From the IMG/VR virus record IMGVR_UViG_2852079565_000004, positions 32,001-96,000 of that record: a stretch of DNA of 64,000 nt. The stretch is one strand, 5' to 3'. Each line of letters starts with the position of its first letter. The stretch's first letter is position 1. The notes below the pieces were generated by a model, which saw nothing but the letters and a program-made list of their open reading frames with translations, was not told where the DNA came from and did no database searches. The position numbers and the translations under genes are program-made. Source of the stretch: a virus. Taxonomy: Duplodnaviria; Caudoviricetes. Positions 1 to 64,000 of the stretch are shown piece by piece.

Positions 1-367
1 ATTTCTTCACCATAAAAGTAAAAGGCTGCTTAATTAGCAGCCAGATTGATTTGATTCGGGACATTAACTTACTAATGACAACAATTGACATGATGTTGCC
101 ACCAGCGGAAAAGACAACGAGGAAAAAGACACCATCAAATACAACATCAGATGGTGCTGACACTCGTTCACCACCTAATGTTTCCCATATCTGGTAAACC
201 CAACAAATAATTAAAATAGTGCCTACGACAGAATCTCTTCGCTTCTCATAACGACAAAGAAATACAGTCGCGGCTGAAACAAGCATGAATGAAATATCAG
301 CAGCATCCAGCGGGTGAACCTCCACCCAGCTTGTTAAATCCGTGAAGATAGTTAAGAAGGCTTCCAT
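1..367 (-). CDS. Phage holin-family membrane protein, runs off the window start
   Basis: Manual translation MEAFLTIFTDLTSWVEVHPLDAADISFMLV...FSAGGNIMSIV...; ATG overlaps the upstream stop (TAATG); several hydrophobic segments; no stop before base 1. Confidence 0.65.
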   Translation of the reverse strand, partial: MEAFLTIFTDLTSWVEVHPLDAADISFMLVSAATVFLCRYEKRRDSVVGTILIICWVYQIWETLGGERVSAPSDVVFDGVFFLVVFSAGGNIMSIVVISKLMSRIKSIWLLIKQPFTFMVKK

Positions 368-780
368 TAGTTACCCCCTTTATTTCGCCAATCTTTAATG
401 GCCTGTACGATACTGCTGAAGTTTCGGTCTATTGATGCTGCAATACGACTAAACAACTTTCTAAGATTGTCTTTGTTTGCAGCAAGCACCAAAACGGGGA
501 TTAACAAAGCCGAAATAATAACTGCCATTATTCTAGGGCTAATATCCCAGCTCCATATCTGTGAGATAACATCAGAAGCTTCTTTAGCAATGAGGATCCC
601 CACACCAAGAGCTAAAATAAAATGAAGTATCTTTCGTCGGTTGTTATCTTTAGATGCAATGACGGAAACTGAAGCGCCAATAACTGCCCCTAGCACAACA
701 CCATAGTCGGCACCAATAAGGAAGCCGCCCATCGCGCCACCGCCAGCAGCACCGAGGGTTATCCCTATTGATGTGCTCAT
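367..780 (-). CDS. Putative holin (multi-TM)
   Basis: Gly-rich TM helices, basic C-terminus, first gene of the lysis cassette position. Confidence 0.7.
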   Translation of the reverse strand: MSTSIGITLGAAGGGAMGGFLIGADYGVVLGAVIGASVSVIASKDNNRRKILHFILALGVGILIAKEASDVISQIWSWDISPRIMAVIISALLIPVLVLAANKDNLRKLFSRIAASIDRNFSSIVQAIKDWRNKGGN

Positions 781-802
781 AAATGATTTTTTCTCTTAAC
801 AG

Positions 803-1051
803 TTAATGAGAAGGTGTTTTACCTCTGCAGATAACCCGAACCGTATCACCCGTTACCGTAGTAATGTAGGCATGGTCTGTTCGCTTGATATCAAATGCAG
901 GAACACCGTCTTTTGTTGTGTATTCTAATCGAGCGGCAATATCGGGATTATCGACTACTGGATAAAACTCCAGTCGGTACATATTTCCCAAATAATGTGA
1001 CTCTTCAACTTTACGGCCTTCACGTTCAGTTATTAATTTAAGTGCGTACAT
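803..1051 (-). CDS. Phage hypothetical protein
   Basis: 82-aa ORF with AAGGA RBS, late orientation. Confidence 0.7.
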   Translation of the reverse strand: MYALKLITEREGRKVEESHYLGNMYRLEFYPVVDNPDIAARLEYTTKDGVPAFDIKRTDHAYITTVTGDTVRVICRGKTPSH

Positions 1052-1206
1052 AGTTACGTTCCTTAGTGCGTGGGTAATAGAAAATCCACCAGCTACAGAA
1101 GCTAGTGTGGGTTAATGAATTCAGTTGATATTTAGGTTAAGTTAGAGGTTCAGCCCTATGTGGCTTACCGAAGGGATGGCTGATTAACTTCGGTGTGGGA
1201 AGATTT

Positions 1207-1416
1207 ATGCAATTTAATCTAACGAGCGTTCGTTCTGTGGATCATAGCGAAGAATCAAATAAACTTACTGTGACACTGGCTGGCGGTGATGGCTCCATTC
1301 ATAATTTTGACATTGATATCACAGGTAAAAATGTAATGAATCTAACCTTAAGAGATATTGAAAAATTAGCAATTCAACATGCTAAAAATAGTTTTGTGAA
1401 TTGTTCTAACGGTTAA
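1207..1416 (+). CDS. Small moron protein, loosely DUF1327/YdfR-like
   Basis: NKLTVTL...FDIDI...IEKLA pattern resembles recalled DUF1327; opposite strand to the late operon. Confidence 0.45.
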   Translation: MQFNLTSVRSVDHSEESNKLTVTLAGGDGSIHNFDIDITGKNVMNLTLRDIEKLAIQHAKNSFVNCSNG

Positions 1417-1585
1417 AATTTCCAACAGTAACAATTCGCGCACTTAGTGCATCTAATTCACAGCTCATTGCCGCTTGCATGTCAGTGAGCTGTTTTTCTA
1501 ATGCTGTTACTCGTTCTTCTAAACTACGATCCGCTTTTACTTTAGAAATACGGGTAATTCGTGCTTTTTTGATATTTCGACTCAT
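1406..1585 (-). CDS. Small coiled-coil phage protein
   Basis: GAGG RBS before MSRNIKK; LEERVTALEKQL heptads. Confidence 0.55.
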   Translation of the reverse strand: MSRNIKKARITRISKVKADRSLEERVTALEKQLTDMQAAMSCELDALSARIVTVGNFNR

Positions 1586-1604
1586 GACTACCTCTCTTAA
1601 ATAG

Positions 1605-1632
1605 AAAAAGGCCACGCAATGCGCAACCCTTG
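1605..1632 (-). terminator. Intrinsic terminator-like hairpin
   Basis: GGTTGCGC-ATT-GCGTGGCC followed by TTTTT on the minus strand. Confidence 0.55.
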
Positions 1633-1726
1633 GAATGGGTGACTGATATAGCTCAGTCTAGCTGTCTTGCGCTAACAAGACTGTGTGGCTACTGGAATAA
1701 TTTTTGGAATATTTTGTTGTTCGAAA

Positions 1727-1915
1727 TGGTGTTGTGGAGGCATACGCTGAGAGTGTATGCGTTCAGGTTCCCCATGACGTGTGTGCTTCTATCCTGATAA
1801 GTACAGATAACCCATGCGAGTTAGCCAGTCAGCCTTGGCATTCTCCACAATGAAAACTCTACTCGCTTTAATTCCGCTATGTGCAAGATAGAAGCTAGCA
1901 AATAGAGTTTTCATT
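1727..1915. ncRNA. Candidate structured RNA(s): multi-arm fold plus long stem
   Basis: TTGTGGAG(1732-39)/CTCCACAA(1843-50) closing stem; GCATAC hairpin at 1740-1760; 13-bp perfect IR 1849-1861/1903-1915. Confidence 0.4.
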
Positions 1916-2021
1916 ATGTGAACTCAATCGCTTTTATAAATTTACCTTAAGTAAAGTTGGTGGTATAAGTAAGTTGACTAGCGTTGCTTTAGTTACTTTC
2001 TGCTTATTGATTCACTTTATA

Positions 2022-2082
2022 GCCACCACCTTCGGGTGGTATTTTTTTGTCAAAAATAAAGCCCCACCAAGGTGGAGCCTTA
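2022..2082. terminator. Back-to-back terminators
   Basis: ACCACC-TTCG-GGTGGT-ATTTTTTT on +; GCTCCACC-TT-GGTGGGGC-TTTATTTTT on -. Confidence 0.65.
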
Positions 2083-2251
2083 TTTGTACATCGCACATAT
2101 TATTCATAAACATTTTGTGATTTTTTTGGTAATTAAACAGTCTAACTGATGTTCGTTGAATTACCTTTGTTCAATGATAATAGACTAAAATTTAAACTTA
2201 TCCTTTGATGACTGTCACGTTATGACTGTGTGCTTCTGATATCGCTTTCTG

Positions 2252-2572
2252 TTATTTATGTTCTGCCGTTGAGTGGTCGCGCCGCTCACATACGCAACAA
2301 TGGCGATTCAAGTATTGCTCGCCCTCAAATTTATCACTCAAAGCTATACCATCTGGTAAAAGTGCCCACGCAACATAAAAACTATGAGGGCTCATTATCT
2401 CACCAGGTGAATAGTAAATTCCGATAAAGCAATCATCTTCATCTTTATCGACTTGAATATAGCCAATATGCCAACCATCGCACGGATTAAGTACAATAAC
2501 CTCTTTTCCGTCTAAATCTTCTGTTGGTAATTCGCTGGCTGGTCTGAACACTAATTCGGTAGGTATTTGCAT
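2252..2572 (-). CDS. Phage hypothetical protein
   Basis: ORF in late orientation; GAGG RBS before MQIPTEL. Confidence 0.65.
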   Translation of the reverse strand: MQIPTELVFRPASELPTEDLDGKEVIVLNPCDGWHIGYIQVDKDEDDCFIGIYYSPGEIMSPHSFYVAWALLPDGIALSDKFEGEQYLNRHCCVCERRDHSTAEHK

Positions 2573-2630
2573 ATTAGGCCTCAACTAAAAATGAAAGCCT
2601 GATTTAGCTCAGGCTGGCTGCTGTTAGCCA

Positions 2631-3689
2631 CTACAGCTTTTGTCGCTCGGTATTCTGCTCTATTTCTAACTTAGTTTGCTCAAACCGCTCAGTTTCAAGC
2701 TCTACCCCAATAACACGGCGATTAAGTTTTAATGCTGCTTTTATTGTTGCACCTGAGCCCATAAAGAAATCGGCCACAACATCACCTTCACGGCTACTAC
2801 TATTGATAATGTGTTCCATCATCGATGAAGGTTTTTCACAAGGATGCTTGCCCGGGTAATATTGCACAGGCGGATAGGTCCATACATCGGTATAAGGAAC
2901 ATCAACGGTCACAGAGAATGGACGCCGTAATAGTTGATATTGTTCAGCAATCTCATGATACTCATGTCTTAACGTGGCTTGCTCCATTGCTAGTTCAGCG
3001 TGTCCACGAGCCAACGGGTTTTTACTTAATTTTTCCTCAGCAACACGCTTAAATAGCTCCTGAAGCTTTAAATAATCGGTTTCACTTGGTAACTGCCACT
3101 GGCTATAACCGAACCAATGCGATGCCATTTGCTTACCTGTTGCCTCGTGGATCTCTTTTGCTGTTACTCCTAACGAATCGCGGGCTTGCTTGAAATACTC
3201 AATCAACGGCTTAAGCACATTTTCTTTAAGTTTACGGCATTGCTGCAAGTATTCACTACCCTTCCCTTTATAGGGGCCTTGGTAATGCTCAGCAAAAATA
3301 ATACGTTCTGTAGCGGGGAAATAACTTCTAAGACTCTCTTTATTTTGCCGCCGCCATGGCCCCGATGGTTTAGCCCAGATGATGTGATTTAAAAGATTGA
3401 ACCGCTCACGAACCAATATTTCAGTATCAGCCGCCAGTTTAGATCCGCAAAACATATAAAGACTGCCCGTTGGCTTTAATACCCGCCAAAATTCCGCCAG
3501 CATTTCATCAAGCCAAGATAAATAGGCAGTGACATTTTCCCATTGATTATCCCAACTACAGCTTTTAACTTGAAAATAAGGAGGGTCTGTTGCGATTAGG
3601 TCGATACAATTATCGGGAAGTGTCTTTATATAACTGAGTGAATCATCATTAACCAAATTTATACCGCTTGATATTACAGTGCTTTTCAT
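2631..3689 (-). CDS. DNA adenine/N4-cytosine methyltransferase (beta class)
   Basis: DPPY catalytic motif, HPCEKP, DFFMGSG SAM-binding motif. Confidence 0.93.
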   Translation of the reverse strand: MKSTVISSGINLVNDDSLSYIKTLPDNCIDLIATDPPYFQVKSCSWDNQWENVTAYLSWLDEMLAEFWRVLKPTGSLYMFCGSKLAADTEILVRERFNLLNHIIWAKPSGPWRRQNKESLRSYFPATERIIFAEHYQGPYKGKGSEYLQQCRKLKENVLKPLIEYFKQARDSLGVTAKEIHEATGKQMASHWFGYSQWQLPSETDYLKLQELFKRVAEEKLSKNPLARGHAELAMEQATLRHEYHEIAEQYQLLRRPFSVTVDVPYTDVWTYPPVQYYPGKHPCEKPSSMMEHIINSSSREGDVVADFFMGSGATIKAALKLNRRVIGVELETERFEQTKLEIEQNTERQKL

Positions 3690-3823
3690 AGATCAGGAGA
3701 ACCTTTTTTGATAAGCTCACCTAGCTTTACGCGTATAAGCGGTGGGCCTTGGTTTGTCCGTGATCCGTTTCAGTACGGGCGAATGGCTGGGAAGGTGCTA
3801 CAACACCCACCAGCCGCCCATTT

Positions 3824-4027
3824 TCACAGTTGGATATTTTGAAATGTGTTTTCTTTGATGTTTTCTTTAACTAACCCAGCCATTGCTAACTGAGTTAATA
3901 TTAACTGGCAGCGTGGCTGTGTTAGCCCTGTGACTTGCGAAACCTCACCCGCCGTAACAGCCTCAGTGTATGGGGTAGCCTCAAAAATAATTTTAGCTTC
4001 TTGCGTTATATCACTCTGTTTTACCAT
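3824..4027 (-). CDS. Small winged-HTH protein
   Basis: TAGEVSQVTGLTQPRCQLILTQL HTH-like segment. Confidence 0.65.
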   Translation of the reverse strand: MVKQSDITQEAKIIFEATPYTEAVTAGEVSQVTGLTQPRCQLILTQLAMAGLVKENIKENTFQNIQL

Positions 4028-4115
4028 GATATTTTAAACCTTTGGTCAGTTATTGTGCATAACTACACATGTAACTCTGACCAAATGGAACAGCAAGTCT
4101 TATATTTATTTAAGG

Positions 4116-4143
4116 CATAAAAAAACCCCGCATCGCGAGGTTA
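4116..4143 (-). terminator. tR'-like terminator downstream of the late promoter
   Basis: AACCTCGC-GAT-GCGGGGTT-TTTTTT just 3' of Q. Confidence 0.7.
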
Positions 4144-4194
4144 TATACAACTTGGGCAACATACCAAATTAGCCTTGAATATGGCCTATTTTGT

Positions 4195-4866
4195 TCATTT
4201 TTGCAAGTTATAGTGCTTATTTTTGGATATTTGACTATTTCGTGTTCGCCCCATGGATAACAAAGCCTGTTTGTCTAACTCATAGCAAATATTTAAAAGG
4301 TCGTTCCAATATACTTCATAGTTCATTTTCCAGTTATTACGCTCTACACCCACCAGCCGCGCTAGGTCAGTTTGTAAGTAATCACGACCAGTACAAACCT
4401 GAACTGATAACCAAACCAATGACCTCAATCTCTCTTTGACCTTTTTGGTTATTTTCTTACCTTTATGCTGTTTTTCAAATTCAGACCATATGTGAACACT
4501 AATATTAACCTGATGCTCAAATTTTAAACTATACCCATAACAATACTTTATCCATGAGTGTTGCTCTTCACTTAACGCATTGATAGCCCTACGCCATGAA
4601 CACAGTAAGAAATCTTCATGGTCTATCATCGGCTTTGGAGTTCGGCAACTGCGAGTTTCCAATACATAAACTGGATCCGTATCACGGCAAACAAGGCGGC
4701 CATTTAATTCCAAATCCCTTTTTCTAATTCTTGGGGTTGTCCTAGTATCTGTTAACCCAAAATCTTCAAATGCTGCAAGTTGCCCCTTCGTTGCTACTCT
4801 TAAATTTGATGTAGCTACCCATGCCATATCGCTTAAATATTCCAAGTCATGCGCATAAATTGGCAT
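4195..4866 (-). CDS. Phage late antiterminator Q
   Basis: TKGQLAAFE, SWRRAI, W.MNY..YW motifs; upstream of tR'; GGAGG RBS before MPIYAHD. Confidence 0.8.
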   Translation of the reverse strand: MPIYAHDLEYLSDMAWVATSNLRVATKGQLAAFEDFGLTDTRTTPRIRKRDLELNGRLVCRDTDPVYVLETRSCRTPKPMIDHEDFLLCSWRRAINALSEEQHSWIKYCYGYSLKFEHQVNISVHIWSEFEKQHKGKKITKKVKERLRSLVWLSVQVCTGRDYLQTDLARLVGVERNNWKMNYEVYWNDLLNICYELDKQALLSMGRTRNSQISKNKHYNLQK

Positions 4867-4898
4867 ATAAAACCCTCCACTGCGTTCCGCACAACGCA

Positions 4899-5438
4899 TT
4901 AACCAAAAACACCCAGTGCCGCTGAACGGTCTAGGAATCGAAATAACAAAACCAACTGACTTCCGTGCTCCCTTTCCCATCCGTTTGGATCCTTATGCAA
5001 CTCGCTGTGGTGAATGCGACATAATGGAATAGTGAACAAGTCATGGGCTTTAGTACCAGTTCCACCTTGTCCGTAACCTATTAAATGGTGAGCATCATCC
5101 GCTGTGGTGCCACAAACACAACACGGCTGTGATTTAACCCACTTAAGGTATTCATCGCTTGTCCAGCGTTTAAACTTTGGCTTTAGCATTAGGCTTGCTG
5201 GTGGCTCAGGATCGACGGTTAAATTTAATGCAGGTTTTGATATCTGTTCATCACCAACCAAATCGCTGAGGTATTGACCAGAAAAAGAGATAAGACCCGA
5301 TGGTTGATGTTTTAATTCATCAGGTAATGTCGAGATCAGCATTCTGCCATTAAACAAATTTAGGCTTACTCCTGGTCTAAACATCACAGCATTAACTTCA
5401 GGAATAATGATGGGGGTTAATATCCATTGGTGATTCAT
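4899..5438 (-). CDS. DUF968 (YdfU-like) HNH-type protein, short form
   Basis: YLKWVKSQPCCVCG..ADDAHH, TIPLCRIHH, WEREHGSQ. Confidence 0.85.
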   Translation of the reverse strand: MNHQWILTPIIIPEVNAVMFRPGVSLNLFNGRMLISTLPDELKHQPSGLISFSGQYLSDLVGDEQISKPALNLTVDPEPPASLMLKPKFKRWTSDEYLKWVKSQPCCVCGTTADDAHHLIGYGQGGTGTKAHDLFTIPLCRIHHSELHKDPNGWEREHGSQLVLLFRFLDRSAALGVFG

Positions 5439-5821
5439 GACATTTTCTCCACTTCTGCATTGAGGGGCCTTATTTCAATTTCAAATCGACCACCTTTTAC
5501 TACTTCACACCATCGTATATCTACATGCCTTACTTGCTTGTCATCTTTCCATACGTTCGCATAGGTAAGGGCATCAAATGGCGCTTTTAAAAAATTATCT
5601 ATGTCTCTTCTGTGATTAGTTGGAGGGTACATTTTCACAATGACAGATACATTTTCTTCTATCGCCACAGGTCTTTTGCGTAATTGCTGATATACCGCTG
5701 CTATTGCATTAGCCCGAAACGCACGCCCTTTCTCACTGATGATCATAGTGCCACGAACAGTCCGCCAGCACGCATTAACACTTGGAGGAAAAGGCAGTAC
5801 GAGGATTAAAGATCTAGGCAT
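5435..5821 (-). CDS. rusA: RusA Holliday junction resolvase
   Basis: LPFPPSVN, RRDIDN, DAL...DD motifs. Confidence 0.93.
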   Translation of the reverse strand: MPRSLILVLPFPPSVNACWRTVRGTMIISEKGRAFRANAIAAVYQQLRKRPVAIEENVSVIVKMYPPTNHRRDIDNFLKAPFDALTYANVWKDDKQVRHVDIRWCEVVKGGRFEIEIRPLNAEVEKMS

Positions 5822-6210
5822 ATTTGGCCTCCCCCTGTAACTACGGAAAATGCCCTGCCATTTGTATTTAAATATTTACCCCAGTGTGCTTTTCGGATGA
5901 TTTCAGCTTGTTCGATAGTAAAGCTCGCTTCACGCAAGCCACCCTTGTGACGTCGAACCATAAAGCCTTTTGCGTATAATGATTGGCAAATTGGGCAATA
6001 ATCCACGGTATCCATAAATCCAGCGGGGCCAGAAAAAAAGATATTGCTCTGCCATGTTGCACACTCACGACACACTGGAGCATCGCAGGTATGATTTTTC
6101 CTTAGCGTTATCATATTGCCGTTTTCATCCTCATCGGCATCAAAACCAAGAACAAAATCACACAGCAAGGTTGCTTTACCACCACAGAACATGCATTTAT
6201 TGCTAGCCAT
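5806..6210 (-). CDS. Cys-rich zinc-binding phage protein
   Basis: Multiple CxxC motifs; overlaps neighbours in the operon. Confidence 0.7.
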   Translation of the reverse strand: MASNKCMFCGGKATLLCDFVLGFDADEDENGNMITLRKNHTCDAPVCRECATWQSNIFFSGPAGFMDTVDYCPICQSLYAKGFMVRRHKGGLREASFTIEQAEIIRKAHWGKYLNTNGRAFSVVTGGGQICLDL

Positions 6211-6385
6211 TCGTCACCACCTTATTCCAAATTGCTACTGCTGATGGCTTATCATTTACTGCAGGGCCTTTCGCCCCACAGCTATGACAATAAACATAAA
6301 ACCAAGTGCGGTATTCGAGGGTTTGAATGTGCAGATCCTCGCTGCCACATTTACACTGGTGAATTTCTGGCATTTTGTTTTTCAC
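6203..6385 (-). CDS. Lar-family restriction alleviation protein
   Basis: CKCG...VYCHSCGAKGP...AVAIWN. Confidence 0.8.
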   Translation of the reverse strand: MKNKMPEIHQCKCGSEDLHIQTLEYRTWFYVYCHSCGAKGPAVNDKPSAVAIWNKVVTNG

Positions 6386-6705
6386 TGCCTAACCCCCGCC
6401 AGCAATTCATCAAATTTCTGAACTAACGTGGATAACTTTGTCTCAGTAATAAAACTCGCTGAGTCGTTGTGGGAGCGAAACTTGCCCTCTTTTAGCATTT
6501 GCTCGCTATCCTCAGATACACGATAAAGTCCTTTTTCTACCTGATAAATCAAACCATAATTCAGCAATGACTTGATTATCGCTGTTGCGCCAGAGTGTTT
6601 TTTCATATTGAACTCGCTGAACAAATCATCACGACCAAAGGTTCTACCCTTAAAATGGGTAGTAAACTCCATATAACGACGCTTCTGTGAAGAATTCCCT
6701 ATCAT
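6382..6705 (-). CDS. Phage hypothetical protein (winged-helix-like)
   Basis: Coupled overlaps with both neighbours; C-terminal FDELLAGVR. Confidence 0.7.
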   Translation of the reverse strand: MIGNSSQKRRYMEFTTHFKGRTFGRDDLFSEFNMKKHSGATAIIKSLLNYGLIYQVEKGLYRVSEDSEQMLKEGKFRSHNDSASFITETKLSTLVQKFDELLAGVRQ

Positions 6706-8471
6706 GCTGCCACCCCCATTTTTTTAGCTAACCATTGCGCTTGCTCTATAAACGCCTTACCGCGCTGTTCCAGTTCTTCTCTGCTGATGTAATCAAATGC
6801 TTTTCCATTCCATGTTTTATCGAATACAACAATTGCCCCAGCAAAGAATGCGCCAGTTGGTTTTTGTTTTTCATCAGCGGGGATAAACCACTTCGGAACG
6901 TCAAAACCAATACGCCCACGGATAAAACAGATGTGATCTGCATTTTCTGGCCACCACACTTCACTCGTTGCCGCTTTCAATAAAAAGACATAACGGCCAC
7001 CAAGTTCCCGCATCGCTGAAGCATGAGACATAATGTGACGAACGCCAGTGATTGCCTGTTTTTCATGATATGAACTGCGTGAGTACGGAGGGTTACCAAA
7101 GGCAACACCGCCAATTTCTTTTAACTTCGCTGACCAATCTTGCGTGAGTGCGTTATCTTCAGCTGTATAGAAATGAGGAGCCTTACTATTTTCACCATCG
7201 GTGAATAGGTCTAGTGTGAAAGGTCCATAAATTGAATTAATGCCACATACGAGGTTTTCGGGGGATTGCCACTGATCCCCAATTTCATTTAATTTATGGG
7301 TAGGCTGTAACTTCAACGAATTGAGCTTTTTAACGTAATCACTTTGCGGAATGGCCTGCGCTACAGCATTGCAAATACGCTCACCAATCCAACGCATGAC
7401 CGGCACAGCCATTGAATTACCAAGAGCGCGATAGCGGTGACCATCTGGGCAATCATCAATAGATTTATTATTGAAAGGTACTTTGGTGTGATTATCGGGA
7501 AAGCCCTGTAGGCGTTCGCATTCAATTGGGGTTAATCTGCGTACGATATTGTTAATACTAACGCCATGGCGATCTACTTTTGTTAATGTGTATGAAATAT
7601 CGCTTTCGTTGTAGCCATTTCCATTACCGCCATTTTCAGGTTTACGGCCTATTGTATTACCCGCTAATGCAACAACATGAAAATCGCCAGTGAATGCTTC
7701 TTGGTTGCCTAGCCAGTGTTTAGCACCGCAATTTGCTAAGATGGTTCCTGTTGTTTGATTGCCGCTTGCAAGGCATTCTCCAACATCGCTGGTAATTGCT
7801 TCCCTCTGCGCTCTGCTCGTCTCAATATCCCCTCGCATGCCTGCTTGCTCAAATAATATTTCTGAGACACTGATGTCTTTTCTAGCAGTTGCGACAACGA
7901 AGACACGACGACGTCGTTGGGGCACTCCGAAATATTGAGCGTCGAGGATCCGCCAAGCGATAGTTCTTTGTGGTCCAGACACAACACCAGCGTTTGACCA
8001 TTTTTCCCCTGTTGGCTTAAGTTCTTCACTTTCCCCGGCAAGTCCAGCAAGAAAACATCCAAAGGCATTGTCTTTGCTGCTGAGAACGCCGGGGACATTT
8101 TCCCAGACGATGATTGCTGGCTCTTTGCCTTCGTTTTTTCTGATTTCATCAATACAGTCCGCTAATTCAACAAATGATAAAGTTAGTTGCCCACGCTCAT
8201 CACTTAAACCACCACGTAAACCCGCTACGCTAAACGCTTGACATGGAGTGCCACCTACCAACACATCTGGCGCGGTTACTTCACCAACTTTCAATTTGTC
8301 AGCAATCGTAGTCATGTCGCCTAGATTTTTAACTTCTGGCCAGTGATGATTTAATACTGCGCAAGGGAATGGCTCAATTTTACTAAACCACTCAGGTTTC
8401 ATGTTTAATGGTTCCCAAGCAACGCTTGCAGCTTCAATGCCAGAGCACACAGATCCGTAAGTTAATGACAT
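6702..8471 (-). CDS. Fused C5-cytosine methyltransferase + phage N6-adenine (Dam-type) methyltransferase
   Basis: N-part SVCSGI, GGTPCQ, ENV, PQRRRR, RLQGFP, LGNSMAV; C-part DQWQSP, LDLF, NPPYS, RGRIGF. Confidence 0.9.
   Translation of the reverse strand: MSLTYGSVCSGIEAASVAWEPLNMKPEWFSKIEPFPCAVLNHHWPEVKNLGDMTTIADKLKVGEVTAPDVLVGGTPCQAFSVAGLRGGLSDERGQLTLSFVELADCIDEIRKNEGKEPAIIVWENVPGVLSSKDNAFGCFLAGLAGESEELKPTGEKWSNAGVVSGPQRTIAWRILDAQYFGVPQRRRRVFVVATARKDISVSEILFEQAGMRGDIETSRAQREAITSDVGECLASGNQTTGTILANCGAKHWLGNQEAFTGDFHVVALAGNTIGRKPENGGNGNGYNESDISYTLTKVDRHGVSINNIVRRLTPIECERLQGFPDNHTKVPFNNKSIDDCPDGHRYRALGNSMAVPVMRWIGERICNAVAQAIPQSDYVKKLNSLKLQPTHKLNEIGDQWQSPENLVCGINSIYGPFTLDLFTDGENSKAPHFYTAEDNALTQDWSAKLKEIGGVAFGNPPYSRSSYHEKQAITGVRHIMSHASAMRELGGRYVFLLKAATSEVWWPENADHICFIRGRIGFDVPKWFIPADEKQKPTGAFFAGAIVVFDKTWNGKAFDYISREELEQRGKAFIEQAQWLAKKMGVAA
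7736..8152 (-). CDS. Nested out-of-frame ORF, M.EcoHK31I beta-subunit-like
   Basis: 138-aa same-strand alternative frame with SLSQLLE...KYYLS...GILRRAERRGKQLP. Confidence 0.6.
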   Translation of the reverse strand: MMKSEKTKAKSQQSSSGKMSPAFSAAKTMPLDVFLLDLPGKVKNLSQQGKNGQTLVLCLDHKELSLGGSSTLNISECPNDVVVSSLSQLLEKTSVSQKYYLSKQACEGILRRAERRGKQLPAMLENALQAAIKQQEPS

Positions 8472-8719
8472 TAGATAGCACCCCGCTGCTGGTGGGATTT
8501 AACATACTCGCGCATATGCTTATAACGCTGCTGAACTTGAAAATGGTCAGCATGATGGTTTAAATGGCGAAACTTCCTGCAGGTAACTAAATCACGACGG
8601 GATTGATTCCATCTGTTGCGGAGCTTGCGAATAGTGCGCCATTTACGAAGCTGCTTGAACATGGCAATCATGCCTAGCACGTCAACGCCATAAATTGTTT
8701 TAGTTTCACTACGCATCAT
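8471..8719 (-). CDS. Basic phage hypothetical protein
   Basis: ATGA overlap with the rep stop codon; GAGG RBS. Confidence 0.65.
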   Translation of the reverse strand: MMRSETKTIYGVDVLGMIAMFKQLRKWRTIRKLRNRWNQSRRDLVTCRKFRHLNHHADHFQVQQRYKHMREYVKSHQQRGAI

Positions 8720-9807
8720 GCTGTCACCTCTTTCGCTGCTTGCTCTGATGCCTGCTTCCAAATATCTATCCACGTTTTGCGCGCCTGAAAGTCTGTCATG
8801 CTACGGACGCCACGCTTACCAGCCAGATCAGCGGCGATTTCTTCAATTCTATTTTGAGGAGCTGAGCGCGAACTCACTATTCGGGTGTATGCACCATCAC
8901 GCTCCGCTGCATCGACATTAACCCTTAATCCACCAGCCAACTGAACATGAGCTTTTTCCCACTGTTCACGTAGAGATCTTGGACACAACACAGCTTGGTG
9001 CCAAAAATCATCCAAAGTGATTAACTTATAGAGTCGGCAAATATCTTTGTGGTCGCGCCCATCAATCTCACGCATTAAACGCACTTCGTTAACCCACTCC
9101 ACAATAGTGATATCATCTGGCTTACCTAGTTTTCGTTCGCTAAAGAGCCATTTTTTACGGTCAAATAGATACTCTGCGCAGATTAAATCTTCTTGGGTTC
9201 CCCATTTTTTGAAATTAGCGCTGTAAATCACCGCTTCTGGATAACGATTTAAAAAATCAATTTTTTTCGGGTCGCTTAATTCGTTAGAATTCTGCGACGA
9301 AAGGTTTTTATTCTCTGTAGTATTCTCTGTAGTAGTCTTTGGTAATGGTTGGGTCATGTTGCTACAATGCATTTGGGCATCATGATCCGATGCATTTGTG
9401 CAATCTGTATCATTGCAATTGGTCATATTGCTATTTTCCATTTGGTCATTTTGACCAAATGCATTTGTCATATGTTCAGACTCAAGTTTTGAAACAACTG
9501 AGTAGTCGACGCTATACCACTTTGTTTGGTCTCTTGGGTCTTTGTTGTAATTAGCTGAAAATAGCAAGCCCTTGGATTCCAAGCTGTTTAAGGCTCTTTT
9601 TATCGTTGCTTCACTCCAAAAAGGAAAGTGTTCTTTCTTCCAGTTGGCTACACTGTTGTAAACCCACTGTTTTTCATCATAGATATTCTTTGATATCTCT
9701 TGGTAATAATGGATTTGCTGCAATACCAGCGCCTCATTAAGCCCGATAATGCAGGATAACGTCTTAGATACCAGCAACGGCGGCTCATTGATTAAAAATC
9801 GACTCAT
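8716..9807 (-). CDS. Phage replication initiator (lambda O-like)
   Basis: N-terminal wHTH (IGLNEALVLQQIHY, FPFWSEATIKR), internal iteron linker, RLMREIDGR...DDFW C-domain. Confidence 0.85.
   Translation of the reverse strand: MSRFLINEPPLLVSKTLSCIIGLNEALVLQQIHYYQEISKNIYDEKQWVYNSVANWKKEHFPFWSEATIKRALNSLESKGLLFSANYNKDPRDQTKWYSVDYSVVSKLESEHMTNAFGQNDQMENSNMTNCNDTDCTNASDHDAQMHCSNMTQPLPKTTTENTTENKNLSSQNSNELSDPKKIDFLNRYPEAVIYSANFKKWGTQEDLICAEYLFDRKKWLFSERKLGKPDDITIVEWVNEVRLMREIDGRDHKDICRLYKLITLDDFWHQAVLCPRSLREQWEKAHVQLAGGLRVNVDAAERDGAYTRIVSSRSAPQNRIEEIAADLAGKRGVRSMTDFQARKTWIDIWKQASEQAAKEVTA
9350..9471 (-). repeat. Origin iterons inside the rep gene (five to six 22-23-bp repeats)
   Basis: TGACAAATGCA / TGACCAAATGGA / TGACCAATTGCA / TGCACAAATGCA / TGCCCAAATGCA series. 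Confidence 0.7.
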
Positions 9808-9986
9808 TCCGTCACCCTTGTGAATTCGGCTTTAAATTTGTACAAAGGGGCGAAGCATTCATGTTCATAACCGTCACGCAAGAATATGACCCATTGCTTG
9901 ACTCGGTCATAACGTATGACACGAACACGAATACCACGCTTATCCAGATAAATACGATTGAGATTATTGGCATCTTCATTGGACAT
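9804..9986 (-). CDS. DUF4222-like protein
   Basis: YLDKRGIRVRVIRYD..VIFLRDGYEHECFAP..F..EF. Confidence 0.75.
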   Translation of the reverse strand: MSNEDANNLNRIYLDKRGIRVRVIRYDRVKQWVIFLRDGYEHECFAPLYKFKAEFTRVTE

Positions 9987-10173
9987 CACCTTTCCCCTTG
10001 CAATTAAAAAGAACTCGGACATTTAAATTGCCCACAGCCCATTCAACATATCTGCGGTTTACGGGGATCCATTCGTTCTGTACCATAAGTTCATATTGCA
10101 ATTGCGAGGTTCCAGCAGAACTCGCTGAGCATCTCAGTTGCACTAAACCTGAATTATTTGATAGACTCCTCAA
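9976..10173 (-). CDS. Small phage hypothetical protein
   Basis: Fills the gap between YmfL-like and DUF4222-like genes; TTG start. Confidence 0.4.
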   Translation of the reverse strand: MRSLSNNSGLVQLRCSASSAGTSQLQYELMVQNEWIPVNRRYVEWAVGNLNVRVLFNCKGKGDVQ

Positions 10174-10179
10174 TGCTAA

Positions 10180-10746
10180 TTACTCCACGCAAAGGTTGTT
10201 AGCACCAGACGCCTCGGACCGCATATCTGAGGCGTCAACCCTTTCAGGGCGACAAAATATGCGATAAATCAGTGATTCATGTTCTAATATTTTGGCTCTC
10301 GCTAAATATGACCTTTCCTTGATTCTCGCTCGCTCCGCTTCATCAACTTCACCATCAGCAATAGATTCTTTAATGCATTCGCAGTATTCGCCAATAGCAG
10401 ATAACGCTTCCATTAAGCGAATATTGATATCCTCGTTATCAACATCACCAATATCAGGTTGTGGAACAAAAACACCGCCCGATGCTTTAGCAACCGCATT
10501 TGCTATGTAGTGATTGCCACTTGCTTGCTGGAGAACCATTGCCCAACCAAACGGGAATAACTGATCACCATCAGTACGAAGGCGATTGAATAATGATTGA
10601 GTTGTCACCCCTGTTGGGTTATCGGTATCCTTTTTTCCTAACCATTCTGGCGCTTCATCATAGCCGCCGGGCAATGATGAAATTGTTTTTCTGATTGCGG
10701 CCACCAGCCATGCTGGTTGTTTTTCTGCTTGCCAATTTTGTTTCAT
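10180..10746 (-). CDS. YmfL-family (CII-like) regulator
   Basis: WQAEKQPAWLVAAIRKTI..LPGGY, LFNRLR.DGDQ.FP. Confidence 0.85.
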   Translation of the reverse strand: MKQNWQAEKQPAWLVAAIRKTISSLPGGYDEAPEWLGKKDTDNPTGVTTQSLFNRLRTDGDQLFPFGWAMVLQQASGNHYIANAVAKASGGVFVPQPDIGDVDNEDINIRLMEALSAIGEYCECIKESIADGEVDEAERARIKERSYLARAKILEHESLIYRIFCRPERVDASDMRSEASGANNLCVE

Positions 10747-10813
10747 CCCACATCTCCTTTAAATTTGCTGTGGTTACATGAAAATTACAGTTCTGGTTTA
10801 ATCTTTCCGTAAA

Positions 10814-11047
10814 TCAATTGGCTGCTACTGACTGAGTTCCTCGTAAATAGGACCAATCAATATCAGGTCGAAGATCTTCACAGCGAACAATGCCAGCTGT
10901 TGCCTTTTCAATTTCAGGACAGCGCTCAGCTGGAATTTGTCGAACTCCGTTTGCCCATTGAGAAATAAGAGTGGTCGGAACTCCTAGTTTTTTTGCCAGC
11001 TCGGTAGCTTTGCCTCGTTTGTCGCTTGTGTATGTTTTTAGTGTCAT
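10814..11047 (-). CDS. cro: Cro/YdaS-like HTH regulator
   Basis: LAKKLGV...ISQWANGVRQIPAERCPEIE...LRPDIDW; divergent from repressor. Confidence 0.88.
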   Translation of the reverse strand: MTLKTYTSDKRGKATELAKKLGVPTTLISQWANGVRQIPAERCPEIEKATAGIVRCEDLRPDIDWSYLRGTQSVAAN

Positions 11048-11080
11048 CTGCTTCACCTTACATATGATTTTTACAAAATA

Positions 11081-11143
11081 ATAGCGTAACGCTATCAATA
11101 GTCAATAGCGTTTCACTTCTTCTAATGGTTAGCGCGTTGCTAT
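11081..11143. promoter_or_regulatory. OR: three 15-bp operators at 24-bp spacing
   Basis: ATAGCGTAACGCTAT (11081, perfect 7-1-7 IR), ATAGCGTTTCACTTC (11105), TTAGCGCGTTGCTAT (11129). Confidence 0.8.
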
Positions 11144-11155
11144 CTAATGTAGAAA

Positions 11156-11644
11156 ATGGATGAAATTGGCAGCGATATGAAAACTATTGAAGAAATCAGA
11201 CGCGATTGGCTTAACCTGCTTATTGAGCAACACAAAACTATCGCAAACTTAAATGTGGCCTTGGGGCGTGCAAAAACAGACGCAACCTTATCGCAAATAA
11301 GAAACAAGGCGACCGACAGTAAAAGTGGAAACCCTAGAAATATGGGCTCACCTTTAGCAAGAGAAATCGAAGAGAAACTTGGCTTTGAGGTAGGTACACT
11401 GGATCATGACCCATATAAGATTAATAAGTCCCATGGCGATGATGAATTTATAAAAGCATATAATTCCGCTGATGAAGCCATTCAATCAATAATTAATTTT
11501 ATTTTAAATAGAGATACGTCCAACCCTCTACCACAGTGGGTAGACACTGATGCTAAAGCTCATGCGGATTCATTAGAGCTAAAATCAAGGAAGTGGTTTG
11601 CTGGCAATAAAAGCAATGAAGGTGAAATCAAAGCCAGAGCTTAA
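11156..11644 (+). CDS. CI-like repressor without an S24 peptidase domain
   Basis: IRRDWL...LSQIRN...RNMGSPLAREIEEKLG...LD HTH; flanked by operators. Confidence 0.8.
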   Translation: MDEIGSDMKTIEEIRRDWLNLLIEQHKTIANLNVALGRAKTDATLSQIRNKATDSKSGNPRNMGSPLAREIEEKLGFEVGTLDHDPYKINKSHGDDEFIKAYNSADEAIQSIINFILNRDTSNPLPQWVDTDAKAHADSLELKSRKWFAGNKSNEGEIKARA

Positions 11645-11717
11645 ACTTGCTTGGTCTGATGGTAAGCCATTATTTTTACCCACAAAAAAATTCCCGCCTA
11701 AAGTTTACACATAAATA

Positions 11718-11760
11718 ATAGCGTATTGCTATTGACATGATATTAGCGAGACGCTATCTT
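11718..11760 (+). promoter_or_regulatory. OL operators and PL-like promoter
   Basis: ATAGCGTATTGCTAT (11718) and TTAGCGAGACGCTAT (11743); TTGACA-17 bp-TATCTT. Confidence 0.82.
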
Positions 11761-11818
11761 TTATCTCATCAGCAAAACAGATACTAAATTTCAAATATGT
11801 GGGGTGCTTAGTATGGGA

Positions 11819-12007
11819 ATGCTTATCTTAACTCGCCGAGTCGGTGAAACTCTGAATATTGGTGATGATGTTAAAATTACAATTTTAGGGCGCAATGGTA
11901 ATCAAGTGAGAATTGGCATCGAAGCCCCAAAAAATGTTGGTGTATATAGAGAAGAAATTTATCAACGTATCTTAGCTGAAAATAGTATTGCCACTGCTAG
12001 TGATTGA
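11819..12007 (+). CDS. csrA: CsrA/RsmA-family RNA-binding protein (prophage-encoded)
   Basis: [18 protein letters not shown]...[21 protein letters not shown]. Confidence 0.93.
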
Positions 12008-12230
12008 CCCTTGTAGTTTTTGGCGGTGTTGTGCCGCCCTTTTTCATAATACATAAGGCCACTGATATTCAGTGTTCATACTAGGTAAACATATTCATTA
12101 TTTGTCAGTGGCTTTATTTATTATTTAATTATTTTTTTATTTATATTTATATTTAGCCAACACCAAGGAATTAATTCTCTTTATTAAGAGACGGACTCTT
12201 ATTATCTAAATATTGCGTGGAGTATTAATT

Positions 12231-13007
12231 ATGTCGAAAGAACTAACGTTAAGTGAGTTATTAACTCAGCGGTGCGTTGAATTTGCAAATAGCGAACAGG
12301 CCGTAGAAATTATTGATAAAGGTATCACTAAATTATTTACCAGTGTTGTTGATGATGCCTTTCGTTCCTATGGTGATTTCGGTAAGGCTTTTAATAAGGC
12401 AATGGAAAGTGCCTTACCAGCGAATATAGAGGATGTAGTTGATTTGAAAAAATACAACACGCTGGTTGCTGAAAAAATACGTAACTCTTGGGAGGATTCA
12501 GGTATTGAGGCTGATTTACAAGACAAAGTTATCGCTTTAGTAAAAGATTTCACAAGTGACGATGAGTGCCCTAAATACATAAAAGCATCTGATTTGTGGG
12601 AGGCATTTATAGAGGATAAAAGCGAGTCAGCGATGGAAAACCAATGGGAGTCACCGCAAGTATTTATTAATGATGAGCATGATGGGTTTATTCAAGTCGG
12701 CATACATCCAGAAGAAAGGTCAACATCAAGATACTCGTCTAATTCAGTTAGTGCATATAGCTGTGATTATAGTTTCCATTTAAGCATTCAACGTACAGGG
12801 GGTTACAACAGCGAACCCCTACTGCAGGATGGTAATAATGTTTATGAGTTAATTGGGGGTAAGGTAAATGACAGGATTTTAGGTAAGAAAATAGTTAAAG
12901 CATATTCCCGTTTCGACAAATTAGTCTTAGCGCTTTATTACGGTGGGAGTCTCTTGGTGTGGGATGAGTCACCAGAAGGTATTTGTTATAGCAATGGTTG
13001 GGATTAA
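12231..13007 (+). CDS. Phage hypothetical protein
   Basis: Long acidic ORF with GGAG RBS in the early-left operon. Confidence 0.75.
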   Translation: MSKELTLSELLTQRCVEFANSEQAVEIIDKGITKLFTSVVDDAFRSYGDFGKAFNKAMESALPANIEDVVDLKKYNTLVAEKIRNSWEDSGIEADLQDKVIALVKDFTSDDECPKYIKASDLWEAFIEDKSESAMENQWESPQVFINDEHDGFIQVGIHPEERSTSRYSSNSVSAYSCDYSFHLSIQRTGGYNSEPLLQDGNNVYELIGGKVNDRILGKKIVKAYSRFDKLVLALYYGGSLLVWDESPEGICYSNGWD

Positions 13008-13021
13008 TGAGGGTATAAATT

Positions 13022-13498
13022 ATGCAACTTAGCCAAATTGATTTAATTTCCGCTATTTCTACTGAAATAGAAAAACAAATACCCGGCATACCTGCTGAAC
13101 CTCGTTATTTGAATGCCATTATTAAGGCCGCAAATTTGGTTTGTGACGAATTCAAAAAGCCGCTTGTTAAAGCTTCTGAGGGTATGGGACTTACTGCATG
13201 GCTTGCTAGTGATGATGTAGGGGCGAGTTCAAGATACATGGCTTCCGTTCTTTCTGACCAATTTAGAGCTCCAAATCATTACCCTTTGGATGGTGCTGAT
13301 TTAGGCCGCTGTATTAGATTGCTGGTGGCTGTACCTGAACTAGCAAGCCAATTACATGAAATGAAAGCATGTTCACCTCAGTGGTCAGCTGTTATCGATA
13401 ATTGGGATAAATGGAAAGAACTCTACGAAGCTGGTGAAGGTAAAAAGCTTTATCAAGAAATGAAATTAACTTACGAGTCACTAAGGGATTTGCCATGA
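13022..13498 (+). CDS. Phage hypothetical protein
   Basis: GAGG RBS; YPLDGADLGRC..L...P motif. Confidence 0.75.
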   Translation: MQLSQIDLISAISTEIEKQIPGIPAEPRYLNAIIKAANLVCDEFKKPLVKASEGMGLTAWLASDDVGASSRYMASVLSDQFRAPNHYPLDGADLGRCIRLLVAVPELASQLHEMKACSPQWSAVIDNWDKWKELYEAGEGKKLYQEMKLTYESLRDLP

Positions 13499-13695
13499 AA
13501 ACCTTGAATAGCATCCCATGGCTTGGAGAGTGCCCTAAATGCGCTCATGAATCAGCACGAGTACAAACTGAGAATGGGAAAGATGACTGGCTTTATTCTG
13601 GGGATAAAGTCACTTGTGAAAATTGCGGGCACACTGGTGAAATAGAAGCTGATGGTGAGTGTGCTTGGTGTGAGTGGAATGATGTAAATGAATAG
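13495..13695 (+). CDS. Small zinc-ribbon protein
   Basis: CPKC...CENC; overlaps both neighbours. Confidence 0.7.
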   Translation: MKTLNSIPWLGECPKCAHESARVQTENGKDDWLYSGDKVTCENCGHTGEIEADGECAWCEWNDVNE

Positions 13696-14485
13696 CATCA
13701 AACACCCTGTTATTCGCTACCATGGCGGCAAGTTTCGACTTGCCCCATGGGTGATTAGTCACTTTCCAGATCATCGTTGTTATGTTGAGCCGTTTGGTGG
13801 TGCCGCCAGCGTTCTTATGCATAAAGAGCGTAGTTATGCTGAGGTATACAATGATCTAGATAGCGAGGTAGTTAATTTATTCACTGTATTACGCGACGCT
13901 GAACTGAATGAAAAACTTCAATTAGCTTGTAAATTGACACCCTATTCACGTGATGAATTCAAACTGGCCAGTGAGCCTGCTACCGACCCAGTAGAAAAAG
14001 CCAGAAGAATGGTTGTTCGTACCTGTATGGGATTTGGCTCTGCTTCTGGTCTTCGTGGTACATCAGGCTTTCGCTCGGATAGTAAAAGAAAATATGCCCT
14101 CTCCTCTCACTTATGGACTAAATACCCAGAAAATTTAAGTGCTGTTTGCCAGCGCCTGCAGGGGGTGATTATTGAAAATAAAACGGCCGTGGAATTAATA
14201 AAGCAACACGATTCAAATGACACATTGTTTTATTTAGATCCACCTTACGTTTCTGATACTCGAGTAAAAGGAAACCGGTACTACAACTTTGAAATGACAA
14301 ATGAACAACACCAGGAGCTACTTAATTCAGTAAAAGAAATTAACGGGAAAGTTTTAATTAGCGGTTACGAATCTGATTTATACAACAGCGAATTATCAAC
14401 ATGGAGGAAAGTAACTAAAAACTCAAGAATTTCTGCAGGTAGAGGAACTGGCATTCGTACTGAATGCCTGTGGTTGAATTTTTAA
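13688..14485 (+). CDS. DNA adenine methylase (D12/Dam class)
   Basis: YHGGK, YVEPFGG, YLDPPY. Confidence 0.92.
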   Translation: MNSIKHPVIRYHGGKFRLAPWVISHFPDHRCYVEPFGGAASVLMHKERSYAEVYNDLDSEVVNLFTVLRDAELNEKLQLACKLTPYSRDEFKLASEPATDPVEKARRMVVRTCMGFGSASGLRGTSGFRSDSKRKYALSSHLWTKYPENLSAVCQRLQGVIIENKTAVELIKQHDSNDTLFYLDPPYVSDTRVKGNRYYNFEMTNEQHQELLNSVKEINGKVLISGYESDLYNSELSTWRKVTKNSRISAGRGTGIRTECLWLNF

Positions 14486-14514
14486 GTCTGTATGCGGCAG
14501 GCGTGGAGGTGATT

Positions 14515-14730
14515 ATGGAAGGTATTTCAGTTGAGTGCTTACCGATATCGGTTTATTGCAAGATATTTAATGATACAACCGACGCGATAAGAAAACGGAT
14601 TGAAAGGCAGTTCTGGCATGAGGGAGTTCAAGTTTTAAAAATTGAAGGCTCGAAAGAGCGATGGATCGATTTGATAGAGGTGAACAAGTGGGCCAGACAA
14701 AACAAAATATCCTCCCCCGTGGAGTTATGA
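14515..14730 (+). CDS. xis: Excisionase
   Basis: GGAGG RBS; YC...IRKRI...W.EG...RWIDL.EVNKW; overlaps int. Confidence 0.8.
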   Translation: MEGISVECLPISVYCKIFNDTTDAIRKRIERQFWHEGVQVLKIEGSKERWIDLIEVNKWARQNKISSPVEL

Positions 14731-15860
14731 TCCGTAAACACAGAACAGGAGAAACAATTAATATTTCATTTACATTTAAAGGGGTTCATTGCCGAGAGCC
14801 CCTATCTAATCTTGAAGTTAACCCTAAAAATATAAAATATGCAGAACGCTTATTAGGGGAAATATATAACAAAATTGAAAAAGGTATTTTTTCTTATGTT
14901 GAGTATTTCCCTAAATCATCAAAATTAAAAGTATTTGGCAACAAACATAGAGGTAGAAATATTAATGAATATCTGGATGAATATTTAGATATTTGTGAAA
15001 CCAGAGGTTTATCCCCTTCCACAATTGGTGGCTATAAAAAATGTAAAAGTGCCCTTTCTACACTGCATGATTTATCAGTGGTAGATTTGACGCCTGGTAT
15101 ATTAAAAACATGGATCCAAAAACAAAAGACATCATTAAAAACAATTAGGAACCAGTTATCTTTTTTGCGTAGCGCATTAGACGAGGCTGTAACTGATGGA
15201 TTGATTCCCTCTAACCCAGCAAGCTTAGTTACGGCCTCAAGATACCAAGCTAAAAATAGCGCATCAGATAGTGATTATATTGTGGATCCTTTAGCGCCAG
15301 AGGAAGTCACCGCTATTCTGGCTGCTGTACGATACGAACAATGGAGAAACTTGTTCCAATTTGCAATTAATACTGGGTTACGTAGCTCTGAGTTATGCGC
15401 GTTACACTGGGATGATATAGATTTCATCGATAACAAAGCTCACATTAAATCCGCCAGCGTTGTTGGTGTTATTAAAGGCACTAAAACAAAGGCGGGAACA
15501 CGGATCATAGAATTGAATGAATATGCTATTTCCGCAATTAACGCCCAGAAACAATTCACTTTCTTAAAGGGTGATACTATTTTCGAAGATCCAAAAACAA
15601 ATAAAGCATGGGCTGGTGCTGATGCAATTCGAAAAAAAGCATGGGTACCAACATTAAAGAAAGCTGGCGTACGATATAGAAACCCGTATCAAACACGACA
15701 CACATTTGCGATCAAACATATTAGTAATGGCGTTAACCTCTTTTGGCTGGCTTCACAGATGGGACATAAAGGCCCTGAAATGCTTTTTAGGCACTACGGC
15801 GCATACCTAGAAGAGTATGACGGCAACACATCAATTTTAAAGAAAGCGGACAACCAATAG
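14688..15860 (+). CDS. int: Tyrosine integrase of prophage 1
   Basis: Arm-binding N-terminus; TGLRSSEL, YQTRH, QMGH, HY catalytic set; GTG start after GAGG. Confidence 0.95.
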   Translation: MGQTKQNILPRGVMIRKHRTGETINISFTFKGVHCREPLSNLEVNPKNIKYAERLLGEIYNKIEKGIFSYVEYFPKSSKLKVFGNKHRGRNINEYLDEYLDICETRGLSPSTIGGYKKCKSALSTLHDLSVVDLTPGILKTWIQKQKTSLKTIRNQLSFLRSALDEAVTDGLIPSNPASLVTASRYQAKNSASDSDYIVDPLAPEEVTAILAAVRYEQWRNLFQFAINTGLRSSELCALHWDDIDFIDNKAHIKSASVVGVIKGTKTKAGTRIIELNEYAISAINAQKQFTFLKGDTIFEDPKTNKAWAGADAIRKKAWVPTLKKAGVRYRNPYQTRHTFAIKHISNGVNLFWLASQMGHKGPEMLFRHYGAYLEEYDGNTSILKKADNQ

Positions 15861-15951
15861 ACACCGCTAGGACTATGGATAAGCCGTAAATCATGCGCAG
15901 GGCAATATTTAGCTAATTACCATTTATATAACAATAGGTTAAACAACTCCA

Positions 15952-15982
15952 GATGCGGGTTCAACTCCCGCCAGCTCCACCA
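15952..15982 (+). repeat. att junction 1: tmRNA (ssrA) 3'-end duplication
   Basis: GATGCGGGTTCAACTCCCGCCAGCTCCACCA matches the enterobacterial tmRNA T-arm/acceptor end. Confidence 0.9.
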
Positions 15983-15988
15983 CTATCT

Positions 15989-16024
15989 AACGACCTGATT
16001 CTTAACAAGTTTCAGGTCGTTTTT
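15989..16024 (+). terminator. Element-supplied terminator after the ssrA 3' end
   Basis: AACGACCTGA...TCAGGTCGTT followed by T-run. Confidence 0.75.
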
Positions 16025-16055
16025 CTTTCTATCATGTCGAAATTGTGCCGCAGGA

Positions 16056-17759
16056 ATGTACCGCATGATGACATTAAAGCTCCCCCACTACCTCTACCAA
16101 CGAGCCAATACATGGTGGTTTCGTAAAACCATCCCGACCACAAACGCTCGCCATGACATCCGGCTGAGCCTCAAAACTAATCAATTGCATGCAGCCCGAT
16201 CATTAGCCTTAATCCTCAATAGTCAATATAATCACTGGCAAAACCAATATTCAGGAAGCCCGAAAATGACCAAGGAACACATTGCCTTTTTTCAGCAGCA
16301 ACTCAAGTTATTAGTCAACAGATGGTGGCAGCGTGAAATGGATGATTTTCATGGCAACCTTGATAAGGGAATTGATGAACTCAATGATTTACAGCACGTC
16401 ACAACGGGGCTTATTGAGTTTCATCACAAACGTATTATTAAAAAAGAGTATCGGGACAATGCCAAAAACCAGAGAATAGCTGCCACGTTATTAGATGAAA
16501 TCCAAGAGCAACAATCGGATATCACCTCTGACTTAACCGAACAAGACTATCAGCAACTGGCTCGTATGGTTGACCAAGCCTCTTTGCAGCACTATCAACG
16601 ACTCAATACGTATTTATCAAACCCAACACCAGACTGGTTAAACGCACCCACAACCTTTGAGGTTGAATCAATCATTGATGATAAACCACGTTACCCCCTA
16701 TCTAAACTGATTAGCGAATATCAAGAAGAAAGCCAGCAAAAAGGACACAGTCAAAAGACCCAAAATAAGTATGCTCAATGCCTCGCCTTAGCAATTAGCT
16801 ACTTTGGTGATGTGCTTGTTGATACGATCACACCCGAGCAAGGCAGACATTTTCGAGAGTGCTTAAAGACATTTCCTCTTGGGATTAAAACAAAAGAGAT
16901 GCTGGCACAGCCACTGAGTGAAATCATAAAAAAACATCCACGTACTCAAATCATATCGGTAGAAACGGCGAATTCACACCTGCAAAAAGTGTCCCAGTTT
17001 TTTGATTGGATAGTGTCCTTAGGGTATTTAACCTACAATCCTATCCCTCAAGAGCCGCTTCCGGCTCCACGGGTTAACCATAAAGACGATAGAGCCGTCA
17101 TCACTGACGAGGAAGCTATACAAGTTTTTCAGCATCCCCTGTTTACGATGCATCAAGGCGTCAAAACCAAAAAGATACAGCAGCCTTACCATTTTTGGTT
17201 ACCGCTATTGTGTTTATTTACGGGTATGCGCCCCGGTGAAGCTTGCCAGTTATTCACTAATGACATTGAAAATGTGAATGACATTTGGTGTATTCGTGTG
17301 GATAACCGATATGAAAAACAGCGGTTGAAAACACCAAATGCCAAACGCTACATCCCAATCCATCAACAACTTATTGATTTAGGCTTCTTGGTATTTGTGA
17401 ACGATAAGGCAGGCACACACCGTGAAGATACACGCCTGTTCCCTGAAATTATGCTCATTCAAGACTCTTTTGCGACCAAGCCGGGTGAATGGTTCAACCG
17501 TAATTTACGAGACAAACAATCGCTTCCTGAGCACGTCACGCTCTATAGCTTTAGGCATTACTTTAGAGATAAGCTACTCGCCCTGCATCCTTCTGATGAA
17601 TATTTGAATAAGATTATGGGTCATCAAACCAGTTCTTACGGTAAAGCCTTACCAAAGGAACAACAAGCTATGCATGAACTGGTTAATAAGCTCGATTTTT
17701 CAGCCATTATTGCTCAGATAAAACCTTATGAAACATTGGACATCTTCCACAAACAGTAG
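16056..17759 (+). CDS. Tyrosine integrase with DUF6538-like N-terminus
   Basis: YLYQR..WWFR..IP..IRLSLKT; TGMRPGE, LKT, YSFRH, MGH, Y. Confidence 0.9.
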   Translation: MYRMMTLKLPHYLYQRANTWWFRKTIPTTNARHDIRLSLKTNQLHAARSLALILNSQYNHWQNQYSGSPKMTKEHIAFFQQQLKLLVNRWWQREMDDFHGNLDKGIDELNDLQHVTTGLIEFHHKRIIKKEYRDNAKNQRIAATLLDEIQEQQSDITSDLTEQDYQQLARMVDQASLQHYQRLNTYLSNPTPDWLNAPTTFEVESIIDDKPRYPLSKLISEYQEESQQKGHSQKTQNKYAQCLALAISYFGDVLVDTITPEQGRHFRECLKTFPLGIKTKEMLAQPLSEIIKKHPRTQIISVETANSHLQKVSQFFDWIVSLGYLTYNPIPQEPLPAPRVNHKDDRAVITDEEAIQVFQHPLFTMHQGVKTKKIQQPYHFWLPLLCLFTGMRPGEACQLFTNDIENVNDIWCIRVDNRYEKQRLKTPNAKRYIPIHQQLIDLGFLVFVNDKAGTHREDTRLFPEIMLIQDSFATKPGEWFNRNLRDKQSLPEHVTLYSFRHYFRDKLLALHPSDEYLNKIMGHQTSSYGKALPKEQQAMHELVNKLDFSAIIAQIKPYETLDIFHKQ

Positions 17760-17821
17760 GCAATGAATCAATAGTCTACTTACGAAATCGTGATTGGGGT
17801 GTTACAGGCATTTGAAAGGGC

Positions 17822-17975
17822 TGTAACGTTACATTTTAAGAGAACGTTACAGCAGATCCCCATGATATCAACGTGTATCATTGTTACGCTTGTTACGCTT
17901 GTTACGCCATAGAAAGACCTATCTGAACGAAAACTAGAACAGACTACAAGTTAATCTAAACATTATTGTATTATT
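17822..17975 (+). repeat. Iteron-rich repeat copy A (contains 3x TTGTTACGC at 17881-17907)
   Basis: Aligns with 20844-20973. Confidence 0.85.
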
Positions 17976-18113
17976 GACTCATAAATGGCATTCCTATATT
18001 ACTCTTGATTATCGTTCACAGTAAGAACTCCTATTGTGATGAATCCATAATAGAATCGTGTTTGGTAATTAATATAGGGGGAAATATTGGGATATATAAG
18101 GCGCTAGACTGAC

Positions 18114-18374
18114 CTATTCTCTGAGCTCAAATAATTTCTGTTTCGCTACCTTTAATCCTTCTTGAATATCTGGTTCGTTTATCTCAAGGTTTTTTGCTCT
18201 TCTGACATTCTTACAAACAATATCATGCCAAGCATCAGTTAATAAGCATTCTGTATATTTAGTAACTAGGTCATCATGATGATTGACATACCACTCAACA
18301 GAAGTTTTATCATTACAACCTGACATTGTGATAACAGTTATAATGAGACTAACTAATAAAAAGTATTTAGCCAT
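18114..18374 (-). CDS. EexN-family entry-exclusion-like lipoprotein
   Basis: Lipobox MSGC; SVEWYVNH...C...C.N. Confidence 0.75.
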   Translation of the reverse strand: MAKYFLLVSLIITVITMSGCNDKTSVEWYVNHHDDLVTKYTECLLTDAWHDIVCKNVRRAKNLEINEPDIQEGLKVAKQKLFELRE

Positions 18375-18548
18375 TATACTTATCCTTACAGATTATTTAG
18401 TTCGGATACGCACATATCTAAAAGAAATTGGACTCATACTCTGCCTTTATATCAGTGCTAAACAATGAAAAATTCTCTAACTGTGCTTCAATCTACTATT
18501 CATGCTAAAGATATTGATTAAATGAGATTTGCAAAGTTTAGCTCATAT

Positions 18549-19637
18549 TTAAATAGCTTCCTCTAAGATGCCTTCTGGAACACAGACATTACCTTCAAAT
18601 AATTTACGAGCAGTTCTGATCACGGCAGCCTGAGTATTTTCTATTCGATCCCCATCCTTTAATAAAGAAACAGTAATTTTCCCACTTGGATGTTCAATAT
18701 TTACTATACTGTTTAGCCTATCTTGAGACTGACCACCTATGATTTTTTGAGCAATGGAGCCTTCAATTATTGTTGCTGTTGAAATACCTATAGAACCTGT
18801 AATTGCCAATGACTTATGGCAATTGTGTGGCATGAAATAGCGAACTTTAATCGTCCCCCCCGCTGTTGGTTTGCTCAGAAGAACAGGCTTTGGAATGACT
18901 TTATCAGCTACATCGCCAAGCCCCATTGCAACGCCAGCTTCTAGGCGGATCTTCTCAAGACGTTTCATAAACATCAAATCAGAATCCAGTTCAGTTGGAG
19001 ACTCACTACCGGTTTTCCCCATTTGATGTGCATTGATTAAAATCATTGGCATTGCCATATCAATACATGTGACCTCAATGTCATCAAATACATCTGTTGC
19101 ATTACCTGTGGGAAGTAATTTACCCGTTTTACAACCTGCGGAATTTAGGAACGTCAAACCAATTGGAGCAGCTGCCCCCGGCACACCATCAATTTGGGTA
19201 TCCCCTTCATAAGTCACTTTGAAATCAGGGGTCTGAACTTCAACATTAACTAATGTTCCAGTATTGAGATTCCGAATACGCACTGCCGTAACTGGATTTT
19301 TCGGAGCAATTAGCCCCTTTTCAATAGCAAATGGACCAACTGCACATAACATATTTCCACAATTTGGAGTTGTATCGACCCTTCGTTCTTTCACCATAAC
19401 CTGAGCAAAAAGATAATCAATATCAGCATCAGGGCTATCTGAAAGACTCACAATGGCTACTTTACTGGTTTGCGGACTACCTCCACCGATACCATCAATT
19501 TCAAGATCATGGCCTGAGCCCATCAAAGCTAGCAAAACGGCATCTCGTTCCTGAATATCATCTGGTAAATCAGTCGATAGAATAACTGGCCCTTTAGAAG
19601 TGCCACCGCGCATCAGAACACAGGGTATGCTGAACAT
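18549..19637 (-). CDS. PrpF-family isomerase (YbhH / 4-oxalomesaconate tautomerase-like)
   Basis: MRGGTSKG, DGIGGG..TSKVA, NCGNM, HKSLAITG, HPSG, RTARKL. Confidence 0.93.
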   Translation of the reverse strand: MFSIPCVLMRGGTSKGPVILSTDLPDDIQERDAVLLALMGSGHDLEIDGIGGGSPQTSKVAIVSLSDSPDADIDYLFAQVMVKERRVDTTPNCGNMLCAVGPFAIEKGLIAPKNPVTAVRIRNLNTGTLVNVEVQTPDFKVTYEGDTQIDGVPGAAAPIGLTFLNSAGCKTGKLLPTGNATDVFDDIEVTCIDMAMPMILINAHQMGKTGSESPTELDSDLMFMKRLEKIRLEAGVAMGLGDVADKVIPKPVLLSKPTAGGTIKVRYFMPHNCHKSLAITGSIGISTATIIEGSIAQKIIGGQSQDRLNSIVNIEHPSGKITVSLLKDGDRIENTQAAVIRTARKLFEGNVCVPEGILEEAI

Positions 19638-19719
19638 ACTTTCTCTCTTCCTACAGATTAAATGATACGCCAAGCGTCCCATATGCGGATAAATAACTCT
19701 AATGCAAAGAAACAAGAGA

Positions 19720-19740
19720 TTAATGCATTTTACACATTAA
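19720..19740. promoter_or_regulatory. LysR-type binding box
   Basis: TTAATG-N9-CATTAA between the divergent genes. Confidence 0.55.
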
Positions 19741-19792
19741 TAAGCCTTCAGTTATTATGGTTTAATTTCTCTATAAGCCTGAGGGTTGAAAA

Positions 19793-20719
19793 ATGCAGCA
19801 TGAATTACAGGGTATCCAATCTTTCGTAAAAGTTGCGGAAATGGGATGTTTTACAAAAGCATCTCATTTTTTACACATCTCTCAACCCGCATTGACGAGA
19901 CGAATAAAAAAGCTTGAGGATAGTTTAGGTACAGCACTATTTGAACGCTCAACAAGACGAGTAAAATTGACTGCTGTAGGGAGAGATTTTCTACCTCATG
20001 CAAAAAATCTCATCGATTTTTATGAAAGCTCGATACTCAGTATTAAAGAAATGGCAACACATCAAACAGGGACAGTGACTTTATCTTGTTTACCTACAGC
20101 AGCCTTCTATTTTTTACCTTCCGTTATTCGTGATTATAACGAACATTACCCGAATATACGTATCCGAATACTTGAGCATAGTGCTAGCGACTGCCTTGAG
20201 GCGGTACTTAATGGGGATGCAGATTTTGGAATAAATATGATTAACATCACACATTCTAATATAGAGTTCACACCTCTGGTTAATGAGCCTTTCGTTCTTG
20301 CCTGTAAACGCGACCATGAGCTTGCCAAAAAAAATCTCGTGATGTGGGAAGATCTTGCCGGACTCAAACTTATTGGAGTCCGAAAATCGAGTGGTAATCG
20401 ATATCTAATTGATCAGGCTTTAGAAGGATTTAACTGGAAACCAAACTGGTTTTACGAAGTAAGACACCTGTCCACATCACTCGGGATGGTTGAAGCTGGG
20501 CTTGGTGTTGCTGTTGTACCAAGTCTGGCAATGCCTACGGATGAGCACCATATACTGGTTAGTCGACCACTTATAGAGCCTGTGATCAGGAGAACACTGG
20601 GATTAGTGTTTAGAAAGGATGACACCTTAAGCCCTGCAGCCGATAAATTTCGTGAAATATTGATGAAGCTTTGGTCTCAAGACAATACCAGCCCTTGGAT
20701 CAGTAGATTCAGCCGCTAG
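19793..20719 (+). CDS. LysR-family regulator (YbhD-like)
   Basis: LHISQPALTRRIKKLE; WFYEVRHLSTSLG..EAGLG. Confidence 0.93.
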   Translation: MQHELQGIQSFVKVAEMGCFTKASHFLHISQPALTRRIKKLEDSLGTALFERSTRRVKLTAVGRDFLPHAKNLIDFYESSILSIKEMATHQTGTVTLSCLPTAAFYFLPSVIRDYNEHYPNIRIRILEHSASDCLEAVLNGDADFGINMINITHSNIEFTPLVNEPFVLACKRDHELAKKNLVMWEDLAGLKLIGVRKSSGNRYLIDQALEGFNWKPNWFYEVRHLSTSLGMVEAGLGVAVVPSLAMPTDEHHILVSRPLIEPVIRRTLGLVFRKDDTLSPAADKFREILMKLWSQDNTSPWISRFSR

Positions 20720-20843
20720 TATGGTTACAAACTCACTTGCATATTGAAACTGGCACTAATACATATTGAGTAGTTTGTCATATTGAATCACTAAATAAGG
20801 TATATCCATTTTACAGTGAGCACTACAGAGTAAAAATGGCACA

Positions 20844-20973
20844 TTACATTTTTAGAGATAGTTACAGCAGATCGCTGTGATATCAGCCTGTACCGCTGTT
20901 ATGTGATAAAGACACGTATCTGAACGAAAACCAGAACAATCAAAAAATTAATCTAAGCGTCGTTTCTATTATT
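20844..20973 (+). repeat. Repeat copy B (decayed iterons)
   Basis: Shares GTTACAGCAGATC, TGATATCA, TATCTGAACGAAAAC, TTAATCTAA with copy A. Confidence 0.85.
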
Positions 20974-20985
20974 AATGCATTTAAT

Positions 20986-21064
20986 GACGTTACACGCGTA
21001 ACAACGATACAAGCCAACATTGAAGCACTTTTTGTTACATCCTGCTGGTGGTGTAACGTAACAA
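20986..21064 (-). repeat. Inverted iteron array C; probable replication origin arm
   Basis: Reverse complement has the same GTTAC/GTAAC layout as copy A; directly downstream of the primase gene. Confidence 0.65.
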
Positions 21065-21098
21065 GGAGAGATAATCCTCCCCTTGTTAGCTTTCATGC

Positions 21099-23777
21099 TT
21101 AAACAGTATAGCTTTCCAGTGCCTCACTTTCCTGATCGCTTTGACCTAAGCGTGTCCCTGATACAACATAGGGTTTTTGCTCTTCTGCTTGCTCAACATC
21201 GAGTATTTTTCCTGATATAGGATACACGCGGCGGAGACCACCACCCTGCAATCGCTTAGTTACTGATGATTTTTTAGGTAAAAAACCTAATTTAACCAAT
21301 ATGTTGGCGACATTTTTGTGGTCAAGTCCCTGACAAATATCGTTGCGAAACGATTCAGGGAAAACACAAAAGTCGTTGCCATCTTTGCAGCCCCAAACAG
21401 GTCCATTCGTATTTTGTCCAAATCTAGAGTCTCCCCATTTGAGTAATCGACCTCTAACAACTTCAAGTGCTTGGTTAGATTCGTGTGAGCCTTCGCCTCT
21501 TTCTAATAGCCATGCATCAAAACAGGTTTTCACACCACGAAAAGCTTCACCTTTTTCCCAGCCAGTAATGTTTGCTGCCAACTCTCCCGCTGCCGCAACG
21601 AGGGCAAACCGATTTGCAGCACGTTTTATCTGTCCATCCACATTATCGGGCACATATTGTAAAAACGCTGTCATCAGCTCCCTTAGCTTTATCGAGTACT
21701 CAACCTTATTACCCGCTAACGCCTTCAAGAACGCTCTGGAAGCGACACCGTGGTACTGCTTGCTATTGCTATTTAACATTTCGGCAAAACTTGCCGCATC
21801 AGAAAAACCATGAAGTTCTTCAAAAAGACCTAACCCTTTTCCAGCATCCGCTGGAATGTCAATAAAGCGAACTTCTTGCCCCGCTTTGACCATTTTTCCC
21901 GCTTGGCTCATTAAATTAGACAAGGATACTTCACCCGCTGAAACAAAAATGAGTCTCCATGTTTTCAGCGATGCCGCCCCACCGGAACGGTTTGCACGTT
22001 GCTTGCTTGACCCATTAGCCACCATATACACGGTCTGAGCTGCTTCACTTGGGTTTTCATCTGCCATCTGACCTAATTCATCAATGACAAGCGTTGCATC
22101 ATTATGAGCATATGCGACACTCTCAAGCCCATTGGACGTTGCACGCCATGTCACCAATTTATCCGCTGGCCCCCACACTGATTTACACAGACGTAAGGCC
22201 GTTGTTTTTCCTCGGCTACTTTCACTTCGAATATGAAAGCCACCTGATTCTAATGCATGGTCTAAATCCAATAATGGTCCCGCAAACGCAGCAGCAACCA
22301 TCAAAATTAATCGGCTGTTACCTTGGCAATAAGCCGCTACATTACGCTGCCATTCTTCTAGTGTCCCCGATTGTTCATAACCTGCCGGAGCTCCGTACAT
22401 AGACTGATAAACAACGCGTTCAGAGCTAGCCCCAATGGCTTCACTCGGTAAAACAAATACTTCACCATGCCAGCCCGTTTGAGACACATTGCGGGCACGT
22501 TCTACTGGTTGAACAGTTGAGATAAAACTTAGTAACGCTTTGTATTCACTCGGATTGAAATGCAAGCCTCTAGACGCTAAAGGCTCCAGTATTATTGATG
22601 GGTCTTTAACAAGAGCAGCCCGTGGCAAAGCAAACATATGTTCATGGCGGTCTAAATCGGCAAACTTGAAGACGATCCCCCACTCTTCATTCGACTTATC
22701 ACGAGACAACGCTTGCGGATACAATGCAGAACAAATTTGTGCATCATACGTCCCTTTGTCCGTAGTTCGTTTTTGATATAACCACCCATTATTGAAAAAA
22801 TAATCAGCTGGTATCCTCATTCGGGCAATAGCAATAACTGGACACAACTGACGTTTAAGTTCATCAATCCCTTCTAAAACAGCTAAATCATTGGCATCTG
22901 TCGGTTGTGTTGATTCATCTTGAAACTGAGGTATAAAACACGAACAACTATATAATTTTGCTGCTTTTTCAGCAGCTTCAACCCCAGCATTTCTCTCTTT
23001 ATACTTATCATTATCAGCAATAATCACAATCGGTACATCTGTTTTACTTCGCACAGCTTTAACTACTTCAGGTAAATTGCCGCAATCAATCGCCATAATG
23101 CAAGTATACCCTGTCGCTTCATAACAGGATGCCGCCGTCGCAAACCCTTCGGTTATCAATATGGTGCTGCTATCGCCCTCTATCACATAGCAAGCCCCTT
23201 TTTTGCCACAATCTTTATAAAAGCGTTTAGTACCATCCACCCAAATGCGTTGAGCCGTAATGAAGCCACCTTTATATTCACTCAATGGAATAACCAATTG
23301 ATTACCATTGACTAATATACCGTGCGCCTCCACTTTTTTTCTCAACAAGTAAGGATGATTATTTGAAGCTAAAGGAAACCTTTGAATATGCTCGCTTAAT
23401 TCTGCTCTGTTTTCTGCAAATAGAGCTTCTCGTGCTGCATCATTAGCTGCTTTCAATTGCTTATATTCATCTATTCTTGTTTTTTGCTGTTCCTCTGACA
23501 CGGAACTTAACCCATCACTACGCCAAATTACCTCTCCTAAATCCTCATGAAAACTTTTCGCTATTAACCAATGAATTTTTCCATTTTCATCGGCTAATGT
23601 TTTTATATAACCGCTAGTTTCTCCTTCTTTATCATGTGTATCTTTAAAACGTGGATAGTCCACCTCGATATTATGTATTTCTGCATCTTCAGCAGCAAGT
23701 TGATGTTCTTTAGCTAACTTTAATAACGAATCGAATGCATATTGATTGTGTTCATCAATAGTCATATTTAACTCCAA
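21099..23777 (-). CDS. TOPRIM primase + DUF927 helicase
   Basis: HPYL, EGFATA, ADND, PTDAND; SSRGKTT Walker A, LVIDE Walker B. Confidence 0.9.
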   Translation of the reverse strand: MELNMTIDEHNQYAFDSLLKLAKEHQLAAEDAEIHNIEVDYPRFKDTHDKEGETSGYIKTLADENGKIHWLIAKSFHEDLGEVIWRSDGLSSVSEEQQKTRIDEYKQLKAANDAAREALFAENRAELSEHIQRFPLASNNHPYLLRKKVEAHGILVNGNQLVIPLSEYKGGFITAQRIWVDGTKRFYKDCGKKGACYVIEGDSSTILITEGFATAASCYEATGYTCIMAIDCGNLPEVVKAVRSKTDVPIVIIADNDKYKERNAGVEAAEKAAKLYSCSCFIPQFQDESTQPTDANDLAVLEGIDELKRQLCPVIAIARMRIPADYFFNNGWLYQKRTTDKGTYDAQICSALYPQALSRDKSNEEWGIVFKFADLDRHEHMFALPRAALVKDPSIILEPLASRGLHFNPSEYKALLSFISTVQPVERARNVSQTGWHGEVFVLPSEAIGASSERVVYQSMYGAPAGYEQSGTLEEWQRNVAAYCQGNSRLILMVAAAFAGPLLDLDHALESGGFHIRSESSRGKTTALRLCKSVWGPADKLVTWRATSNGLESVAYAHNDATLVIDELGQMADENPSEAAQTVYMVANGSSKQRANRSGGAASLKTWRLIFVSAGEVSLSNLMSQAGKMVKAGQEVRFIDIPADAGKGLGLFEELHGFSDAASFAEMLNSNSKQYHGVASRAFLKALAGNKVEYSIKLRELMTAFLQYVPDNVDGQIKRAANRFALVAAAGELAANITGWEKGEAFRGVKTCFDAWLLERGEGSHESNQALEVVRGRLLKWGDSRFGQNTNGPVWGCKDGNDFCVFPESFRNDICQGLDHKNVANILVKLGFLPKKSSVTKRLQGGGLRRVYPISGKILDVEQAEEQKPYVVSGTRLGQSDQESEALESYTV

Positions 23778-23840
23778 TGAGTGTTTAAGATAAAAGTTTG
23801 ATGAACCTCACTCGACTGAGTGAGGCTGTTGAGTATTGAA

Positions 23841-24092
23841 TTAAAAGTTTTTAATAGAAAACTCTTCTAGGTCACCATAATCATCAAATATAATTTTGAG
23901 AAAATAATGACCATCACAAGTGAAAAACTTATAGTCATTGGATTCGGGGCAATACTCGACATAACCATCTTCTATGTAAAGAATATCGTCGAGAAGTTCA
24001 GGTATGTATTCAAGACGACCTTCTTCACTATTGATTTCTTTAAATATAGCGATCTTAGTGCGAAGGGGTAAATTATTAAACTGATTACTCAT
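23841..24092 (-). CDS. Small acidic hypothetical protein
   Basis: AGGAG RBS before MSNQFNNL. Confidence 0.55.
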   Translation of the reverse strand: MSNQFNNLPLRTKIAIFKEINSEEGRLEYIPELLDDILYIEDGYVEYCPESNDYKFFTCDGHYFLKIIFDDYGDLEEFSIKNF

Positions 24093-24223
24093 AATATCTC
24101 CTATCAATATTATTAATTTTGGATGTAATATCGACTTAGATGTCATATCGATATAGAGGAGATTAATATATTTAGAGAATAAGTAGCAGCTTGCTTGGTA
24201 GCCCAAACAAGCTATCTTGACAT

Positions 24224-25078
24224 TTATTGTTTTTTATGAATCAAAGTCTCATACCAAGCTTGAAAACTTTTATCAGCTGGTAAATCGCACTTTGGGATTT
24301 CGCTAAACTTCTCTATTAACTCTAATTCATCAATAGTTCTAGGGAAGTAAGTTACCTTTTTATTGTTATCCTGTTTAAATTTTAGGTAAGACTTATATTC
24401 CTGATAACACCCACTACAACAAATATCTTCTTTATAATATGATAGCGGAAATACAACTCTATTATTTAACGCCTGATTCTCTATTCTAGATTTAATTGAT
24501 TTTCGGGATAAAGATATCCCCTCATTTAACTCTTCACCTGTTTTGCTATAAGCATTAATTTTATATAGATAAGAAAGCTCATCTGAAAGTTGTTCTAAAA
24601 ATGAATCATCCCCTTTAACTAATAATATATCATCCCATTCAATCCCTATAATTTTCATTATAACCAATCTAAAATATAAGTAATTATTGACATTTTTTAT
24701 AAAATCTTTCTTTTCCTCAGAAAAATTCCTATATTTCAAATTCAAAAACAAGGCTTCCTCAAGTCCACAATCTTTATTAAGATATTTATTTATTGCTTCT
24801 CCGAGATAATATCTAGCTATACGAGGCAATTCAAAATCATTGAGTAAAAGATAACTTATATGTTTCAATACACGTTCAGGTATGCCCTCTGGAGCTCTTT
24901 TCTTTTCATGATACTTAACTAATGGAGTATTAATATTTTCATCCCCTCCATTTTTTTCAACTAATGTAGCAAATGAGTCCTCATCAGTTATATCTAATTT
25001 ATTTTTATCCATTCTCATTAAGTTTTCATACAAAAATTCATATTGTGGCTCTTTTTTTTCTTTCAAATCATCACTCAC
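24224..25078 (-). CDS. Low-GC hypothetical protein
   Basis: 284-aa ORF, GAGG RBS, GTG start. Confidence 0.7.
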   Translation of the reverse strand: MSDDLKEKKEPQYEFLYENLMRMDKNKLDITDEDSFATLVEKNGGDENINTPLVKYHEKKRAPEGIPERVLKHISYLLLNDFELPRIARYYLGEAINKYLNKDCGLEEALFLNLKYRNFSEEKKDFIKNVNNYLYFRLVIMKIIGIEWDDILLVKGDDSFLEQLSDELSYLYKINAYSKTGEELNEGISLSRKSIKSRIENQALNNRVVFPLSYYKEDICCSGCYQEYKSYLKFKQDNNKKVTYFPRTIDELELIEKFSEIPKCDLPADKSFQAWYETLIHKKQ

Positions 25079-25199
25079 TTATCTATCCTCTTTAATAAAA
25101 CAATAACAACTATTTTTAAAATAAGCATATTCAACACTATTATCATTTTTCAGATAATAAATTGGTATAAGAAATTTGACTAAACCACAGGAGCTAGCT

Positions 25200-25631
25200 A
25201 TGCAAGCAAAAATTAATGAAGTTCGAGAATACTTATCAAGCCGTCTTTATCTTACCGACCAACTGACATCCCCTCAAGACACTTACGACTTTCTCACTGT
25301 TCAACTCGGTGATAAAGAGCAAGAAGTATTTTCGGTAATCTACTTGAATGCTCAAAATCAAGTCATACAATACGTTGAAATGTTTAACGGCACCATTAAT
25401 CATACTAACGTCTATCCCCGAGAAATTGCGAAATTAGCTTTAAAACTCAATGCCGCCAACATTATCTGTGCCCATAACCACCCTTCTGGTACGGTAACCC
25501 CATCAAAAAGCGATATTAAAGTTACCGATAAGCTGAAAACAATCATGCAGTTGTTGGACATAACACTGCTTGACCACATTATTGTGGCTGGTGGAGAAAC
25601 AATGTCATTTGCTGAAAAAGGTCTGCTATGA
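25200..25631 (+). CDS. radC: RadC/JAB-domain protein
   Basis: EQEVF, YPREI, HNHPSG...PS..D, LLDHII. Confidence 0.93.
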   Translation: MQAKINEVREYLSSRLYLTDQLTSPQDTYDFLTVQLGDKEQEVFSVIYLNAQNQVIQYVEMFNGTINHTNVYPREIAKLALKLNAANIICAHNHPSGTVTPSKSDIKVTDKLKTIMQLLDITLLDHIIVAGGETMSFAEKGLL

Positions 25632-25881
25632 AAGGGATTCTCCTCACTGCATTAATAAAAGGGCTTATCACATTTGCCTTTCATCTACTAAAAGTTGTAT
25701 CTGCTGCTCACAACTAAACCTAACTTAAATTTCATTATCACCCCTACCAATAAGCATGCTTTAAAGTCATGCCACCAGCCAAACCATTCTATAAGTGACG
25801 AAACCATACCAAAAGGTCTCTTTTCTGATTTGGCGTGATTTTTCATCATACCATGCCCTATTGGTAGGTAAGGAGGATTTC

Positions 25882-26442
25882 GTGGCAGTTGTCGGCTACG
25901 CACGAGTGTCAACTCGAGGCCAAAGCCTCGATGCTCAACTTAATGCATTACACGATTGTGACAAAATATTTAAAGAAATTATCAGTGGGGCAAAAGATAA
26001 TCGCCCAGAGCTTGCTGCCCTACTCGATTACGTTCGTGAAGGTGACACAGTTAAAGTAACAAAACTTGATCGGCTTGCTCGCAATACAAAGCATTTACTA
26101 GAAATATCCGCTTACTTAGAAACAAAAAAAGTACGGTTATTAATTATGAATATAGGTATAGATACAGACACCCCAACAGGTAAGCTAATGCTTACAATGA
26201 TAGGTGCTATTGCAACGTTTGAGCGTGAAATCATGTTAGAACGCCAAGCAGAAGGAATTGCACTAGCTAAACAACTAGGTCGGTATACAGGGCGAAAAGC
26301 AACCGCTAGAGCCAAAACAGCGGAAGTTTTGGAGCTACTAGCCCAAGGCGCAACCAAACCTGCTATTTCAAAACAACTTGATATCAGTATTACCAGCATC
26401 TATCGCATCGTTAAAAGTAACTCAAATAGACTTTCATTATAA
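25882..26442 (+). CDS. Serine resolvase/invertase
   Basis: GYARVST..Q, RPEL, KLDRLAR, C-terminal HTH; AGGAGG RBS before GTG. Confidence 0.93.
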   Translation: MAVVGYARVSTRGQSLDAQLNALHDCDKIFKEIISGAKDNRPELAALLDYVREGDTVKVTKLDRLARNTKHLLEISAYLETKKVRLLIMNIGIDTDTPTGKLMLTMIGAIATFEREIMLERQAEGIALAKQLGRYTGRKATARAKTAEVLELLAQGATKPAISKQLDISITSIYRIVKSNSNRLSL

Positions 26443-26452
26443 GGAAATTATC

Positions 26453-26848
26453 ATGGCGTTTTACACAATGACAAACTTTGCAGACCGTATCTCTTTCATG
26501 AAAGATGGTCAATATGTAGGCTCAGCAATGCCAAACGTATTCGGTGGTTATAATCTCTCAGGAGCAACTGGAGAGTCTCTAGGCCACACTAGCACCTTAG
26601 GTGACACTGAAATATTTCACGGCGATATGGGTCAACTAGAGGGCTTTGCGAGACCCAACATCTTTGGTGGCGTTGACTACTTAAGTTCGACGGGTTCATT
26701 TCAAGCCATGTCTATACCCGATTTTCAAGGTGTGACACTGCATGATATTGCTGATGGTTCATCTGAACATATCTCAATGATTGGGGATAACCTTACTGAC
26801 GAGCACGTTGATGGATTATCCAGTTTCTTTCATAAATTTCTGGGGTAG
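26453..26848 (+). CDS. Acidic Gly-rich beta-repeat hypothetical protein
   Basis: AAGGA RBS; PNVFGG/PNIFGG repeats. Confidence 0.7.
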   Translation: MAFYTMTNFADRISFMKDGQYVGSAMPNVFGGYNLSGATGESLGHTSTLGDTEIFHGDMGQLEGFARPNIFGGVDYLSSTGSFQAMSIPDFQGVTLHDIADGSSEHISMIGDNLTDEHVDGLSSFFHKFLG

Positions 26849-26853
26849 TTAAC

Positions 26854-27606
26854 ATGGACGATTTTCAACGCATTGAAGCTACTGCATTAACCATCATGAT
26901 AATGCAGGCTACTGAAATAATTGAAAAAGAAGAAGATACTGCTTGTCTTGTCGATGTTCCATACATACTGTGCAAAGCACTTTGCGAAGCGAACGATTCT
27001 GAGCTTTATACCCACTTAAAGCTAACTGATGAGCAAAGAGCAAAAAGCATCAGTGCAGTTACAGCTATGCTAGCGGATAACGATAATTGGCTAAGTCAAG
27101 CTGCTCATCTCTATAATCTATTTTCAAACCCACTAGGTAAAACTATACGAGACACCATCACTAAACAATATGATGAGAATCCACTGGTTAGAAAGATCAC
27201 TCGTTTATACCGTGGATTCGGTCTTGATTTAGTGCTTGGCGTCTGTGATGAACTCATTAACCAAGGTGTACCACCTAACAAGTTATTAGCTGACTTTTCC
27301 GATTATCAACTTGCCAACCTTCCCTGTGAAAACTTTGATGAAGTCGTACAAGTTAACGTCGATATTGGTGTTGTATCAGGTCAAATTGACAGCAAGGAAG
27401 CGAAGTATGGTGAATTAGCTGGTAACGTAGGCGGCTTCGTTGCAGGAGCCAAAGCAGGGGCGATCATCGGTTCATTCTTCCTCCCCGGTGTTGGCACAAT
27501 CGTCGGGGGTGGAATTGGAGCTGCTGCAGGTAAGGTATTTGGTAAACGCATGGGTAATCTTGCTGGTCAAGGCTTTACTGAGACAAAAGGCTCGAAATCT
27601 AAATAA
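26854..27606 (+). CDS. Protein with C-terminal glycine-zipper membrane hairpin
   Basis: GNVGGFVAGAKAGAIIGSFFLPGVGTIVGGGIGAAAG. Confidence 0.75.
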   Translation: MDDFQRIEATALTIMIMQATEIIEKEEDTACLVDVPYILCKALCEANDSELYTHLKLTDEQRAKSISAVTAMLADNDNWLSQAAHLYNLFSNPLGKTIRDTITKQYDENPLVRKITRLYRGFGLDLVLGVCDELINQGVPPNKLLADFSDYQLANLPCENFDEVVQVNVDIGVVSGQIDSKEAKYGELAGNVGGFVAGAKAGAIIGSFFLPGVGTIVGGGIGAAAGKVFGKRMGNLAGQGFTETKGSKSK

Positions 27607-27705
27607 CAATCTTCAAATATATGGCGGTTAGCAAAATAATCATAGGAATACTAACCGCCCCTACTCACTATCAAAATCAATAAACTCTTTAATGAAGAGG
27701 TCAAT

Positions 27706-28086
27706 ATGTACGCATCATTATATCTGTCATTTATGCTAGGCTCCGTTGCTATGGGAACAAACCCTGTAAGCACATACAATGACATGGAAACATGCAAACA
27801 AGCACAAAGCCAACTGACCGTTGCTGGCACGAAAGGTATGTCCATAAAGTCAACGTGCAGAGAAACACCGATGTACTACCCTTCAGGACCTTACCTCAAC
27901 GGTATCCTTGCTGGTGGTAAAGGCACTCAAGCAGGTAAAACACCACCGTATTCAGACCTTCACATCTTTGAAGATGACGAATACGAAACATGCGTCGGAG
28001 CAATTAAAGAAGTCGCTAAAAGCATGGAAAATGAACCCGCGATGCATGCCGTATTTTTCTGCGTGCCAGTACAAAAGAAAGTGTGA
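27706..28086 (+). CDS. Putative exported protein with four cysteines
   Basis: GAGG RBS; hydrophobic N-terminus; two similar ETC...C modules. Confidence 0.65.
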   Translation: MYASLYLSFMLGSVAMGTNPVSTYNDMETCKQAQSQLTVAGTKGMSIKSTCRETPMYYPSGPYLNGILAGGKGTQAGKTPPYSDLHIFEDDEYETCVGAIKEVAKSMENEPAMHAVFFCVPVQKKV

Positions 28087-28354
28087 TTAATTTCCAATTA
28101 AAATAGCAAGTCCAAAAATTGGCTTGCTATTTAACTAAAACAATAAATTCGTATTTGTAATGGTCAATAAAAATTGATCATAGTTTTATGAGTATTCCCT
28201 ATATAATCGTTCTGATTCATTGGGTGCTAAACCACCATTATATTGATAAGACCTACGCTGAACATAATACCCAAGGTAAAGTAGTCAACTAACATCTAAT
28301 ATAAAATTGAATTTAACTTAATCAATTAAAAAATCACTCATTTCAATTAGTAAA

Positions 28355-28383
28355 TTAGCCCTCTGTATCTAAGAGGGCTAATT
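28355..28383. terminator. Hairpin terminator at the end of the SIR2-STAND gene
   Basis: AATTAGCCCTCT...AGAGGGCTAATT. Confidence 0.7.
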
Positions 28384-28384
28384 A

Positions 28385-30880
28385 TTAGAAATTTAAATCA
28401 GTATCTTCCATTTCGGAATCCATCACTCCTGTAGTAGAATACTTAAGTAGCATGCTAGAGGTTGACTCTATTTTTGAGTCTTGAGAAACTTTATTAGTAA
28501 AGTATATTTTACGGATTCTTTCATAATATTCGCCCGCGATTTTTCTAGCTTCCTCTTTCCCTCTATATTTTTCAGCTATTTGAATATGACCCCTCGAAAG
28601 AGATACAAGAGGATAACCATCAATAATTTTAATTCTTCCCCCATCAAGCCTTAAGAAAATTTCTTCTGCTTCATCAAGTAAATCATATGCTAACTTCTCG
28701 TTATTACAACGTAATGCTATAATCATTTTCATTTGTGCATACGCATGTTCAATTTGTGGAGAGTTAGGATAAGCAATGTTAGCAATTTTTATTTTTTCAT
28801 AAGCATCATCATAATAACCAAAGTCCCTAAGGGCTATTCCATATTGAAGCAGAAATAAACCTTCATGTTCTAATTTTTTTTCATATTTATTATATAAACT
28901 CAGAACTAGTTCCTCATCATTACGTAATAATTTCCTAATATTTTTAGAATTCACTAACGATTTATAAATTGCTGCTTCTGTTTTTATAACGTTAGTTACT
29001 ATAGGGGTACTGTACACTGTAAAAGCTGAAATATATGCAGATAAAATACTATAAATATACTGAGTGTCTAAAAAATTATTGAATAATCTATCTATATAAT
29101 TATAATGCCTTGCTTCTATGAACCCGTTCTTATAATAAATAATACCATCCATCTCACTAGCAAGTTGAACTATATTCGCATTCAAATTCAGCTCAATTAA
29201 AGCTCTAGTTAGTGTGCTCTCATGAGCATCAACCCTCTGATATGTTGCAATACCAATTAAAACAAGTAATGCCTTATGAGAATTACTTGGAATTTTATCA
29301 AAATCATTTTTTATGATCTGATTATACCCTTCTCCCATAGTAGTTTCCATCAAGCCAATAAGAAGTTGCTTTCTAGATTTATTGATTAACTCATCCAACC
29401 TTTGCTTATGACTGAGCCTACCTAATTGAGTCCAAAATCCAAACTTTTCAACTTTATTCAAAATAAGTACTGCATCATTTTTATCAATCAAGGATATATC
29501 CATTTTCATATAGCTTTCTTGACTAAAATATTCTTGCCCCCTATGTTTCCAAATACTTTTACTTTCCGCACCTATAATCACCCCTTTCTTTATTCTATTT
29601 TCATATATGACCTCACCTATTACTTGGGCAGAATCAGCAATTCGATCAAGAAAAATAAAATACCTTCCTTCGTTTTTCTTTTCCAGCTCAACAATTAAAC
29701 TGGAAATATTAGCATTAATACTTTCAATGAAATAACATGGAATATTAATCTCAGAAAACTTTAAAGCAAGCTGTTTCAATAGAGTGGTCTTACCTGAACC
29801 AGCTGAACCAAAAATACAATATAAGTTTACACCATCTTTTTTCTTCGATAACTCAAGTAACTCAGCATATATTTTTTTTGTATTTTTCAATTCAGCAGGA
29901 ACACGGTCTAATATATCCTTCCATGTTGGTTTAAATCCTCTATAGAAATTCCTAATAGGGCTACCACTATCCCTTTCATTAAGAATTTGTATGTTAGCTC
30001 TACTTATTGGAAGTACATCTCTAAATATCTCTAAATAGTGAGATTTATCATCTTGCGCATTAACGTTATATTCAGGCCTACTATTTATTAATGTGTCTCT
30101 TGGGGTTAGAGGTTCTGGAAATTCATTTATTAACCATTGAGTAAAATCACTTAGCTTACCGGAAATATGTTCAATATTATATTCCTCCAGTGTAATTTTC
30201 TCTATGGTAGTAGCTGAGGGTGTAAGCACATAACTACGTTGCTCTTTGCTCGATGTTGCCCCTTTATACCTTTCTATCTGATGATAAAATAGTGGTTCTG
30301 ATAATTTAGTACCTATAAATAAAAATTTATAATTATAGAAGTCTACTCCTAATTCTTTATACCATAAAGGCTCTCTAGCGGAAGATTGTCCGTATTCCTG
30401 CTCAGAAAAAATATACCCATCATCAGGTCTTTTTATATCTCCATTTAGTTTAATATAATCTATATTATAAAATAGCTGGTCAGGTGGCGATACATTATCA
30501 TTTCTACCCCTAATATAAAGATTTTGCTTTGAATTTCTCGAAAAGGCATTTTCACATGCATCATCGATATTTAGGGTATATATTCTTCTAAAGACATATT
30601 TAGCTAGGGTATTATACTCCGCGGAAGGTTTACAATGGTTGAAATATGAGTCAAAAATATTATCAAGTTCATTTCCTAATATTTTTTTACTGGCTGAATA
30701 AACTTTATTCAATGGTTCATTTGAGTATTCTAAACCTGATTTTTCAGCTAGAATTTTAGCTAATTGATAACCTAGCGGTATCGGTTCGTTAAGTTTTGTA
30801 GTAGAAGAACCAGATGCTCCTGCACCAAGAAGCAATACAAGCCTACCTTCTTTAATAGCTTTTTTTATATCACCATTCAT
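28385..30880 (-). CDS. SIR2-like + STAND P-loop NTPase + TPR protein (AVAST/Avs5-like defence)
   Basis: LLLGAGAS, TLNID, KLNG, FLFIG; GSAGSGKTT; FIFLD; helical TPR-like C-terminus. Confidence 0.8.
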   Translation of the reverse strand: MNGDIKKAIKEGRLVLLLGAGASGSSTTKLNEPIPLGYQLAKILAEKSGLEYSNEPLNKVYSASKKILGNELDNIFDSYFNHCKPSAEYNTLAKYVFRRIYTLNIDDACENAFSRNSKQNLYIRGRNDNVSPPDQLFYNIDYIKLNGDIKRPDDGYIFSEQEYGQSSAREPLWYKELGVDFYNYKFLFIGTKLSEPLFYHQIERYKGATSSKEQRSYVLTPSATTIEKITLEEYNIEHISGKLSDFTQWLINEFPEPLTPRDTLINSRPEYNVNAQDDKSHYLEIFRDVLPISRANIQILNERDSGSPIRNFYRGFKPTWKDILDRVPAELKNTKKIYAELLELSKKKDGVNLYCIFGSAGSGKTTLLKQLALKFSEINIPCYFIESINANISSLIVELEKKNEGRYFIFLDRIADSAQVIGEVIYENRIKKGVIIGAESKSIWKHRGQEYFSQESYMKMDISLIDKNDAVLILNKVEKFGFWTQLGRLSHKQRLDELINKSRKQLLIGLMETTMGEGYNQIIKNDFDKIPSNSHKALLVLIGIATYQRVDAHESTLTRALIELNLNANIVQLASEMDGIIYYKNGFIEARHYNYIDRLFNNFLDTQYIYSILSAYISAFTVYSTPIVTNVIKTEAAIYKSLVNSKNIRKLLRNDEELVLSLYNKYEKKLEHEGLFLLQYGIALRDFGYYDDAYEKIKIANIAYPNSPQIEHAYAQMKMIIALRCNNEKLAYDLLDEAEEIFLRLDGGRIKIIDGYPLVSLSRGHIQIAEKYRGKEEARKIAGEYYERIRKIYFTNKVSQDSKIESTSSMLLKYSTTGVMDSEMEDTDLNF

Positions 30881-31415
30881 ATTCACCTCATTATCAATAT
30901 ATTTAATAAAAAAGATATATAGCATATATTTGAAAAAAAGCTAGTTATACGTTATTTTATTCAAAAAACAGGTATTTACCCATCTATGACTCCTTGATTT
31001 TTTTAAAGTATTATCCTCCGAAAGATATTTTCACATCTAAGATGGGATACCATTAATAATCTCACAGTAAAAATTAATGATTTACATTTTAATATCAAAA
31101 TATTACAACTAGCCACCTCCTCGTTTCATGATATACACGCATATTCACTAATACTGTTTATTTGCTTGTTTCTTTATTAATTATAAGTGATTCAAATAAC
31201 TCTCCATTATCTAATGTGAGTGTTATCCTATTAATTAAATTTTTTATAACATAATTAACATACCTAATTTCAATTCAACTCCCATAAGAGGAGTTGAATT
31301 AATAACAAACCTCAATACCACATACTTGCAGTCATAAACTGACTGTGCCACACTATTGTGCCATAAACTTCATCGACATAGATAGAAGAATCAAACAGTT
31401 ACATTGGGGAGGAGC

Positions 31416-31433
31416 TTCAAGCCAGCTCCACCA
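31416..31433 (+). repeat. att junction 2 (island attR / prophage 3 attL), shortened
   Basis: TTCAA-GCCAGCTCCACCA, lacking CTCCC relative to 15960-15982. Confidence 0.85.
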
Positions 31434-31560
31434 AATTTGGTGGGTCAGTGATAGGACAACAGGTTTAAAAACAGGAAGTTAGCAAAATTAGTTGGACTAG
31501 GTACTGGCAACATTAAGACTAGAAAGTGCACGTGAAATGCACGCGCATTTGAAAGTTACT

Positions 31561-31586
31561 AAAAGCTCACTTCGGTGGGCTTTTTT
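31561..31586. terminator. Terminator at the prophage 3 end
   Basis: AAAAGCTCAC-TTCG-GTGGGCTTTTTT. Confidence 0.75.
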
Positions 31587-31731
31587 ATTGTTCATAGAAA
31601 AACAACCTATTAAGGTTATTTCTTTGTAGCTCAAATTTAGAAATGGTAGAATTAATTGGAGCTTTCTTACTTTTACAATAAAACATTAGCCGTTTAACAG
31701 TAAAAACGTGTTTTTATAGCGGCTTTATCGA

Positions 31732-31890
31732 CTACTCAGACAACTGTTTTATCACTTGGTAATACAGTGATGGGTCTTTAAAATTCTTAGCCGTAGCTTT
31801 AGTTCCGTACTCGCTCAAATGTCCACCATCATAAGTATATGGTAGATTTTCAGATGTCAGCTCATCACCTAATTCAGAGCCATATAGCAT
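31732..31890 (-). pseudogene. C-terminal remnant of an SGNH-domain protein (AT3-SGNH O-acetyltransferase-like)
   Basis: Manual translation ...LPYTYDGGHLSEYGTKATAKNF... carries the DxxHL block V motif. Confidence 0.5.
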
Positions 31891-31938
31891 TTTTCTAATT
31901 GGATAGGTCTGATAATATAAACCTATCCAATCTTATTT

Positions 31939-33459
31939 TTAACTCAAACGATACCAACCCATAAGCATAATATACGCATTCGTCACTGTTAGAGCCGTGC
32001 CAGAGCCTAAATTCTCAGTTTCTCCCGAGAAAGTATGCGTGTGCACTCCATTATTCGATGTTTCGCCTACCCAAGATTTAGATGCATCAAATTTCCATCC
32101 AGAGTTAGCATCTTGGTTATATGCATTACTATAACTCCAGCTACCACCTGCCCCTCCCCACGAAAATGCACCAGATGCACCTTTTGTTCGACTATCATGA
32201 ATACTATTGAGTGCGCCTGTTATATTCATTGTTCCACGGTTGTGGGTGTGACCGCCATTTGAACTTGTCGTACCAGAGTATTTTAATGACACTGCTGGGA
32301 GGTGACCTTTACCAATGGTCACTGAATCCGAACCACCGGTTGTTAACACATTCGCACCACTTGCAGCAGCTAAACGAATGGTTTTATTTTCACCGATGTA
32401 CTGCCATTTCGTACCAGGGAATAAGGTATTGGGGTTCTTATTTTGTGCAAACCACACAACAATACCAATAGGGTAAATGGTATTAAGATTGACCGCATTT
32501 TGTAATGCATCGGTGACAGCCTTCTGGCTCATCACGTTCGTTGTTGATCCACCCGTTGATTGGGCAACACTGCTCGTATTGAGCTTTGCATTCAACCCGT
32601 TATTAAGTGCTGTGTTTGTTGCATAATCCCCCGACGGTTGATAACTCCCCTTAGCTTGGTACCGTGTATCCCCTTCCACTTTGGTGTAGCTCTCGCCTTT
32701 GAGTGCGTAATTCCCTGCTGGGGCATAATTGCCCTTAGGTTGATAGTTGGTATCAGACTCCGCTTTTGAATAACTATAACCTGCAGCTTGATAGCTGCCT
32801 TTAGGTTGATACTTACCATCGGTTTCAGCCTTGGTATAACTATCTCCTTTTAAGGCATAGTCCCCTGAGGGCTGATAACTGCCTTTCGGCTGATATCGCC
32901 CATCGCCCTCTACTTTAGTGTAGCTTTCACCTTTAAGTGCGTAATTGCCTGCGGGGGCATAGTTGCCTTTGGGTTGATACTTGGTGTCAGATTCGGCTTT
33001 AGAATAGCTATAACCTGCCGCTTGGTAATTGCCTAACGGCTGGAAGCGCTTGTCAGATTCTGTTTTGGTATAAACATTGATATCACCCGCACTTAAATCC
33101 GCTTTAAGTTCTTGCCATGCTGTGCCAGCTACTGGCTCAACATTGTTATTTTCAATCTTCGACTGCCACGTTTTGTTTTTATGATAAACAATTGCGCGGA
33201 TCGGGTATGGTTTACCTTCTGTCGCCCATTTAGGAAAACCAAAGCTTTGCAACTCGCCTATCGCTTCTGTGATATCGTGAAACATGCCGTTCATCTTTTC
33301 ACGTTCGATATCTTTGGCCGCAGGATCAATTTGTTGGTCACGCTCATAATCGTAGCTATAGCCTTGCGTGTAAGAAACCGCGCCATCAGCTTGCACATCA
33401 TCGGGAATAGGGGTTCTATCCCCTTGTGTTGCAAAGGGGATTTTAAAGATTTTTGTCAT
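31939..33459 (-). CDS. Tail fibre protein with internal repeats
   Basis: FKIPFATQGD N-terminus, YQPKG repeats, IYPIG...HTH...WYR C-terminus. Confidence 0.88.
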   Translation of the reverse strand: MTKIFKIPFATQGDRTPIPDDVQADGAVSYTQGYSYDYERDQQIDPAAKDIEREKMNGMFHDITEAIGELQSFGFPKWATEGKPYPIRAIVYHKNKTWQSKIENNNVEPVAGTAWQELKADLSAGDINVYTKTESDKRFQPLGNYQAAGYSYSKAESDTKYQPKGNYAPAGNYALKGESYTKVEGDGRYQPKGSYQPSGDYALKGDSYTKAETDGKYQPKGSYQAAGYSYSKAESDTNYQPKGNYAPAGNYALKGESYTKVEGDTRYQAKGSYQPSGDYATNTALNNGLNAKLNTSSVAQSTGGSTTNVMSQKAVTDALQNAVNLNTIYPIGIVVWFAQNKNPNTLFPGTKWQYIGENKTIRLAAASGANVLTTGGSDSVTIGKGHLPAVSLKYSGTTSSNGGHTHNRGTMNITGALNSIHDSRTKGASGAFSWGGAGGSWSYSNAYNQDANSGWKFDASKSWVGETSNNGVHTHTFSGETENLGSGTALTVTNAYIMLMGWYRLS

Positions 33460-33464
33460 GAGTT

Positions 33465-34124
33465 TTAGGCTCCGAAATTACTGCTAAGGAAGTTTTTGCG
33501 ATGTTGGCCGTGACCAAAGGCTTTCTTTGTCACGATACGATATTTAACCCCTACCCCTGATGGGCGAGGCATAAGGTCGAAGTTTTCAAGAAGTACCCGT
33601 AATCGTTCGTCCGGGTTGAAATTAAACACGTAATACAGATAGGTCATATCAAGCGGGTCAAGTACAAACACTTTACTGTCTGCTTGCCAAAAGAAGCGTT
33701 TAAGAAATTCGTTAATATTGGTGACCGTTGGGCTTTGCGTAAGGTTGAAATAGCGCATACGCACGATGAGACGTTTTTGGTCGACCGTCAGCGATAGGGT
33801 GTAATCGGCATTACGCCGAAAGTTGCCTTTGAAATTGGTATTCTTTTTACCAAAACCAAAGCCGATTTTTGTTTTATCGCTAGGCGGGACATCAATCCCC
33901 AACGGCACATCGAGTATGCGCGCCCAAATATTTAGCCCAAACTCGTTCGCAGTATCGATATTAAATACATCACGGTACCAATCACGCCAAAACTGGATAG
34001 TGGATTGTTCAAAATAGTCTGCTTTGTATTTAGCTAACGCCTTGAGGTTTGCCGCATCTTCATATTGCCAAAGGATCGCCTTTAATAAATCAGAATGAAA
34101 ATCAAACGATTGGATTTTACTCAT
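33465..34124 (-). CDS. Baseplate wedge protein (DUF2612-like)
   Basis: ILWQY, FNIDTA..GLNIW, PRPSGV. Confidence 0.8.
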   Translation of the reverse strand: MSKIQSFDFHSDLLKAILWQYEDAANLKALAKYKADYFEQSTIQFWRDWYRDVFNIDTANEFGLNIWARILDVPLGIDVPPSDKTKIGFGFGKKNTNFKGNFRRNADYTLSLTVDQKRLIVRMRYFNLTQSPTVTNINEFLKRFFWQADSKVFVLDPLDMTYLYYVFNFNPDERLRVLLENFDLMPRPSGVGVKYRIVTKKAFGHGQHRKNFLSSNFGA

Positions 34125-35308
34125 ACCAACACCACCTGTACCGCACTGCGTTTGAGCCTTGCCACCTCATTCATTTTGATTTCATAATTATTTGAAGACC
34201 AGGCTTTGCCATCCGTTGAAAGTTCAACTCGTGTAATAAACAACCGAGGCTCGACGGCATTGATACCGGCTGATATTTCAAAAGGTGATACATCGCGCCC
34301 CACCACTAAACCGCCCTCACCATCGATATCCCCATTCGCCCATGACTCAACCGCTGCAGGAATAATAGTTTGTGCATCGACGGTGGCTTTTTTCACCGTT
34401 ACTCGGCAGAACAACACAATTTCTTTCGCCCTATCGAATTTAACGGGATAAATTTGACCGCTGATAGTTTCCAATACCTCAACCTCTTCACGACCGTTAA
34501 AGGCGGCGCCAAGGGTTTTAGTACGTAGTAACGAACGTGCTATAGCCTCTTTATCACCCCCTTCAACACACACATAAATGCTATGGGGAACTAACGTGAT
34601 CCCATCAAAAATCATCGGTTGGTCCGTGTAGTTTTCTCGATACGACAACGAACGTACCCCTTCCAATTCATACAATGCAGAGGTAATCGCCTCCCCCACA
34701 CTCACCGTGTTTTTGGCTAACGTCTGTTTGCGTCGTCGCCTTGATTGTAAGTCTGATTCAGCATCTCGACCCAACACCGCATTGCTGGGGTTATGTACGG
34801 TTTCCCAGCCTAATACCGAACTGGCCACTTTATTAAGTTGACCCACGCCACACTCAACCGCCCCTGTTTCAATGGCGCGCATATCCCCAGTTACTGAGCC
34901 ATCTTTACCGATAATTAAGGTTTTGGTGGTTTCGAATAAGTCGCCATTCAGCGTGGCAGCTTGTGACCCCTTAGGGATGATAGTCTCGGCAATACCCGTG
35001 AATTTCACCTGTGATAAAAAGGAGTGTGTGGCATCAAAACGCTGCCCGCCCATTAAGGCCCATATTGCATCAAGGAAAATGCCACCAGCTAAATCGGGGT
35101 TAATTTGATTGGCCAACTCTGCATTATTGCGCACAACGGCGTCCCGATTTTCGACCTCCATGGTGATCAATGCGCCTTGTGGGGTTTCGGGGTTAACATC
35201 TAAATCCTGACCAAACACACTTCTATATTCGCTTTCGACATCATCACGTAATGTGCTGGTATCCGGCACAATTACACCCTGTGACGTAAGATATTGATAA
35301 TCAGCCAT
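34121..35308 (-). CDS. Baseplate J-like protein
   Basis: PETPQG, LGRDAESD..R.RR, PHSI..VEGG. Confidence 0.88.
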   Translation of the reverse strand: MADYQYLTSQGVIVPDTSTLRDDVESEYRSVFGQDLDVNPETPQGALITMEVENRDAVVRNNAELANQINPDLAGGIFLDAIWALMGGQRFDATHSFLSQVKFTGIAETIIPKGSQAATLNGDLFETTKTLIIGKDGSVTGDMRAIETGAVECGVGQLNKVASSVLGWETVHNPSNAVLGRDAESDLQSRRRRKQTLAKNTVSVGEAITSALYELEGVRSLSYRENYTDQPMIFDGITLVPHSIYVCVEGGDKEAIARSLLRTKTLGAAFNGREEVEVLETISGQIYPVKFDRAKEIVLFCRVTVKKATVDAQTIIPAAVESWANGDIDGEGGLVVGRDVSPFEISAGINAVEPRLFITRVELSTDGKAWSSNNYEIKMNEVARLKRSAVQVVLV

Positions 35309-35645
35309 TAAGCGTTATCTCCCCATAGATGGTTTGGATCAACGCGGTATAGTTCAGCGAGTTATCCGCGATAAATGCCGAAAATGACACTATTGATATC
35401 ACATCATCCAGCTCACGCAGCCGGTCACGAAACGCCGCTTCAAATAACGGAATGTCCGCCTGTCGCCCAAACGTGGTTTTCCAGTAGGGAATACCCATAT
35501 CGAGCTTATGCAGCATTTCACCGCGGAGTGCTTTGGCATAATGTTCACAACGGTTTTTAGATGCCCGTTCACCACTCACAATCGACAAGTTTCCGTCATT
35601 GCCGAGATGGATGTCGTTATTGCTGTTAACATTAAATGTTTTCAT
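35301..35645 (-). CDS. Baseplate wedge (gp25/W-like)
   Basis: RGEM....GIPY, I.TIYG; synteny. Confidence 0.75.
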   Translation of the reverse strand: MKTFNVNSNNDIHLGNDGNLSIVSGERASKNRCEHYAKALRGEMLHKLDMGIPYWKTTFGRQADIPLFEAAFRDRLRELDDVISIVSFSAFIADNSLNYTALIQTIYGEITLNG

Positions 35646-36334
35646 ACGGGGACTCCTGAATTGCTATTACCACTTTGAATACCGCTGTGTTTATGTGTTG
35701 AGCCGATATCTTTACCGTTGTGTTTCATCGTGCCCCCGTTTGAATCGCTGTTACCATTCACGGCCTGATTACCATTGATGGTGACATTGCCGTTAAAGGT
35801 AGTTTCAGGCACATTGACCTCAAGAATCGGTGAATCTAAAACCGCTTTTCCTGCATGTAATGACAAACACACAGAGCCATCCATGGACTGAATCACCAAG
35901 GCATCCGTATTTTTGCCATCAATTAACCAGCCTTTAAGTGTATCGGGAAAGAACATCGCATCGCTGAAGGTATGTAAACGAGCCGTATTCGGTTCATCTT
36001 CCAAACCGCCACGCTGAAAGATTAAGCTGATATCGCGGTCATTGGCTTTTAGCCAACCAAAGTCTCCTGGTTTAATTGGCATACGAATAAAAAAGCCACC
36101 GCCGCCAAAACGAAAAACGGGAATATTCGGCACTGCCGCTCGCCTGATTTTTTGCCCTTGTGTTGATACCATCATGACGAGCGGCTTAATCACCGCGCGG
36201 TTAGTTTTATCGTCATAGCTCACCACAGTTGCTGGGAGCATGTCGTCAATATTCATCAATAGGCTACGAAACGCAGCCATAAACTGCCCTGCCAAGCTGC
36301 CTTCGCTAGCAATATCATTATTGGGTTGGTTCAT
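35642..36334 (-). CDS. Baseplate spike (gp138/V-like)
   Basis: PA.VVSYD, PIKPGD, C-terminal HKH metal motif. Confidence 0.85.
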   Translation of the reverse strand: MNQPNNDIASEGSLAGQFMAAFRSLLMNIDDMLPATVVSYDDKTNRAVIKPLVMMVSTQGQKIRRAAVPNIPVFRFGGGGFFIRMPIKPGDFGWLKANDRDISLIFQRGGLEDEPNTARLHTFSDAMFFPDTLKGWLIDGKNTDALVIQSMDGSVCLSLHAGKAVLDSPILEVNVPETTFNGNVTINGNQAVNGNSDSNGGTMKHNGKDIGSTHKHSGIQSGNSNSGVPV

Positions 36335-36337
36335 GGT

Positions 36338-37156
36338 TTACACTCGTTTGCAGGTCGCTTGGTAAAAGAAAGGGTCGTCGTGTGAGGCAATATCGAACTT
36401 AAGTTGCTCAATAATATAATCGCCATTTAAGGCAGGATTAAACTGACTTTCAAGGCGTAACATGCCGCCCAATGACGACTCACTATCAATTAAATAAGTG
36501 ACATCGACGCCCTTCTCAGTGGCTTTCGGTATCCCTACCATGCCCGATTTTTGGTTAAGAATTCGCAAACGGCCACTTAACGCTTTGTCCTGGTCTTTCA
36601 CATACAACATGTCATCGTCGATAAACGCTTTCACATTGCCCGCATCTTGCAGGCGTTCCACTTGCTTGAGTGCTGGCCCACAAAAATACCAATTAGCGAT
36701 ATTTTTATCGGTGGCTTGAAAGTCCAATTTAACCCCGCAATCCTGTGCTATGTTCTTAGCCAGCTCGCTCATTTTACTTATGGCACTACCCGATGAAGAA
36801 ACAATATCTCGGGCGTTTGTATTGTTGGTTTTTGCTTTTAAGGTCAGCGTTACATCGGGCGGTGAGGCGATTTCTGCGCTAACAATATCCCCCACATAAA
36901 TGCGAAAAATACCGGTGCTAACACGGCCGGCTTCAACAATTAAACGGTGCGGTTTCTTCGCTTGGGTATAAGGGCTGGTTTCGGTCAGCAACATATTGCG
37001 TGTTGTCGCATTGAGGCCATCGATATTCACCGTGCATTCATTTTGCAGGGGATTGGCATATTTAGTGCCGTTAGCACGAATTCGCAGCCCCTCATACCAT
37101 TGCAGCCGACCATTAACTTCAATCCCTAATCGTATGCGGCGTAAATCAATCATCAT
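36338..37156 (-). CDS. Baseplate hub protein
   Basis: EAG...IYVGDI, GMVGIP; synteny. Confidence 0.75.
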   Translation of the reverse strand: MMIDLRRIRLGIEVNGRLQWYEGLRIRANGTKYANPLQNECTVNIDGLNATTRNMLLTETSPYTQAKKPHRLIVEAGRVSTGIFRIYVGDIVSAEIASPPDVTLTLKAKTNNTNARDIVSSSGSAISKMSELAKNIAQDCGVKLDFQATDKNIANWYFCGPALKQVERLQDAGNVKAFIDDDMLYVKDQDKALSGRLRILNQKSGMVGIPKATEKGVDVTYLIDSESSLGGMLRLESQFNPALNGDYIIEQLKFDIASHDDPFFYQATCKRV

Positions 37157-37439
37157 CCCCCCACCAAACAAGACTGTGTGATTGGCCAAACTGCGCCCAC
37201 CACGGATATTCATCATTTTCAGTGATAAAGGCAAAATTACCGTTACCCGATAAATATCGGTAGGGGATCAGCGGTTGATTGGGCATCACACGAATGCCTT
37301 GCAATAGAACCACATCATTGCGCTTGATATCACAACACATTGTTGTTCGCGCCACTTTAATCGTCAGCTCCCACTCGTCACCGCCAAGGCTCACGCGCAA
37401 ACGTTGATTAGGTACGGTATTTAAAGGGATCTCTTGCAT
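37146..37439 (-). CDS. Baseplate plug-type small protein
   Basis: IPL..VPNQ N-terminus, FG...L C-terminus; synteny. Confidence 0.7.
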   Translation of the reverse strand: MQEIPLNTVPNQRLRVSLGGDEWELTIKVARTTMCCDIKRNDVVLLQGIRVMPNQPLIPYRYLSGNGNFAFITENDEYPWWAQFGQSHSLVWWGDDD

Positions 37440-37442
37440 GGG

Positions 37443-37970
37443 TCACCACCCTAACGTAAATTCACCGTCAGCAATTTTGGTTGCTGCCGATTTTTTCTTT
37501 TTGTCCGGTACCGTGGACGTTTGCACTTTCCCGCGATTCACCGTGCTCGATTGCTCTTTTTTTGCCACCTTACGGGGCGGCAGGTCGCCATATTCAGGCT
37601 CAACCGTTCGCCACTCCGTAAAGCGCAGCGAGAGTTTAATCGCATCGGCCATCTCTGGAATTTCATCGTGATAGAGATTCACTAACAGCATCGGCTGGTA
37701 GGTTTTCACCCGAGTTTGAATACCCACTAACTGGTGTTTATCATAGGCTTGTTGCAGGGTTTCAAAGGCACTTTTCATTTCGCCGGCTAAAATTAAATCC
37801 ATACCAATTTCAACGGGCTGAACTACCACATGGTCACTGCGTGTTTCCCCCGACTCAACGGTAAATTGTGTTGCTTTGTGTTCGTCACGGACGTTAATTT
37901 GAATCGGATTGGCCGTTTCAAATAACGTCGAAAAGTTATCGACATTGAAGATTTTCACCTCGGTGATCAT
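37443..37970 (-). CDS. Baseplate/tail initiator (Dit-like)
   Basis: VESG...SDH....P motif directly after the tape measure gene. Confidence 0.75.
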   Translation of the reverse strand: MITEVKIFNVDNFSTLFETANPIQINVRDEHKATQFTVESGETRSDHVVVQPVEIGMDLILAGEMKSAFETLQQAYDKHQLVGIQTRVKTYQPMLLVNLYHDEIPEMADAIKLSLRFTEWRTVEPEYGDLPPRKVAKKEQSSTVNRGKVQTSTVPDKKKKSAATKIADGEFTLGW

Positions 37971-40477
37971 TTGCTTACCCCCGAACTGGTTTGATGGGCT
38001 AAATCTTGTAGCTGGGATTGCAACGCATCTTTCGTGCCATTCGCCATTCCTTGCGCGTCCGTCGCTTGGGTTTCCACTTTGATTTCACCAATCGACAAGT
38101 TAGTTTCATTGGTGGTACTGGATTGATTACTGATAGCTTGGCTGGTCATCGGGTTAATTGGATTAGCCGACATACCGTTAATTTGTTGGCTCAGCCCTTT
38201 CACTAACAACGCAGTATCTTCTCCAGATAACTTGGGCTGTTCGGGGATTTGGTGCTCTATCGTGCCGTCAGTCGTGATTTTGCGTTCAACCGTTTGAGTC
38301 ACTTGTGCATCCTCAAAACCAAACCACCCTTTGACCGTGCTCCAGCCATTTTTAATCGCTTCTAAGCCGTCATTAATCCAACTTAAATACTGTTTGATTT
38401 GCGCCCATAACCACTTAAAAATCCCTACAACGGCATCAGAAGCCACCGTAAAGACCCCTTCAAATTGCTTGCCCCAACCCGCTAAATCGCGAATAAAGTC
38501 CGTGAGCCATGCCCATAACTGCTTGCCACCATCAACAATAAAGTTAAAAGCAGCCACCGCCACATCGGCGACAACTTGAGATAAAGCCATGACAAAATAA
38601 AAGAAGGCTTTAAACGCTTCCCACAACGCAATAATGACCGCCTTAAGTTCGGGGTATTCATCCAAAATACGCCCTATCATCGAATCGTTGCCGTCGATAA
38701 AATTCATGATATCGTCATAAACTAAGGCAAACGCCGCAGCCAGTAAGGCAATAACCGCGATAATCGCCAAGATGGGCCATGTTGCTGCCAAGGTCGCTGC
38801 CGCTGCCGATAACAGAGCAGGCACATAAAACACCGCAATAGCCGAACCTATCGCAATAAAGAACCCCACAATGAGCGATTTGTTTTCTTTGCAAAAGCTC
38901 ACAAAGCGGTTAATCCACTCTAACCCTTTAGTTAAAATCGGGATCACCATTTCTAATAAGCTGTTTTTCAGTAAACCTGATGATTGCTTAAAGCCTTGCA
39001 TGGCTTTGTTGAATTTGATGGATTGTTCAATACTCTCTTTGTTGATGCCTGAGTACTCTTTTTGAATACCCATCATGCGCTCGAGTTCTTTGCGACCTTT
39101 CATCATCAGCTCGACGGTTTTATCATCTGTTACGCCCAGTCCCGCAAGCGTTGCCTTGGCTTTATCAAACTTCATACCCTGCACTTTATCTGCAGTCTGA
39201 AGTACTTTTTCCATGGAGTTTTTAGCCAAGCCAAACGATTTAGCCATCGCCGATAAATCTGCTTGGGCCGCATCACGCGTGCCGCCCAGTTCAGCCATTG
39301 AACCCGCGAATGCGTCTACATCGGCTGTGGCTACATTGATTTTTTTACCTAACTTATCGAGGGCTTCAATTTCAGTCGAACGTGAAATCGATTCTCCCAC
39401 CAAGGCGGTAGCCCCCATCAGTAAACCAACCGTCCCTAATGCCTTTTTGGCAAACGACATAACCGTATTACCAGCTTGCTGATATTTGGTTTCGGTATTC
39501 TCAAGGGCTTTTTGCACGGATTGCTGTGCTTTAATTTCACTGGTCGCCGCTTCAATTCCTTTCACTTTCATCGTGTCCACAAGGCGAATTAGCTCGCTGT
39601 AATTACCTTGCAGTGCTTGAATAATGGCGTTGGACAGTTGCTTCGCGGTGATACCTTGGTGTTCGGCTAACGCGAGGTCGGTGACACCTTGATTAAGTTG
39701 AATAACATTTTGCTGTAGTGCCCAGTAGTTTGCATCGAGCTCGCCCAAAACAACCTGAGTGGATTGCATGCCTGCGTCAGATATTGACCGCTGCGCCTCA
39801 AGGTTAGCCATCGAATCTGTTACTGTCTCTAATTGTGTTTTAACCGAGCCAGTTTGGGCAATAACCTCATCTGCATTAGTAACGAAATCAATCGAATGTT
39901 CAATCGATAAGCCTTGCACCGATTGGCGTAAGTCTGCCATCACACGTTCAATTTCTGCGGCGCCATCGGCAGTAGTGGTCGGGATTTTTTGCAGCTCGTT
40001 AACATACTCACTGACTGAGCCTTTTACCTGTTCTAATGCGTTTTTTTGGTCACCCACCGATAACGAGCCGAGATCATTTTTCAGTTGGCTGATTTCAGCT
40101 TGCAGTGATTGCCCCCACTCCCCTAGCGTATCCCCCGCAAAGACCCAAGCTGTGTCTGTATTTTGCCGTTGCTCATCCAATGCGCTTAATGATGAGCTCA
40201 CCGCATCTAACCTATCCACGATGTGGCTTGTCTCAGCACTAACCTCGCTGGCATTGATTGTAAACTGAATGGCATGTTCGGTCGACAGCCCCTGCAGTGA
40301 TTGCCAAAGCTCTGTCATTACACTCCTGATGGTCAGTGAACTTTGCTGCGCCGCTTGTTGGGTTTGTTTCATGCCATCAATAATGTCATCGGTCGAACGT
40401 TGCACCTTTTTAAATGCCCCATCCGCTTGCCTTGTATCAAACTCAAAGACCTGCACAAAGGTATCCATTAATGACAT
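37967..40477 (-). CDS. Tape measure protein
   Basis: 836 aa, helical, with TM segment; follows the tail chaperone. Confidence 0.88.
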   Translation of the reverse strand: MSLMDTFVQVFEFDTRQADGAFKKVQRSTDDIIDGMKQTQQAAQQSSLTIRSVMTELWQSLQGLSTEHAIQFTINASEVSAETSHIVDRLDAVSSSLSALDEQRQNTDTAWVFAGDTLGEWGQSLQAEISQLKNDLGSLSVGDQKNALEQVKGSVSEYVNELQKIPTTTADGAAEIERVMADLRQSVQGLSIEHSIDFVTNADEVIAQTGSVKTQLETVTDSMANLEAQRSISDAGMQSTQVVLGELDANYWALQQNVIQLNQGVTDLALAEHQGITAKQLSNAIIQALQGNYSELIRLVDTMKVKGIEAATSEIKAQQSVQKALENTETKYQQAGNTVMSFAKKALGTVGLLMGATALVGESISRSTEIEALDKLGKKINVATADVDAFAGSMAELGGTRDAAQADLSAMAKSFGLAKNSMEKVLQTADKVQGMKFDKAKATLAGLGVTDDKTVELMMKGRKELERMMGIQKEYSGINKESIEQSIKFNKAMQGFKQSSGLLKNSLLEMVIPILTKGLEWINRFVSFCKENKSLIVGFFIAIGSAIAVFYVPALLSAAAATLAATWPILAIIAVIALLAAAFALVYDDIMNFIDGNDSMIGRILDEYPELKAVIIALWEAFKAFFYFVMALSQVVADVAVAAFNFIVDGGKQLWAWLTDFIRDLAGWGKQFEGVFTVASDAVVGIFKWLWAQIKQYLSWINDGLEAIKNGWSTVKGWFGFEDAQVTQTVERKITTDGTIEHQIPEQPKLSGEDTALLVKGLSQQINGMSANPINPMTSQAISNQSSTTNETNLSIGEIKVETQATDAQGMANGTKDALQSQLQDLAHQTSSGVSK

Positions 40478-40713
40478 TAGCGATCCTTTGAAGCCGCAAG
40501 GGCTTCGTTATAACGGTTAGTAATGGCAATTTCCCATAGGTCCATTGCTTCTTCTAAATCTATTGAGGTTTTGAGTTCGGTGAAGGTGGCGAGGCGTTCG
40601 CTGACGATGACGGCAAAGAACCCATCAGCGTTTTTATAATCGACGGGAGTGAACCGCTTACCTTGCTGAGCAGGAAGTGGAGGAAACCTTGGCTCCCGTC
40701 GTTGCCGAAAAAA
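40477..40713 (-). CDS. -1 frameshift extension of the tail assembly chaperone
   Basis: Slippery T TTT TTC at 40713-40707; open -1 frame ...LATFTELKTSIDLEEAMDLWEI...SKDR ending in TAA that overlaps the TMP ATG. Confidence 0.75.
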   Translation of the reverse strand, partial: FFRQRREPRFPPLPAQQGKRFTPVDYKNADGFFAVIVSERLATFTELKTSIDLEEAMDLWEIAITNRYNEALAASKDR

Positions 40714-41018
40714 CTGGTGTTATATTTCAACATTTCCAACTCTAAGCGGATCAACGATTCGCCATCAGGCACATGGTTATCAATAAGTGTTTGTGTTTTA
40801 AGGGGGATTTCTTCACCGTCGATAGTGACACACACATAGGCCATCATTTTGAGCATGGCCTCTTTGCTGACCTCATAGTCACCAATTTTGGGGGCGTTAG
40901 ATAACGGGTATTTGGCTAGGATTTCACGCCCGACTGTGGCGGGTAGGCGACTAATAATGAATAGTTTTTCAACACCATCAACGTCTTTGATAGCGACTTC
41001 TTTAGGTTTAATCATCAT
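40560..41018 (-). CDS. Tail assembly chaperone
   Basis: Between tail tube and tape measure genes; LIDNHV motif. Confidence 0.75.
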   Translation of the reverse strand: MMIKPKEVAIKDVDGVEKLFIISRLPATVGREILAKYPLSNAPKIGDYEVSKEAMLKMMAYVCVTIDGEEIPLKTQTLIDNHVPDGESLIRLELEMLKYNTSFFGNDGSQGFLHFLLSKVSGSLPSIIKTLMGSLPSSSANASPPSPNSKPQ

Positions 41019-41068
41019 GGTAAACACCAATAAAAAAGGCGGGAAACCCCGCCAGAAATTGAAATAAA

Positions 41069-41521
41069 TTAACGGATACGCGTACTGTCGAAATCCTGAA
41101 ACACAAAGGTATAGGCTTTAGATTTCAAACGCCCCGCAGAGGCGGCTGAGTTGCCACGACTACCATTGGTGATTTTGCCATTGCGCGCCGTGACCGTTGA
41201 GCCATCGCCATAAGACGCAACAAAAGTAATAATATCCCCTGCGTGTCGGCGCCCTTTTTTCGCGGTATTTGCCTCGAGCAAAATAGACAAGTTTTGATCT
41301 TCTTCGCTACCGGCCAATACGTTAATCGTGACGGTTTGTGGTGTTGGTGTAGACCAACTCACCAAGTTACCGTTAATATCCATACCCGTTTGTGCAATAT
41401 CGACAGCCGGTAAATCCAGTGGATCAGCATCGTCAGCAAAAGCGGTAATTAAAATCCCAGTGGGAAAGGTTTTGCTGGCTTGAATGGTAAAACTCAAGCC
41501 GGTTGCAGATACATCATGCAT
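41069..41521 (-). CDS. Tail tube protein
   Basis: ~150 aa directly after the sheath; FADDAD motif. Confidence 0.75.
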   Translation of the reverse strand: MHDVSATGLSFTIQASKTFPTGILITAFADDADPLDLPAVDIAQTGMDINGNLVSWSTPTPQTVTINVLAGSEEDQNLSILLEANTAKKGRRHAGDIITFVASYGDGSTVTARNGKITNGSRGNSAASAGRLKSKAYTFVFQDFDSTRIR

Positions 41522-41530
41522 GTTCTACTC

Positions 41531-43018
41531 CTAGACTAAATTATGTGAGCCTTCGACTTTGCGAACCCAATCGCCTTTGCCGTAAATCAGCACGTATTTC
41601 ATGACATACTCAGGCAAGTCACTTTCACCCGTATTTTCAACAATCTGCGCGTTATACCAATAGCCTTTATCCTGTACGTCATACCACGCAAGGTCATCAC
41701 CCGACGCATCAGCAATCGCAAGCTTTTGTGCGTCACTCAGCGTTTTACCGGCTAAAATCGTGCCGTTATTAATGGCTTTAGTGACCGCACCCGCTATCAC
41801 CATTAACGCACGTGCTTCACCGTCTTTATTGGCAGGAACGCCCCGTGTCGCCAATAACACACTGAACCATTGCTGAGCAATATAGGCTTTTAACCATTGC
41901 TCATTGGCGTGAACACTCATATCCAGTGGATTAGACGCACCACCGCACAAGAAGCCCCGCTGATAGAAACGAATTTGTGAGCCAGCTACCGCAGTTTCAC
42001 CGTAATAGTTCACGCGCAGCTTATCGAAGCGGTCAGCGACTTTATCCGTGGTCACTTGCGCAGGGAACGTCACACCTAACTGGCGAAACATGTAGTTTGT
42101 TGTGGCATTAGTGCGGTCATAATCAGTCGCCGCCATAACAGCCATGGGTAAGGTTTGAATAAAATAGTTAGTATCCGTTTTGAGATTTAACCCCACCGAA
42201 GCCGTTCCCATCAACGCTGCGCTAAAATCTTCAACCTGCTTTTCACTCACGCTAATATGCAACTGGTATTTGACGTTCTCCCCGGAAACATACTGCGCCA
42301 ATGGCACCGCTTGCTCTAACGGCAGTTCGTCCAAAAATGTCGCGCTCCCGAATGAATCGGAAACCTGCTCTGCTACCATAAAGGCTTCCAGAGGCGTTTG
42401 TGCGGGGTTACCTTCAGATACCGTACCGGAAGACAGCCCCATGGCGTTCGCCAGCACTGAATATTCAACACTAATGGATGCACGTTCTTGCACACCGCCA
42501 CTCAGCTCAAAGGCACTATCGAGTGAATTAAACGTCAAATAGCTACTGGAAAATTGTGGTTCTCTTTCTGCATTGAGTTTTGCTTGAATGGTGGACGCAA
42601 TATCCGCATAGGATTTCGCTTCCGACAAATCAATGTCTTTGTAGCTTTTAGTGACAGTACCAATCGTGACCGAAAGCGTTCCATCCGCAATGATTTTTAA
42701 ATCCGCTAATGCGGCGGCTTTTGTCCCAAATAGCGTAGGCGCTCGCCCCACAGGCTCATAAGAAGCAATTTGTAACTCCTTCGGCTTACTCACCGGTGCA
42801 GGGCTAACATAGCTAAAATATTGTCGTGCAAAGTGGGCTTCGGGAGAATCAACACCCAGCAAATCATCTATTTGACCACTGGCGAACTCTAAAACTTTAC
42901 CTGCAGGTATTTTGGGGTTAGTGGAAAATAAGCGACCGGTTAATTTACGCATCGGAACAGCAGACGCGCCAATAACCGCCGATGCGATATCAACGTATCG
43001 AGTTTGTTTAATTGGCAT
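41531..43018 (-). CDS. Tail sheath protein (DUF3383-like)
   Basis: YVDI.S, FG..SPE-like segment, NYYG, ANEQWLK. Confidence 0.8.
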   Translation of the reverse strand: MPIKQTRYVDIASAVIGASAVPMRKLTGRLFSTNPKIPAGKVLEFASGQIDDLLGVDSPEAHFARQYFSYVSPAPVSKPKELQIASYEPVGRAPTLFGTKAAALADLKIIADGTLSVTIGTVTKSYKDIDLSEAKSYADIASTIQAKLNAEREPQFSSSYLTFNSLDSAFELSGGVQERASISVEYSVLANAMGLSSGTVSEGNPAQTPLEAFMVAEQVSDSFGSATFLDELPLEQAVPLAQYVSGENVKYQLHISVSEKQVEDFSAALMGTASVGLNLKTDTNYFIQTLPMAVMAATDYDRTNATTNYMFRQLGVTFPAQVTTDKVADRFDKLRVNYYGETAVAGSQIRFYQRGFLCGGASNPLDMSVHANEQWLKAYIAQQWFSVLLATRGVPANKDGEARALMVIAGAVTKAINNGTILAGKTLSDAQKLAIADASGDDLAWYDVQDKGYWYNAQIVENTGESDLPEYVMKYVLIYGKGDWVRKVEGSHNLV

Positions 43019-43027
43019 AATAAAACC

Positions 43028-43543
43028 TTATATGCGGTGGATATCAGGATAGAGCGCGCTTATGGCAGCTGTATCAGGGAAAAGAGAGCGTTTAAACGTC
43101 ACATTAAAATCAAACGAGGGGTTTTGTTCGTAGTCGCCATGATCATTCACAAAATAAGGCTGGCGAACTGATGTTGCCCGTTGTACACCAATACCTTGCT
43201 TTCTCAGTGTGGTCACAAAAGGCAGTGAATTGACAACCATTCGGGTAATGGCGGCAATATCATTGGCCGTATACGAACCTAATTGGGTAATGAATGCCTG
43301 AACTTGGTACGTTTTTTCCGATAATTGGTTTTCTTGGTGATTGGCATTATTACCTTGGACATTGTAATTGCGACCTTGCCAACCATGCCCACTTTCATTG
43401 ATAGCAAAGAACATCACCATATTATCTTCACGGCCTTGCTTGGTGGATTGAAAACCGGCTTTCACGGGGATATCAATACCCACTTCGGTCAGCTGCCGTA
43501 ATAACTGTTTGCGAATGGCAATATCAACATCATTATCCGTCAT
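43028..43543 (-). CDS. Tail terminator/neck protein
   Basis: Synteny; YEQNPSFD motif. Confidence 0.65.
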   Translation of the reverse strand: MTDNDVDIAIRKQLLRQLTEVGIDIPVKAGFQSTKQGREDNMVMFFAINESGHGWQGRNYNVQGNNANHQENQLSEKTYQVQAFITQLGSYTANDIAAITRMVVNSLPFVTTLRKQGIGVQRATSVRQPYFVNDHGDYEQNPSFDFNVTFKRSLFPDTAAISALYPDIHRI

Positions 43544-43901
43544 AGGCCCCTACCTCGATGCAAATCACCGATTTCCAGCCGTCCTGCTCGTACCAATCCG
43601 CATCCCCCATCACATCGTATTTCTTGCCATTAAAAACAAGATAATCCGGTGAAGTACCGCGCTGAATACCTTTGATATCATGGGGAGTATAAAAGCGGCG
43701 ATAAACTTGGTTTGAATCAAAGCCCATTGATTGAGCATCTTGAGTATCAACCGCTTGCCAACTGCCCCGAATATCCACTGGCTCATGATATTGGTTTTGG
43801 TCATGGCCTCGCTCATCGGGCTCACGGTTTTTAAAGCGAAACCACAGGGCTGTTTGCTGAGGAATATAGCGAGAAGCGATACGGTGTAAATTTCCAAACA
43901 T
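43533..43901 (-). CDS. Head closure/collar protein
   Basis: Synteny; DWYEQDGW motif. Confidence 0.65.
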   Translation of the reverse strand: MFGNLHRIASRYIPQQTALWFRFKNREPDERGHDQNQYHEPVDIRGSWQAVDTQDAQSMGFDSNQVYRRFYTPHDIKGIQRGTSPDYLVFNGKKYDVMGDADWYEQDGWKSVICIEVGAYDG

Positions 43902-44359
43902 TACTTATCCTCCACGGCAAAATTGACGGCTTGTAACATCTGACCTGTATCCACTAAGGGCTTATCGGTAGATTTCCCTTTGCTGTGACGTCTTGCTCTG
44001 GCCTTTACCGTTGAATCATCCAAGGCTGGTGTGGTTACCGCTTTTATGGCCAGTTTCACATCCCCAGCCGCTTTTGCACCGACTTGGGTTAGCCCATCAG
44101 TAACGGAAATATTGCCAACGGTCGCCGCTTTGGCCACACGGAAAATTAACTGGCCATACTCTGCTTTTTTATCGCTCATCGTTGGGCGAAAAAACGAACG
44201 GGGAGGAATGCCACCAGCGGGGTATCCCAATTCTTGAATCGCCGCAATATAGGCAATGGGCGTGCCATCGGGATATTTGGAGTGTTCAAAGAAACCCACT
44301 TTCAATTGTTTCTTGGCTAACTCATCGTAAACCGCTTTTAACTGGGTTAATTTCGTCAT
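43901..44359 (-). CDS. Neck/tail-completion protein
   Basis: VGFF...YPDG, IPPRSF.R, KPLVDTG.M. Confidence 0.75.
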   Translation of the reverse strand: MTKLTQLKAVYDELAKKQLKVGFFEHSKYPDGTPIAYIAAIQELGYPAGGIPPRSFFRPTMSDKKAEYGQLIFRVAKAATVGNISVTDGLTQVGAKAAGDVKLAIKAVTTPALDDSTVKARARRHSKGKSTDKPLVDTGQMLQAVNFAVEDK

Positions 44360-44793
44360 TAACGTAACCGCCCCCCGCGCGTAAATCGCCCACCTACACC
44401 GCGAAAGGCTGAACGTTCACCTGCACCACCAATATATTGCGGCACACTACAGCGCTTTATCAGTGCTAAAAACTGTTGGCCGTAGGTCGTCATTTTGAAC
44501 CAGTGTGACCAATCAGAACCCGCAGGGGGCGCAGAGAATGACACGCTGACTTTATCGATGGTCACACTAGTCACAACACCGGTTGGGGATTCATCATCCG
44601 CAATCCACTTTCGCAGTGATAGCATATGAGCAACAACCAGCATCCACAGTTCGTTAGTGCAAACACCGCGACAAGGCGAAAAATAGTTCAGGGCAGATTG
44701 AGCAATAGTATAAATGTCATCATCACTCACACCATTAAACGATGGATAGAGCACACGAAATGACATTAGGGGAAATGTGCTCGCCTCCATCAT
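44359..44793 (-). CDS. Head-tail connector (DUF4054-like)
   Basis: FR..YP.F, AH, VSVS, T.YGQQF. Confidence 0.8.
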   Translation of the reverse strand: MMEASTFPLMSFRVLYPSFNGVSDDDIYTIAQSALNYFSPCRGVCTNELWMLVVAHMLSLRKWIADDESPTGVVTSVTIDKVSVSFSAPPAGSDWSHWFKMTTYGQQFLALIKRCSVPQYIGGAGERSAFRGVGGRFTRGGRLR

Positions 44794-45134
44794 TATTTAC
44801 CCTTTTTGTTGGTTTTCGGGACTGCTTGTTTTTCTGCTTCCAAAGATTCCACGGTATCTGGCGCTGACTTATCGCTAGCCTCCATATTAGTGGCCACTTT
44901 TTCAGGATCTTCTTTGCGGTTTTCAACGCTGATAAACCCGTTTTCTTTATGCAGTTGAAATACATGGTTATCTTTAAGTTGAGCGTATTGTTCGTCACTG
45001 ATTTCCGTGACACGCCCACGCGGGGTATACATGTGCTTGGTCATGATATTGGCTTGACCCGCAATAAACACTTTGCCATCCGTAACCGAGTAGTTTTGGT
45101 CATTCGATAGCGTGCAATAGACATAGAGAGACAT
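44793..45134 (-). CDS. Virion-associated hypothetical protein
   Basis: GGAG RBS; lies directly after the capsid gene. Confidence 0.7.
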   Translation of the reverse strand: MSLYVYCTLSNDQNYSVTDGKVFIAGQANIMTKHMYTPRGRVTEISDEQYAQLKDNHVFQLHKENGFISVENRKEDPEKVATNMEASDKSAPDTVESLEAEKQAVPKTNKKGK

Positions 45135-45188
45135 GGCTTTCTCCGATAAAAAAGCCCTCATTTGAGGGCGTAAAAAAAAGTGGTCAGG

Positions 45189-46256
45189 TTAGATGCCTGT
45201 GAGACGGGTGATAGCCCAAGGTCGGGTAACAAAGACACCCGCTGTCGCATTGGTCGCATCCTCTAAATACCCTTTGATTTGCGCTTGTGAGCCCAACAAT
45301 TGGTATTTAACGGGTACCACTTGTAAGATGGTCGCGCTGGTTGCGGTTGAGCCATCATCGATGGTATCTGCGAACATATACGCCACATCCGCACCACCAT
45401 TTGCCCCGACAAATTCAGGCGAGAACACAAAGCGCAGGTTTGGATAGTTCTCTTTTACCCATTGATACACCGTTTCACCACGCGCCACAGGATTAGCAAC
45501 ATTGAGCGTTGAACGGTAGCCCAGCGGTAACGTCAATGTGATCGCGATATCGTCTTTGATAATCCCACCTGAACTCATTTCAATGCGCGAGAACATATCG
45601 GTAATATCTTGGGTGATATCGGCAAACGTGCCGCCCTTCCATTTTTTCGATGCGGTTTCATAAGCCGGTAGATTCGGTTCATTCATCAAGCCAAATACAC
45701 GTGTTTCAGGGCTATTAAACCCATAGTAACCAATCCGCTCACGTCCTTGCTCTAAAGATTCAGTCGCTGAATTACGTTTTTCCGCAGCGGCTTCAAACCC
45801 AGCTGCAGACTGGCGCGCTTCCTCTAACTTACCGACTTGAAAACCTTGTTCAAAACGCACGATACCGCGACGTTCTTGGTCTTGAATGTAAGATGCTAAC
45901 GGCACGTTGGTATGATCGCCGTAGAGCTCGGCTTTACCGGTTGGTGTTGCCACGTTCAGAATGATTTCCTCATCGTGCCATTCACCCGCATTCAATACAC
46001 CGGTGATTTCATCCAACACACGAACACGGGTTGCGGTGCGAATGAGACCAGGAAGAACGTGTTGCAACATTTCACGCTGAATCAACCCACCTTGCATGGC
46101 TGCGCCCGTGATCGCGGAGTCCATCGATGCCAAACCACCAAAACCAATTTGCTCAAGTTCGCGATACGTCCACTGTTGGTTAGGTTGGATATTAAGTTGA
46201 CCATGCTTGCGAATATCGCGGCCAGACATATAAAACTTTTGCTTGCTAACTGGCAT
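45189..46256 (-). CDS. Major capsid protein (DUF2184-like)
   Basis: YGD..N.P, FGLMNEPNL, C-terminal G....RP.A.....GI. Confidence 0.88.
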   Translation of the reverse strand: MPVSKQKFYMSGRDIRKHGQLNIQPNQQWTYRELEQIGFGGLASMDSAITGAAMQGGLIQREMLQHVLPGLIRTATRVRVLDEITGVLNAGEWHDEEIILNVATPTGKAELYGDHTNVPLASYIQDQERRGIVRFEQGFQVGKLEEARQSAAGFEAAAEKRNSATESLEQGRERIGYYGFNSPETRVFGLMNEPNLPAYETASKKWKGGTFADITQDITDMFSRIEMSSGGIIKDDIAITLTLPLGYRSTLNVANPVARGETVYQWVKENYPNLRFVFSPEFVGANGGADVAYMFADTIDDGSTATSATILQVVPVKYQLLGSQAQIKGYLEDATNATAGVFVTRPWAITRLTGI

Positions 46257-46753
46257 TATTCACCTTCCTTTACTGCCGCTGGATATGGGATTTCGGTTAA
46301 GCGAATAACGCTCAAATGCGGTGCGTCAGTTGATGAAAGATGACGACTGACAAAGCCAATCACGCGCTCACCTGTACCTACCGTACCTTTAGCCGATAAC
46401 GAACCGTCCGTTTCGCTGAATACGACGGGATCATTGATTTTGCCTTCGTCATCGCTTAGTTCGACATACACCTCACCCATCGTTAAAAACTCACCTTGGG
46501 TGCCATTGCGTGCATAGTTCACTTCAATACGATACGCTTTCGGGTTAATCATGATCCCCGCAAATGCGCCCTTGCCACCCACTTGCACAGACTCCACAGA
46601 ATCATCTTTGTAGGTGTAAGCCCGACCGAAGATATTTTGCTTTTCATCCGCTGAGCTGAGAATGGCGGCAACGGCACGAATAGGCCCTGCATGGCTGATT
46701 TCACCCACTACGCCAGACGTTAAGCCATGCGACACTGATTTAGGAATTGCCAT
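46256..46753 (-). CDS. Capsid cement/decoration protein
   Basis: Between protease/scaffold and capsid genes; GVVGE, FG motifs. Confidence 0.7.
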   Translation of the reverse strand: MAIPKSVSHGLTSGVVGEISHAGPIRAVAAILSSADEKQNIFGRAYTYKDDSVESVQVGGKGAFAGIMINPKAYRIEVNYARNGTQGEFLTMGEVYVELSDDEGKINDPVVFSETDGSLSAKGTVGTGERVIGFVSRHLSSTDAPHLSVIRLTEIPYPAAVKEGE

Positions 46754-48009
46754 TATTTCGCTCCCCATTTATCCATAATTGATTGATTACTCACCGCAGA
46801 ATCCATCGTCACTGTGGCTTTCTGTGAATCAGGCACACGCCCTTGCATCCACGCATCGAGTGCAATGGCTTCATTGCCCTTACCGCATTGAATACCGAGC
46901 TTATCAACGCCATACTCGGCCACTTGTTGCTTGGTCATGGCGGCATGGTCAAATACGCCAAGGAATGGGGTCAGCTTATGCGCTAATGAATCACGCTCAC
47001 CGATTTGCTTTAACAGCTCTCCGGTGTCCATGGTTGGCTTTGATGCTTCTAACCGCTTAATTTTGCGCTTTAAAGATGCAATCTCGTCCATCGTACCGAT
47101 GCCATTTTTCAAGCGTTTGATGCGACGATTTAAGCTATCCGTTGTTGCTTGGTCGAGATGCTCCTTGGCTTCTTCAATCGCTTCGACAGCTGTCTCAATC
47201 GCCACCTCGGCAGCTTCTACGGCTTCAGGTGTACCGGTTGTGGCTTCTTCTGCTGCAACTTCGGCGGCTGTCACGGCTTCTTCCGCTTTTTGCTCTTCTT
47301 CGGGATTAGCATCAGTGGATTTCTTTTCTTCTTTCGGCTCTTCATCGGTTGAAGGCTTAGTTTGTGCAATCACCTCTGCAATAATGCTTTTCAGCGCAGT
47401 GACTTGCTCCGCTGTAAACGCACCTTCATCAGTGGTTTGCTTCTCTTTGTTTTCTTCTTCGTTCATGCGAATAAGTTCCTTTGTGTCGATAGTGATAACG
47501 AGGTGATCTTGCACAGCGACGTCAGGGCCGGTTCGCCCTTCATCCACTAATGCGAGGTGATTGCCACGTAGGTGACGTTGAATAACGTCATAGTGTTGGC
47601 CTTCATAAATGCCAGAGGTGAATTCATATTTACTGCGATAACCTGGTGAAAGGTCGATTTTGCCACTGTCGATATTGCTAAGCGCCACATCTGAAAAGAT
47701 TTTGATATTGGCTCTAAGATACGGTGGATCAAAATAGACATTCTCACCAATCACCCCTTGAATGCCTTTTTTCTCCGCTGGGGTCGCGTGCTTGCCTAAC
47801 ATTTCATGTTCAATGATGAATGGAGTGAGTTTGAAAGAGTTAATTGTCGCTTCGCTGGCCAGTTCTTCCGGAGGGCGCAATACGCGATAGATTTTATCGG
47901 GTATTGGCGCACCAATTTCAGCCCCCAAATAATCAAAAACCCCAACTTTAGAGATGGGGTTGTCTGTCACTTCGAGCCAGCCGTTATTGTCATAGGTTCG
48001 TTTTGTCAT
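46753..48009 (-). CDS. Prohead protease/scaffold (DUF2213-like)
   Basis: ISKVGVFDY.G.EI, LSPGY, NHLALV..GR.G. Confidence 0.88.
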   Translation of the reverse strand: MTKRTYDNNGWLEVTDNPISKVGVFDYLGAEIGAPIPDKIYRVLRPPEELASEATINSFKLTPFIIEHEMLGKHATPAEKKGIQGVIGENVYFDPPYLRANIKIFSDVALSNIDSGKIDLSPGYRSKYEFTSGIYEGQHYDVIQRHLRGNHLALVDEGRTGPDVAVQDHLVITIDTKELIRMNEEENKEKQTTDEGAFTAEQVTALKSIIAEVIAQTKPSTDEEPKEEKKSTDANPEEEQKAEEAVTAAEVAAEEATTGTPEAVEAAEVAIETAVEAIEEAKEHLDQATTDSLNRRIKRLKNGIGTMDEIASLKRKIKRLEASKPTMDTGELLKQIGERDSLAHKLTPFLGVFDHAAMTKQQVAEYGVDKLGIQCGKGNEAIALDAWMQGRVPDSQKATVTMDSAVSNQSIMDKWGAK

Positions 48010-48875
48010 GTCTCCTCGCCACTTTCTTCCCCACTAAAATCGATTACAGGCGTCCAAAAACATTTGCAGTTAGGTAATTGACCCGGCAATCCACGTTCAC
48101 CCGTTTTGGGCTCAATAATCGGTGGGTTGTCTAAATCAAACACTTCACCATCCAGCTGTAGATGCCATTCTCTAGGTTCAGCGCTTCCACCAGAGTGATG
48201 CCAAATAGCCTTACGAATTCCCGCTGATTTCATGCGCTCATAGTTTGCCGCAGTCGTGATTTTTCGCGTTTGGTCAACGGCGATAAAATTCGCTCGGCTT
48301 TCTGTGACGCTGCCAGTGTGCCTGATTTCATCTAATAAGGTTTTCGCACCCTCACCCCCTTGTGAGATAGAGCGCAGAGCGACACTTTCGATACGTTGAT
48401 GAAATTGAGTAGGGATGGATTTAATCAGGGAAACATTTTCAGCCGTGGCGGCAATCATTCGGTCTTTTAACGCGTCCGGCATGACAGCGGTTTTGATGGT
48501 AATACCGCCAGAGAGCTGTTTAAGAGAATCATCTAAATTACGCTGCGCGCCGATATCGACTTGGGAAACAAACTTATCGGCCATGGCGCTAGACTGCGTA
48601 CTAAAGATTTTATCCCACTTGCGTTTTAACCGGTTGAGCCAAATTCGCGTTTGACTCGCAATGCTGGCATCCATCGTGGAGCCGTAAAAATCATCATTCA
48701 ATTCACTAAATACGTTTTCATAGTCTTTAATCATCGAACTGATTAACCGTGACATGTCACGTTGATAACGGCTAGATGGCGCTGCTGAATACTGCAGGGG
48801 TTTGCCCTTCAATACCGCTTGGCGGGAGGTTGCCCATTTCGCCTTTTTCGTTCGGACTCGTATTCGTCCCGACAT
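48006..48875 (-). CDS. Head morphogenesis protein (SPP1 gp7-like)
   Basis: ENVSLIKSI, IA.DQT.K, PGQLPNCKC. Confidence 0.88.
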   Translation of the reverse strand: MSGRIRVRTKKAKWATSRQAVLKGKPLQYSAAPSSRYQRDMSRLISSMIKDYENVFSELNDDFYGSTMDASIASQTRIWLNRLKRKWDKIFSTQSSAMADKFVSQVDIGAQRNLDDSLKQLSGGITIKTAVMPDALKDRMIAATAENVSLIKSIPTQFHQRIESVALRSISQGGEGAKTLLDEIRHTGSVTESRANFIAVDQTRKITTAANYERMKSAGIRKAIWHHSGGSAEPREWHLQLDGEVFDLDNPPIIEPKTGERGLPGQLPNCKCFWTPVIDFSGEESGEET

Positions 48876-50274
48876 AGTCACTCTCGTTTACATCAATGCC
48901 GTAATAGCTCGACTCTTTATCTGCAGCCAATTTTTTACGGATATCCAACCCATCAATTGCCCCCGTAGCCGCTAGAGCCGCATCCGTCTGAGCAGATTTC
49001 AACTCAATATCAGCACTCTCTGCGGCCGTTGGGCTATCAAGTGGCGCCCACGTAACCGATATTTCAGTCAGCGGTAGTTCTTCGCTGCGCATCAACATGT
49101 CGTAATGGCGCTGCAAAAGTTCTTCTAAGTCGTTTGATTGGACGCTTTCCAGTTCTTCACGGTAGTTCGACTCTTCATATTCACCGGTGGCATTAAATCC
49201 CTTTGGTGTGGTACCGAGTAACTTAGTCGCGGGTACGTTTGCCGCCGCTGCGACTAGCTGGTATTGCGTCATAATGGTGGCATCTAAATCCGCTAACGAG
49301 GTATCAAACTGTTGTGCAACATCCTCTTTCCCCATCACCTGCACACCGTAGTTATCGCGCATCTCCATAAAATAAAGCATGTTTTCCTGAATGGTGTTCT
49401 TATCTGCACCTTCAGGGTCTGCCATACCGATAGTCAATAACCGTTTGGTCATTGCCAGCTGCGGCGCTTCATTGGCTGTTCGTTCCGATGCATAGACACG
49501 CTCATAGATGCGCTCTGGTACCGAGACACCAAAGTAGTTATACAGCGGCTTAAGTACATTAGGCACGGGGAATGGCACAAATTTAATAAAGTGCGATTTA
49601 TGGTATTTGCGACCCGCAATCACATAATAGGTTGGGTCGTAGAAATCCATGCTGGCTGGGTCTTGGATATTGGAATCGGTTAAATCAGGCGTTACCCATT
49701 GTGGGTCAATTTGCTTGATCCCCTTGTACATTCCTTTGGACACACCATCGAGATTAAACGGATTTTCATACCACTCTTTCGGGTTTGAGGTTTCCACCAC
49801 AAACAACGCTAATCGACCACCATACACTCGCCCAAAGTGAATAAGTTCTTTCAAATGATGCTGTATGCGGTACTTTTTATCGCGCTTGCGTAGCTTCTTG
49901 CTGATAGCACTGTCATCGTCATTATCGCAATCAATATCATACCCTTGGCGAATAGCATCACGAGCAGGCATATTACAGGCCTTATCCACCAGCCAATGTT
50001 TCGCAATGATGGCGCACATGTTGTTACCAATAAACATTTGTGAGGCATACCAAGCCGCTTGCGATTCAGGCACACCATAAACTTGTTCGCCTTTGAATGA
50101 AGGAACGGAAGTATCAATACTGTCCATCCCCACACCGTTAATCATCGGCTGCGGTAGAACTAACCCGTTAAATCCCTTCTCTTTTGCTAATGCAGGATAC
50201 AAATCTGTGGTAAACGCTGACCGCTTCGGCGGTGCAATCTGTTCTGCAATTTTTCGCCTTTTAAACGGCCACAT
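48772..50274 (-). CDS. Portal protein (DUF1073-like)
   Basis: GRVYGG, P.TKLLG..P.GFNATGE; follows terL. Confidence 0.88.
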   Translation of the reverse strand: MWPFKRRKIAEQIAPPKRSAFTTDLYPALAKEKGFNGLVLPQPMINGVGMDSIDTSVPSFKGEQVYGVPESQAAWYASQMFIGNNMCAIIAKHWLVDKACNMPARDAIRQGYDIDCDNDDDSAISKKLRKRDKKYRIQHHLKELIHFGRVYGGRLALFVVETSNPKEWYENPFNLDGVSKGMYKGIKQIDPQWVTPDLTDSNIQDPASMDFYDPTYYVIAGRKYHKSHFIKFVPFPVPNVLKPLYNYFGVSVPERIYERVYASERTANEAPQLAMTKRLLTIGMADPEGADKNTIQENMLYFMEMRDNYGVQVMGKEDVAQQFDTSLADLDATIMTQYQLVAAAANVPATKLLGTTPKGFNATGEYEESNYREELESVQSNDLEELLQRHYDMLMRSEELPLTEISVTWAPLDSPTAAESADIELKSAQTDAALAATGAIDGLDIRKKLAADKESSYYGIDVNESDYVGTNTSPNEKGEMGNLPPSGIEGQTPAVFSSAI

Positions 50275-50278
50275 AGAA

Positions 50279-51676
50279 TTACCTCTTGGTTGTAAAGAAA
50301 CCGCCTTTTTTCTTCTGGTATAAATCACGTAATGCCTGCGTCATTGCATCCACCGTATCGTCATGGCCAGCAAATGGGAACGTGGTAATTTCCTCCACGG
50401 TTTCCACTATCCACGGCGCAATGTCTTTGTGTGGTAGCCACACATTGCCCGCCTCCCATTCCGCGGTGCAGGCATGAGCACGTGCGATTTTGCTACCATC
50501 GGGCTCAACAGGAATTAAGCCTGATACCGATGATTTAAGAGAGTCGATAACTGCTGGGCCATTGGCTTTGTCTTCCACCAGCTTACGGCGCCCTTCTGGG
50601 AATTTTTCCGCAAGTAGCTTCACGGCATCCTTCGTTTGAGTAAAACTCATGCGTTTTCTAATTTGATAGAGCAAATAGGCATTGGCGTCTTTCTTACCCC
50701 AAACCTGCCCCACTACATAGTCGGTACCGTCGCTGTCTTTAAAGGTCATATCCCAACTATGAATAACCTTATCGAATTTATCTGGTAGGTCTTTAGGTAA
50801 ATAATAGCGGACAAACTCTTCATGGAAGATTTGACCGTCGCCCGGCTTCGGTGATTGTTGATACATGGCAGACCAAAAATAATCACCCAGTATTGCTTTG
50901 GTTTCCAACAGCTTATCAATGGGATGAAGTTCAGGTACCAACGCTTCTCCTTGCTCATTAATAGCAGGGAATGCGAGTACCTTGGTTTCAGGGGCTTTTT
51001 CTTTTAATTGGCCTGATAAATCATCGGTCGCCCACCGCGTGGCCATGATGATTTCACCGCTGTTTTGTGATAAGCGGGTCTTAAAGGTCGAGACGTACCA
51101 GTTCCAAATCGATTTTTTAACCGTCGGGCTAAGTGCTTCTTTCGAGTTCTTTATTGGGTCATCAATAATACCGAGGTCAACTTTCTTACCCGTTAATGGA
51201 CCACCGACACCCGCGCATACATAACTGCCTTTGTGGTTGGCAATGCCAAACTCGTCAGAGTTACGTTTAACAACAATGCCATTTTCAGGCTTATTACCCA
51301 ACCAGCTGTTAGGAAATAACGCACGATATTCAGCCGACATCATGATCCGCTGAACATCGGTATTCATATCACCGGCTAAATCAGACGAATACGACAGCGC
51401 CCCAACTCGCATGTTAGGGTATTTTCCAAAGAAATAAGCGGGAAGATAGCGGGAAACAATATCAGACTTACCGTGTTGTGGCGGTGCGCCTAATATTAAC
51501 TTAGGACGCTTACCTTCCATCATATCAACCAAGAACTGGTCGAGCGCATCACATACCGTTTGAGAGAAATGGCTTGTGATGTATTCAGAGTTTATATACT
51601 GAATGAATTCATGCAAACTACGGCGTGCTATCTCCCTTTCGATCTCTTCATCAAACAAACTGAAATCGATATTCAT
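50279..51676 (-). CDS. terL: Terminase large subunit
   Basis: PPQHGKS, IIDDP.K, TRW, SWD, HDD.VDA. Confidence 0.95.
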   Translation of the reverse strand: MNIDFSLFDEEIEREIARRSLHEFIQYINSEYITSHFSQTVCDALDQFLVDMMEGKRPKLILGAPPQHGKSDIVSRYLPAYFFGKYPNMRVGALSYSSDLAGDMNTDVQRIMMSAEYRALFPNSWLGNKPENGIVVKRNSDEFGIANHKGSYVCAGVGGPLTGKKVDLGIIDDPIKNSKEALSPTVKKSIWNWYVSTFKTRLSQNSGEIIMATRWATDDLSGQLKEKAPETKVLAFPAINEQGEALVPELHPIDKLLETKAILGDYFWSAMYQQSPKPGDGQIFHEEFVRYYLPKDLPDKFDKVIHSWDMTFKDSDGTDYVVGQVWGKKDANAYLLYQIRKRMSFTQTKDAVKLLAEKFPEGRRKLVEDKANGPAVIDSLKSSVSGLIPVEPDGSKIARAHACTAEWEAGNVWLPHKDIAPWIVETVEEITTFPFAGHDDTVDAMTQALRDLYQKKKGGFFTTKR

Positions 51677-51914
51677 GGTTGTACCTAATTTATAAGGGCA
51701 AAACACTCATTTAAATTGGATAAAAAATATAATAATTTAATCTAATCAACAGTTATATAAAAAACACCTTACATGTTTATAAAAAAGGCAATAATATCAA
51801 TGCACTTTTAATCACAGCATCAATTATTGTTAGTTCCATAGTATCTATGAATCTAATATACTCTTATCAATAAGTATCTTCTCAACCATCCTAATCAAAT
51901 AAGGATAATTCGTT

Positions 51915-52550
51915 ATGGATGTTATACCTGCTATTTTATCTGCATTATCTTCTTTATTATGGCCATTGATTGTATGTTTTTTAATCTATTATTTTAGAAA
52001 GCATCTATTAAAGCTCATAGACACTTTCTTTGATGGCAAGTTAAATATAAAAGTCTCAGGATTTGAACTAAATTTGAAAGAAAATTCAATACAACAAGGC
52101 CACATTATTCTAGACCTACAATCTAAACTTGTTGAAATGGAAAAGAAAATAAACACATTACACCCTAATTCAGAAACAAATGTGCAATCTAATATTTCAA
52201 TGAGAAAAAGGGTCTTATGGGTTGATGATAGTCCTTCAAATAATAGCTATTTGATTGAAACACTAAAAATGAATCATGTAGATGTAGATACTTCACTTTC
52301 AACAACTGATGCCATTGAAAGAATCAAACAAAATAATTTTGATGTTATAATATCCGATATGGGAAGACCCAAAGACGATCGGGCAGGAATAACTCTTACA
52401 AAAGAAATAAGAAATCTTAATATTCAAACTCCGGTTTTCATTTTCTGCGGTAATTGGGCCTCTACTAATTTACGCGAAGAGGCTAAAAAAGCAGGTGTTA
52501 CTGATATAACTTCATCAGGAACCGAGCTTTTAGCAATGTTACCAATTTAA
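51915..52550 (+). CDS. Moron: TM helix + coiled coil + receiver (REC) domain
   Basis: LLWPLIV TM segment; VLWVDD and IISDMGR motifs. Confidence 0.85.
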   Translation: MDVIPAILSALSSLLWPLIVCFLIYYFRKHLLKLIDTFFDGKLNIKVSGFELNLKENSIQQGHIILDLQSKLVEMEKKINTLHPNSETNVQSNISMRKRVLWVDDSPSNNSYLIETLKMNHVDVDTSLSTTDAIERIKQNNFDVIISDMGRPKDDRAGITLTKEIRNLNIQTPVFIFCGNWASTNLREEAKKAGVTDITSSGTELLAMLPI

Positions 52551-53575
52551 TTTTTCTCTTTACTCTTTTTACTCCTCAATTTCATTAGTTGTTCAAAACT
52601 TAGGTGGCTTAGATCAATCCCAGTTGATTGAATAGGCCCACCATCAGCACCAGTTATTTCAGTCTTGTTCTTAACCATCCCTAAATGCTGTGCAACCATT
52701 TTAAGCGCATCGTCTTGATTACGAGTAATCACCTCAACACCAAACTTACCCTCTTTCACACCAGCGAATAAACGACGAGCAGCGCCAGTTAAGTCACGCG
52801 TATCATGAAAATGCGCACGACCAATACCAAAACCACTACAGCGAGGGCAATCAGGATTAGGATCAAGCGAATTGTCATAACCGTAACCACCATTATCATT
52901 TGGTATCTTTTTCTTTTTAGCCCTAGCCTCAGTAACAGCGTCTTCAAATTCTATCGCATCACGCCACTGATAATTGAAACCAAAACCCCAACAATGACGA
53001 CAGCATAGCCGGCGATATTCAGTTAGCTCGTTAACGTCTGCAGTTGCAATATCCCACCACATTTTTAATACGGCATCTTGGGTTATCTCGGTTCGACGTT
53101 CTCGTTCAGCTAGCGCATCCGCGATTGCTCTTGAAACCTTAAAATTTCTATAAAGGATTGATGCTGCGATATACGCATTATTCCCCTCACATTTATAGCC
53201 GGCTCTTTTGTATGCTGCAGTTCGGTTTAAGTCAATTAAGTACTCAGTTACGAAACGTGCTTGCATATCGTTAAGCCCGTAGTTGCGCACATCAAAGGTA
53301 TTTTCATCATTATGCGCATTATCTTGTTCACTACCCTGCGCAGTTGATATATCACTATCGTGTATTGCCTCTTTTGCGCATTCTTTTTCGTGCGCAGTGC
53401 GCAATTTTTTGTGCGCAGTTTTTTGCGCAGATTGCGCAGCTGGCTTTTTTATATATCGCCTTGCTGTTGCGTAATTAAGTCCCTGGTCTTCACACCACTC
53501 TTTAGGGGATATTCCTGATTTAGCATGGTCAGACAGGAACTGTTTTTGTAGCTCGCTCCAATCCGGCTTAGCCAT
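52547..53575 (-). CDS. terS: Terminase small subunit
   Basis: MAKPDW, RFV.EYL.DLN.T.AY.RAGY, CCRHCWG, EITGADGGPI. Confidence 0.9.
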   Translation of the reverse strand: MAKPDWSELQKQFLSDHAKSGISPKEWCEDQGLNYATARRYIKKPAAQSAQKTAHKKLRTAHEKECAKEAIHDSDISTAQGSEQDNAHNDENTFDVRNYGLNDMQARFVTEYLIDLNRTAAYKRAGYKCEGNNAYIAASILYRNFKVSRAIADALAERERRTEITQDAVLKMWWDIATADVNELTEYRRLCCRHCWGFGFNYQWRDAIEFEDAVTEARAKKKKIPNDNGGYGYDNSLDPNPDCPRCSGFGIGRAHFHDTRDLTGAARRLFAGVKEGKFGVEVITRNQDDALKMVAQHLGMVKNKTEITGADGGPIQSTGIDLSHLSFEQLMKLRSKKSKEKN

Positions 53576-53656
53576 AATATTTTCCTCATAACAAATTAAA
53601 AAACTCACCGTAGTGAGCTTTGTGATTTGCAATAAAATCCCGTTCTAAGCGAGGTG

Positions 53657-53929
53657 TTATCTAAACAAAAAATATAGGACCGGTATCAATAGTACAACAG
53701 AGCATACCCTGTACCAGATTATCTTTGTTACTATTTTTTTCTTTATCTTCCTTGCCTGCACATCATCGCTAGACTCTTTAATTTCGTTTTTGTGAGATTC
53801 TAATACTTCCCCTTTTACTTGCTCACTTTTTTCTAGCATCTTATGACTTCCTATTGCCATCTTTATAACTACAAACAATATAATTATTGGTATCGCAAGA
53901 AGAGCCATAACATCGAACCATGAAATCAT
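53657..53929 (-). CDS. Small two-TM moron protein
   Basis: Hydrophobic ends, low GC. Confidence 0.6.
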   Translation of the reverse strand: MISWFDVMALLAIPIIILFVVIKMAIGSHKMLEKSEQVKGEVLESHKNEIKESSDDVQARKIKKKIVTKIIWYRVCSVVLLIPVLYFLFR

Positions 53930-54172
53930 TAGTTACCCCCTTTTTGAGAGATACTAACACTAGCTAAATATAATGAATAACGCATATTTGACTTATGTAT
54001 AAGAAAGGAGATATTCATCAAAGCTCTAATCTGACCATCTGCTTGAGATTACTACCTTTTTCAGATTGTGGTCATTCACGATTAACGTATAGTGACGTCA
54101 CATTCATAAACTATTATTCTCTACTTCGCCCCGATATCTGGGGCATTTTTATTTTTCCCTCACAAAATAACG

Positions 54173-54220
54173 TTATGTGTGGAACTGTTGCTGTAGCGTC
54201 CCCCAATCCGGTTTAGCCAT
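54173..54220 (-). pseudogene. 5' remnant of a second terS allele
   Basis: AAGGAG RBS + MAKPDWGTLQQQFHT* versus MAKPDWSELQKQF of terS. Confidence 0.75.
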
Positions 54221-54333
54221 CGTGTTTATCTCCTTAGCCGATTAGAAAGTCTACTTGTAGGAATAAACTTTCTGATTAGCTATTTCCCTCAAATAAAAAA
54301 ACCCGCTCTAGGCGGGTTATTGCGAATTCTTTT

Positions 54334-54743
54334 TTATTTTGTTTCTGGAGTAGCATCTCTCATTGATTTAGGAATTTCTTTTTCACCATATTCTTCAGCT
54401 ATGGAAATTATTTCCTTATATGGACGAGCATACGGACCAACTACAACTATAATGTTTTTCCTTTCTGCCTCTTCAGGCGTTAACTTCATAGCTTCGACCG
54501 TCATTATCAAAGCTACTTTCAAAGCCGCACCTGTCCATGGTAAATATTTAATTTCGTCCCCTTCACTACCTGCCATAGCAGCCTCCCTAAACACTACCCA
54601 CTTACTAAATTCTACCCTACAAAAAAGACTGATGCCTTGCCTAACCAGTTTGGTATGGCTATTGATGTTAATAACAAGAGAAAACCAACTACTAAGTATT
54701 GGAAAACATAAAGCATACGGATAAATAGTTCTTTTAATATCAT
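54334..54743 (-). pseudogene. Membrane protein gene apparently split at a T6 run
   Basis: 43-aa TM ORF from 54743 fuses with 54334..54594 if one T is added at 54621-54626. Confidence 0.45.
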
Positions 54744-54977
54744 AGAGTGTACCCTTTATTGCTAATGTGATTAATTACCAAAAAAAGTATTAACACCTAA
54801 AATATAGCAGCTCATTTTCATTTGTCAGGTATATCTAACCATACCAACCCCATACAGATATCATGCATTAATACTAATATTACAGCTCTATACTGATAAA
54901 AATGGTAATCAAATTGTTCTGCTATAATTAAAAGTGATCTTTTGTAACTTATAACTTCACACTAAAAGGAAGAAAAT

Positions 54978-55109
54978 ATGTTGAAAAAAATCAGTTTCCT
55001 CATCTGCTCATTAGCGGTTGCTTTCACATTAACTGCCTGCAACACCACTAAAGGTGTTGGTGAAGACATAGAGGCTGGAGGAGAGGCAATACAAAGAGCA
55101 GCCCAGTAA
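54978..55109 (+). CDS. ecnB: Entericidin B-family lipoprotein
   Basis: MLKKISFLICSLAVAFTLTACNTTKGVGEDIEAGGEAIQRAAQ; lipobox LTAC, CNT..G.G.DI; AAGGA RBS. Confidence 0.88.
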   Translation: MLKKISFLICSLAVAFTLTACNTTKGVGEDIEAGGEAIQRAAQ

Positions 55110-55380
55110 AAAGCCTACTCTCTTACCTAACAAACTAGAGGATAAGTTTATTTTGTCCTTCTAGTGTTTTCTTAAGCTTTTAACGAGGCTCATATTCGTA
55201 TTTTCTTTTCCGTATTTGCTTACACTTAGTTCATATGAAAACTTTTTAAACCATCTATGCTGATAGTGTGTTCAAACTATTGCTTTATTTTATTTTGCCC
55301 CTGAACAGGGGCTTTTCTTTGTTGTTACTTTGTATTTTTCCCTTATAAAAAACTAGTATGAGGCTGGCTATTATTTATTA

Positions 55381-55584
55381 TTATTTTCTATCATTTACTA
55401 TATCTACTCTCATTTTTAATATTGATGATAGCGTCTTCATTGAATAAAGTTGCGACTCAAATAATCCTTTTTCACTGTCTGGTAGTTTATTAAACGCTCT
55501 ACTACGTATAAATTTGACTAAATATCTAATTCTTACATCTAAGAGTGCTGAATCATTTAGTAATTGTTGACTTCTGTTTTTCAT
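55381..55584 (-). CDS. crAss001_48-like helical hairpin protein
   Basis: L..RI..L..FI....F..L...E..L...QL..M.....IL..R pattern. Confidence 0.6.
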   Translation of the reverse strand: MKNRSQQLLNDSALLDVRIRYLVKFIRSRAFNKLPDSEKGLFESQLYSMKTLSSILKMRVDIVNDRK

Positions 55585-55962
55585 ACTACTTTCGTATAAC
55601 CAATTACACTAATTATGAGTACTTAAAGAGTAGATATGAATTCAGATATTTCAAATTATCAATTACTGGTCATACCAAACCAAGGGCTGCTGAGAGGCCT
55701 ATTCAATATCTGGCTACTAAAAAGCCCCCAATAGAGGTTCATTGTTCACTTAATCGACTATAAATTTAAATTCTTAGAAATAATTTTGCATACTTTGAAA
55801 TACCGACTATGTTTAAAGAGATATTCAATTGTATAAAGCAACATCTTTTAGCCTACTGCTGTGTAGGCTTTTTTTATTTCATCACCTGTCGTTTTTGTTC
55901 AATTTTCCGTATTGTTTTCTTGGCTATCTCTAAATAGGCACCTTTAATCAATTCAGAGTAGG

Positions 55963-56412
55963 TCACGGTAAACACTCCGTTCTAATATAATCTTGCAGCC
56001 CTTTAATCATTTGCTCTGACTCTGCAATTCGCTCTCTGAGTAGCCAATAATTTTGGATAGCGGTGTCAGTAGGTCGGGCGGTGATTGCATCATCCAAGCT
56101 GGGGGCGGTAGTGCCTTCGGCTTTTTTGCAACTAGCTTTGATGTACACCCGGTCAGGATTACGCTCAGCAGCAATACGCAACTTATCAATTTCAATTTTT
56201 GCATTGGCTAATTCCTGAGTATGTTTAGTATCGAGTTTATGAAGGGATTGAACACGTTCTTGATAGTCTTCATTGATTTTGACTTGCTCTATCAGCTCAA
56301 CAAGTAGTTCGGTATTCTTGGTATTTAGCTCACCTATCCTTTCGTGTTGTTTCCACATTCCCCATATGGCCACCCACGCAGCGATAAATAACAATGCTCT
56401 GACTTTATTCAT
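55963..56412 (-). CDS. Rz inner-membrane spanin
   Basis: N-terminal TM, LD.KHTQELANAK, NYWLLRERI...LQDYIRTEC. Confidence 0.9.
   Translation of the reverse strand: MNKVRALLFIAAWVAIWGMWKQHERIGELNTKNTELLVELIEQVKINEDYQERVQSLHKLDTKHTQELANAKIEIDKLRIAAERNPDRVYIKASCKKAEGTTAPSLDDAITARPTDTAIQNYWLLRERIAESEQMIKGLQDYIRTECLP
56007..56204 (-). CDS. Rz1 outer-membrane lipoprotein spanin (embedded in Rz)
   Basis: Lipobox LTGC, PPPAWMM motif. Confidence 0.85.
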   Translation of the reverse strand: MQKLKLISCVLLLSVILTGCTSKLVAKKPKALPPPAWMMQSPPDLLTPLSKIIGYSESELQSQSK

Positions 56413-56432
56413 GGCGATTACCATATAGATGA

Positions 56433-56606
56433 TTAAAAATTAACTTGCCGCCCTTTATAGTGATCGATGGCTTTCTGGCAGCGTTTTTCTAAACTGACTT
56501 TATCAATGCCGCATGTGTTATCTGTCATACAATAAGCACCAAATACAATTATTGATATCGCAAGCAGCATAAAGAAAATTACAGCTACTATAGGTTTCCA
56601 AGGCAT
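56433..56606 (-). CDS. Small single-TM protein
   Basis: GAGG RBS; MPWKPIVAVIFF TM segment. Confidence 0.55.
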   Translation of the reverse strand: MPWKPIVAVIFFMLLAISIIVFGAYCMTDNTCGIDKVSLEKRCQKAIDHYKGRQVNF

Positions 56607-56692
56607 GAACTTTCCTCTAATTTTATTATCAGTTATCATCTTTAGGCTTTTTAGAAAAATACCTAAAACAATAAAAGGTTCCTGACATCCAA

Positions 56693-57244
56693 ATGAAAAT
56701 TTCCAACAAAATTAAATGGTCTAGTCTATCTATCATTTTTTTAACCTTAGGATGGGTTTTATTAAATGGAGATAAAGCCTTGGAAAATATCAATACTTTC
56801 TGTCACTGGCATGGTTCATCTCCTGAGCTAACAGGGAAATGGACCAACTCAACAGAAGGTTGGTTAGATGCTAGTAACTGGCATGGAAATAATTATGAGT
56901 TCATGGAAATTGAACTGGAGGTTGAAAATTATGAAGTCGAAGGGATTGTGACATCCAATAAAATAAAAGAACTTCTCCCATTTGACTTCGTTTTATTCAA
57001 AGGTAAAAAAAATTATTTCAGTAATACAATTGAAGGCGTTGCATTTGATTTCATTAATGGGAATGAAGTTCACCTTGGCGTAATGAGCCTAACCATAGAT
57101 AAAAATGGAGAGCTTGTGATTTTACAAAATGAAAAGTATGCAAGTCTTTTCCCAGAAAAGGTTGTATTACGAAAAGTATCAAATACTGCCTTTGATTCTC
57201 TGAATGAAAAACTAGAACATAAAAATGAAAGCGATAAAAAATAA
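56693..57244 (+). CDS. Membrane-anchored moron protein within the lysis cassette
   Basis: N-terminal TM, LTGKW beta-barrel-like start, opposite strand, low GC. Confidence 0.7.
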   Translation: MKISNKIKWSSLSIIFLTLGWVLLNGDKALENINTFCHWHGSSPELTGKWTNSTEGWLDASNWHGNNYEFMEIELEVENYEVEGIVTSNKIKELLPFDFVLFKGKKNYFSNTIEGVAFDFINGNEVHLGVMSLTIDKNGELVILQNEKYASLFPEKVVLRKVSNTAFDSLNEKLEHKNESDKK

Positions 57245-57288
57245 CCACCACCCATCAATATGATTGATCCACATAGCTATACCGATAG

Positions 57289-57780
57289 TTAATGTAATTG
57301 CAGCCATTGCTCACTCCACAAGCATACTGCATTTTCTATCTCTCTACGCGTTATCAAACCTTTCCACGGCTTGCCCCCAGCATATATCCAGCGTTTAAGT
57401 TCATTACATGCGCCAACTTGGTCACCAGCGTTTAATTTTTTAAGTAGTGTAGAGCGCGAAAAAGCCCCTGTTCCAACGTTATAGGTAAATGAATAAAGTG
57501 CAGCCCTGGTGTAATCAGGGATATTAACTTTAATTAAGGGGTTTACTACCTTAGCTACAATTGCCAAGTCTTTTTCTAACAGTGCATCACACTCTGCTTT
57601 TGTGTAGTTTTTTGTGGGGATAATGTCAGAACCTGTGTGTCCATAACATACAGTTAGCACTCCTACTACATCACGGTAAGGCTTGGATTCATATCCTTCA
57701 AAATTAGTGACCATCGCAACAGTTAAAGCCATCAAGCCACCAGCAGCAGCCATTTGAATTTTATTTGGTATTTTTGCCAC
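57289..57780 (-). CDS. SAR endolysin (lysozyme)
   Basis: Ala/Gly-rich SAR segment; FEG...PY.D..GV.TVCYGHT; SFTYNVG. Confidence 0.95.
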
Positions 57781-57961
57781 TGTTAGTCTCTCTTAATTTG
57801 AATTCTTTCCGCTTGTAGTACCAATTCACCAAGAATGTAGCGACCGTACATAAAATACCGACGATTACTGCCCATTGATCTAGTGTGAAAATACCAAATA
57901 TGGATGTTAGAACACCCCATATGATTGCAGCAGGGCTTGAGTATTTTTCGTGCATACGCAT
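57761..57961 (-). CDS. Class II (pin)holin with M-R-M dual start
   Basis: Two TMs, [12 protein letters not shown]. Confidence 0.88.
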
Positions 57962-58087
57962 ATCCACCCCCGATGGAGTGTTCCTGTAAGGTCAATATTT
58001 AAATGCTTATGAAGTCAATTTATGGAAGAAAAAAGCCGCTATATCTAATAGCGGCCAATAATACGATAAAAATCCATATTAAAGTTA

Positions 58088-59272
58088 CTATTTTCTTTTA
58101 GATAGTGACTCTATTAGTGATGCTAGTTGTTCAAGGCCATCAAAAGTTGATGGTATATTATTTTCATTGAGTTGAATATTTGAAAATATAATATTTTCGA
58201 ATTTCTCTAATGCTTCACGATTATCTTTTGTTTTAGAAAAATCAGAGTAGTTATCAACAAACATACACAGATTTTTCCTCAAATTTATCTGGGTTAGTTC
58301 TGCTTTTATAGAGTTATAATTCTGTAGGGAAACTCTAAAAAAATATAAAGAAATAATAGTTAAAGCCGAATAACCTATGTATTTAAATATCATAACATCA
58401 TTAAATTCATCGGCTTTTTCCGTGATTATTTTATATCCTATAGGGCATATGGAAACGAAAGCCAATAGAAATAAAATAGCTAAAGAAATCCATCGTTCTT
58501 TACTTTTAGAACTATATATATCATGATAAGCCTTTGTCAATCCAGCGAAATTATATCCAGAAGACAAATTCTCCAAATATTTTTTTAATTCATCAATCTT
58601 TTTTTGCTTAACTTCTAGATCATCTTTTATAAATTTTGATTTCTCATTAAATAAGTCTTCAACTTCCTCGTTAAAATCAGTAACCTTATTACCTATGAGA
58701 ACAATCTCTTCATGTTTTAAATTTATATTTTTTTCTATTTCAGTTAATCTCTCAAAATCACTAAATTTAGAATCAAACACAAAATTCAAATTTCCGATCA
58801 AAATACTATATATATAACCAGAGTACTCATCTATTGAATATTCAAGATAAAACTTTACTCTATCTTCAAGAAATAGAAACAAATGCCTATTCTTCTTTAA
58901 ATAGCGAACTCTTTCAGATAATATATCATTCAACATTCCATCAGGAACAACAATCAGGTATTCTATTATGTACCTTATAATTATAATATAAGATAACATT
59001 ATATTGCTTGGTGTGTCAGTTTTTATAGCCAACCTGAAATTACCAGTAATCTTACAATACTCATCAAAGCTATTAATTCTATCTAATGCAATATCTATTG
59101 TTTCCCTTACTTCACCAATAAATTTCGCTAAACAAGACTTCGTTTCTTGATCTAAGCTAGTAGTCTCATCAATCAAAAATAATTTATACAAGGCATCATC
59201 TTTCTCTAAAAGATTTTTAATCTCTATCAATGAATTTTGATATGACTCTAAATGTCCTAATTTCCCGCTCAT
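58088..59272 (-). CDS. Low-GC coiled-coil + two-TM moron between Q and holin
   Basis: Long heptad region, two C-terminal TMs, PSTFDG motif. Confidence 0.75.
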   Translation of the reverse strand: MSGKLGHLESYQNSLIEIKNLLEKDDALYKLFLIDETTSLDQETKSCLAKFIGEVRETIDIALDRINSFDEYCKITGNFRLAIKTDTPSNIMLSYIIIIRYIIEYLIVVPDGMLNDILSERVRYLKKNRHLFLFLEDRVKFYLEYSIDEYSGYIYSILIGNLNFVFDSKFSDFERLTEIEKNINLKHEEIVLIGNKVTDFNEEVEDLFNEKSKFIKDDLEVKQKKIDELKKYLENLSSGYNFAGLTKAYHDIYSSKSKERWISLAILFLLAFVSICPIGYKIITEKADEFNDVMIFKYIGYSALTIISLYFFRVSLQNYNSIKAELTQINLRKNLCMFVDNYSDFSKTKDNREALEKFENIIFSNIQLNENNIPSTFDGLEQLASLIESLSKRK

Positions 59273-59393
59273 TACTTTCCTTAAAATACAAAAAAAACAA
59301 ATCAATAAGTTAAGTATAAATGAGAAGTAAACTCTTAAGAATTTTTATATCACAAAATAGCAATATTTCCCGAAATATTTTTATCATAGTTAA

Positions 59394-59486
59394 CAAAAAA
59401 CCCAGCGCATTGGCTGGGTTAGTCGGTGAAGTTACTAAAATGGCAACTTACCTTGAAATAGTGGCTCATTGGCTCAAAGAAGTCAA
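59394..59486 (-). promoter_or_regulatory. PR' with phage-21-type qut site and tR'
   Basis: TTGACT-TCTTTGAGCCAATGAGCCAC-TATTTC (tandem TGAGCCA); AACCCAGC-CAATGC-GCTGGGTT-TTTT. Confidence 0.75.
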
Positions 59487-59999
59487 CACGTTCTTACTAT
59501 TATTTTTCTTTTTCCACTCATTATCGCGTATTTTAAATGCATTATAGAGATGTGGGTAAATTAAATACTCTGCAGAACGAATAATTTCTTTTACCTCACG
59601 ACGGCATGTGGCCATCGAGGGTTTTCGATATTCAAGCGTGCGATTTCTGCGAAGCATTTGCCGTGGCTGTGCAATACCATAATAATAACGAGCAATGGCA
59701 CGGTCGGAGCTCACAAAGGCATAACGTAATAACAATAATGTGAATGCAATTCGGTCTATATGATAAATTTTATCAACCACCTTGGTGATTAACATTCCAT
59801 CGTCGTCATTACACATTTCCCTTTCTGGATAATCACGCTTTTCTACAGTTGCCATAAATTCAGCAATGATACTGCTTTGGCGTTTCTCTAATCTACCGCT
59901 GTAAACCCAAGCACCAAACTTGGATAGCCAACCTTGTAACCAAGCTTCTTGCTCAGCATCAAGTACAAGCCCATCAGAAATACTTTTTATACTCGACAT
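59466..59999 (-). CDS. Late antiterminator Q
   Basis: WL..FGAW, MCNDDDGM; directly before qut/tR'. Confidence 0.82.
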   Translation of the reverse strand: MSSIKSISDGLVLDAEQEAWLQGWLSKFGAWVYSGRLEKRQSSIIAEFMATVEKRDYPEREMCNDDDGMLITKVVDKIYHIDRIAFTLLLLRYAFVSSDRAIARYYYGIAQPRQMLRRNRTLEYRKPSMATCRREVKEIIRSAEYLIYPHLYNAFKIRDNEWKKKNNSKNVLTSLSQ

Positions 60000-60301
60000 G
60001 CTCGCAGCTCCATGACTTCTCTTTTGGTTTGCTCAAGTAGTTCACTCTCAGTACCGTGAATTTCTTGCCATGTTTTAGGCGCTGCATGAAAACCAGTATC
60101 ATAAGTAGGTCTGTGATGAGGCGGGCATAACGGTAAAACATCTTTATGGCTAGCTCTTTGCGCCATTCCCTGCCCCGTTCTTACATGATGGATTTCCGCG
60201 GGGCTTGCTCCATACCCCATATTACGGCAGCAAATGCAGCCAAGTTCTGCTACATCCGATAGCCACTGTTTATCTTCTTTAGCCTTTGATTTTTTGGTCA
60301 T
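59987..60301 (-). CDS. Ref-family HNH nuclease
   Basis: LGCICC, AEIHH, PLCPPHH, W...HGTE. Confidence 0.8.
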   Translation of the reverse strand: MTKKSKAKEDKQWLSDVAELGCICCRNMGYGASPAEIHHVRTGQGMAQRASHKDVLPLCPPHHRPTYDTGFHAAPKTWQEIHGTESELLEQTKREVMELRACRV

Positions 60302-60312
60302 TGGTCTTGCCT

Positions 60313-60906
60313 CTAGGTAAAATCTAATAACTGAGCCGCCGCATTTTCAGCAGCTTCTTGGGTGGGGAATTTACGAAATAAAATGAAGTTCCAAAGCACA
60401 TCGAGGGTTGATTTGTAGAGTTCGCCAAAGGCTAGGTCATCCATTTTGGCAAAGCTAATTGATTTGGCTACACGGCGTAGGCTACCGTCTGGCATTTCAA
60501 AGGTTTCATAATGGCCTGATTGCTCTACCACCCAATAGCGGAAAGCATCAAAGGATTTGGTTGCTGATATATTGTGAGCACGTTTCTGAGCTATCTCATC
60601 GAGATAAACATCTGCAGCGGATTGGAGAGCATCATCGTTATCGGTGTAGTAAGCGAGGAATTTAACGTAACCGCGTACTAGCTCTTTTTCTTCAGGCGAA
60701 ATAGTGCCACCGGTTGGTTCCCAGTATTCATACCCTAGATTGAATAAAGCGAAGTATTTACGGTGGAAACGCGGGTTACGAGCTTTCTTGAAATCAGCAG
60801 AAAGCACATCACCACACTTGATTTTTGAATGTAAGAAATCTCTCGCAGCGGGGTTAGCCGGCACAAGAGTGTCGTTAGACATTTTGATAAAGCTATGCTG
60901 TGCCAT
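60313..60906 (-). CDS. DUF1367-family protein
   Basis: RNPRFHRKYFAL, FDAFR.W, SISFAKMD. Confidence 0.85.
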   Translation of the reverse strand: MAQHSFIKMSNDTLVPANPAARDFLHSKIKCGDVLSADFKKARNPRFHRKYFALFNLGYEYWEPTGGTISPEEKELVRGYVKFLAYYTDNDDALQSAADVYLDEIAQKRAHNISATKSFDAFRYWVVEQSGHYETFEMPDGSLRRVAKSISFAKMDDLAFGELYKSTLDVLWNFILFRKFPTQEAAENAAAQLLDFT

Positions 60907-61012
60907 ACGTTTCTCTCAGTAGACACAGCAAGTGTTAGGATTGGGTGTTCAGACCAATGAGAGTTATTGTATCAGAAATCTTACTTTCTGCAAAAATGAT
61001 AACTATCTAATT

Positions 61013-61900
61013 TTACATGAATAATTTTTTTATTGGCTCAATATATGGCATTATTGCTGATGAAACAGAAGCAGCCCCTCCAGCAATAGTCATTATATCT
61101 ACTAGTTTCTCCATAATAATGGATTTGTCTTTAATACCTTTCATTGATTCAAGATTAGGAATCACCTTATCAATAACGTCAGCATCTACTCCTTGATTTT
61201 TTATTTGTATTAATTCAGAAATTAACTTATCAATCAATTCATTAGATTGAATTTGTAAATTCTGACTAAAATTTTCACTGGCATTTACTACATTAGCATT
61301 ACCATAAATATGGTTATTAAAGGTTTGCGTCACTATTTTTTCGTCTTGTTTTGACAATTTAATATCCTCTATATTCTCTATTTTTCTTTCTATTTCCAAT
61401 AAAAACCTAAGTGTTTTATTTTTTATAGAATCAATTACACTATAACAAGCCATCCTTGGTAAAATCTCATATGCTCTAGTGCAAAAGAAACCTTGATATA
61501 ACCTATTGAATAGAGGTAAAGCTGACATGGGTATATCTCTTACAGGATCATCATCAGCTGAGTACGAAAGTAGACTTTCTATATATGACACTGGATAGTA
61601 AACTTTCCCTGAGCCAAAACTATCCTGTAAAAAATCTGGCAATAAATGCTTATCAATTTGCAGTGCAGAGTGATTCGCACCTGCTCTATTAGAGAAGTCC
61701 CCTCGAATTACAGTGCCTACTATGCGGTAATCAGGAATTGCATCATCACCATCATATCCATCTAACTCTAACTCAGTCCATTTAATAAATGTGTCGTTGT
61801 TTATCTTATATGCTAACACTGAACATTTACGTAAAATATCCGTTATATTTGAACTTGGATTTAAAATATCATTTTGTATTTCGGAGAAAAGAGATGGCAT
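61013..61900 (-). CDS. AbiTii-domain protein
   Basis: ILRKC.VLA......F..W..LEL.GY.....PDYR. Confidence 0.78.
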   Translation of the reverse strand: MPSLFSEIQNDILNPSSNITDILRKCSVLAYKINNDTFIKWTELELDGYDGDDAIPDYRIVGTVIRGDFSNRAGANHSALQIDKHLLPDFLQDSFGSGKVYYPVSYIESLLSYSADDDPVRDIPMSALPLFNRLYQGFFCTRAYEILPRMACYSVIDSIKNKTLRFLLEIERKIENIEDIKLSKQDEKIVTQTFNNHIYGNANVVNASENFSQNLQIQSNELIDKLISELIQIKNQGVDADVIDKVIPNLESMKGIKDKSIIMEKLVDIMTIAGGAASVSSAIMPYIEPIKKLFM

Positions 61901-61921
61901 TATTAGCTCCTATTTTTCTTT

Positions 61922-62263
61922 CTATTCTACCCCCAATTTAAGCTTGTGCCACCCCTTGGTTATCCAGCACTTAGAATCACCATCAAGGCAACATTCCATC
62001 ACTGGTAACCGTTCACCACATTTACCACAACAACGATTGGATAATTCCGCAATCTCGCGCTTAAGTCTCGCATCATCATTTCGTATGAGCATTTGAATAT
62101 ATTCACTTTCATCATATGGCTCACGTCCTGGTCTACGCAATGCACAATTACGCTTAATCATTTCATGTTCTTCAGATTCAACTTGCCACTGCGGGATAAC
62201 AAAGCCAGCTTCACGCTGGCGTTTGCGTTGGGCAGCCTTGCGTTCTGCTGCTGACTTAGCCAT
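61922..62263 (-). CDS. Phage Zn-finger hypothetical protein
   Basis: AERKAAQRKRQR, RRPGREPY, CGKCG. Confidence 0.75.
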   Translation of the reverse strand: MAKSAAERKAAQRKRQREAGFVIPQWQVESEEHEMIKRNCALRRPGREPYDESEYIQMLIRNDDARLKREIAELSNRCCGKCGERLPVMECCLDGDSKCWITKGWHKLKLGVE

Positions 62264-62299
62264 TGGTCTTGCCTCTTCATATCATTTATATCAACTCGG

Positions 62300-62470
62300 T
62301 TAATGCACTGAGCAATAACGCTCAATAGATAACTCATCTACTCTAGCGCCACCTAGATTTGCCCAAAATGCTATTGTTGAAAGTACATCTTTTTCGCTTG
62401 TTGCGACAAAAAGAGTTATGAAAGACGTTTGGTTCCATAAACCACTTGCTTTATAAACCGATTTTTTCAT
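62300..62470 (-). CDS. Small hypothetical protein (56 aa, not in ORF track)
   Basis: Manual translation MKKSVYKASGLWN...ERYCSVH*. Confidence 0.5.
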   Translation of the reverse strand: MKKSVYKASGLWNQTSFITLFVATSEKDVLSTIAFWANLGGARVDELSIERYCSVH

Positions 62471-62583
62471 TTTTACCCCAACTAACTACATTTAATAACC
62501 TTATGACTAAACGGCCTTATATCCGCTGTAAAGCTTGTAGTTATATGATGGGAACGATTTTATTTTTTCCAAGTGTGTGCGTT

Positions 62584-62814
62584 TCATACCTTCATCACCT
62601 CTCGCCAATGATTTAACCTATCTCTAAAAAATTCCCGATGTACCTCTGGTGCTTTTTCTATTTCAACCAGTATTCGTTCCCTATGAATTTTTCGATTTTT
62701 CAGTTGCCGAATTAGCCGACTAGCGAATAAATCAAGTTGCTCCAGTTTGCGATATTCTTCTGGCCATAAAGCACGGTTATGAGGAAGTCCATCAGGTAAA
62801 TATTTACCCGACAT
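62584..62814 (-). CDS. Phage hypothetical protein
   Basis: GAGG RBS; operon position. Confidence 0.65.
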   Translation of the reverse strand: MSGKYLPDGLPHNRALWPEEYRKLEQLDLFASRLIRQLKNRKIHRERILVEIEKAPEVHREFFRDRLNHWREVMKV

Positions 62815-62816
62815 AA

Positions 62817-63017
62817 TTACCTCTGCCTTTGAGGTTTCGGCTCTGGTTGATAAGGTGCTTTGGTTCTTGCCCTTGCTGCAGAATTAAAGCGTTCAATGTG
62901 GCACGGAGAATGGTCTAAACCATCATCGGGCAATATGGGGTGATTGCTCCGGACGAGTGACTCGCCGGTGATTGAGTCTTTGATTGTCATTTGGTCTGCC
63001 TCTGTATTAATGGTCAC
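62817..63017 (-). CDS. Phage hypothetical protein
   Basis: Operon position after replication P. Confidence 0.5.
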   Translation of the reverse strand: MTINTEADQMTIKDSITGESLVRSNHPILPDDGLDHSPCHIERFNSAARARTKAPYQPEPKPQRQR

Positions 63018-63044
63018 GGCTTGGTCGAGCCTTTTTATCGATTT

Positions 63045-63782
63045 TTATTTGTGGCTGTAATTACCCTTTTTACATAAAATTTTATCTCTTATTTCCTTTA
63101 TCGCTTCCTCACCAATTAAACGATACTTACCGTCTTTATCGATGAGTTCAGATGTAGAAATCCCTCTTTTAGCTTGACCCATTAACGGCTTGATTGGTGG
63201 GATTGGTTTCCCCTCTTGTATCTGGTTGTAATAAGCGATCAGCTGCTTTTTGATGGATTCCCTAATCTCTTTATCGGACAAGTTATACTGCGTCATGCGT
63301 CGCCTTGCCTCTGGAACAATCCAATACATAACCGTTGATTTCCAAGGGAATGCTTCAACGGATGGATATCGCCACTCCATGTTGCTATAGCGCTTCATTT
63401 CAGCCATGACCTCACAAACTGAAGGTAGACCCATAGCTTGCATCATTCCCTCGCGACACCAACTGATAAACTTTCCGCAGGATGGGAAAAAATCAGACTC
63501 TTGCTGCCTAGCCACACTCATTCCCGCTTTCAATTGCTCAACAGATGTTATGCCATTTTCGATAAACGCCAGTACCCATTGCCGTTTAGTTGCTGAAATA
63601 TCGTCTTGGTTTGAAAACACAGTATGCTTTGCCGCTGGGAAAATTTGCACTAAGTTATCAAACAGCATATCAACCAACTTTTCCGCATGTTCATTGATTC
63701 CAGCAGGTTTATTGATTGGCTGAATTAGGCTCGATAATTTTTTGCCATCTCTGTTTTCAATTGCTGAGAGAAGACTTTTCAT
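63045..63782 (-). CDS. Replication protein P-like
   Basis: IFPA, KRQW..AF.ENGI....Q...G...AR...DFFPS.GKFI.WC. Confidence 0.88.
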   Translation of the reverse strand: MKSLLSAIENRDGKKLSSLIQPINKPAGINEHAEKLVDMLFDNLVQIFPAAKHTVFSNQDDISATKRQWVLAFIENGITSVEQLKAGMSVARQQESDFFPSCGKFISWCREGMMQAMGLPSVCEVMAEMKRYSNMEWRYPSVEAFPWKSTVMYWIVPEARRRMTQYNLSDKEIRESIKKQLIAYYNQIQEGKPIPPIKPLMGQAKRGISTSELIDKDGKYRLIGEEAIKEIRDKILCKKGNYSHK

Positions 63783-64000
63783 AGTGTGTTCTCCCATGCT
63801 TCAGGGCTATTCCAATGGGCTTGTGCAGGTAAACAATCTTCACCCTGTGGAATTTCAGCAAATTTTAATACCAGTTTGTCCCACTGTTTTCGAAGTGTGC
63901 TTGGGCTAAGAATATTTTTGCACCAAAATGGGTCCTTATTTGCCCTATCAAATAACCGGCAAATCTGCCTGTGCGTTCTGCCGTCAATGGTGCGCATTAA
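63779..64000 (-). CDS. Replication protein O C-terminus (partial)
   Basis: MRTIDGRTH.QIC.LF..AN.DPFW..NILSP..LR.QWD.L. Confidence 0.85.
   Translation of the reverse strand, partial: LMRTIDGRTHRQICRLFDRANKDPFWCKNILSPSTLRKQWDKLVLKFAEIPQGEDCLPAQAHWNSPEAWENTL

Follow-up and report, generated by a model that had tools for sequence, protein, structure and literature searches.

A prophage gene for a fused cytosine-plus-adenine DNA methyltransferase contains a second, unannotated gene in a shifted reading frame. The conserved module of this nested gene was found in the +1 frame relative to the methyltransferase motifs in 83/83 viral and 80/80 bacterial homologous loci, which suggests that a whole clade of phage cytosine methyltransferases may consist of two protein chains. 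The gene lies in a 64,000-nucleotide stretch of viral DNA (IMG/VR record IMGVR_UViG_2852079565_000004, positions 32,001 to 96,000), hereafter the window. The original prediction, made from the sequence alone, described a C5-cytosine methyltransferase (MTase) fused to a phage Dam domain, with an out-of-frame ORF nested within it. That observation was confirmed: both ORFs exist at 6702-8471 and 7736-8152, on the minus strand.

The main ORF (6702-8471, minus strand), referred to as alpha, encodes 589 residues. The C5-MTase part comprises residues 1-375 (7347-8471) and matches PF00145 at residues 7-366 (E 1e-41; 143.9 bits, cut-off 22) and TIGR00675 dcm (138 bits, cut-off 100.65). Its motif set is complete within one chain: I at 8430-8453, IV (PCQ) at 8229-8252, VI (ENV) at 8085-8108, VIII (QRRRR) at 7890-7919, IX (RRLTPIECERLQGFPD) at 7494-7541 and X (GNS) at 7398-7421. 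In the AF2 model, the catalytic core has a pLDDT above 90. The Dam-type N6-adenine MTase domain (residues 389-572, 6756-7307) matches PF05869 at residues 392-572 (E 5e-39) and TIGR01712 phage N6A methyltransferase (188.7 bits, cut-off 97.05), covering profile positions 2-163 of 165, with the catalytic motif GNPPY at residues 459-463 (NPPY at 7083-7097). No restriction enzyme is adjacent and a Lar-like gene lies two genes downstream, which fits an orphan anti-restriction role. Megablast of the gene against phage and E. coli genome collections gave no match; the nearest relative is a Providencia phage gene with 67% protein identity.

The nested ORF (7736-8152, minus strand), referred to as beta, lies entirely inside alpha in its +1 frame and overlaps motifs VI-VIII. 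It is open for 138 codons from a TTG at 8152, or for 137 codons from the probable ATG start at 8147-8149, with further in-frame ATGs at 8096-8098 and 8066-8068 and the stop at 7736-7738. It encodes SLSQLLE..KYYLS..GILRRAERRGKQLP. The conserved C-terminal module of beta (residues 84-138, 7739-7903) reads SLSQLLE..KYYLS..ACEGILRRAERRGKQLP..L..AL; residues ~102-133 are predicted to form two helices, and AF2 gives a pLDDT of ~95 for residues 97-133. The N-terminal leader of beta (residues 2-83, 7904-8149) is predicted with a pLDDT of only 32-64.

In a single gene, an open +1 frame at this site is not remarkable, since synonymous shuffles leave it open in about a quarter of cases. Its significance derives from the comparison with homologues. 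Using the module, tblastn identified 138 phage records and an HMM identified 4422 representative clusters. The module (KYYLS..GILRRAERRGK) was in the +1 frame relative to motifs I-VIII in 83/83 viral/phage loci found with the main protein and in 80/80 bacterial-genome loci found with the module alone, the latter from Proteobacteria, Verrucomicrobiota, Chloroflexi, Bacteroidota, Actinomycetota and Saccharibacteria. The same arrangement was present in dmt of the P1-like phage SJ46, in Streptococcus phage Javan422 and in Akkermansia phage Chantilly. Frame 0 stays open throughout in 83 of 84 complete viral/phage loci, including the window, and in 74 of 77 complete bacterial loci. Of 267 called proteins that hold the module, none has motif VIII upstream in the same frame. 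A single-chain, ancestor-like gene with motif VIII and the module in one frame was sought but not found: called proteins of ~250 and 452 residues that seemed to have this arrangement change frame before motif VIII and lack that motif, and were therefore rejected as frameshifted calls.

Both frames are under selection. Over alpha residues 108-188, the +1 frame is free of stops in 81/87 loci whereas 20.3 were expected from synonymous shuffles; in a control region 2 were open against 2.1 expected. The replicate set yielded 74/74 open loci against 30.3 expected, with 9 against 7.6 in the control. Conversely, frame 0 is open across the module in 82/82 loci against 36.6 expected. Codon-position entropy in the control region is 0.74/0.51/1.61, but in the module the third position of the nested frame is the most variable (0.77/0.72/1.20), which there corresponds to position 1 of the main-frame codons. 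Among isolated substitutions, the ratio of those synonymous only in the main frame to those synonymous only in the nested frame is 26:1 in the control, 2.6:1 at residues 151-183, and 1:5 in the module. Upstream of motif VIII, amino-acid identity in the +1 frame is 0.53, compared with 0.30 after shuffling. Relatedness among the loci inflates the counts somewhat, although synonymous sites are saturated at 44-82% protein identity. The nested frame thus passes the tests initially proposed for it: it is not broken in homologues, stops are avoided, and synonymous variation of the main frame is reduced. Exceptions are five of the 87 loci (author-assigned numbers L009, L048, L049, L050 and L070), in which the module is degenerate or truncated while the main frame remains intact, and L045, which has lost the leader. 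Beta may therefore be dispensable in some lineages, or those genes may be decaying.

It could be argued that the nested frame is not translated and that its conservation is a by-product of constraints on the main frame, the mRNA or the DNA, or a relic of an ancestral frame. In support of this view, the N-terminal ~45 codons of the nested frame are only kept free of stops and show almost no amino-acid-level selection of their own (76:1 at residues 125-150), and part of their similarity follows from the conserved ENV and DNAF motifs of alpha; beta residues ~45-83, by contrast, show their own sequence conservation. This explanation is very unlikely, however, since after motif VIII substitutions are five times more often silent in the nested frame than in the main frame, stops are avoided far beyond expectation in two independent sets of loci, and a relic would have decayed at 44-80% protein divergence across phyla.

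The same comparison corrects one point of the original prediction, in which the nested ORF was taken to be an overprinted accessory subunit. The conserved module is not the overprinted newcomer. After motif VIII, the nested frame is the one under dominant purifying selection, and the main frame crosses it as a low-confidence linker. This dual-coded stretch of alpha (residues ~195-246, 7734-7889), which links motif VIII to the target-recognition region, is kept open but is weakly constrained; pLDDT falls below 50 from residue 210 and remains there for nearly all of residues 210-305 when alpha is folded alone. The parts that look overprinted are the main-frame linker and the N-terminal leader of beta.

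Signs of internal initiation are indirect. A +1-frame ATG lies at alpha residues 97-112 in 83/87 loci against 60.6 expected, and in 28 loci it is preceded 5-17 nt upstream by a GGAG/GAGG/AGGA core, resembling a Shine-Dalgarno element, against 3.5 expected. In the window and in its nearest relative the ATG has moved by 3 codons, and the window's own ATG at 8149 has no such core within 5-17 nt upstream. An ATG derived from the ENV codons was considered as the conserved start but was rejected because the Asn codon is AAC in 71 of 87 loci. As an alternative, the module might be reached by programmed +1 ribosomal frameshifting near motif VIII, which would yield a second product, motifs I-VIII plus the module, beside the full-length chain. 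The invariant frame relation directly after motif VIII is consistent with this proposal, and such a product would restore the canonical order of motif VIII followed by the module. It is nevertheless improbable, because stop avoidance and amino-acid conservation of the +1 frame extend 35-80 codons upstream of motif VIII, which a shift at motif VIII does not need, and because the start codon with its Shine-Dalgarno-like core is enriched at the 5' end of the open frame. Reading of the junction by eye revealed no slippery heptamer, no stop-adjacent shift site and no long homopolymer. Even less likely is a single chain made by two frameshifts, +1 after motif VIII and back after the module. This would recreate a canonical single-chain enzyme but would not require frame 0 to be kept open across the module, the nested frame ends at a stop 10-25 codons after the module in nearly all loci, and no shift sites are evident.

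In about 3% of loci (5 of 160 complete ones), the nested frame runs on through the variable region and motifs IX-X, such that the module is covalently joined to the C-terminal half of the MTase. A tree of run-on against nested layouts gave 24 changes for 30 run-on tips on 126 columns, which is too little resolution to distinguish frequent real switching from sporadic indels or assembly errors. Searches of Pfam, NCBIfam, PHROGs, the PDB (by single sequence and by profile) and Foldseek gave no match that helps to name beta, and the ESM Atlas lists only viral 'hypothetical protein' clusters of 144-163 residues. A full-text literature search for the peptide word GILRRA found no paper, nor did searches for a description of nested genes in phage C5 MTases. 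It is conceivable, although rather unlikely, that the nested gene is translated into a product that is not an MTase subunit, such as a small regulator of the MTase or of lytic genes, or an independent anti-defence protein that merely shares DNA with the MTase. The evidence for selection does not say what the protein does, it has no named family, and the predicted helical hairpin of the module is rich in Arg and Lys and could bind nucleic acid. Arguing against this possibility are the fusion of the module to the variable region and motifs IX-X in the run-on relatives, its position exactly where canonical enzymes carry a similar L..LL....KY.L element, its alignment there on Dcm, and the finding that, among the sequences searched here, the module never occurred outside a C5-MTase gene.

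In the most plausible model, to which we assign a probability of roughly 0.6, the locus is an orphan prophage DNA methyltransferase gene that encodes two polypeptides from one stretch of DNA. Alpha would be read in frame 0 and hold C5 motifs I-VIII, a ~55-residue linker, the variable target-recognition region, motifs IX-X and the Dam-type m6A domain. Beta would be started internally at a conserved +1-frame ATG about 16-19 codons upstream of the ENV motif, run over motifs VI-VIII and end about 55 codons after motif VIII. Its C-terminal helical module (L..LE..KYYLS..ACxGILRRAxxRGKxLP..L..AL) would correspond to the element that single-chain C5 MTases carry in cis right after motif VIII and that in this clade is always displaced into the +1 frame. 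Beta most likely binds alpha non-covalently and completes the small (DNA-recognition) domain in trans, so that m5C methylation would depend on it while the Dam domain works on its own; the enzyme would methylate phage DNA at both C and A to escape host restriction. The model predicts that the module packs against the hinge and small domain where Dcm residues ~305-340 sit (solved Dcm-type structures 3LX6 and 3ME5). The analysis itself demonstrates selection on both frames and the universality of the arrangement in the clade, whereas translation of beta by internal initiation, its binding to alpha and its requirement for activity are inferred from sequence and predicted structure. The original interpretation, a dual m5C and m6A anti-restriction enzyme that needs the nested product as a subunit and resembles M.EcoHK31I, is therefore supported only in part: the fusion, the conservation of the nested frame and the orphan context agree with it, the need for beta remains an inference, and agreement with M.EcoHK31I beta is circumstantial, resting on where the internal Met codons fall (PMC2836561).

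The literature examined treats two-chain C5 methyltransferases as two isolated exceptions, M.AquI and M.EcoHK31I (PMC3404938). If the nested gene encodes a subunit, a large share of phage orphan cytosine methyltransferases are heteromers whose second gene is missing from Pfam, NCBIfam, PHROGs and the phage annotations checked here. In a broader and more tentative reading, somewhat less likely than not, a cross-phylum clade of phage and prophage C5 MTases, with at least 4,400 clusters at 50% identity and including P1-like Dmt genes, would consist of obligate two-chain enzymes. M.EcoHK31I would be just one characterised member, and single indels would move the target-recognition half from one chain to the other without killing the enzyme. 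Expression, engineering or recoding of these genes would be affected, since codon optimisation would destroy beta and could silently kill the m5C activity. The locus is also an unusually clean and deeply conserved example of a long same-strand overlapping gene pair in bacteria and phages, in which the dominant reading frame switches within a single gene.

E. coli Dcm and other single-chain C5 MTases (PF00145) have the same catalytic motif set. By hhalign the module was placed on Dcm residues 308-338 (TLAQLLDPM.VEAKYILTP; L.QLL....KYIL......Y..YAKK), the position expected after motif VIII, but the match is weak (E 0.044, probability 1.2%). In Dcm this element is in cis, in the frame of motif VIII, an arrangement not found in any gene of this clade examined here. 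The bifunctional (adenine + cytosine) MTases of the phage P1 Dmt type likewise join a C5 domain and an N6-adenine MTase domain in one polypeptide without a restriction partner, and dmt of SJ46 carries the same +1-frame module; the nested gene is not annotated in any of them, and domain order and the type of adenine MTase domain vary among these fusions.

The closest precedent is M.EcoHK31I (YGGCCR) of E. coli HK31 (Lee, Kam and Shaw 1995, PMC306636; described in PMC2836561 and PMC3404938), a C5 MTase that needs a beta chain encoded on the same strand, in another frame and entirely inside alpha; C5 MTases also tolerate fragment complementation (PMC2836561, PMC3404938). The N-terminal tens of residues of that beta are partly dispensable, and its internal Met codons at positions 17 and 26 can start translation. 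Beta of the window has Met 18 and Met 28 counted from the ATG, created by the ENV and DNAF codons of alpha, from which it may be inferred that both betas start at the same place. The two systems differ in that M.EcoHK31I beta is ~23 kDa and is reported to carry motif IX, which its alpha lacks, whereas beta of the window is ~15 kDa, carries the post-motif-VIII module and ends at 7739, with motif IX retained in alpha. In addition, M.EcoHK31I belongs to a restriction-modification system, whereas the gene described here is an orphan prophage gene fused to a Dam domain. M.AquI (CYCGRG; Karreman and de Waard 1990, cited in PMC3404938) is a natural two-chain C5 MTase split in the variable region. The run-on relatives (loci L084-L086, L116 and L132; proteins P0058, P0081, P0147 and others) have the same layout, with motifs I-VIII on alpha and the rest plus IX-X on beta. 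In the window, by contrast, the main chain is continuous from motif I to X, only the module is on the second chain, and the two genes overlap by about 400 nt in different frames rather than abutting.

The open reading frame on the minus strand at 6702-8471 encodes a protein of 589 residues, hereafter alpha, of which residues 7-366 match the C5 DNA methylase family (PF00145, E 1e-41; TIGR00675, 138 bits) and residues 389-572 match the phage N6-adenine methyltransferase family (TIGR01712, 189 bits against a cut-off of 97; PF05869). All of the C5 motifs are located in this frame: I, IV (PCQ), VI (ENV), VIII (QRRRR), IX (RRLTPIECERLQGFPD) and X (GNS). The Dam domain contains GNPPY. The best PHROG match of the Dam-type C-terminal part (6702-7346, minus strand; alpha residues 376-589) is phrog_33262 (E 1e-130), which is annotated as phosphoadenosine phosphosulfate reductase, a name that looks wrong for this part of the protein or stems from fused members. 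In the +1 frame of the same strand, 7736-8152 is open for 138 codons. The original prediction, which described a C5-methyltransferase fused to a phage Dam with a second frame nested in it, was therefore correct in its observation.

The gene is situated in the replication/nin region of a provirus record of 119 kb, between a replication-type gene and a RusA resolvase gene (PF05866; 5435-5821, minus strand), and no restriction enzyme is encoded nearby. The lambdoid replication/nin-like context also includes a DUF4222 protein (9804-10022, minus strand) and a 363-residue ORF without a Pfam hit (8716-9807, minus strand), which occupies the position that the related Providencia phage annotates as replication protein O. 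An ORF of 100 residues with no family match (8471-8773, minus strand) ends exactly where the methyltransferase ORF starts and overlaps the 3' end of the upstream 363-residue ORF by 58 nt in another frame. Two genes downstream of the methyltransferase, a 60-residue ORF (6203-6385, minus strand) resembles the Lar restriction-alleviation family just under the threshold (PF14354, 26.6 bits against 28.6) and forms, together with the dual methyltransferase, a small anti-restriction cluster.

The nested frame is conserved out of frame in the homologues. A tblastn search with the last 61 codons of the nested ORF, which contain its conserved C-terminal module, retrieved 138 phage records at 55-70% identity (E down to 6e-16), all of them under annotated C5 methyltransferases. 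In the first three relatives inspected, Vibrio phage CP-T1, Providencia phage PSTRCR_117lys and Enterobacter phage CobraSix, the match lies in the +1 frame of the annotated gene. In 80 viral contigs subsequently retrieved with the main protein, all 83 loci have the N-terminal part (motifs I-VIII) and the C-terminal part (motifs IX-X) in frame 0, which is open throughout, whereas the module is in frame +1. A second, independent set of 80 bacterial-genome loci, found with the module alone, showed the same frame relation in all 80: 74 have the layout of the window, 2 have a run-on layout (see below), 1 is odd and 3 are incomplete. These loci come from Enterobacterales, Pseudomonas, Burkholderiales, Rhizobiales, Aeromonas, Verrucomicrobiota, Kiritimatiellia, Anaerolineae, Chitinophagaceae, Actinomycetota and Saccharibacteria. 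The same relation holds for the dmt gene of the P1-like phage SJ46, a Streptococcus phage and an Akkermansia phage. A profile of the module found 4,422 representative clusters (50% identity level) at E <= 0.001 among 1.84 billion proteins. Of 267 called proteins that contain the module, none has motif VIII upstream in the same frame, and the few that seemed to join the N-terminal half to the module change frame before motif VIII and lack this motif. In the alignments of the homologues two Cys residues of the module are nearly invariant (VCSLSQ and ACxGIL), the first of which is replaced by Ser in the window and in the homologous loci L037 and L084, and by Thr in locus L086.

Both frames are under selection. 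Over alpha residues 108-188 the +1 frame is open in 81 of 87 loci, in contrast to 20.3 expected when the synonymous codons of the main frame are shuffled, whereas a control region yielded 2 against 2.1. The bacterial set repeats this result, with 74 of 74 against 30.3 and 9 against 7.6 in the control. Conversely, frame 0 is open across the module in 82 of 82 loci, against 36.6 expected from synonymous shuffles of the nested frame. Codon-position entropy is 0.74/0.51/1.61 in the control region; the main-frame third positions fall to 1.02 at residues 150-183, and in the module the third position of the nested frame is the most variable (0.77/0.72/1.20). Among isolated substitutions, the ratio of those silent only in the main frame to those silent only in the nested frame is 26:1 in the control, 76:1 at residues 125-150, 2.6:1 at residues 151-183 and 1:5 in the module. 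The amino acid identity of the +1 frame at residues 151-186 is 0.53, compared with 0.30 after shuffling. The dominant frame therefore switches within the gene, at motif VIII. Upstream of this motif the methyltransferase frame rules and the nested frame is mainly kept open; downstream of it the nested frame rules and the main frame is mainly kept open.

The open +1 frame begins just after a +1-frame stop, about 20 codons upstream of ENV. An ATG is located 19 codons upstream of ENV in at least 64 of 87 loci, and in the window and its closest relative it has moved to -16. A +1-frame ATG within this 16-codon interval (alpha residues 97-112) is present in 83 of 87 loci against 60.6 expected, and in 28 loci, against 3.5 expected, it is preceded by a GGAG/GAGG/AGGA core 5-17 nt upstream. 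The ATG of the window, at 8149, has no such Shine-Dalgarno core, such that efficient initiation there can only be presumed. The ATG that ENV can create is not conserved, since Asn is encoded by AAC in 71 of 87 loci. A +1 frameshift at motif VIII would be an alternative way to read the module, but stop avoidance and conservation upstream of motif VIII, together with the start signal, favor internal initiation, and on reading the junction no slippery site or long homopolymer was seen.

An AF2 prediction of the small protein, hereafter beta, based on 56 homologues gave low confidence for residues 1-80 and two confident helices (pLDDT about 95) for residues ~100-133. In the prediction of the main chain folded alone the catalytic core is confident, whereas nearly all of residues 210-305, that is, the dual-coded linker and the variable region, are below pLDDT 50. 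An hhalign comparison placed the module on residues 308-338 of E. coli Dcm, just after motif VIII, where Dcm has L.QLL....KYIL, but the score is weak (E 0.044).

In the run-on relatives, frame 0 stops 50-150 codons after motif VIII and the nested frame continues through the variable region and motifs IX-X, such that the module is the N-terminal part of a long beta chain. They include the loci L084 (1841-2698 and 2295-3797), L085, L086, L116 and L132 and the called proteins P0058, P0081, P0100, P0147 and P0181. The result is a split enzyme whose two genes overlap by about 400 nt; in the NCBI MAG record the two are called as separate overlapping proteins. One indel after the module converts one layout into the other, and on a low-resolution tree the run-on forms are scattered among the nested forms (24 changes for 30 tips). 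In locus L116 both frames are open for about 600 codons, and in L112, from a Bosea MAG, the C-terminal part lies in a third frame relative to the N-terminal part and the module; these may be further layouts or assembly errors. We read the run-on forms to mean that the module belongs functionally to the methyltransferase and that the enzyme tolerates having its C-terminal half on either chain, which fits the known fragment complementation of C5 methyltransferases (PMC3404938).

The comparison of homologues makes it very likely that the nested gene is real and under selection. The reading that its product is a trans-acting piece of the m5C methyltransferase is given a probability of about 60%, as this function is inferred from the position of the module, from its fusion in relatives and from the M.EcoHK31I precedent. 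Arguing against an absolute requirement is a handful of loci with a decayed module and an intact main frame. Six relatives (L009, L048, L049, L050 and L070 in the module region, and L045) have a degenerate, truncated or leaderless nested ORF although their main frame is intact, so that either the small protein is dispensable there or these genes are decaying. The interpretation offered in the original prediction, a dual m5C and m6A anti-restriction enzyme that needs an overprinted accessory subunit, is supported in part. The arrangement stands out by its breadth and by having been overlooked: no paper describing a conserved nested gene in phage C5 methyltransferases was found in the literature searched, and no Pfam, NCBIfam or PHROG family covers the nested gene.

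Two natural two-chain C5 methyltransferases are named in the literature consulted. M.AquI is split in the variable region, whereas M.EcoHK31I has a beta chain encoded in another frame entirely inside alpha, and both chains are needed (PMC3404938, PMC2836561). The locus in the window works like M.EcoHK31I in gene architecture but lacks one of its defining features, as beta of M.EcoHK31I carries motif IX whereas motif IX of the window is in alpha. Met codons 17 and 26 of the EcoHK31I beta frame are reported to be able to start translation (PMC2836561). Beta of the window has Met 18 and Met 28, counted from its ATG, which are created by the ENV and DNAF codons of alpha. It is therefore suspected, by inference only, that EcoHK31I beta starts at the same place and is a longer run-on member of this clade. 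The fusion of C5 and Dam domains itself is the known P1 Dmt kind of enzyme.
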